Shown in pieces: positions 1 to 64,000 of a stretch of DNA of 64,000 nucleotides. Below the pieces are notes generated by a model. It saw only the letters and a program-made list of their open reading frames with translations. It was not told the origin of the DNA and did no database searches. Origin of the DNA: Candidatus Heimdallarchaeota archaeon (lineage in GTDB: Archaea > Asgardarchaeota > Heimdallarchaeia > JABLTI01). The translations under genes were made by a program, and so were the position numbers. The stretch lies in the NCBI GenBank assembly GCA_018238155.1, contig JABCTZ010000007.1, positions 32,001 to 96,000 of the forward strand, read 5' to 3'. The stretch's first letter is position 1. Each line of letters begins with the position of its first letter.

Positions 1-20851: not shown

Positions 20852-22687
20852 TTATTTTGGTATTTTGATTTTTCGTTCTTCGGCTATTCTAATAGCTTTG
20901 TCATAACCTGAATCTACATGTCTTGCAACACCAGTTCCAGGATCAATAGTAAGGACTCTTTGAAGTCTCTTAGCTCTTTCTGGAGTGCCATCAGCTACAA
21001 CAACCATACCCGCATGTAATGATTTACCAATTCCAACTCCACCACCATGATGGAATGAAACCCAACTAGCTCCATTTATTCCATTGAGTGCAAAATTAAT
21101 TAGAGGCCAATCTGCAATAGCATCACTACCATCTTTCATACCTTCGGTTTCTCTGCTTGGCGAAGCAACAGAACCACAATCGAGATGATCTCTGCCAATA
21201 ACAACAGGTGCAGTTACTGTTCCATCTTTAATCAGATCATTAATAATCAAACCAAATTTCGCTCGTTCACCATATCCTAACCAGCAAATTCTTGTAGGTA
21301 ATCCCAAAATAGGTACTTTTTCTCTAACACGATCAATCCATCGCGTGAGTGGTTTATCATCTGAGAATGTGGAGAGTAAAGCATCGTCAATAGCAGATAG
21401 ATCTTTAGCGTTACCTGATAGACAAGCCCATCTGAATGGTCCTTTTCCTTCACAGAATAATGGTCGAACATATTTCAGAACAAATCCTGGAAATGCATAT
21501 CCGCCTTGCTCATTTCGAACAGATGTTAAACCGATTTTCTTAAGATGTTGCTTAAGATCAGCTACATCTTCTCCTGTCATATTATTTGCCAGAGGAGCTC
21601 TATTATTAACCATTTCAAGAGCGAGTTCTACTTGATTTCTAATAGCATTACCATAATCGAAAACAATAGCTCCTTTTGTTTGCATATCGATCATTGCTTT
21701 AACATGTGAAGCCATTGCTTTGAAAGACTCACGTACATATTCTCCTTCTCTTATTTTCACACCACTATCTAGCAATTCAGTGTAATTCTTATCATAACCA
21801 ATAGGGACATATTTCTTTACTTCGTGAGCACTTGTTTGATCTGTAACTATATCTGGAATAATACCTCTTTTTACTAATTCTGGATGCGTTTCAGCTGCAT
21901 TGCCAACTAAACCAATTGAGAGCGGTTCTTTCTTCTTCTTTGCTTCTAATGCCCATTCAATTGCTTCATCAAGACTAGTGGTTAATCTATCACAATAGTC
22001 TTCTTCTACTTTACGAGCAATTTCTGCCTTATTAACTTCAACATCGAGAATAACAGCATCATTCAATGTTGCAGCCATTGGTTGTGCACCAGACATAGCT
22101 CCCATACCTCCAGTTAGAATAAATTTCCCGGCTAAAGAATCTGAATTGAAATCCATCTTTCCAGAAGCAGCAAAGCTCTCATAGGTTCCTTGAAGAATTC
22201 CTTGAGTGCCGATGTATATCCAACTACCTGCGGTCATTTGCCCATACATCATGAGTCCCAAACGATCCAAATCATCAAAACAATCTTGAGTAGCCCAATT
22301 GCCCACTAAATTTGAATTAGCAATAATTACTCGAGGTGCTTCAGTATGAGTTGGAGCTATATAGACTGCTTTTCCGGATTGAACACAGAGTGTCTCATCC
22401 GGTTCGAGTTCTTTTAATGCTCTAACGATTTTATGAAACTCTTTCCAATTTCGGGCTGCTCTACCTGAGCCTCCATAAACAATTAATTCTTCCCAATTTC
22501 GCGCAACTTTCGGATTGAGATTATTATAAAGCATTCTGAGAGCCGCTTCTGCATCCCAAGTTTTACATTGAAGAATTTCATCACTTTCATCTGCTTTAAG
22601 TGGTTTCTCGGGTTTCAAATCCATATACATGGGGCGATCATAAACTTCGATTTCCTTCTTTAGATCCGTCAAATTAAGTAACTCCAA
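20852..22687 (-). CDS. hutU: Urocanate hydratase
   Basis: [40 protein letters not shown]. Confidence 0.97.
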
Positions 22688-22827
22688 TCGGTTTCATTCT
22701 CTACTGTGTGGAATCTTATGTCTACTTTAGATTTTTTAAATCTATGTTATATTTTTTTCTATCTTTTAAAGGAAATCTATTAAAAGAGCTTTCCCTTGAA
22801 GGACATATTCATTAAATAGGAGAGTAT

Positions 22828-24120
22828 ATGTTGTCCTCCAACAAGAGTGATTTTAATAAAGAAATTCCCGATTTAGTAATTTTACATGCAAATGAATTGG
22901 TTACTATGCACTCTAAATTTGGTGCCCCACGAGTTGGTAAGGCAATGAGTGAATTAGCCATTATTGAAGATGGGGCAATCGCCATTAAAAATGATAAGAT
23001 AATTTTCGTTGGTACCTCGGATGATTTTCTGAAGAAAATGAAAATTGGAAATCAAACAATAGTTATTGATGCTACTGGTAAATTGGTTGCTCCTGGGTTT
23101 GTGGATCCACATGTTCACCTTATTTTTTCTGGTTCTCGGGAAAATGAGCTATCAATGAAACTTGCCGGTAAAACATATTTAGAAATTCTCGAATCAGGTG
23201 GAGGAATTCTGAAAACTGTTAGAGCGACAAGAAAAGCATCAATTGAGGATTTAGTAAAAAATGGCATAAGTATACTTGATAAAATGCTTCAACATGGAAC
23301 TACTACTGTAGAAGCAAAATCTGGTTATGGCTTATCAGTTGATGCCGAAATAAAATCACTCAAAGCAATCAAGGAATTGGATAAACAACATCCTATAGAT
23401 TTGGTAGCTACTTTTCTTGGAGCTCATGCTATACCACCTGAGTATAAAGAAAGAACGGATGAATATGTTGATTTGATTATCAATGAAATGCTTCCAAAAA
23501 TAGAAGAACAAAATCTGGCTGAATTTTGCGATGTTTTTTGTGAAAAGGGTATGTTTTCAATAGAACAAACTCGAAAAATATTACTTGCTGCTAAAAAGCG
23601 CAACATAAAACCCGTTATCCATATAGATGAAATAGTTGATACAAATGGAGCTGCTCTTGCTGCAGAATTACATGCTATTCAAACCGGACATTTGCTTCAG
23701 TCAAATGATGAAGGTTTGAAAGCAATGGCTAAAGAAAAAATTATTGCTACCCTATTACCAGGAACTCCATTTTGTTTAATGATGAAAGATTATGCGCCTG
23801 CAAGGAAGATGATTGAATATGGTATACCGGTTGCTATTGCTACAGATCTTAATCCAAATTGTTGGACTGAATCTATGTTAATGGTAATAGTTCTTTCTTG
23901 TTATAACATGAAAATGTCTCCCGCTGAAGCATTGACCGCTGCAACAATTAATGCTGCATGTGCAATTCAGAGGGAAAGTACAGTTGGTAGTTTGGAAGTT
24001 GGTAAAAAAGCTGATATAGTAATTTTTGATGTTGCAAATCATTTCTTCTTATCATACCAGTTTGGAGTAAACCTTGTATCCAAAGTTATCAAAAATGGTT
24101 TAATAGTTATTGAAAATTGA
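22828..24120 (+). CDS. hutI: Imidazolonepropionase
   Basis: PGFVDPHVH, EAKSGYGL, FLGAH, DVFCEKG, ATDLNP. Confidence 0.95.
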   Translation: MLSSNKSDFNKEIPDLVILHANELVTMHSKFGAPRVGKAMSELAIIEDGAIAIKNDKIIFVGTSDDFLKKMKIGNQTIVIDATGKLVAPGFVDPHVHLIFSGSRENELSMKLAGKTYLEILESGGGILKTVRATRKASIEDLVKNGISILDKMLQHGTTTVEAKSGYGLSVDAEIKSLKAIKELDKQHPIDLVATFLGAHAIPPEYKERTDEYVDLIINEMLPKIEEQNLAEFCDVFCEKGMFSIEQTRKILLAAKKRNIKPVIHIDEIVDTNGAALAAELHAIQTGHLLQSNDEGLKAMAKEKIIATLLPGTPFCLMMKDYAPARKMIEYGIPVAIATDLNPNCWTESMLMVIVLSCYNMKMSPAEALTAATINAACAIQRESTVGSLEVGKKADIVIFDVANHFFLSYQFGVNLVSKVIKNGLIVIEN

Positions 24121-24151
24121 AAAAAAAATCTGTTGCGAGTCATAACTCGCA
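24120..24151. terminator. Hairpin between convergent hutI and ftcd
   Basis: TGCGAGT-CATA-ACTCGCA at 24134-24151 with an adjacent A-tract (U-tract on the minus strand). Confidence 0.55.
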
Positions 24152-24167
24152 TAATCTATTATTAGAC

Positions 24168-25082
24168 TTAAAAATCGAAATAGTGTTCGATTAAGTGTTC
24201 TTCTTTCAAGTGTTTAGGATTGTTTATTTGAAGATAATACTCGAGAGAATTTAGCACTGATTCTAAAGGAATTGGTCCAACAAGTTCAGTTCCTACAACT
24301 GATACACCATATCTTGCAGCTTCAATCCGAACAAGTTCTAACTGTCTATACATTGGTGTTTTCTTAAAATTGATATTGCTGATCCCAACTTGAACATAAT
24401 CCTTACCTTCAATTGCTGTGCCCATAGCTTTGATGTTAACTAATCCACCTGAAGCAAGGTGCACTCTTCGAGCTACTCTTTTAGCAACTTTGACATCTGT
24501 AGTTCCTAAATTGATGTTTAAACAAACCAAAGCCATTCTTGCTCCTGTAACTGTTGCGCCACCTTTTGGATGGAATTTAGAAGGGCCAAAATCAGGCTTG
24601 TGATCTGAATTTGTTTTGATAGTTTCGCGTAATCCTTCGTAATCTCCGACTCGAATATTATCAATATTTCGACGCTCTGGTCTTGTAGCAGCTTCTTCAT
24701 AGAGATATATTGGAACACCTTCCGCAGCCATAGCTTTTGCATATTTCTTGGAAAGTTCAATACATTCTTCCATTGAAACATTCTGAGCAGGTACAAATGG
24801 CACTACATCAGTTGCACCAATGCGTGGATGTTGACCTTTGTGTTTAGTCATATCGATTAATTCAAGAGCCTTCTTTGATGCAGCGATATTTGCTTGTAAT
24901 ACTGCTTCTGGTTCACCAACGAATGTAATTACCGCTCGATTATAATCACTATCATATTGTATATCGATGATGTTTGTTTTTGGTGTTTTTCTTATTTCAT
25001 CGACAATTGCTTCAACGACTTTTCCATCTGATCCTTCACTATAATTTGGAACTGATTCAACAATTTTCCTTTTTTTATCCAA
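24168..25082 (-). CDS. ftcd: Glutamate formimidoyltransferase (FTCD N-terminal part)
   Basis: ESVPNYSEG, HKGQHPRIGATDVVPFVP, GAR, ELVG. Confidence 0.93.
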   Translation of the reverse strand: MDKKRKIVESVPNYSEGSDGKVVEAIVDEIRKTPKTNIIDIQYDSDYNRAVITFVGEPEAVLQANIAASKKALELIDMTKHKGQHPRIGATDVVPFVPAQNVSMEECIELSKKYAKAMAAEGVPIYLYEEAATRPERRNIDNIRVGDYEGLRETIKTNSDHKPDFGPSKFHPKGGATVTGARMALVCLNINLGTTDVKVAKRVARRVHLASGGLVNIKAMGTAIEGKDYVQVGISNINFKKTPMYRQLELVRIEAARYGVSVVGTELVGPIPLESVLNSLEYYLQINNPKHLKEEHLIEHYFDF

Positions 25083-25280
25083 GAAAATCTCCTCAAAATT
25101 TTGCTCTATTACCTTTCATTCAAGATTCACTCTTTTAATACGTTATTATCCGATTGCTATCCAAAAAGAAAAAAAAATAAAAAACCTAACTTTCTTGCAT
25201 GTAATATTCAAAAAATCTAATGAAGTGATTTTGACTTTAATTTAGTTAATATTGAATTAAGTAGTTTAATAGTTAAAATA

Positions 25281-25514
25281 TTGCAAGATTCAACAGTTAT
25301 TGATTGGATTACCAAAGATAACATCTTGATTTTCAACTGGTTAATTATTATGGCTCCAGTATCTGTTATTGATTATATTATTGTCCATGAATTGTGTCAT
25401 CTAAAATATCCTAATCATTCAGAGAACTTTTGGAAAGAAGTAGCTGTTTTTTGTCTAGACTTTCAAAAAAGAAGAGATTGGTTGAGAATAAGAGGACTTG
25501 AATTATCATTTTAG
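25281..25514 (+). pseudogene. C-terminal remnant of a YgjP/DUF45 zinc metallopeptidase
   Basis: FNWLIIMAP..VIDYIIVHELCHL..PNHS..FW; the N-terminal two-thirds are absent. Confidence 0.7.
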
Positions 25515-25877
25515 ATAACAATTAATTTTCTACTCTTTACATAAGATCTATGAACAATAATTTGAAATAACGGTAAATTATTGGTTAACTAAAAGCATTT
25601 ATAAATGATTAGACTTCAAATTTAAAACAAGGAGTTTTTTTGGCATTAACTGCCGTAATCTCTTACTGTGGATAAAATCACATTTTAGAAAAGATTTCCA
25701 ATAGTAAATTCATCTCTTCAATAGAGAAAAAATTTAAACAAACACAACGAAAATTAAGGTCAATACAAGAATATTACTAATGGTCGCCAAGAAAGCTTTG
25801 TTTTAAAATAGTACACACGGAAAAAAACTATCTCTGTTGTAAATAAAAAAACTACTTTGTAATGAGAGAGAAAAAAA

Positions 25878-27791
25878 ATGCTAATTAGTCAAGAAACATT
25901 GGATGAAATTAAATCGAAAATTCTAGCGAAAACACCTCCATCTGCAGATATTTCTGAAATTGAATTTGAGGGCCCTGAAGTAGCCGTTTATTCTCGCAAT
26001 CCTCAGATACTCGTTGATAATGGTGAACTTGTTAAAAATTTAGCTAAGGATTTACGTAAACGTATTGTTATTCGCTCTGATCCTTCTGTTCGTATGAAGG
26101 AAGAGAAAGCTAAAACTATTGTTGAAAAGCTTGTTCCTAAGGAAGCTGAAGTAACCTCGATTCAATTTGATTCCAACATTGGCGAAATTCTGATAGAAGC
26201 TGTTAAACCTGGTCTTGTAATTGGAAAAAGTGGTGAAACTTTACGAAAAATAACTTCGGAGACATTCTGGAGACCTAGTGTTTCAAGAACTCCACCTTTA
26301 GACTCACGTATCGTTAAAACAGTGAGAAATATTCTTTTTACTGAAAGTGAGGCGCGCAAAAAGATATTGAGAAAAATAGGTCGGAGAATACACCGAAAGC
26401 AAATGTTTGAAACGAATTGGGTTCGAATCACATCTTTAGGTGGTTATCGAGAAGTAGGTAGAAGTGCAACTCTATTACGAACTCCTGAAAGTAACATCTT
26501 AATTGATTGTGGTGTAAATGTCGGTCGTAATTCATCAAAGGAAATGTTTCCAAGATTGGATGCTTTGGAATTTTCTATTGAGAATTTGGATGCTGTTGTT
26601 ATTACACATGCTCATCTTGATCACAGTGGCTTCTTACCATACCTTTTCAAATATGGATATGAAGGTCCTGTTTATACAACAAAAGCAACAAGCAATTTAA
26701 TGACACTACTACAAATCGATTATTTGGATGTAGCTAAAAAAGAAGGAAAGCTTCTTCCATATATGCAAAAAGATGTTAAAAAAACTGTTCTTCATACTAT
26801 TCCATTAAATTATGGAGAAGTTACTGATATCTCACCCGACATCCGTTTAACACTTCATAATGCAGGACACATTTTGGGATCAGCAATAGTGCATTTACAT
26901 ATTGGTAATGGACTTTACAATATGGCTGTTGCTCAAGATTTTAAATATCGTCAAACTAATCTACTAGATTCTGCTGTTTCAAAATTCCCACGATTGGAAG
27001 CACTCTTCATGGAATCCACTTATGGAAACCCTCAGGATACAATGCCTTCCAATAAAGAAGCTGAAACTCATATTAGGAATGTTATTAGTACCACCTTAGA
27101 GAGAGGTGGAAAAGTACTGATCCCAGTTTTAGCAGTAGGGCGTGCTCAAGAGTTACAAATTGTTATAGAATCATTGATTGCAAAGAAATTGGTACCTGCT
27201 GTACCCGTTTATCTAGATGGTATGATTTCTGAGGCTTCAGCTGTAACAACTTGCCACCCTGAATATCTTAGCCGAAAGCTTCGCGAGAAAATATTCCATA
27301 TCGGTCAAAACCCATTCTTAGCTGAATGCTTCCATAGAGTACAAGGAAGAGATGAAAGAAAACAAATCATTGGTGGTGATCCTTGTATTATTCTTGCAAC
27401 CAGTGGTATGTTAACTGGTGGTCCTTCTGTTGAGTATTTTGAGAAACTCTCAGGTGATTCCAAGAATTCCATTCTTTTCGTTTCTTATCAAGGTGAAGGT
27501 TCACTTGGTAGAAAAGTACAGAAAAATGTCAATGAAATTACCCTTATGGAAAAAGGACATGCACGTATGTTAAAAATAAATATGGAAGTTCACACCATCA
27601 TAGGTTTCTCGGGTCATAGTGATAGAAAAGAGCTTTTGAATTACGCTCGCAAAGTGAATCCTCGACCAGAAAAAATCTTTCTAATACATGGAGAGAAAAG
27701 TAAATGTATCTCTTTAGCATCAACATTGCACAAAATGCTCAAGGTGGAAACAAAAGCACCTGAAGTACTAGAAACATTGAGATTATGCTAG
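25878..27791 (+). CDS. fttA: Beta-CASP ribonuclease aCPSF1 (termination factor FttA)
   Basis: N-terminal KH domains, THAHLDHSG, AGHILGS, ESTYG, FSGHSD, HGE. Confidence 0.96.
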   Translation: MLISQETLDEIKSKILAKTPPSADISEIEFEGPEVAVYSRNPQILVDNGELVKNLAKDLRKRIVIRSDPSVRMKEEKAKTIVEKLVPKEAEVTSIQFDSNIGEILIEAVKPGLVIGKSGETLRKITSETFWRPSVSRTPPLDSRIVKTVRNILFTESEARKKILRKIGRRIHRKQMFETNWVRITSLGGYREVGRSATLLRTPESNILIDCGVNVGRNSSKEMFPRLDALEFSIENLDAVVITHAHLDHSGFLPYLFKYGYEGPVYTTKATSNLMTLLQIDYLDVAKKEGKLLPYMQKDVKKTVLHTIPLNYGEVTDISPDIRLTLHNAGHILGSAIVHLHIGNGLYNMAVAQDFKYRQTNLLDSAVSKFPRLEALFMESTYGNPQDTMPSNKEAETHIRNVISTTLERGGKVLIPVLAVGRAQELQIVIESLIAKKLVPAVPVYLDGMISEASAVTTCHPEYLSRKLREKIFHIGQNPFLAECFHRVQGRDERKQIIGGDPCIILATSGMLTGGPSVEYFEKLSGDSKNSILFVSYQGEGSLGRKVQKNVNEITLMEKGHARMLKINMEVHTIIGFSGHSDRKELLNYARKVNPRPEKIFLIHGEKSKCISLASTLHKMLKVETKAPEVLETLRLC

Positions 27792-28004
27792 ATTTAGCAA
27801 GGTTACGTTGAAGGTTTTTCTTTTAACATTAACCTCATCCCCTTTTTTATTTGGTTGTGTAACTATCCTTCTTTTAAATGAGTTTGATAGAAAATAAGTT
27901 TGTGTAGAGTTTTAAACAACAGATGTGGATATACTGGAATGTTTTCGTTTTTTACTGGAAGTTCTAGAGAACCTACAAGGACAAAATATCAATCTTCATA
28001 TTTG

Positions 28005-28490
28005 TTATAGCTTGATTTTCCATATCTCATCATTTACGAAATGAATATTTTTTATCGCTTTACCTCTTTTCATGTTATGGATTTCACTTCCATCAAAAAG
28101 TAATTCTCCAATAGCAAGTGCTTTACTAAAATTCTCGTCGATGATCATAATTATTGTTCCAGCTTTTAGCTCATCTGATATTTGGGTTATACCTGGAGCC
28201 ATTATATCTGCTCCATTAGTAACATATGGTACCGCACCCATATCCACAGTTACAGAAGGCAATTTAATTAATCCTTCATTGAGCACACGAAGGCTAGGAA
28301 ATATTCTGTCCCCAATTTTAAAGGCTAAAATTTTTTTATTTTCAGCATAAAATTCACCTATATCTGATACCACTAATTCTGCGCCCTTCTCAAATAAAGA
28401 ATCAACTTCATCCCCTAGAACTATCTTTAGTTTCTCTTTGAGTTCCTTGAAATCCTTTTTTCTCATTGCATGTCTACGAGTAATTTCCAA
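28005..28490 (-). CDS. PUA-domain RNA-binding protein (MCT-1/Tma20-like)
   Basis: VTVDMGAVPYVTNGADIMAPGI ... GKAIKNIHFVND. Confidence 0.9.
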   Translation of the reverse strand: MEITRRHAMRKKDFKELKEKLKIVLGDEVDSLFEKGAELVVSDIGEFYAENKKILAFKIGDRIFPSLRVLNEGLIKLPSVTVDMGAVPYVTNGADIMAPGITQISDELKAGTIIMIIDENFSKALAIGELLFDGSEIHNMKRGKAIKNIHFVNDEIWKIKL

Positions 28491-28717
28491 AACAAAGCAT
28501 CCTTAACTATTCTTTTGGAAATTTCTTCTGATTATTCTTTATTCTTTTGGCAACATTGAGCAAATTTCTTTCTTTGAGTTTATTGCCCAAGTAATCAAAG
28601 ATTATACTTTCGTTCAAAATCAAGTAAGATTGAATATTGAAGAAAGCATTTAAAAACCAATAACTTTCATTGAAAGTACAGATTGTTCTAATCTTATATT
28701 TCTTGGAGAACAGTAAA

Positions 28718-28984
28718 ATGAGCAAACAGCAACCAGAAAGACGCTTAAGTAAAGATAGACCTATGGATCTTCTTTCAATGTCACTTGGAGGAATCGTCTT
28801 AGTGAAATTGAAAGGTGGACGCCAATTAAGAGGTAAATTGAAGAATTACGATCCACATCTAAATCTGACTTTAGAAGATGCCGAGGAAATCCTAGAAAGC
28901 GGAAACAATTCCTTAGGAACAATCATCTTACGTGGCGATAATGTTATAATCATCAGCCCACCTCCATCAGTAGACAAGAAATAG
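28718..28984 (+). CDS. lsm: Sm-like archaeal protein (Lsm/SmAP1)
   Basis: Sm1 VKLKGGRQLRGKLKNYDPHLNLTLEDAEE and Sm2 ILRGDNV. Confidence 0.95.
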   Translation: MSKQQPERRLSKDRPMDLLSMSLGGIVLVKLKGGRQLRGKLKNYDPHLNLTLEDAEEILESGNNSLGTIILRGDNVIIISPPPSVDKK

Positions 28985-29312
28985 AAACAAGAGAATATAA
29001 GCAAAGATGACTCTTTATTTTCATCTAAGCTTTTTCTTTCTATAGAGCTTTTTCAAATGTAGCCGATTCAAAGAATTTTCTTATATTACTCTATTACATA
29101 TGATTTTTCTTATCTTCTTTCTATCTATATGTAATTTCAAGATGAATTCTAAGACGTTTATATCAAAATTGACTCAATTTGAATTTGTTAAAATCTCATA
29201 CCCGTTTTTTTATAAATAAAATCAATTTTATATAGTCAAGAATCAGAAAACAGAATGATAAGAAAAGAAAATATTAGGGAAAATCTTTCCCTTAAAAAAT
29301 AAATATTTGAAA

Positions 29313-30263
29313 CTATGGATCAGCTACTTCCATAATTGTTTGTATTTCTGTTGAAGTAGTCTCTGAGGAAATAAATGAATATTTCTGAGGTTTTGTCTTC
29401 TTTTTATCTATGGATTTTACAATCCAAGCTTTTCCTCTTATAGCTTTCTTTAACCAATCTGGAAGAATCCAACCAAGATAAGCAAGAACTACTATAACAA
29501 TATTACATAGAATTCTAATCAAGTTCATGCCAACAACGAGAACACCATTACTTGTTATTACTTCTTGTGTAAATGTAACCGTTACTGCTCGTTCAAGTAG
29601 GATAAAAATGACTGCAACCAAAATAAGAGTGACTCCAGTTCTTGCCACTTTCTCCTTTAAATTTTTGCGAATAATTATTAACCTGTAAAAAACTCTTGCA
29701 AAGATGAACAAAATAATTGGAATGAAAAATAGTGCTGTAACCACATTGGGTATAAACTGATATGTATTAGTTCCTGAATAAATAACATATTGAATCATTC
29801 CATCTTGATTGAGTCCCCATCCTTGGGATCCATCGGCAATGAATTCACTTACTAATTCTGAAAACATTAATCCTGCTAAAATTCCCAAAAGTAGTGTCAA
29901 TAATATTGATATTGATGATTTTACGATATCATTATCTCGCAATATGTGACGGTTTGCAAAGAAATAGAAGAAAATGAAGCTAGTAAGATTTAGTGCAATA
30001 GAACCTATCTGGAAAAACCCATGAACTAGAACCGAATTATTTCCAAATATCATAGATGCATTTATCCAAGAACCCGCATTGGTCAATATATTTGCAAGAA
30101 TAAACATTCCAAAAAATAATAGTAATAGACCTGTTCCAACAGTTCTTTTTTTGATATAGTTTCTAATAAGAACACCAAAAAAGACGATGAAAAAAGTAGT
30201 TGCAAGAACACCTGAAATTAAGTAAAACCAGCCTGCATTTGTTAAACCTTCAAAAGCAACCAT
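29313..30263 (-). CDS. Seven-transmembrane protein with a C-terminal amphipathic helix
   Basis: 7 hydrophobic segments ending LAYLGWILPDWLKKAI; ATG 30263 lies directly after the GTPase stop. Confidence 0.75.
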   Translation of the reverse strand: MVAFEGLTNAGWFYLISGVLATTFFIVFFGVLIRNYIKKRTVGTGLLLLFFGMFILANILTNAGSWINASMIFGNNSVLVHGFFQIGSIALNLTSFIFFYFFANRHILRDNDIVKSSISILLTLLLGILAGLMFSELVSEFIADGSQGWGLNQDGMIQYVIYSGTNTYQFIPNVVTALFFIPIILFIFARVFYRLIIIRKNLKEKVARTGVTLILVAVIFILLERAVTVTFTQEVITSNGVLVVGMNLIRILCNIVIVVLAYLGWILPDWLKKAIRGKAWIVKSIDKKKTKPQKYSFISSETTSTEIQTIMEVADP

Positions 30264-30264
30264 A

Positions 30265-30801
30265 TTATCGTTCCTCCATTTTATCTCTAAACCAACTGAA
30301 CGACTCGATAATTCCATCTCCAGTTTTAGCAGATGTTTCAAAGACCGCCCATTCAATTTCATGTTCTGTTTCCATTAAACCAAAATTCTTTACCAACTCA
30401 ACTTGACTAATTCGATCTGGTAAATCTTTTTTGTTTAACAAAAGTAGAACAGGGATTTTTCCACCAATTTGTTTATCTAAAATGTTATAAAAAATAGCTT
30501 TTGTTTCATCAAAACGTAAATGGTCAATGCTATCAATAACATAAATCAGAGCATCTGTTTTCTCATTTATTTCTTGCCATATTGGGCGAAAATCCTCTTG
30601 TCCCCCCATATCGAAGATATTTATTTGAAGCCGAGGGAAATTAATGACTTCTCGATTGACCCCCATCGTTGGTGTTGTTTCCTTGAATTCTCCATGAACC
30701 AAGTAATTTATTATTGCCGTTTTCCCAGCTTTGTCAAGACCACAGATGGTAACTGTCACAGGTTTAGTTTTTTTTCTAAATAAATTAAGTAAAAAAGACA
30801 T
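30265..30801 (-). CDS. Arf/Arl-family small GTPase
   Basis: N-terminal amphipathic MSFLLNLFRK; G1 GLDKAGKT, G2 PTMG, G3 DMGGQ, G4 NKKD, G5 TSAK. Confidence 0.93.
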   Translation of the reverse strand: MSFLLNLFRKKTKPVTVTICGLDKAGKTAIINYLVHGEFKETTPTMGVNREVINFPRLQINIFDMGGQEDFRPIWQEINEKTDALIYVIDSIDHLRFDETKAIFYNILDKQIGGKIPVLLLLNKKDLPDRISQVELVKNFGLMETEHEIEWAVFETSAKTGDGIIESFSWFRDKMEER

Positions 30802-30817
30802 TTAACTTACCTCAGCT

Positions 30818-31318
30818 TTATTTCCAGAGATCGTTTTGCATAGACTCAGTAAATGCTTGACCAGGATCCTTTTCATCTTTTGCTTCGCTTGTGAAATCAA
30901 AATCCAATGTTACTATTGAGCTAATTTTTATTTTGACCTTTTTTTTACTTAACCCTTCATATAAATGTGGCAATATTTTTGTTATCATTTCAATATTGTC
31001 AATTTGATTCTTTTTTAACTCAGTAATTGTAAATAAGAAAAATTTTCGGATGTCTTCTCGTTTGTAATCTGGTCCATCAAATATTGCTATTAGGGAAGCA
31101 ATATTTCTTCTATCTGTTCCTGGCAAACTAAATATATAGCTTTCAAAAATACATCTGTCTGCTGTACTTGATGAAAAATCTCCTTCTTTTGAGCTCATAG
31201 GCATACTTTTCAATACTATTTGATTTAAAGTGCTTTCTGGAACACCTTTTGGGTGAACCTTAACTAATTCCAAGCCATTTTTTCCCATTTGTACTAAACA
31301 CAAACTAATTGGTTTCAT
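30818..31318 (-). CDS. Hypothetical protein with a possible uDENN/longin-like fold
   Basis: Pattern of beta-beta(HP)-helix(KSMP)-beta-beta-beta-helix judged by eye. Confidence 0.45.
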   Translation of the reverse strand: MKPISLCLVQMGKNGLELVKVHPKGVPESTLNQIVLKSMPMSSKEGDFSSSTADRCIFESYIFSLPGTDRRNIASLIAIFDGPDYKREDIRKFFLFTITELKKNQIDNIEMITKILPHLYEGLSKKKVKIKISSIVTLDFDFTSEAKDEKDPGQAFTESMQNDLWK

Positions 31319-31730
31319 TCGTTTTTCCTCGAGAATTCATAGGTGCATAATAGAATGTTTTTGTCGCTAAAAACAATCACTTCATTTATGTTTTTCTCAT
31401 ATATATACATAGCAGTTTCTGCAAAATTTTATCTTCACTGTATTTAATTAAAAGCATTCATTTTTATGTCGAAAAAGAACAATATTGGCTAAATAACAAT
31501 TCAATTTATTGTTGGAACGAAACACAGATTAATTATTTTTCTAAGAAACAGTATTCAAAGTCTTTCGTTATTTTTCAGTGAAATGTAAATAAAGTCCGAT
31601 AACCTTCATTTGAAAGATAGCTAACAGCTAGTTTTTTTATGTAATCTCTCTGAGAGAAGATATTTTTTTAAATGGCTTCATTAGGATTCATTAACATAAC
31701 AATAGTCAAAAATAAGAATATAACAATCAA

Positions 31731-64000: not shown

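What the first reader, a model, noticed from the sequence alone, without database searches (positions are those of the whole stretch)
29313..31318. Operon of uDENN/longin-like protein + Arf-like GTPase + 7TM protein: candidate GPCR-like signalling module
Seen in sequence: three tightly spaced minus-strand genes (gaps of 16 and 1 nt). The GTPase has intact G1-G5 motifs, a catalytic Gln (DMGGQ) and an N-terminal amphipathic helix without Gly2. The membrane protein has 7 hydrophobic helices followed by LPDWLKKAIRGK, which resembles helix 8, and a Ser/Thr-rich tail; it has no kinase or cyclase domain and no obvious retinal-binding Lys in TM7. Established knowledge: G-alpha proteins are related to the Arf family, and DENN/longin domains act as small-GTPase regulators in eukaryotes. 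Inference: a receptor-GTPase-GEF/GAP unit. The fold assignment of 30818-31318 is by eye only.
Basis: partly seen in the sequence, partly recalled or inferred. Interest (0 to 1): 0.8.

Follow-up and report, generated by a model that had tools for sequence, protein, structure and literature searches.

The report
Asgard 7TM, Arf, longin operon
A three-gene unit conserved in Heimdall-type Asgard archaea places a seven-helix membrane protein next to an Arf-type GTP switch and an NPRL2-like longin regulator, which pairs an archaeal Arf with a likely regulator and membrane partner from genome layout alone; a true GPCR relationship is not shown.

Summary
Three minus-strand genes (longin 31318..30818, Arf 30801..30265, 7TM 30263..29313) are separated by 16 and 1 nt. 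Each has a Shine-Dalgarno-like motif, and a terminator-like hairpin follows the last gene. The GTPase is a clear Arf-family member. The 166-aa protein folds as a longin domain and is closest to the catalytic longin of NPRL2 (Z 16.3), not to uDENN. The membrane protein is a 7TM bundle with the N-terminus outside and the C-terminus inside.

The order longin>Arf>7TM recurs in every fetched full locus, including a very divergent one. The window's genome has six paralogous trios plus one longin>7TM pair without an Arf. The three gene trees share 10 of 14 splits. In the 7TM protein, conservation lies on the cytoplasmic face and the outer face varies.

The 7TM model resembles GPCRs no more specifically than microbial rhodopsins. 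Its nearest predicted structures are bacterial 7TM sensor modules of histidine kinases and cyclases. A complex prediction gave only weak support for a contact between the 7TM protein and the Arf.

Best reading: a membrane-sensor, Arf-switch and longin-regulator (probably GAP) module. It is functionally analogous to GPCR and conservon systems, and GPCR homology is not demonstrated. I found no paper that describes it.

The parts
30818..31318 (-). Gene 1: 166-aa NPRL2-like longin-domain protein (P0003). Candidate Arf regulator, with conserved R70/N72 in the beta4-beta5 loop and a conserved C-terminal D-x-L-W.
   Evidence: ORF. AF2 pLDDT 86.5 with topology bb-a-bbb-aa plus bb plus helix. VIA: NPRL2 Z 16.3, rmsd 2.7, 142 aligned. 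Foldseek: NPRL2 4.3e-7. Atlas: NPRL2/Npr2p TM 0.68-0.70. Invariant residues.
30265..30801 (-). Gene 2: 178-aa Arf-family small GTPase (Asgard ArfR type) (P0002).
   Evidence: Pfam Arf 4.5e-43, 147 bits against a cut-off of 22.3. PDB: Arf 1.1e-33, GerdArfR1 8OUN 3.1e-29. G1-G5 motifs and Q68 conserved in 17 operon copies.
29313..30263 (-). Gene 3: 316-aa seven-transmembrane protein (P0001), N-out/C-in. Conserved cytoplasmic motifs: KKRTxGT (ICL1), FxNRHILxDND (ICL2), GWILPDWLKxRIRGKAW (end of TM7/helix 8). Variable outer face with a beta-hairpin in ECL2.
   Evidence: ORF and start. AF2 pLDDT 74.8, pTM 0.73. Conservation by region. Fold searches. Family of only 88 clusters among 1.84 billion representatives.
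31327..31330 (-). GAGG, a Shine-Dalgarno-like motif 8 nt before the longin ATG.
   Evidence: Read from the sequence.
30809..30813 (-). GAGGT, a Shine-Dalgarno-like motif 7 nt before the Arf ATG, inside the 16-nt gap.
   Evidence: Read from the sequence.
30273..30277 (-). GGAGG, a Shine-Dalgarno-like motif 9 nt before the 7TM ATG, inside the end of the Arf gene. This layout fits translational coupling.
   Evidence: Read from the sequence.
29276..29292 (-). Terminator-like hairpin followed by a T-run, 20 nt after the 7TM stop. Likely 3' end of the three-gene transcript.
   Evidence: No such site lies between the genes.

Best explanation
This is a self-contained membrane-proximal small-GTPase switch module of Heimdall-type Asgard archaea, transcribed as one operon. 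(1) The 7TM protein is the membrane component. Its variable outer and transmembrane part senses a cue. Its strongly conserved cytoplasmic face (ICL1, ICL2, helix 8) docks the soluble partners. (2) The Arf-family GTPase is the switch. Like other Arfs it has the catalytic Gln but no cis arginine (T42 sits where G-alpha carries its Arg), so it needs a GAP acting in trans. (3) The NPRL2-like longin protein, probably as a dimeric platform, is the cognate regulator. It most likely acts as a GAP that supplies the conserved R70, as NPRL2 R78, FLCN and SMCR8 R147 do. Whole-operon duplications produced up to seven insulated parallel channels per genome, each with its own receptor, switch and regulator. 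Shown: gene order, conservation, co-divergence, folds, and the location of conservation. Inferred: physical binding, sensing, the direction of regulation (GAP or GEF), and the downstream output, which is not encoded in the operon.
For: Operon anatomy: gaps of 16 and 1 nt, a Shine-Dalgarno-like motif before each gene, and a single terminator-like site after the last gene. The order longin>Arf>7TM is identical in all 19 non-redundant full loci, with unrelated flanking genes, and in a very divergent trio, L049. In 301 sampled Asgard genomes, strong hits of the 7TM and the longin occur in the same 15 genomes and are adjacent in 34 of 35 places; one further genome for each gene has its hit at a contig end. 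The window's genome has six trios and one duo. Co-divergence: mean identity is 49% (longin), 56% (Arf) and 28% (7TM). The distance matrices correlate at r 0.85-0.91. The three trees share 10 of 14 bipartitions, against a mean of 0.2-0.3 and a maximum of 3 with shuffled labels. Conservation in the 7TM protein lies on the cytoplasmic side: cytoplasmic loops 0.64 against outer loops 0.35, Mann-Whitney p 5e-11. The nearest predicted structures to the 7TM model are N-terminal 7TM sensor modules fused to histidine kinase, GGDEF, HD or MEDS outputs, at TM 0.59-0.65. The longin model matches NPRL2 best (Z 16.3, rmsd 2.7, 142 aligned), well above generic longins at Z 8-10. R70 is kept in all trios, all duos and L049. 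Longin-domain GAPs acting on Arf are established for C9orf72:SMCR8 (PMC8213707). Longin-Arf fusion proteins exist in Asgards (row 10; PMC11914678). Complex prediction with the 7TM as partner gave weak support: score 0.33 with best control 0.02, and 0.02 when the Arf alone was replaced. That mark was reached by 58 of 80 solved complexes and 2 of 110 mismatched pairs, but at 0.60 or under by only 7 of the 80 solved complexes and by both mismatches that passed. The runs agree in at least 75% of contacts and the partner's pLDDT is at least 74. The job used my own alignments and three chains, unlike the calibration.
Against: There is no experimental datum and no expression datum. The complex score falls in the band the tool calls 'more often wrong than right unless likely beforehand', and no interface was reported. 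The longin lacks the literal GP motif that PMC12290439 links to GAP activity (it has G15-L16). It also lacks any second longin subunit or DENN/NPRL2 C-terminal domain. I could not check whether R70 is equivalent to NPRL2 R78 at residue level. Most longin and roadblock platforms are GEFs, not GAPs. Longin>7TM pairs without an Arf exist (8 of 34 adjacent places). These keep the ICL2 motif and R70, so part of the conserved cytoplasmic face may serve the longin rather than the Arf. Sensing is inferred only from the pattern of variability and from structural neighbours. No ligand site is identified.
Confidence: 0.55

Rival explanations
1. True GPCR-type mechanism: the 7TM protein is a ligand-activated GEF that acts directly on the Arf-like GTPase, and the longin is the GAP, in the role of an RGS protein. 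On this view the module is an evolutionary relative or precursor of GPCR/G-alpha signalling.
For: Topology is N-out/C-in, with an ECL2 beta-hairpin and an amphipathic helix after TM7. All top Foldseek PDB hits are GPCRs (E 7.6e-4 and weaker, TM 0.37-0.51). VIA best is the GPCR MRGPRD at Z 15.0, rmsd 4.1, 230 aligned. The weak complex signal depends on the Arf: 0.33 against 0.02 when the Arf is replaced, with the counts given under the best explanation. The RGKxW end of helix 8 is kept in trios and degenerate in 2 of 3 Arf-less duos. The Arf scores 40.6 bits against Pfam G-alpha, below the cut-off of 48.8. That G-alpha derives from Arf-like GTPases is established comparative-genomics opinion, cited from my own knowledge.
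Against: No GPCR family matches by sequence in any of 14 members. Microbial rhodopsins score nearly the same (KR2 Z 13.3, rmsd 4.6, 238 aligned), and the tool warns that Z around 13-14 is common for helical bundles. PDB is dominated by GPCRs, which biases the hit lists. Closer structural neighbours are prokaryotic sensor 7TMs. There is no G-beta/gamma, and the GTPase has no helical insertion domain. An exhaustive profile search found only 88 clusters, and every one that carries a name is Asgard.
Confidence: 0.12
2. The 7TM protein is not a sensor but a membrane anchor, cargo or transporter (a 'transceptor'). The longin and Arf are recruited to it to drive local membrane remodelling or trafficking, for example vesicles, protrusions or internal membranes. 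This would resemble lysosomal membrane proteins that recruit longin GAP complexes in eukaryotes.
For: Asgard ArfRs bind membranes through their N-terminal helix and behave as switches (10.1101/2024.02.28.582541; PMC11914678). The core longin>7TM pairing occurs without an Arf and, in a distant form, across other Asgard families. That pattern fits a docking role. No output domain or effector is encoded in the operon. Eukaryotic analogies (PQLC2 recruiting C9orf72-SMCR8-WDR41; GPR155/LYCHOS and SLC38A9 with GATOR1/Rag) are from my own knowledge.
Against: Up to seven divergent paralogues per genome, with a fast-evolving outer face and a fixed cytoplasmic face, fit a receptor repertoire better than a single anchor. 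No transporter family matches; there is only a sub-threshold DUF998 hit. The nearest folds are sensor modules.
Confidence: 0.25
3. The longin protein is the GEF for the Arf, as are Mon1-Ccz1, TRAPP, DENN and Ragulator-type platforms, and not the GAP. The conserved Arg would then be structural or serve the interface.
For: Most longin and roadblock platforms are GEFs (PMC10933270; PMC12290439). The GP motif proposed to mark the GAP longins is not literally present (G15-L16). The protein is a single domain, without the partner longin that forms the GAP pocket in eukaryotes.
Against: The closest structures by a clear margin are the catalytic GAP subunit NPRL2/Npr2 (Z 13.8-16.3), against DENND1 at 9.0 and adaptor sigma/mu longins at about 9. 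An Arg in the beta4-beta5 loop is conserved in 90% or more of members, including the most divergent ones. Arfs need a trans Arg finger, and no other GAP candidate lies in the operon.
Confidence: 0.3
4. The module is a signal-recognition-particle-receptor-like targeting unit: longin as the SRX domain of SR-alpha, the Arf-like GTPase as SR-beta, and the 7TM protein as a translocon-associated protein.
For: SR-beta nests within the Arf family (10.1101/2024.02.28.582541). Pfam SRPRB matches the GTPase at 1.5e-9. That SRX has a longin-like fold is from my own knowledge.
Against: The Arf match is far stronger (4.5e-43 against 1.5e-9). The GTPase has no N-terminal TM anchor. The top 50 structural matches of the longin are NPRL2, FLCN, adaptor and SNARE longins, and no SR-alpha appears among them. 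Six to seven paralogues per genome and a narrow taxonomic range do not fit a housekeeping translocation function.
Confidence: 0.03

Closest known systems
Longin-domain GAP subunits of eukaryotes: NPRL2/Npr2 (GATOR1/SEACIT), FLCN, SMCR8 (the C9orf72-SMCR8 Arf GAP)
   Same: Longin fold, with the best structural match to the NPRL2 N-terminal region 5-160 (Z 16.3, rmsd 2.7, 142 aligned). It has a conserved Arg in a loop of the longin domain and is paired with a small GTPase. For SMCR8 the substrate is an Arf (PMC8213707).
   Different: It is only 166 aa, with no C-terminal NPRL2 or DENN domain and no second longin subunit in the operon. The GP motif reads G-L. It is encoded next to its GTPase and a 7TM protein. 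There is no sequence-level match.
Asgard ArfR / AArf GTPases (HodArfR1, GerdArfR1 PDB 8OUN; Heim12F4_9-5)
   Same: The GTPase falls in the same Arf-family group. 8OUN is the third-best PDB sequence hit, at 3.1e-29 over residues 1-172. It shares the N-terminal F/L/F motif and the catalytic Gln.
   Different: The published work studied the GTPases alone and states that their regulators are unknown (PMC11914678). Here each Arf has a dedicated neighbouring longin and 7TM gene. Other ArfRs in the same genome are orphans.
Actinobacterial G protein systems (conservons, CvnA-D) and MglA/MglB
   Same: Prokaryotic operons that combine a membrane sensor, a roadblock-superfamily regulator (likely a GAP) and a small Ras-superfamily GTPase. 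They are often present in many paralogous copies (PMC13621833 and PMC13343842).
   Different: The sensor there is a histidine-kinase-like protein, the regulator is MglB-type roadblock rather than longin, a DUF742 GEF is present, and the GTPase is not of the Arf family. Here the sensor is a bare 7TM protein and there is no fourth gene.
Prokaryotic 7TM sensor modules (Pfam HisKA_7TM, PF16927, and related 7TM receptors fused to HK, GGDEF or HD outputs)
   Same: They are the nearest predicted structures: TM 0.59-0.65 by query, 237-260 residues aligned, rmsd 3.5-4.2. A weak language-model lead points to the same family (0.87).
   Different: PF16927 gives no sequence match in 14 members at E<=1. This protein has no fused output domain. 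Its output would be the non-covalently associated longin and Arf.
Eukaryotic GPCR / heterotrimeric G protein signalling
   Same: Seven helices, N-out/C-in, an ECL2 hairpin, an amphipathic helix after TM7, and a conserved motif at the cytoplasmic end of TM3 (position analogous to DRY). The neighbouring GTPase belongs to the family from which G-alpha is thought to derive. A separate GAP is present.
   Different: No sequence membership in any GPCR family. The structural similarity is not specific. There is no G-alpha helical domain and no G-beta/gamma. GEF activity is untested.
Lysosomal membrane proteins that recruit longin GAP complexes (PQLC2 with C9orf72-SMCR8-WDR41; GPR155/LYCHOS and SLC38A9 with GATOR1/Rag). 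Cited from my own knowledge.
   Same: A multi-pass membrane protein is coupled with a longin GAP and an Arf or Rag GTPase, as a nutrient-sensing logic.
   Different: No homology is shown and no lysosome exists here. The archaeal parts are single-domain proteins encoded together.

Membership tests
Arf family of small GTPases (Pfam PF00025) | Profile score above the curated cut-off | tested here: met
   147.2 bits against a cut-off of 22.3, E 4.5e-43, covering 6-174 of 178 residues. Best PDB hits are all Arf, Arl or ArfR.
Arf family of small GTPases (Pfam PF00025) | G1-G5 motifs with the catalytic Gln in DxGGQ, and no cis arginine finger | tested here: met
   GLDKAGKT, T45, DMGGQ68, NKKD and SAK are conserved in 17 operon copies. 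Position T-3 from the switch-I Thr is T42, not Arg.
Arf family of small GTPases (Pfam PF00025) | N-terminal amphipathic helix that is released on GTP binding (interswitch toggle) | tested here: inconclusive
   M1, F3, L7 and F8 are invariant, and the alignment to GerdArfR1 starts at residue 1. The hydrophobic moment of residues 2-12 does not exceed shuffles. The toggle itself cannot be tested with these tools.
Longin-domain GAP family (NPRL2 / FLCN / SMCR8) | Longin fold (beta2-alpha-beta3-alpha2) | tested here: met
   AF2 model with pLDDT 86.5: E5-12, E15-22, H28-38, E48-53, E56-65, E72-80, H87-103, H109-125.
Longin-domain GAP family (NPRL2 / FLCN / SMCR8) | Closer in structure to the GAP longins than to other longins | tested here: met
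   NPRL2/Npr2 Z 13.8-16.3 (rmsd 2.7-3.0, 139-143 aligned). FLCN 10.9, SMCR8/C9orf72 entries 8.9-9.4, adaptor and SNARE longins 8-10. Atlas NPRL2/NPRL3 TM 0.68-0.70.
Longin-domain GAP family (NPRL2 / FLCN / SMCR8) | Catalytic arginine finger at the equivalent position | tested here: inconclusive
   R70 is conserved in 90% or more of members and sits in the beta4-beta5 loop before invariant N72. The aligned ranges, model 1-143 to NPRL2 5-160, are compatible with R78, but no residue-level superposition was available.
Longin-domain GAP family (NPRL2 / FLCN / SMCR8) | GP motif before beta2 (PMC12290439) | tested here: not met
   The family has invariant G12 and G15 followed by L16, and no Pro. Invariant P23 lies after beta2.
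Longin-domain GAP family (NPRL2 / FLCN / SMCR8) | Two-longin catalytic pocket and C-terminal DENN or NPRL2 domain | tested here: not met
   The protein is a single 166-aa domain with one longin gene per operon. A search for longer, fused forms found none, which is weak evidence. Homodimerisation was not tested.
G protein-coupled receptors | Seven TM helices, N-terminus outside and C-terminus inside | tested here: met
   AF2 model. The K+R distribution follows the positive-inside rule.
G protein-coupled receptors | Sequence membership in a GPCR family (7tm_1/2/3, Frizzled, cAMP receptor and others) | tested here: not met
   No GPCR family matches at E<=1 in any of 14 members. There are only sub-threshold hits such as DUF998 and Ycf66_N.
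G protein-coupled receptors | Fold specifically GPCR-like rather than a generic 7TM bundle | tested here: inconclusive
   GPCRs Z 12.9-15.0 (for example 9dqj, rmsd 4.1, 230 aligned). Microbial rhodopsins Z 13.1-13.3 (3x3b, rmsd 4.6, 238 aligned). Both are within the range the tool gives for helical bundles. Foldseek TM 0.37-0.51. Prokaryotic sensor 7TMs TM 0.59-0.65.
G protein-coupled receptors | Coupling to a heterotrimeric G protein (G-alpha with helical domain, G-beta/gamma) | tested here: not met
   The partner is a 178-aa Arf-type GTPase with no insertion domain. G-alpha scores 40.6 bits, below the cut-off of 48.8. No beta-propeller gene lies in the operon.
G protein-coupled receptors | Ligand-dependent GEF activity on the GTPase | not testable with these tools
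   Only a weak predicted association is available: 0.33 against a best control of 0.02. The mark was reached by 58 of 80 solved complexes and 2 of 110 mismatches, but at 0.60 or under by only 7 of the 80 and by both mismatches.
Prokaryotic 7TM sensor modules (HisKA_7TM, PF16927) | Profile match to PF16927 | tested here: not met
   None of 14 members matches at E<=1.
Prokaryotic 7TM sensor modules (HisKA_7TM, PF16927) | Shared 7TM architecture | tested here: met
   Seven of the ten rows shown in the ESM-Atlas search carry HisKA_7TM or signalling output domains. TM by query 0.59-0.65.
Conservon / actinobacterial G protein system | Four core genes: HK-like sensor, MglB-type roadblock, DUF742, Ras-like GTPase | tested here: not met
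   This unit has three genes: a bare 7TM protein, a longin and an Arf. No HK or DUF742 domain was found. The analogy is in logic only.

The most novel reading that the evidence does not exclude
The 7TM proteins are genuine ligand-gated exchange factors for their cognate Arf-like GTPases, with the NPRL2-like longin as the built-in GAP. [quoted passage not shown] It would be either the evolutionary stem of GPCR/G-alpha signalling or of lysosomal GATOR/folliculin-type nutrient sensing, or an independent invention of the same logic.
Probability: 0.12. Interest if true: 0.95.

Novelty: new variant of a known kind. Interest (0 to 1): 0.72.

Why it matters
Three recent papers name this gap directly. 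The regulators of Asgard Arf GTPases are unknown (PMC11914678). Asgard GTPases are generally not in operons with longin or roadblock genes, so partners cannot be predicted from genome layout (PMC10933270). It is an open question whether ArfR or Rag GTPases are the clients of the GAP-like Asgard longins (PMC12290439). This operon answers by synteny. It gives dozens of natural, co-evolving cognate triplets (longin, Arf, 7TM) that can be expressed and assayed directly. It also ties an NPRL2-like longin to an Arf and to a receptor-like membrane protein in Heimdallarchaeia. If the biochemistry holds, it would show that membrane-coupled small-GTPase signalling, with a dedicated GAP and a repertoire of receptors, existed before eukaryotes. 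It would also give a concrete model for how GATOR/folliculin-type or GPCR-type circuits were assembled.

Tried and rejected
(1) Sequence profile of the longin family against all PDB chains gave only chance-level hits (E 0.34 and weaker), so there is no residue-level alignment to NPRL2.
(2) NCBIfam gave nothing for the longin or the 7TM protein.
(3) A search for longer, fused relatives of the longin found none among 8000 candidates. The tool calls this weak evidence.
(4) hhalign of the P0003 family against the sybindin-like longin that neighbours the distant 7TMs gave no match except the C-terminal D-x-L-W.
(5) The hydrophobic-moment test of the Arf N-terminus was not above shuffles.
(6) Language-model look-alikes of the 7TM protein scored at most 0.87, under the tool's 0.9 lead threshold.
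(7) Public sequencing runs: none was listed, and no RNA holder was listed, so there is no expression evidence either way.
(8) Rfam and tRNA scans of the whole window found nothing. The sigma-70 promoter scan does not apply to an archaeon.
(9) Six literature searches and ten opened papers gave no description of a longin-Arf-7TM operon. Liu et al. 2020/2021 describe NPRL2-like longins and a different operon (LAMTOR1-like, Rab-like, DENN). A 2026 preprint lists '7TM proteins' and 'a class C GPCR' among Asgard-eukaryote structural clusters, with no detail that could be matched to this family.
(10) The complex prediction was run only as three chains with the 7TM protein as partner. Longin-Arf and longin-longin pairs were not tested, because the cap is one job.
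(11) Chance adjacency is rejected on the conservation and co-divergence data. The SR-alpha/SR-beta reading is considered and disfavoured (see rivals).


Full report
**Observation**

Window 29313-31318 holds three co-directional minus-strand ORFs.
- P0003 is 166 aa (31318..30818).
- P0002 is 178 aa (30801..30265).
- The third ORF, read from the ATG at 30263, is P0001, 316 aa (30263..29313).

The gaps are 16 nt and 1 nt. GAGG, GAGGT and GGAGG lie 7-9 nt before the three start codons. The only terminator-like hairpin with a T-run on this strand within the unit follows the last stop, at 29292-29276. The window has about 33% G+C. Homologues carry Heimdallarchaeota or Asgard names. The flanking genes are ordinary archaeal housekeeping genes: a beta-CASP/KH nuclease, a PUA protein, an Sm-like protein and L37e.

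**The three proteins**

P0002 is an unambiguous Arf-family GTPase. Pfam Arf scores 147 bits against a cut-off of 22.3. The best PDB matches are Arf1, Arf6, Arl3 and the Asgard GerdArfR1 (8OUN, 3.1e-29). G1-G5, the catalytic Q68 and the N-terminal M1/F3/L7/F8 are invariant in 17 operon copies. There is no arginine where G-alpha carries its cis finger (T42), so a trans-acting GAP is expected, as for other Arfs.

P0003 has no family by sequence, but it folds confidently (pLDDT 86.5) into the longin topology. Its best structural matches are the catalytic GATOR1/SEACIT subunit NPRL2/Npr2: Foldseek 4.3e-7, and VIA Z 16.3 with rmsd 2.7 over 142 residues. These stand well above FLCN (10.9), the C9orf72/SMCR8 entries (about 9), DENND1 (9.0) and adaptor or SNARE longins (8-10). 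So 'longin' is right and 'uDENN' is imprecise. R70 (90% or more) and N72 (invariant) sit in the beta4-beta5 loop. This is the region where NPRL2 R78 lies, judged from the aligned ranges, but I could not verify residue equivalence. The GP motif proposed for GAP longins (PMC12290439) reads G-L here.

P0001 gives a 7TM model (pLDDT 74.8, pTM 0.73) with a beta-hairpin in the second outer loop and a long helix after TM7. The positive-inside rule places the N-terminus outside and the C-terminus inside.

**Is the 7TM protein a GPCR?**

All top Foldseek PDB hits are GPCRs, but they are weak: E 7.6e-4 and weaker, TM 0.37-0.51, rmsd 6-9. An exhaustive VIA search gives GPCRs at Z 12.9-15.0 (9dqj: rmsd 4.1, 230 aligned) and microbial rhodopsins at Z 13.1-13.3 (3x3b: rmsd 4.6, 238 aligned). 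The tool warns that helical bundles commonly reach such values. No GPCR Pfam family matches any of 14 members.

Among predicted structures, the nearest neighbours are bacterial and archaeal N-terminal 7TM sensor modules fused to histidine-kinase, GGDEF, HD or MEDS outputs, and unnamed Asgard proteins. These score TM 0.59-0.65. The fold is therefore a receptor-type 7TM bundle, and GPCR membership is not shown.

**Conservation of the unit**

A word-indexed search found 14 relatives of the 7TM protein and 57 of the longin. An exhaustive profile search found only 88 clusters of the 7TM family among 1.84 billion representatives, none longer than 380 aa.

Every locus fetched around either gene, with enough flank, shows longin>Arf>7TM in that order, and the neighbouring genes are unrelated from locus to locus. 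A very divergent member (L049; 7TM E 1.8e-15) has the same three genes.

The window's own genome (4.08 Mb) holds six complete trios, on contigs C39, C29, C10, C41, C15 and C20. It also holds one longin>7TM pair without an Arf, on C21. Its other Arf-family genes are orphans.

In a sample of 301 Asgard genomes:
- Strong hits (E<1e-30) of both genes are confined to two families of one class. They fall in the same 15 genomes; one more genome for each gene has its hit at a contig end.
- The two genes are adjacent in 34 of 35 places.
- By the spacing between them, 26 places are trios (550-610 nt) and 8 are Arf-less pairs (41-158 nt). Presence of the Arf was verified only where loci were fetched.
- In the other families searched, only distant relatives were found.

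**Co-evolution and where selection acts**

Across 17 trios, mean pairwise identity is 49% for the longin, 56% for the Arf and 28% for the 7TM protein. The three distance matrices correlate at r 0.85-0.91. The three maximum-likelihood trees share 10 of 14 bipartitions, against a mean of 0.2-0.3 and a maximum of 3 with shuffled labels. The operon has therefore duplicated and been inherited as a unit, without swapping of parts.

In a 52-sequence alignment of the 7TM family, the cytoplasmic loops and the post-TM7 helix are conserved (0.64) and the outer loops are not (0.35). The cytoplasmic halves of the helices are also more conserved than the outer halves (p 5e-11). The fixed elements are:
- KKRTxGT after TM1;
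- FxNRHILxDND at the cytoplasmic end of TM3;
- R190;
- GWILPDWLKxRIRGKAW after TM7.

This pattern is what one expects of a receptor repertoire that shares one kind of intracellular partner and differs in what it senses.

**Which part talks to which?**

A three-chain complex prediction with the 7TM protein as the scored partner gave weak support. The score was 0.33 (runs 0.33, 0.36, 0.30) and the best control was 0.02. Replacing only the Arf also dropped the score to 0.02. The mark was reached by 58 of 80 solved complexes and 2 of 110 mismatched pairs, but at 0.60 or under by only 7 of the 80 and by both mismatches that passed. The runs agree in at least 75% of contacts, and the partner's pLDDT is at least 74. 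The job used my own alignments and three chains, unlike the calibration. No interface was reported.

Comparative data add two hints.
- The Arf-less pairs keep R70 in the longin and the ICL2 motif in the 7TM protein, but two of three lose the RGKxW end of helix 8. ICL2 may therefore serve the longin, and the helix-8 extension may serve the Arf.
- Distant 7TM relatives of about 250 aa in other Asgard families share only TM5-TM7 and the YLG(W/Y)xMPxW(F/L)(K/R)(K/R) end. In 8 of 13 loci they sit next to a different, sybindin/Fuz-type longin gene. Both longin families end in D-x-L-W.

The oldest association thus appears to be longin with 7TM. The Arf was added in, or retained only by, the clade of the window.

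**Mechanism proposed**

Shown: operon structure, folds, conservation and co-divergence.

Inferred:
- The 7TM protein senses a cue on its variable side and presents a conserved cytoplasmic platform.
- The Arf cycles between GDP and GTP states at that platform, with its N-terminal helix in the same membrane leaflet.
- The NPRL2-like longin, probably as a dimer, regulates the cycle. It most likely acts as the GAP through R70, by analogy with NPRL2 R78, FLCN and SMCR8 R147. The last of these acts on Arf1 (PMC8213707).

Whether the 7TM protein acts as the GEF (the GPCR logic), as a recruiter, or as the regulated target is open. No effector is encoded in the unit.

**Comparison with what is known**

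- Asgard ArfRs/AArfs have been shown to be membrane-binding switches, and their regulators are stated to be unknown.
- NPRL2-like and FLCN/SMCR8-like longins have been noted in Asgards, with the explicit question of which GTPases they serve.
- MK-D1 GTPases are reported not to sit in operons with longins.
- The closest prokaryotic analogue in logic is the actinobacterial conservon, or 'G protein system' (sensor kinase, MglB-type roadblock, DUF742, Ras-like GTPase), together with MglA/MglB.
- The closest eukaryotic analogues are the longin GAP complexes and, from my own knowledge, the lysosomal membrane proteins that recruit them.

I found no description of this operon in six full-text searches and ten opened papers. 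The supplementary tables of the Asgard ESP catalogues were not examined.

**Verdict**

I rate it a new variant of a known kind, with high interest for eukaryogenesis and small-GTPase research because it yields directly testable cognate sets.

Noticed in passing
Own genome C21:5493-6928 (L013); also L031, L032, L050 and, by spacing only, G289:C14, G123:C10, G123:C16, G268:C443: A recurrent variant has longin>7TM with no Arf between them (gaps 41-158 nt). The longin keeps R70 and the 7TM protein keeps the ICL2 motif, but two of three lose the RGKxW end of helix 8.
   Followed up: partly
L027 (Arf), L029 (Arf), L030 (7TM), G232:C49 (longin): Some copies look broken. The Arf is split into two ORFs in L027. 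The Arf ORF lacks its P-loop part in L029. The 7TM gene has two in-frame TAA in L030. The longin has an in-frame TGA in G232:C49. These may be pseudogenes or assembly errors in MAGs.
   Followed up: no
L037, L038, L041-L044, L047; own genome C1:35807-37880 (L017): Distant 7TM relatives of about 250 aa in other Asgard families, sometimes two in tandem, sit next to a longin-like gene of about 150 aa of the sybindin/Fuz type (Pfam Fuz_longin_1 2.5e-7 in L041). This suggests a wider Asgard longin-7TM pairing.
   Followed up: partly
L046:2835-4399: In a high-GC Asgard genome, a Ras-family GTPase (Pfam Ras 4.9e-31) lies directly upstream of a distant member of the 7TM family.
   Followed up: no
P0003 residues 163-165; L037:4785-5225 (-) C-terminus: Two otherwise unalignable longin families that neighbour these 7TM genes both end in D-x-L-W (W165 is invariant in the P0003 family). 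This may be a docking motif.
   Followed up: no
window 55744-56712 (+): This ORF encodes a 323-aa Arf-family GTPase (Pfam Arf 1.4e-17) with a C-terminal extension of about 130 aa that matches no family. It is unrelated to the trio.
   Followed up: no
L049:1814-5143: The most divergent trio found has a 380-aa 7TM protein with an extra C-terminal tail of about 100 aa. It is preceded by a 359-aa protein of no known family.
   Followed up: partly
window 31802-31816 (-), within the 610-nt spacer 31319-31928: A hairpin with a T-run lies between the upstream minus-strand AAA_17/AAA_18 kinase-like gene (32725..32159) and the longin start. It probably ends the upstream transcript, so the trio would have its own promoter. 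The L37e gene (31929-32084) is on the opposite strand.
   Followed up: no
P0001 residues 85 and 250 (TM3, TM7): Q85 and a basic residue at 250 (R or K in all trios and duos, W in the distant relatives) lie in the outer half of the bundle. They are candidate pocket residues. Position 250 is mostly Arg, so it is not a retinal Schiff-base lysine.
   Followed up: no

What the first reader, a model, noticed from the sequence alone, without database searches (positions are those of the whole stretch)
29313..31318. Operon of uDENN/longin-like protein + Arf-like GTPase + 7TM protein: candidate GPCR-like signalling module
Seen in sequence: three tightly spaced minus-strand genes (gaps of 16 and 1 nt). 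The GTPase has intact G1-G5 motifs, a catalytic Gln (DMGGQ) and an N-terminal amphipathic helix without Gly2. The membrane protein has 7 hydrophobic helices followed by LPDWLKKAIRGK, which resembles helix 8, and a Ser/Thr-rich tail; it has no kinase or cyclase domain and no obvious retinal-binding Lys in TM7. Established knowledge: G-alpha proteins are related to the Arf family, and DENN/longin domains act as small-GTPase regulators in eukaryotes. Inference: a receptor-GTPase-GEF/GAP unit. The fold assignment of 30818-31318 is by eye only.
Basis: partly seen in the sequence, partly recalled or inferred. Interest (0 to 1): 0.8.

Follow-up and report, generated by a model that had tools for sequence, protein, structure and literature searches.

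The report
Heimdallarchaeal longin–Arf–7TM gene cassette
An Asgard (Heimdall-type) archaeon carries a tightly packed three-gene unit, repeated six times in its genome and conserved in relatives, that joins an NPRL2-like longin protein, an Arf-family GTPase and a seven-helix membrane protein, so it names likely partners for archaeal Arf GTPases, whose regulators are unknown.

Summary
Three minus-strand genes, separated by 16 nt and 1 nt, encode:
- a 166-aa longin (30818-31318);
- a 178-aa Arf-family GTPase (30265-30801; Pfam Arf, 147 bits);
- a 316-aa 7TM protein (29313-30263).

The linkage is not chance. The genome holds six complete paralogous cassettes plus a longin+7TM pair. In relatives, 37 of 38 strong 7TM matches have the longin just upstream, and the one exception is cut by a contig end. 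The three proteins co-diverge (r 0.88-0.91).

The longin is specifically NPRL2-like (VIA Z 16.3, against 8-10 for generic longins). It keeps a near-invariant Arg before strand 5, which is a candidate arginine finger.

The 7TM protein is N-out, C-in. 22 of its 23 best-conserved positions lie on the cytoplasmic face, while the rest diverges fast (29% mean identity). Its fold is a generic 7TM bundle. GPCRs top the PDB lists but do not stand out from microbial rhodopsins, and bacterial HisKA_7TM sensor modules fit better.

Best reading (inferred): a membrane 7TM sensor or platform, an ArfR switch and a longin GAP. Binding was not shown. I found no description of the operon in the literature searched.

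The parts
30818..31318 (-). Longin-domain protein, 166 aa, NPRL2/Npr2-like. Invariant G12, G15, P23, K37-S38-M39-P40 and W165. Near-invariant R70 in the loop before strand 5 is a candidate arginine finger. Conserved C-terminal DLWK.
   Evidence: AF2 pLDDT 86.7 with beta-beta-alpha-beta-beta-beta-alpha-alpha order. Foldseek PDB best hit NPRL2 9o5a_H, E 2e-6. VIA Z 16.3, rmsd 2.6 A over 142 aa, against 8-10 for generic longins. ESM Atlas Npr2/NPRL3 TM 0.70. R70 is kept in all cassette longins. No Pfam hit.
30265..30801 (-). Arf-family small GTPase (ArfR-type), 178 aa. N-terminal helix MSFLLNLFRKK without Gly2, P-loop 21-28, T45, DMGGQ (Q68), NKKD 123-126, SAK 157-159.
   Evidence: Pfam Arf 147 bits. 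phmmer against PDB gives ARL1, Arf1, Arl3 and Arf6 at 1e-33 to 1e-27. Motifs are invariant in 20 cassette Arfs.
29313..30263 (-). 7TM membrane protein, 316 aa, N-out and C-in. Conserved cytoplasmic motifs: KKRTxGT (loop 1), YxFxxRHILxDxD (end of TM3), R190...RxG (TM5-TM6 loop), YLGWxxPxW-KKxIRxKxW (after TM7). Variable outer face, including a beta-hairpin in the TM4-TM5 loop.
   Evidence: AF2 pLDDT 74.8 with 7 TM helices. K+R 23 inside against 1 outside. Conservation map. Family of only 88 representatives among 1.84 billion proteins. No Pfam family.
30272..30277 (-). GGAGGA, a Shine-Dalgarno-like motif inside the 3' end of the Arf gene, 9 nt before the 7TM ATG at 30263.
   Evidence: Read directly from the sequence. 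It supports the 30263 start and coupled translation. Function not tested.
29294..29312 (-). T-rich tract (including T6) directly after the 7TM stop codon. Candidate archaeal oligo-T terminator at the end of the unit.
   Evidence: Read directly from the sequence. Not tested.
31319..31928 (-). 610-nt A+T-rich intergenic region upstream of the longin gene, with a TATATATAT stretch about 80 nt before the ATG. Candidate promoter region for the whole unit.
   Evidence: Read directly from the sequence. The next gene, L37e, is divergent. No promoter test was possible.

Best explanation
The three genes form one co-transcribed, self-contained membrane GTPase-switch cassette of a Heimdall-type Asgard archaeon.

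Shown:
- The parts, their order and tight spacing.
- Duplication of the unit as a whole (six copies here) and its conservation in two families of the class.
- The NPRL2-like longin fold with a conserved Arg.
- An intact Arf-type GTPase with the Arf N-terminal helix.
- A 7TM protein whose conserved residues lie almost only on the cytoplasmic face.

Inferred mechanism:
1. The 7TM protein sits in the cytoplasmic membrane and acts as the sensor or docking platform. Its fast-diverging outer and transmembrane parts would give each paralogue its own input. Its invariant cytoplasmic motifs would engage the soluble partners.
2. The Arf (ArfR) cycles between GDP and GTP forms and binds the membrane through its N-terminal helix when GTP-bound.
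3. The longin turns the Arf off as a GAP, supplying R70 as an arginine finger, as NPRL2, FLCN and SMCR8 do for Rag and Arf GTPases.

The tools could not decide whether the 7TM protein activates the Arf (GEF-like, as GPCRs, Sec12 or SLC38A9 do for their GTPases) or recruits the longin (as PQLC2 recruits the C9orf72 complex). The downstream output is unknown.
For: Linkage:
- Six full cassettes in the same order and on the same strand in one genome, plus one longin+7TM pair.
- 37 of 38 strong 7TM matches in the genome and its relatives have the longin no more than about 1.6 kb upstream on the same strand. The exception is cut by a contig end. An Arf lies between them in most.
- Distance matrices of the three proteins over 19 distinct cassettes correlate at r 0.88-0.91, with 0 of 2000 permutations as high, and the trees are congruent.
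- Genes overlap or lie 1-30 nt apart.

Longin as GAP candidate:
- NPRL2 is the best structural match by a clear margin.
- R70 is kept in all cassette longins and in distant Asgard relatives, which also carry the GP motif.
- PMC12290439 describes such Asgard longins and asks which GTPase they serve. PMC8213707 shows that a longin pair is an Arf GAP using an Arg finger.

Arf:
- Catalytic Gln, switch Thr and N-terminal helix are invariant.
- Related ArfRs bind membranes through that helix (10.1101/2024.02.28.582541).

7TM as sensor or platform:
- 22 of 23 positions conserved at 85% or more are cytoplasmic.
- Mean identity is 29%, against 50% for the longin and 56% for the Arf.
- The nearest predicted folds are bacterial 7TM input modules of histidine kinases, diguanylate cyclases and HD phosphohydrolases.
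- No conserved polar residues lie in the membrane core.
- In the Arf-less variant the distal RxKxW motif after TM7 is degenerate (only 1-2 independent lineages).
Against: - No physical contact between any pair was shown.
- No sequence-level link of the longin to NPR2, Folliculin or SMCR8 families.
- The equivalence of R70 to NPRL2 Arg78 rests on loop position and on an alignment recalled from memory, not on a residue-level superposition.
- The 'GP' motif proposed as the mark of GAP longins reads G-L here.
- Eukaryotic longin GAPs work as heterodimers of two longin proteins, and only one is encoded here.
- The 7TM model has moderate confidence (pLDDT 74.8 from 14 sequences), and its PDB matches do not separate it from any 7-helix bundle.
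- A conserved longin+7TM variant lacks the Arf gene, so the Arf is not indispensable to every unit.
- Co-divergence of linked genes is expected from co-duplication alone.
Confidence: 0.5

Rival explanations
1. One reading: the 7TM protein is a true relative of eukaryotic GPCRs and works as a ligand-activated exchange factor for the Arf, with the longin in the role of an RGS-like GAP.
For: All top Foldseek PDB hits are GPCRs, with class C first, and VIA gives Z up to 15.0 for GPCRs. The topology is N-out, C-in, with conserved motifs at the cytoplasmic ends of TM3 and TM7, where GPCRs carry DRY and NPxxY. The Arf domain gives a sub-threshold G-alpha Pfam match of 40.6 bits. A 2026 preprint lists Asgard-eukaryote structural clusters annotated as GPCRs, one of them class C (10.64898/2026.10.28.762692).
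Against: TM-scores are 0.37-0.51 and rmsd 6-9 A. VIA Z is not above the level the tool reports for unrelated helical bundles, and microbial rhodopsins score 13.1-13.3. Bacterial HisKA_7TM modules fit better. There is no sequence similarity to any GPCR family. No separate helix 8 appears in the model. GEF activity was not tested.
Confidence: 0.15
2. A membrane-targeting or remodelling unit rather than a sensor. The 7TM protein would be a resident membrane receptor or cargo. The GTP-bound Arf would insert its helix into the membrane. The longin would be an effector or adaptor that binds Arf-GTP, as the SRX longin of SR-alpha binds SR-beta or as adaptor sigma/mu longins sit in Arf-dependent coats.
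For: The SR-beta-SRX complex (1nrj) and the AP sigma/mu longins are among the structural matches. Asgard ArfRs bind membranes in yeast (10.1101/2024.02.28.582541; PMC11914678). Longin plus polytopic membrane proteins is the invariant core across distant Asgard operons.
Against: Those longins match far less well (Z 8-10) than NPRL2 (Z 16.3). The conserved Arg is not explained by an effector role. Six divergent copies per genome fit sensing better than a housekeeping targeting route.
Confidence: 0.2
3. A nutrient transceptor unit. The 7TM protein would be a small-solute transporter that reports substrate availability to the longin GAP and the Arf, in the manner of PQLC2 with C9orf72-SMCR8-WDR41 or SLC38A9 with Rag and GATOR1.
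For: The best structural match of the longin is the GATOR1 catalytic subunit. PQLC2 is a 7TM transporter that recruits an Arf-GAP longin complex (PMC8213707).
Against: No conserved polar or charged residues in the membrane core, such as a transporter site would need. No match to transporter families or to PQ-loop/SWEET folds among the listed structural matches.
Confidence: 0.1
4. The three genes are merely neighbours without a shared function.
For: None beyond the fact that adjacency alone proves little.
Against: Six paralogous copies in different genomic surroundings, conservation across two families and co-divergence.
Confidence: 0.01

Closest known systems
GATOR1 (NPRL2-NPRL3-DEPDC5) acting on Rag GTPases; yeast SEACIT Npr2/Npr3
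   Same: The longin matches the NPRL2 longin domain best (Z 16.3, rmsd 2.6 A over 142 aa). A conserved Arg sits in the loop before strand 5. The partner is a small GTPase acting at a membrane.
   Different: A single 166-aa longin with no NPRL3-like partner gene, no DEPDC5 and no C-terminal NPRL2 domain. The adjacent GTPase is Arf-type, not Rag. There is no sequence-level match to Pfam NPR2.
C9orf72-SMCR8-WDR41 Arf GAP recruited by the 7TM transporter PQLC2
   Same: The same three kinds of player: a longin GAP, an Arf-family GTPase and a seven-helix membrane protein (PMC8213707).
   Different: Structural match to C9orf72/SMCR8 is only Z 9-10. No DENN domain and no WDR41. The 7TM protein shows no PQ-loop signal. 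Here the three are one operon.
GPCR - G-alpha - RGS signalling
   Same: Same logic of a 7TM protein, a GTPase of the Arf/G-alpha lineage and a GAP. Same N-out, C-in topology, with conserved motifs at the cytoplasmic ends of TM3 and TM7.
   Different: No sequence homology. The fold match is not discriminating. The GTPase lacks the helical insert of G-alpha. There is no G-beta/gamma. The GAP is a longin, not an RGS.
Bacterial 7TM receptor input modules (Pfam HisKA_7TM, PF16927) of histidine kinases, GGDEF and HD proteins
   Same: Nearest predicted folds (TM 0.59-0.65, rmsd 3.5-4.2 A over 229-251 aa). A 7TM input joined to a cytoplasmic signalling output.
   Different: No sequence match. The output is not fused but encoded by neighbouring genes and is a GTPase with a longin, which is not known for that family.
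Asgard ArfR GTPases (HodArfR1, GerdArfR1)
   Same: Arf-family GTPase of Heimdallarchaeia with an N-terminal amphipathic helix lacking Gly2 (10.1101/2024.02.28.582541).
   Different: Those studies name no GAP, GEF or membrane partner and do not discuss gene neighbourhood. I did not test whether this Arf falls inside the ArfR clade in a tree.
MglA-MglB and Asgard Rab-like/LAMTOR1-like/DENN operon
   Same: A prokaryotic small GTPase encoded next to a roadblock/longin-superfamily regulator (Liu et al. preprint 10.1101/2020.10.19.343400).
   Different: Different GTPase family, different regulator fold subtype and no polytopic membrane partner.

Membership tests
Arf family of small GTPases | Sequence match to the Arf profile above its curated threshold | tested here: met
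   PF00025, 147.2 bits against a cut-off of 22.3. Best PDB matches are ARL1, Arf1, Arl3 and Arf6.
Arf family of small GTPases | G1-G5 motifs with catalytic Gln in DxxGQ | tested here: met
   GLDxAGKT, T45, D64-Q68, NKxD and SAK are invariant in 20 cassette Arfs.
Arf family of small GTPases | N-terminal amphipathic helix that precedes the G domain | tested here: inconclusive
   M1, F3, L7 and F8 are invariant, and Pfam/PDB alignments reach into the helix from residue 6. The hydrophobic moment of 0.39 is not above shuffles (2166 of 5000). No Gly2, as in the published ArfRs.
Arf family of small GTPases | Interswitch toggle coupling nucleotide state to release of the helix | not testable with these tools
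   Needs structures or assays in both nucleotide states.
Longin-domain GAPs (NPRL2 / FLCN / SMCR8 class) | Longin fold closest to this class | tested here: met
   NPRL2 Z 13.8-16.3, Npr2 Z 13.8-14.1, FLCN/FNIP 10.0-10.6, C9orf72/SMCR8 9-10, generic longins 8-10. Atlas Npr2/NPRL3 TM 0.70.
Longin-domain GAPs (NPRL2 / FLCN / SMCR8 class) | Conserved catalytic arginine in the longin domain | tested here: inconclusive
   R70 is near-invariant in 42 family members and present in all cassette longins. It is lost in two non-cassette paralogues. Residue-level equivalence to Arg78, Arg164 or Arg147 could not be computed.
Longin-domain GAPs (NPRL2 / FLCN / SMCR8 class) | GP motif before strand 2 (PMC12290439) | tested here: not met
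   G15 is invariant but is followed by a near-invariant Leu. Distant Asgard relatives and a paralogue in this genome do have G-P at the aligned place.
Longin-domain GAPs (NPRL2 / FLCN / SMCR8 class) | Sequence match to Pfam NPR2, NPR3, Folliculin or C9orf72-like | tested here: not met
   None at E up to 10 for any of the 42 members. Only a language-model neighbour cluster in which 19% of members carry NPR2.
Longin-domain GAPs (NPRL2 / FLCN / SMCR8 class) | GAP activity; heterodimer of two longin proteins | not testable with these tools
   Needs a biochemical assay. Only one longin gene per cassette.
DENN / uDENN | uDENN longin followed by core DENN and dDENN | tested here: not met
   The protein ends after the longin domain (166 aa). 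DENND1 Z 9.0-9.5, DENND10 Z 10.7.
Eukaryotic GPCRs | 7TM bundle with N-out, C-in topology | tested here: met
   Seven helices. K+R 23 inside against 1 outside.
Eukaryotic GPCRs | Fold match that stands above other 7-helix proteins | tested here: inconclusive
   Foldseek E 7.6e-4 at best, TM 0.37-0.51. VIA Z 15.0 to 12.9 over 50 rows, with microbial rhodopsins at 13.1-13.3.
Eukaryotic GPCRs | Sequence match to a GPCR family; DRY, NPxxY or class-specific motifs | tested here: not met
   No 7tm family in Pfam at E up to 10. The motifs at the same places are different (RHILxD; YLGWxxPxW).
Eukaryotic GPCRs | Ligand-driven nucleotide exchange on a G protein | not testable with these tools
   Needs reconstitution.
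HisKA_7TM (PF16927) bacterial 7TM sensor modules | Fold similarity | tested here: met
   TM by query 0.59-0.65, by target up to 0.76, rmsd 3.5-4.2 A.
HisKA_7TM (PF16927) bacterial 7TM sensor modules | Sequence match to the profile | tested here: not met
   No hit for the family. A genome-wide scan with PF16927 does not touch any of the seven copies.
Microbial rhodopsins | Retinal-binding Lys in TM7 | tested here: not met
   No conserved Lys in TM7. The only conserved charged residue there is R250, at its outer end.

The most novel reading that the evidence does not exclude
The cassette is a working receptor-GTPase-GAP circuit in the archaeal lineage nearest to eukaryotes. Each 7TM paralogue would sense its own signal and act as the exchange factor for its own Arf-family GTPase, and the NPRL2-like longin would switch that GTPase off. 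That would be a prokaryotic counterpart, and possibly a forerunner, of both GPCR-G-protein signalling and the lysosomal longin-GAP nutrient sensors.
Probability: 0.2. Interest if true: 0.95.

Novelty: new variant of a known kind. Interest (0 to 1): 0.78.

Why it matters
Arf-family GTPases of Asgard archaea are known and bind membranes, but no GAP, GEF or membrane partner has been assigned to them. A 2025 study of longin GAPs asked outright whether the Arg-bearing Asgard longins serve ArfR or Rag GTPases (PMC12290439). A study of the cultured Lokiarchaeon MK-D1 found that GTPase genes are generally not in operons with longin or roadblock genes, which makes pairing hard (PMC10933270).

This cassette gives matched triplets, six in one genome, that can be expressed and assayed directly. 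That makes the question testable. If the 7TM protein controls the Arf, it would place a receptor-GTPase-GAP logic before eukaryogenesis. If the longin is an Arf GAP, it would tie the GATOR1, FLCN and C9orf72 class of GAPs to an archaeal origin with a defined substrate.

Tried and rejected
- Complex prediction of the three chains with the 7TM protein as partner gave no verdict: score 0.30 against a mark of 0.32, controls not run. It is neither support for nor evidence against binding.
- Public sequencing runs for 29313-31318: none was listed, and no RNA holder was listed. Co-transcription therefore could not be examined and read laying was not used.
- Pfam and NCBIfam on the longin and the 7TM protein, singly and for all family members at E up to 10: only sub-threshold chance hits such as DUF3083 and DUF998.
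- Profile of the longin family against PDB sequences: only chance hits. A GP-motif longin paralogue used as a bridge to NPRL2 found nothing in PDB or Pfam. Residue-level mapping of R70 onto Arg78 was therefore not obtained.
- Search for longer, fused forms of the longin family: none found, which the tool itself calls weak evidence.
- PF16927 scan of the genome: no cassette 7TM gene matched.
- hhalign of the 7TM family against the membrane proteins of the distant Asgard operons: no clear relation (probability at most 56% over two helices), although those two membrane proteins are related to each other (91%).
- Hydrophobic moment of the Arf N-terminal helix: not above shuffles. The segment after TM7 is amphipathic (169 of 5000 shuffles reach it).
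- Weaker 7TM profile hits of about 250 aa across the phylum mostly lack a longin or Arf neighbour and have no Pfam family. I did not count them as members.
- Papers searched for a prior description of this operon: none found. Subscription papers are not covered.
Full report
**1. The observation**

The window (33% G+C) carries three minus-strand ORFs at the stated place:
- 30818-31318, 166 aa;
- 30265-30801, 178 aa;
- an ORF ending at 29313 that is open up to 30362.

Orthologues of the third protein start at the residues encoded from the ATG at 30263. A GGAGGA lies 9 nt before that ATG, inside the end of the GTPase gene. The gene is therefore 29313-30263, 316 aa. A T-rich tract follows the last stop codon. 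A 610-nt A+T-rich spacer precedes the first gene.

The flanking genes are housekeeping: FttA/aCPSF1, a PUA protein, an LSm protein and ribosomal protein L37e. Nothing suggests a mobile element.

**2. The three proteins**

*GTPase.* This is a clear Arf-family member. Pfam Arf scores 147 bits. The best solved relatives are ARL1, Arf1, Arl3 and Arf6, at 1e-33 to 1e-27. In an alignment of 20 cassette Arfs the P-loop, T45, DxxGQ68, NKxD and SAK are invariant, as are M1, F3, L7 and F8 of the N-terminal helix. Residue 2 is Ser, so there is no myristoylation site, as in the published Asgard ArfRs (10.1101/2024.02.28.582541).

*166-aa protein.* It has no Pfam family but about 57 close relatives, all from Asgard metagenomes. 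Its AF2 model (pLDDT 86.7) has the longin strand and helix order.
- In the PDB the best matches are the N-terminal longin domains of NPRL2 and yeast Npr2: Foldseek E 2e-6; VIA Z 16.3, rmsd 2.6 A over 142 residues.
- Next come a Lokiarchaeal longin and NPRL3 (Z about 12), DENND10, FLCN/FNIP and Lst4 (10-11), and C9orf72/SMCR8, SNARE, adaptor and TRAPP longins (8-10).
- The ESM Atlas gives the same answer: Npr2/NPRL3 at TM 0.70 and language-model neighbours carrying NPR2.

The protein is more precisely an NPRL2-type longin, and it has no DENN part.

An arginine (R70) in the loop before strand 5 is nearly invariant in the family. It is present in every cassette longin examined, and in distant Asgard relatives whose strand-2 motif reads G-P-E. 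NPRL2 Arg78, FLCN Arg164 and SMCR8 Arg147 are the catalytic fingers of the eukaryotic longin GAPs (PMC8213707; PMC12290439). From my recollection of the NPRL2 sequence, Arg78 lies in the same loop, but I could not compute a residue-level superposition.

The 'GP' motif that PMC12290439 proposes as the mark of GAP longins is G-L in this family. The Gly is invariant and the Pro is replaced. A paralogue in the same genome, related at E 1.8e-11, has G-P at the aligned place.

*316-aa protein.* It belongs to a small family: 14 relatives by word search and 88 representatives among 1.84 billion proteins by profile. It has no Pfam family.
- The AF2 model (pLDDT 74.8) has seven membrane helices, a beta-hairpin in the TM4-TM5 loop, and a long helix that runs from TM7 into the cytoplasm.
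- Lys plus Arg count 23 in loops 1, 3, 5 and the tail, against 1 in the other loops. The N-terminus is therefore outside and the C-terminus inside.
- Among 28 distinct family members, 23 positions are conserved at 85% or more, and 22 of them lie on the cytoplasmic face: KKRTxGT after TM1, YxFxxRHILxD at the end of TM3, an Arg and a Gly flanking the TM5-TM6 loop, and YLGWxxPxW followed by a basic RxKxW stretch after TM7.
- The outer loops and membrane core vary freely, and no polar residue is conserved inside the membrane.

*Is the 7TM protein GPCR-like?* All of the best 50 Foldseek PDB matches are GPCRs, with class C first. But the best E-value is 7.6e-4, TM-scores are 0.37-0.51 and rmsd is 6-9 A. 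An exhaustive VIA search gives Z 15.0 for the best GPCR and 12.9 at rank 50, with microbial rhodopsins at 13.1-13.3. The tool notes that helical models commonly reach such values. In the ESM Atlas the nearest models are bacterial HisKA_7TM input modules of histidine kinases, diguanylate cyclases and HD phosphohydrolases, at TM 0.59-0.65 and rmsd 3.5-4.2 A. There is no sequence match to that family either. The fold is thus a GPCR/rhodopsin-style seven-helix bundle, and homology to GPCRs is neither shown nor excluded.

**3. Linkage**

This is the strongest result. The window's genome (4.08 Mb, 46 contigs) holds the following:
- six complete cassettes, all longin-Arf-7TM on one strand, with overlaps or spacers of 1-30 nt, each in different surroundings;
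- a longin+7TM pair without a GTPase;
- a divergent lone longin without the Arg;
- a lone Arf paralogue.

Across 400 genomes of the phylum, full-length 7TM matches occur only in the window's own family (8 of 11 genomes, 1-5 matches listed per genome) and in one other family of the same class (one copy each). Of the 38 strong 7TM matches in those genomes and this one, 37 have a family longin within about 1.6 kb upstream on the same strand. The exception is cut by a contig end. ORF scans of the fetched loci show the Arf between them in most, and a recurring two-gene variant without it in the genus.

Named records identify the relatives as Candidatus Heimdallarchaeota MAGs. One is labelled Bathyarchaeia, which is probably a mislabel.

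Pairwise distances of the three proteins over 19 distinct cassettes correlate at r 0.88-0.91 (0 of 2000 permutations as high), and the three trees share their main groups. The unit therefore duplicated and diverged as a whole without reshuffling. Linkage alone would give this result, so it shows a stable unit, not binding. Mean identities are 50% for the longin, 56% for the Arf and 29% for the 7TM protein.

**4. A wider pattern**

More distant Arg-bearing longins in other Asgard families sit in an analogous operon. It consists of an Arf-family GTPase of about 300 aa, the longin, and two related polytopic membrane proteins of 210-230 aa. Those membrane proteins are not detectably related to the 7TM family. 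Across Asgard archaea this longin class is thus recurrently encoded next to membrane proteins and Arf-type GTPases.

**5. Mechanism**

What is shown is the anatomy and the linkage. The following is inferred:
- The 7TM protein is the membrane sensor or docking platform, with variable input parts and an invariant cytoplasmic face.
- The Arf is the switch.
- The longin is its GAP, acting through R70.

Precedents exist for membrane proteins that act as exchange factors or recruiters for this GTPase lineage: GPCR with G-alpha, Sec12 with Sar1, SLC38A9 with RagA, and PQLC2 with the C9orf72 complex. The first three come from general knowledge and the last from PMC8213707.

In the Arf-less variant the distal basic motif after TM7 is degenerate. 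This hints that the motif relates to the Arf, but it rests on one or two lineages only.

I could not decide whether the 7TM protein activates the Arf or recruits the longin, and the output of the switch is unknown.

**6. Literature**

- ArfRs are described without partners.
- NPRL2-like longins are known to be abundant in Asgard archaea (10.1101/2020.10.19.343400).
- Arg-bearing FLCN/SMCR8-type Asgard longins were noted in 2025, with the partner GTPase left open.
- In the cultured Lokiarchaeon MK-D1, GTPases are generally not in operons with longin or roadblock genes (PMC10933270).
- A 2026 preprint lists Asgard 7TM and GPCR-like structural clusters without context.

I found no description of this cassette. 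The searchable library does not include all subscription papers.

**7. Verdict**

A GTPase-regulator-membrane-protein unit is well supported as a unit. The longin is best read as an NPRL2-type GAP candidate. The GPCR relationship and all contacts remain untested. The components are of known kinds. Their operonic union and paralogous expansion are, as far as I could find, new.

Noticed in passing
L062-L073 (e.g. L064:494-3261, L072:442-3219): In other Asgard families, distant Arg-bearing longins (some with the G-P-E motif) lie in an operon with an Arf-family GTPase of about 300 aa that has a C-terminal extension, and two mutually related 5-7TM proteins of 210-230 aa with no Pfam family.
   Followed up: partly
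G000 contig C21:5502-6928 (L004) and L020-L023, L057-L059: A two-gene variant (longin directly followed by the 7TM gene, no GTPase) is conserved in the genus. The distal RxKxW motif after TM7 is degenerate in it. A lone Arf paralogue (46% identical) sits at C13:86298-86855 without longin or 7TM neighbours and might serve this variant.
   Followed up: partly
G000 contig C22:9351-9923 (L015): A divergent longin paralogue (E 1.7e-28 to the family) has lost the conserved Arg (Glu at the aligned place). It lies downstream of two 6TM ORFs and a 312-aa ORF on the same strand. It could be a non-catalytic partner like NPRL3 or FNIP.
   Followed up: no
G000 contig C15:198759-199538 (L079:1260-2039, minus): A 259-aa longin with a clear G-P motif before strand 2 and a C-terminal extension, related to the cassette longins at E 1.8e-11. 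It resembles the FLCN/SMCR8-type Asgard longins of PMC12290439. No Pfam or PDB sequence match.
   Followed up: partly
L017 (G082:C60) and L021/L058 (G084:C55): In one relative the Arf gene of a cassette is reduced to a 73-aa fragment. In another the 7TM gene of the two-gene variant is split by stop codons. These are either decaying copies or assembly errors.
   Followed up: no
window 55762-56715 (+): A 317-aa protein with an Arf/Rag-like GTPase domain (Pfam Arf 64 bits, Gtr1_RagA 21 bits, just under its 22-bit cut-off) and a C-terminal extension of about 130 aa. It is one of about eight such long Arf/Rag-like proteins in the genome.
   Followed up: no
window 32963-34243 (+): A 426-aa protein with an N-terminal signal or anchor, a C-terminal TM helix and an acidic/basic tail gives weak matches to the IFT52 GIFT and OST48 N-terminal domains (E 3.5e-5 and 4e-4, both below cut-off). 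It may be an OST48-like eukaryotic signature protein.
   Followed up: no
L033-L044 and P0136-P0157: 7TM proteins of about 250 aa, spread across the phylum, match only the TM5-TM7 part of the 7TM profile (E 1e-5 to 1e-12) and have no Pfam family. A few have a small GTPase nearby (L033, L035, L043).
   Followed up: partly
window 29313-30362 (-): The 7TM ORF is open 99 nt upstream of its conserved start and overlaps the Arf gene. The protein collection holds a 334-aa call for it (P0058), so public annotations of this gene probably start too early.
   Followed up: yes

What the first reader, a model, noticed from the sequence alone, without database searches (positions are those of the whole stretch)
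29313..31318. Operon of uDENN/longin-like protein + Arf-like GTPase + 7TM protein: candidate GPCR-like signalling module
Seen in sequence: three tightly spaced minus-strand genes (gaps of 16 and 1 nt). The GTPase has intact G1-G5 motifs, a catalytic Gln (DMGGQ) and an N-terminal amphipathic helix without Gly2. The membrane protein has 7 hydrophobic helices followed by LPDWLKKAIRGK, which resembles helix 8, and a Ser/Thr-rich tail; it has no kinase or cyclase domain and no obvious retinal-binding Lys in TM7. Established knowledge: G-alpha proteins are related to the Arf family, and DENN/longin domains act as small-GTPase regulators in eukaryotes. Inference: a receptor-GTPase-GEF/GAP unit. The fold assignment of 30818-31318 is by eye only.
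Basis: partly seen in the sequence, partly recalled or inferred. Interest (0 to 1): 0.8.

Follow-up and report, generated by a model that had tools for sequence, protein, structure and literature searches.

The report
Archaeal seven-helix receptor–GTPase switch operon
An Asgard archaeon, a close relative of the ancestors of eukaryotes, carries six copies of a three-gene unit (a receptor-shaped membrane protein, an Arf-type molecular switch and a likely off-switch protein) that looks like a prokaryotic form of receptor-controlled G-protein signalling and names candidate regulators for these switches, none of which has been established.

Summary
The three genes recur as one cassette six times in this Gerdarchaeales genome and in 29 loci across two Heimdallarchaeia families.

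The 166-aa protein folds most like NPRL2, the GAP subunit of GATOR1 (Z 15.1). It carries a conserved Arg70 in the β4–β5 loop, so it is more likely a GAP than a GEF. The GTPase is an Asgard ArfR, not a Gα. The membrane protein has a GPCR-type 7TM fold plus helix 8, but it is closest to prokaryotic HisKA_7TM sensors and lacks GPCR motifs.

The fixed pair is longin plus 7TM. ArfR was lost several times, the longin never. Longins encoded beside this 7TM family end in a helix plus Trp (57/58), those without such a neighbour do not (0/32), and an unrelated hydrolase beside one 7TM gene has the same tail. A 7TM motif (Trp280) tracks ArfR presence (27/29 versus 0/9).

Best model: the 7TM binds the GAP by its C-terminal helix and holds ArfR at the membrane, which is 7TM-RGS-like logic. 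Binding and catalysis are inferred, not shown. I did not find the cassette described in the papers searched.

The parts
30818..31318 (-). Stand-alone NPRL2-like (uDENN) longin protein, 166 aa; candidate GAP for the adjacent ArfR
   Evidence: AF2 pLDDT 86; Foldseek top hits GATOR1/SEA NPRL2, E 1.7e-7; VIA Z 15.1, rmsd 2.9, 143 aligned
31109..31111 (-). Arg70 codon, candidate arginine finger in the β4–β5 loop
   Evidence: Arg in 92 of 95 aligned homologues; loop position; within 2 residues of the FLCN Arg164 column through Asgard FLCN-like proteins
30824..30865 (-). C-terminal helix 152-164 ending in D-L-W165, candidate 7TM-docking element
   Evidence: Helix in model (low pLDDT); Trp in 89 of 95; tail tracks a neighbouring 7TM gene
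30265..30801 (-). Asgard Arf-related GTPase (ArfR), 178 aa, intact G1-G5, Gln68, basic-hydrophobic N-terminus without Gly2
   Evidence: Pfam Arf 4.5e-43; best PDB matches Arl1, Arf1, GerdArfR1 8OUN; alignment
29313..30263 (-). Stand-alone 7TM protein, 316 aa, GPCR/rhodopsin-type fold, N-out and C-in, β-hairpin in the second outer loop
   Evidence: AF2; fold searches; charge and conservation sidedness
29397..29462 (-). Cytoplasmic helix 8 and second helix (P268-x-W270 ... K278-x-W280); the W280 part tracks ArfR presence
29276..29292 (-). Short hairpin with T-rich tail just after the 7TM stop; possible terminator, not above chance
   Evidence: 2 found, 1.3 expected

Best explanation
A membrane signalling unit of Heimdallarchaeia. 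A stand-alone 7TM sensor binds a longin protein through the longin's C-terminal helix-Trp tail on its basic cytoplasmic face. The longin is an NPRL2/SMCR8-type GAP (Arg70) for the co-encoded ArfR. ArfR-GTP sits on the membrane by its N-terminal helix and also touches the 7TM's second cytoplasmic helix. A signal at the variable outer face changes GAP docking or access, and so sets the lifetime of ArfR-GTP. This is the logic of plant 7TM-RGS (receptor-coupled off-switch) built from other parts. Shown: gene linkage, predicted folds, conserved residues and motif-neighbour correlations. Inferred: all physical contacts, GAP activity, ligand sensing and the direction of control.
For: Cassette found six times in the genome and in 29 of 38 distinct loci; the other 9 keep longin plus 7TM, and none lacks the longin. 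ArfR-less copies are nested in the tree in three groups. The longin's best structural match is NPRL2, then Npr2; Arg70 is conserved in 92/95. SMCR8 Arg147 is a demonstrated ARF GAP finger shared with FLCN and NPRL2 (PMC8213707). The tail [LIVMF]W is present in 57/58 longins upstream of this 7TM family, 0/32 same-family longins without it, and 38/1355 background ORFs. A second longin family with no other detectable profile similarity has the same tail and neighbour (26/30 in the reverse check), and so does an α/β-hydrolase. Only 1 of 38 hits to the second longin family's profile in this genome has the tail, and it lies beside 7TM genes. Conserved and basic 7TM residues cluster on the inner loops and helix 8, while the outer loops are variable. 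W280 is present in 27/29 cassettes with ArfR, 0/9 without, and 0/13 distant operons without ArfR. GTP- and helix-dependent membrane binding is shown for other ArfRs.
Against: The GP motif proposed for GAP longins (PMC12290439) reads G15-L16 here; Pro occurs in only 8/95. Profile alignment puts Arg70 two residues from the FLCN-type finger, so the register is unproven. Arg70 is retained in the ArfR-less copies, which fits a structural role or a substrate encoded elsewhere. Eukaryotic longin GAPs are heterodimers, and only one longin is encoded. The correlations rest on few independent lineages, and ArfR-less copies may simply be under relaxed selection. One divergent cassette has ArfR but neither W280 nor the Trp tail (L156). 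Eleven of 20 distant 7TM loci have no tailed neighbour. No ligand or effector is identified.
Confidence: 0.5

Rival explanations
1. True GPCR-like activation: the 7TM is the exchange factor for ArfR, and the longin is the terminating GAP or an adaptor that supplies the docking helix which G-alpha carries on its own C-terminus.
For: GPCR-type fold with helix 8; GPCRs fill the top of all three PDB searches. W280 and K39 track ArfR. Some Hodarchaeales-type tails end in LKDSGLW, which resembles the G-alpha-i C-terminus LKDCGLF (PMC10060287).
Against: The receptor persists without ArfR in 9 of 38 close loci and in most distant ones. ArfR lacks the helical domain and any conserved C-terminal hook. 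GPCR activation motifs are absent. The tail resemblance is short, lies on a non-GTPase protein and may be convergent.
Confidence: 0.18
2. The longin is a DENN/Mon1-type GEF or a non-catalytic adaptor. The 7TM recruits it to load ArfR with GTP, and Arg70 is structural.
For: DENND10 and DENND1 also match (Z 10.8 and 8.7). The GP motif is absent here. The second longin family that pairs with the same 7TM family has weak Fuz/Mon1-longin hits and shows no conserved Arg.
Against: NPRL2 stands 4 Z units above the best DENN protein. There is no C-terminal DENN module in 166 aa. A near-invariant Arg lies in the loop that carries the finger in GAP longins. Relatives with an intact GP motif share the Arg.
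Confidence: 0.15
3. The 7TM is a constitutive membrane anchor or cargo rather than a ligand sensor. It marks a membrane site where longin and ArfR run a remodelling or trafficking cycle, as TMEM87-type 7TM proteins are proposed to do.
For: TMEM87A matches at Z 14.1. ArfRs drive membrane remodelling in yeast (PMC11914678). No conserved ligand pocket was identified.
Against: The closest predicted structures are input domains of kinases and cyclases. At least nine paralogues occur in one genome, with divergent outer loops and conserved inner faces, the usual pattern of a receptor family.
Confidence: 0.13
4. Co-regulated genes without direct contact, for example a channel or transporter transcribed with a GTPase switch.
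For: Operon neighbours need not bind. Many distant 7TM members stand alone.
Against: The tail-neighbour and W280-ArfR correlations. Joint duplication of the three genes (distance correlations 0.47-0.69; kin not independent). Adjacency kept even in divergent or reversed orientation.
Confidence: 0.04

Closest known systems
Asgard ArfR / AArf GTPases (Vargová et al., 10.1101/2024.02.28.582541; Zhu et al., PMC11914678)
   Same: Arf-family G domain, amphipathic N-terminus without Gly2, Gerdarchaeales host.
   Different: This is a separate paralogue clade: E 3e-29 to GerdArfR1, whose orthologue lies elsewhere in the genome (E 1e-98). Term searches of both papers found no mention of neighbours or transmembrane partners. 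Zhu et al. state that the native regulators remain to be established.
Longin GAPs NPRL2 (GATOR1), FLCN and SMCR8-C9orf72 (an ARF GAP), and Asgard FLCN/SMCR8-type longins (PMC12290439; Liu et al., 10.1101/2020.10.19.343400)
   Same: Same fold including the hairpin after the longin core; conserved Arg in the β4–β5 loop; Arf-type candidate substrate.
   Different: Single 166-aa chain, no DENN module, GP reads GL, added C-terminal Trp helix, and genomic linkage to ArfR and a 7TM. PMC12290439 leaves open whether ArfR or Rag is the partner.
Eukaryotic GPCR–heterotrimeric G protein systems
   Same: 7TM topology, helix 8, basic conserved inner face, GTPase of the Arf/G-alpha lineage (relationship from established knowledge), and a candidate C-terminal docking helix.
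   Different: No class motifs or disulfide; the G protein is a small ArfR; no beta-gamma in the cassette; the candidate docking helix is on the regulator, not on the GTPase.
Plant and protist 7TM-RGS proteins (e.g. AtRGS1; PMC12017998 abstract)
   Same: A 7TM protein coupled to the GAP arm of a GTPase cycle.
   Different: There the GAP is a fused RGS box acting on G-alpha; here it is a separate longin acting on ArfR.
Prokaryotic HisKA_7TM (PF16927) sensor domains
   Same: Closest predicted structures (TM 0.59-0.65); weak language-model lead.
   Different: No Pfam match by sequence and no fused kinase, cyclase or PAS output.
Asgard roadblock–Rab-like GTPase–DENN operon (Liu et al.) and bacterial MglA-MglB
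   Same: A small GTPase encoded with a longin/roadblock regulator.
   Different: Different GTPase family and no membrane receptor gene.

Membership tests
GPCR | Seven-helix bundle with GPCR topology and helix 8 | tested here: met
   AF2 model; VIA Z 14-16, about 230-245 residues aligned, rmsd about 4; positive-inside pattern
GPCR | Closer to GPCRs than to other 7TM families | tested here: inconclusive
   Flat list: best GPCRs 15-16, KR2 rhodopsin 14.3, TMEM87A 14.1; no Foldseek hit at E<=1e-3; predicted HisKA_7TM models TM 0.59-0.65 against Foldseek TMq 0.33-0.49 for GPCRs (different programs)
GPCR | Class A motifs (DRY, CWxP, NPxxY) and the TM3-ECL2 disulfide | tested here: not met
   Pattern found anywhere in 10, 0 and 20 of 147 rows; the query has a single Cys
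GPCR | Partner is a heterotrimeric G protein (G-alpha with helical domain, beta-gamma) | tested here: not met
   The encoded partner is a 178-aa Arf-type protein with G-alpha Pfam below cut-off; no WD40 gene in the cassettes seen. The whole genome was not searched for beta-gamma.
GPCR | Agonist-dependent nucleotide exchange | not testable with these tools
   Needs biochemistry
Microbial rhodopsin | Retinal-binding Lys in TM7 | tested here: not met
   No Lys in the query TM7; no Lys in any row at positions 252-267; Lys in 11/147 at position 250, where the query has Arg
HisKA_7TM sensors | Match to PF16927 and a fused output domain | tested here: not met
   No PF16927 hit for 31 members; the protein ends 50 residues after TM7; the fold is nevertheless similar
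Asgard ArfR | Arf-type G domain with G1-G5, catalytic Gln and aromatic switch residues | tested here: met
   (F39, Q68, W75)
Asgard ArfR | N-terminal amphipathic helix, no myristoylation Gly | tested here: met
   Ser2; hydrophobic moment 0.42 over 11 residues; pattern conserved. Sequence-level test only.
Asgard ArfR | Placement in the ArfR + eukaryotic Arf clade of a Ras-superfamily tree | not tested
   No reference tree built; best PDB hits are all Arf/Arl/ArfR
Longin GAPs (NPRL2/FLCN/SMCR8) | uDENN longin fold | tested here: met
Longin GAPs (NPRL2/FLCN/SMCR8) | Arginine finger at the equivalent position | tested here: inconclusive
   Arg70 conserved 92/95 in the same loop; profile alignment to Asgard FLCN-like proteins (E 7e-5) is offset by two residues; no residue-level superposition available
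Longin GAPs (NPRL2/FLCN/SMCR8) | GP motif before strand 2 | tested here: not met
   G15 in 93/95, but Pro in 8/95 and Leu in 83/95; intact GP in more distant relatives
Longin GAPs (NPRL2/FLCN/SMCR8) | Longin-longin dimer and GAP activity | not testable with these tools
   Activity needs an assay; the dimer was not modelled
7TM-RGS | RGS box fused to the 7TM | tested here: not met
   No fused domain

The most novel reading that the evidence does not exclude
A pre-eukaryotic G-protein-coupled receptor system. GPCR-fold receptors in Asgard archaea signal by capturing the C-terminal helix of interchangeable partners (two longin families, a hydrolase), as GPCRs capture the G-alpha C-terminus. In Heimdallarchaeia this was already wired to an Arf-family GTPase, giving an archaeal antecedent of both GPCR–G protein coupling and longin GAP control.
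Probability: 0.2. Interest if true: 0.96.

Novelty: new variant of a known kind. Interest (0 to 1): 0.84.

Why it matters
Two open questions become directly testable. First, which proteins regulate Asgard Arf-like GTPases in their own cells: Zhu et al. leave this open, and PMC12290439 asks whether Arg-finger longins act on ArfR. The operon supplies cognate GAP–GTPase pairs, with six paralogous sets in one genome as specificity controls. Second, whether a GPCR-fold protein was linked to a GTPase switch before eukaryotes: established prokaryotic 7TM sensors feed kinases, cyclases or transducers (own knowledge). The portable Trp-ended helix points to a docking rule for a 7TM family found in 145 of 301 Asgard genomes searched.

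Tried and rejected
Complex prediction of 7TM (1-295) with the longin: no verdict. The runs scored 0.32, 0.24 and 0.31 against a mark of 0.32, with controls at 0.00. It is not used as evidence either way.

Sequencing runs: none was listed, so there is no expression evidence.

Sequence searches of the longin and 7TM profiles against PDB, Pfam and NCBIfam gave nothing significant. The NPR2 Pfam model found no match over its cut-off in 151 Asgard genomes, so no direct sequence bridge to NPRL2 Arg78 was obtained. The FLCN bridge left a two-residue offset. PMC6393612 was not held.

Promoter and terminator scans were at chance level. The Ser/Thr tail as an arrestin-like site was rejected as a family feature. 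Rhodopsin was rejected (no Lys). Contamination as the source of the paralogues was rejected: orthologous copies occur in congeneric genomes. The membrane genes of Lokiarchaeia-type longin operons could not be tied firmly to this 7TM family (best hhalign 55%, 57 columns).

One apparent ArfR loss (G232:C60) is a broken gene and was recounted. A regex error was corrected. Nine literature searches found no description of the cassette; subscription journals are not covered.

Full report
Observation. The three ORFs, their spacing (16 and 1 nt) and the GTPase motifs are as described. The window is contig C39 of a 4.08-Mb genome. A same-genus genome carries the record name JABLTI01, and this genome encodes a near-identical orthologue of the crystallised GerdArfR1 (E 1e-98). 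The host is therefore a Gerdarchaeales member of Heimdallarchaeia (inference from these two results). The cassette lies between an Sm-like gene and a nucleotide-kinase-like gene that do not accompany other copies.

Recurrence. The order longin, ArfR, 7TM occurs six times in this genome (C39, C29, C10, C41, C20, C15), and once without ArfR (C21). Among 38 distinct loci of the close 7TM family, from two Heimdallarchaeia families, 29 have all three genes (one with a broken ArfR, one with the longin at a contig end). Nine have longin plus 7TM with no ArfR remnant reported, and none lacks the longin. On a 7TM tree the ArfR-less copies form three groups nested among complete cassettes. Pairwise distances of the three proteins correlate (0.47-0.69), consistent with duplication as a unit; relatives are not independent. 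A divergent metagenomic cassette keeps the same order (L156).

The longin. The model has pLDDT 86. Foldseek's top hits are NPRL2/Npr2 chains of GATOR1 and SEA (E 1.7e-7). The wider search ranks NPRL2 first (Z 15.1, rmsd 2.9, 143 residues), then Npr2 13.4, a Loki longin 12.2, DENND10 10.8, FLCN 10.7, C9orf72 9.5 and a second C9orf72-SMCR8 entry 9.1. Arg70, in the loop between strands 4 and 5, is kept in 92 of 95 homologues. NPRL2, FLCN and SMCR8 share an arginine finger, and SMCR8-C9orf72 is an ARF GAP. A bridge through Asgard FLCN-like proteins places Arg70 in the same loop as FLCN Arg164 but two residues away, and the GP motif of GAP longins reads GL here. GAP activity is thus the best inference, not a result.

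The GTPase. It is Arf-type (Pfam 4.5e-43), without the G-alpha helical domain and without Gly2. That matches published ArfRs, which bind membranes in a GTP- and helix-dependent way and whose native regulators are described as not established.

The 7TM protein. The model (147 sequences, pLDDT 90) shows seven helices, an outer β-hairpin and two cytoplasmic helices after TM7. GPCRs of several classes fill the top of the PDB searches, but Foldseek gives no hit at E<=1e-3, and TMEM87A and microbial rhodopsins lie within about 2 Z units of the best. The closest predicted structures are prokaryotic 7TM input domains of kinases and cyclases (TM 0.59-0.65). GPCR motifs and the retinal Lys are absent. 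Basic and conserved residues cluster on loops 1 and 3, TM7 and helix 8, with loop 5 basic but less conserved; the outer loops vary. This is the pattern of a receptor family with a shared cytoplasmic partner. Relatives occur in 145 of 301 Asgard genomes searched. It has the GPCR fold but does not pass the membership test for GPCRs.

Which partner. More distant 7TM relatives are preceded by a different, roughly 148-aa longin-like family. Its only profile similarity to the protein studied here is the last 15 residues, a helix ending in Trp (P 0.07). Counting both families, 57 of 58 longins upstream of this 7TM family end in a hydrophobic residue plus Trp. None of 32 homologues without such a neighbour does, against a background of 38 in 1355 ORFs. 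In the reverse direction, 26 of 30 top tailed longins have the 7TM gene beside them (partly circular, as the query came from such loci). Adjacency persists in other Asgard lineages, even in divergent or reversed orientation, and one 578-aa α/β-hydrolase upstream of a 7TM gene ends in the same tail. Eleven of 20 distant 7TM loci have no such neighbour. Some tails end in LKDSGLW, resembling the G-alpha-i C-terminal peptide; this is a lead only. Separately, Trp280 of the second cytoplasmic helix is present in 27 of 29 cassettes with ArfR, 0 of 9 without, and 0 of 13 distant ArfR-less operons; Lys39 behaves similarly. This suggests a second, direct 7TM–ArfR contact, although relaxed selection after three losses could also explain it, and L156 is an exception.

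Mechanism. Most likely (0.5) the 7TM senses an unknown outer signal, holds the longin by its tail and holds ArfR by helix 8 and the helix after it, and so gates GTP hydrolysis on membrane-bound ArfR. Rivals are receptor-driven exchange (0.18), longin as GEF or adaptor (0.15), a passive anchor for membrane remodelling (0.13) and mere co-regulation (0.04). Every contact and activity is inferred from genomics and predicted folds.

Novelty. Each kind of part is known: ArfR, Asgard NPRL2/FLCN-type longins, and Asgard 7TM or GPCR-like structural clusters. I found no description of the cassette, the tail rule or the link to ArfR in the library searched, which omits most subscription journals. It is best filed as a new variant of 7TM-coupled GTPase signalling, nearest in logic to 7TM-RGS and built from archaeal parts. 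Interest 0.84.

Noticed in passing
L042, L043, L067, L124 (same-phylum families f13, f26; probably Lokiarchaeia): A parallel operon: a roughly 300-aa ArfR with a C-terminal longin-like extension, then an Arg-bearing longin of the same family ending in KGSF[FL], then two mutually homologous 5-7 TM genes of another family. G186 has two copies in tandem. Many copies lack the GTPase.
   Followed up: partly
L174:533-2269: 578-aa α/β-hydrolase (PGAP1/lipase-like) ending in the longin-type Trp tail, directly upstream of a 7TM gene and downstream of another 7TM.
   Followed up: partly
L122 (G000:C1:35807-37880): In the same genome, a tailed longin of the second family followed by two 7TM genes and a divergent upstream ORF; conserved in congeners (L120, L121).
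   Followed up: partly
L040, L044, L045, L096, L115: GP-motif longin with Trp tail, an unrelated 6-7 TM gene of about 213 aa, then the 7TM, with no GTPase.
   Followed up: partly
L127:766-2039 (G000:C15): Longin of the same family with an intact GP motif and Arg, extended by about 100 residues that look like a winged helix, upstream of a V4R-like gene (both by eye).
   Followed up: no
L129 and L130 (G000:C13:86298-86855, C17:62334-62945): Stand-alone ArfR genes similar to the cassette GTPases (E 4e-66 and 1.5e-50); they could serve the ArfR-less cassettes in trans.
   Followed up: no
G000:C7:66332, C8:73015, C6:76009 (L140): Folliculin-domain proteins over the Pfam cut-off in the same genome, with GP motif and FLCN-type Arg in the family alignment.
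   Followed up: partly
L132, L134, L135: Short longins of this family that have lost the GP motif, the aligned Arg and the tail, and have no 7TM neighbour.
   Followed up: no
L188, L189, L195, L197: Tailed longins followed directly by an acyl-CoA-ligase-like gene (by eye); in L119 the 7TM gene lies between the two, suggesting loss of the 7TM.
   Followed up: partly
G000:C10:112931-113701: A further distant 7TM-family gene directly upstream of the C10 cassette on the same strand.
   Followed up: no
window 32963-34243: 426-aa protein with weak GIFT/IFT52 and OST48_N matches, hydrophobic segments at both ends and an acidic tail.
   Followed up: no
window 22828-28984: Housekeeping neighbours by eye: imidazolonepropionase, formiminotransferase, aCPSF1-type ribonuclease, PUA protein and Sm-like protein; the PUA and ribonuclease genes are also next to the cassette in L001.
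   Followed up: no
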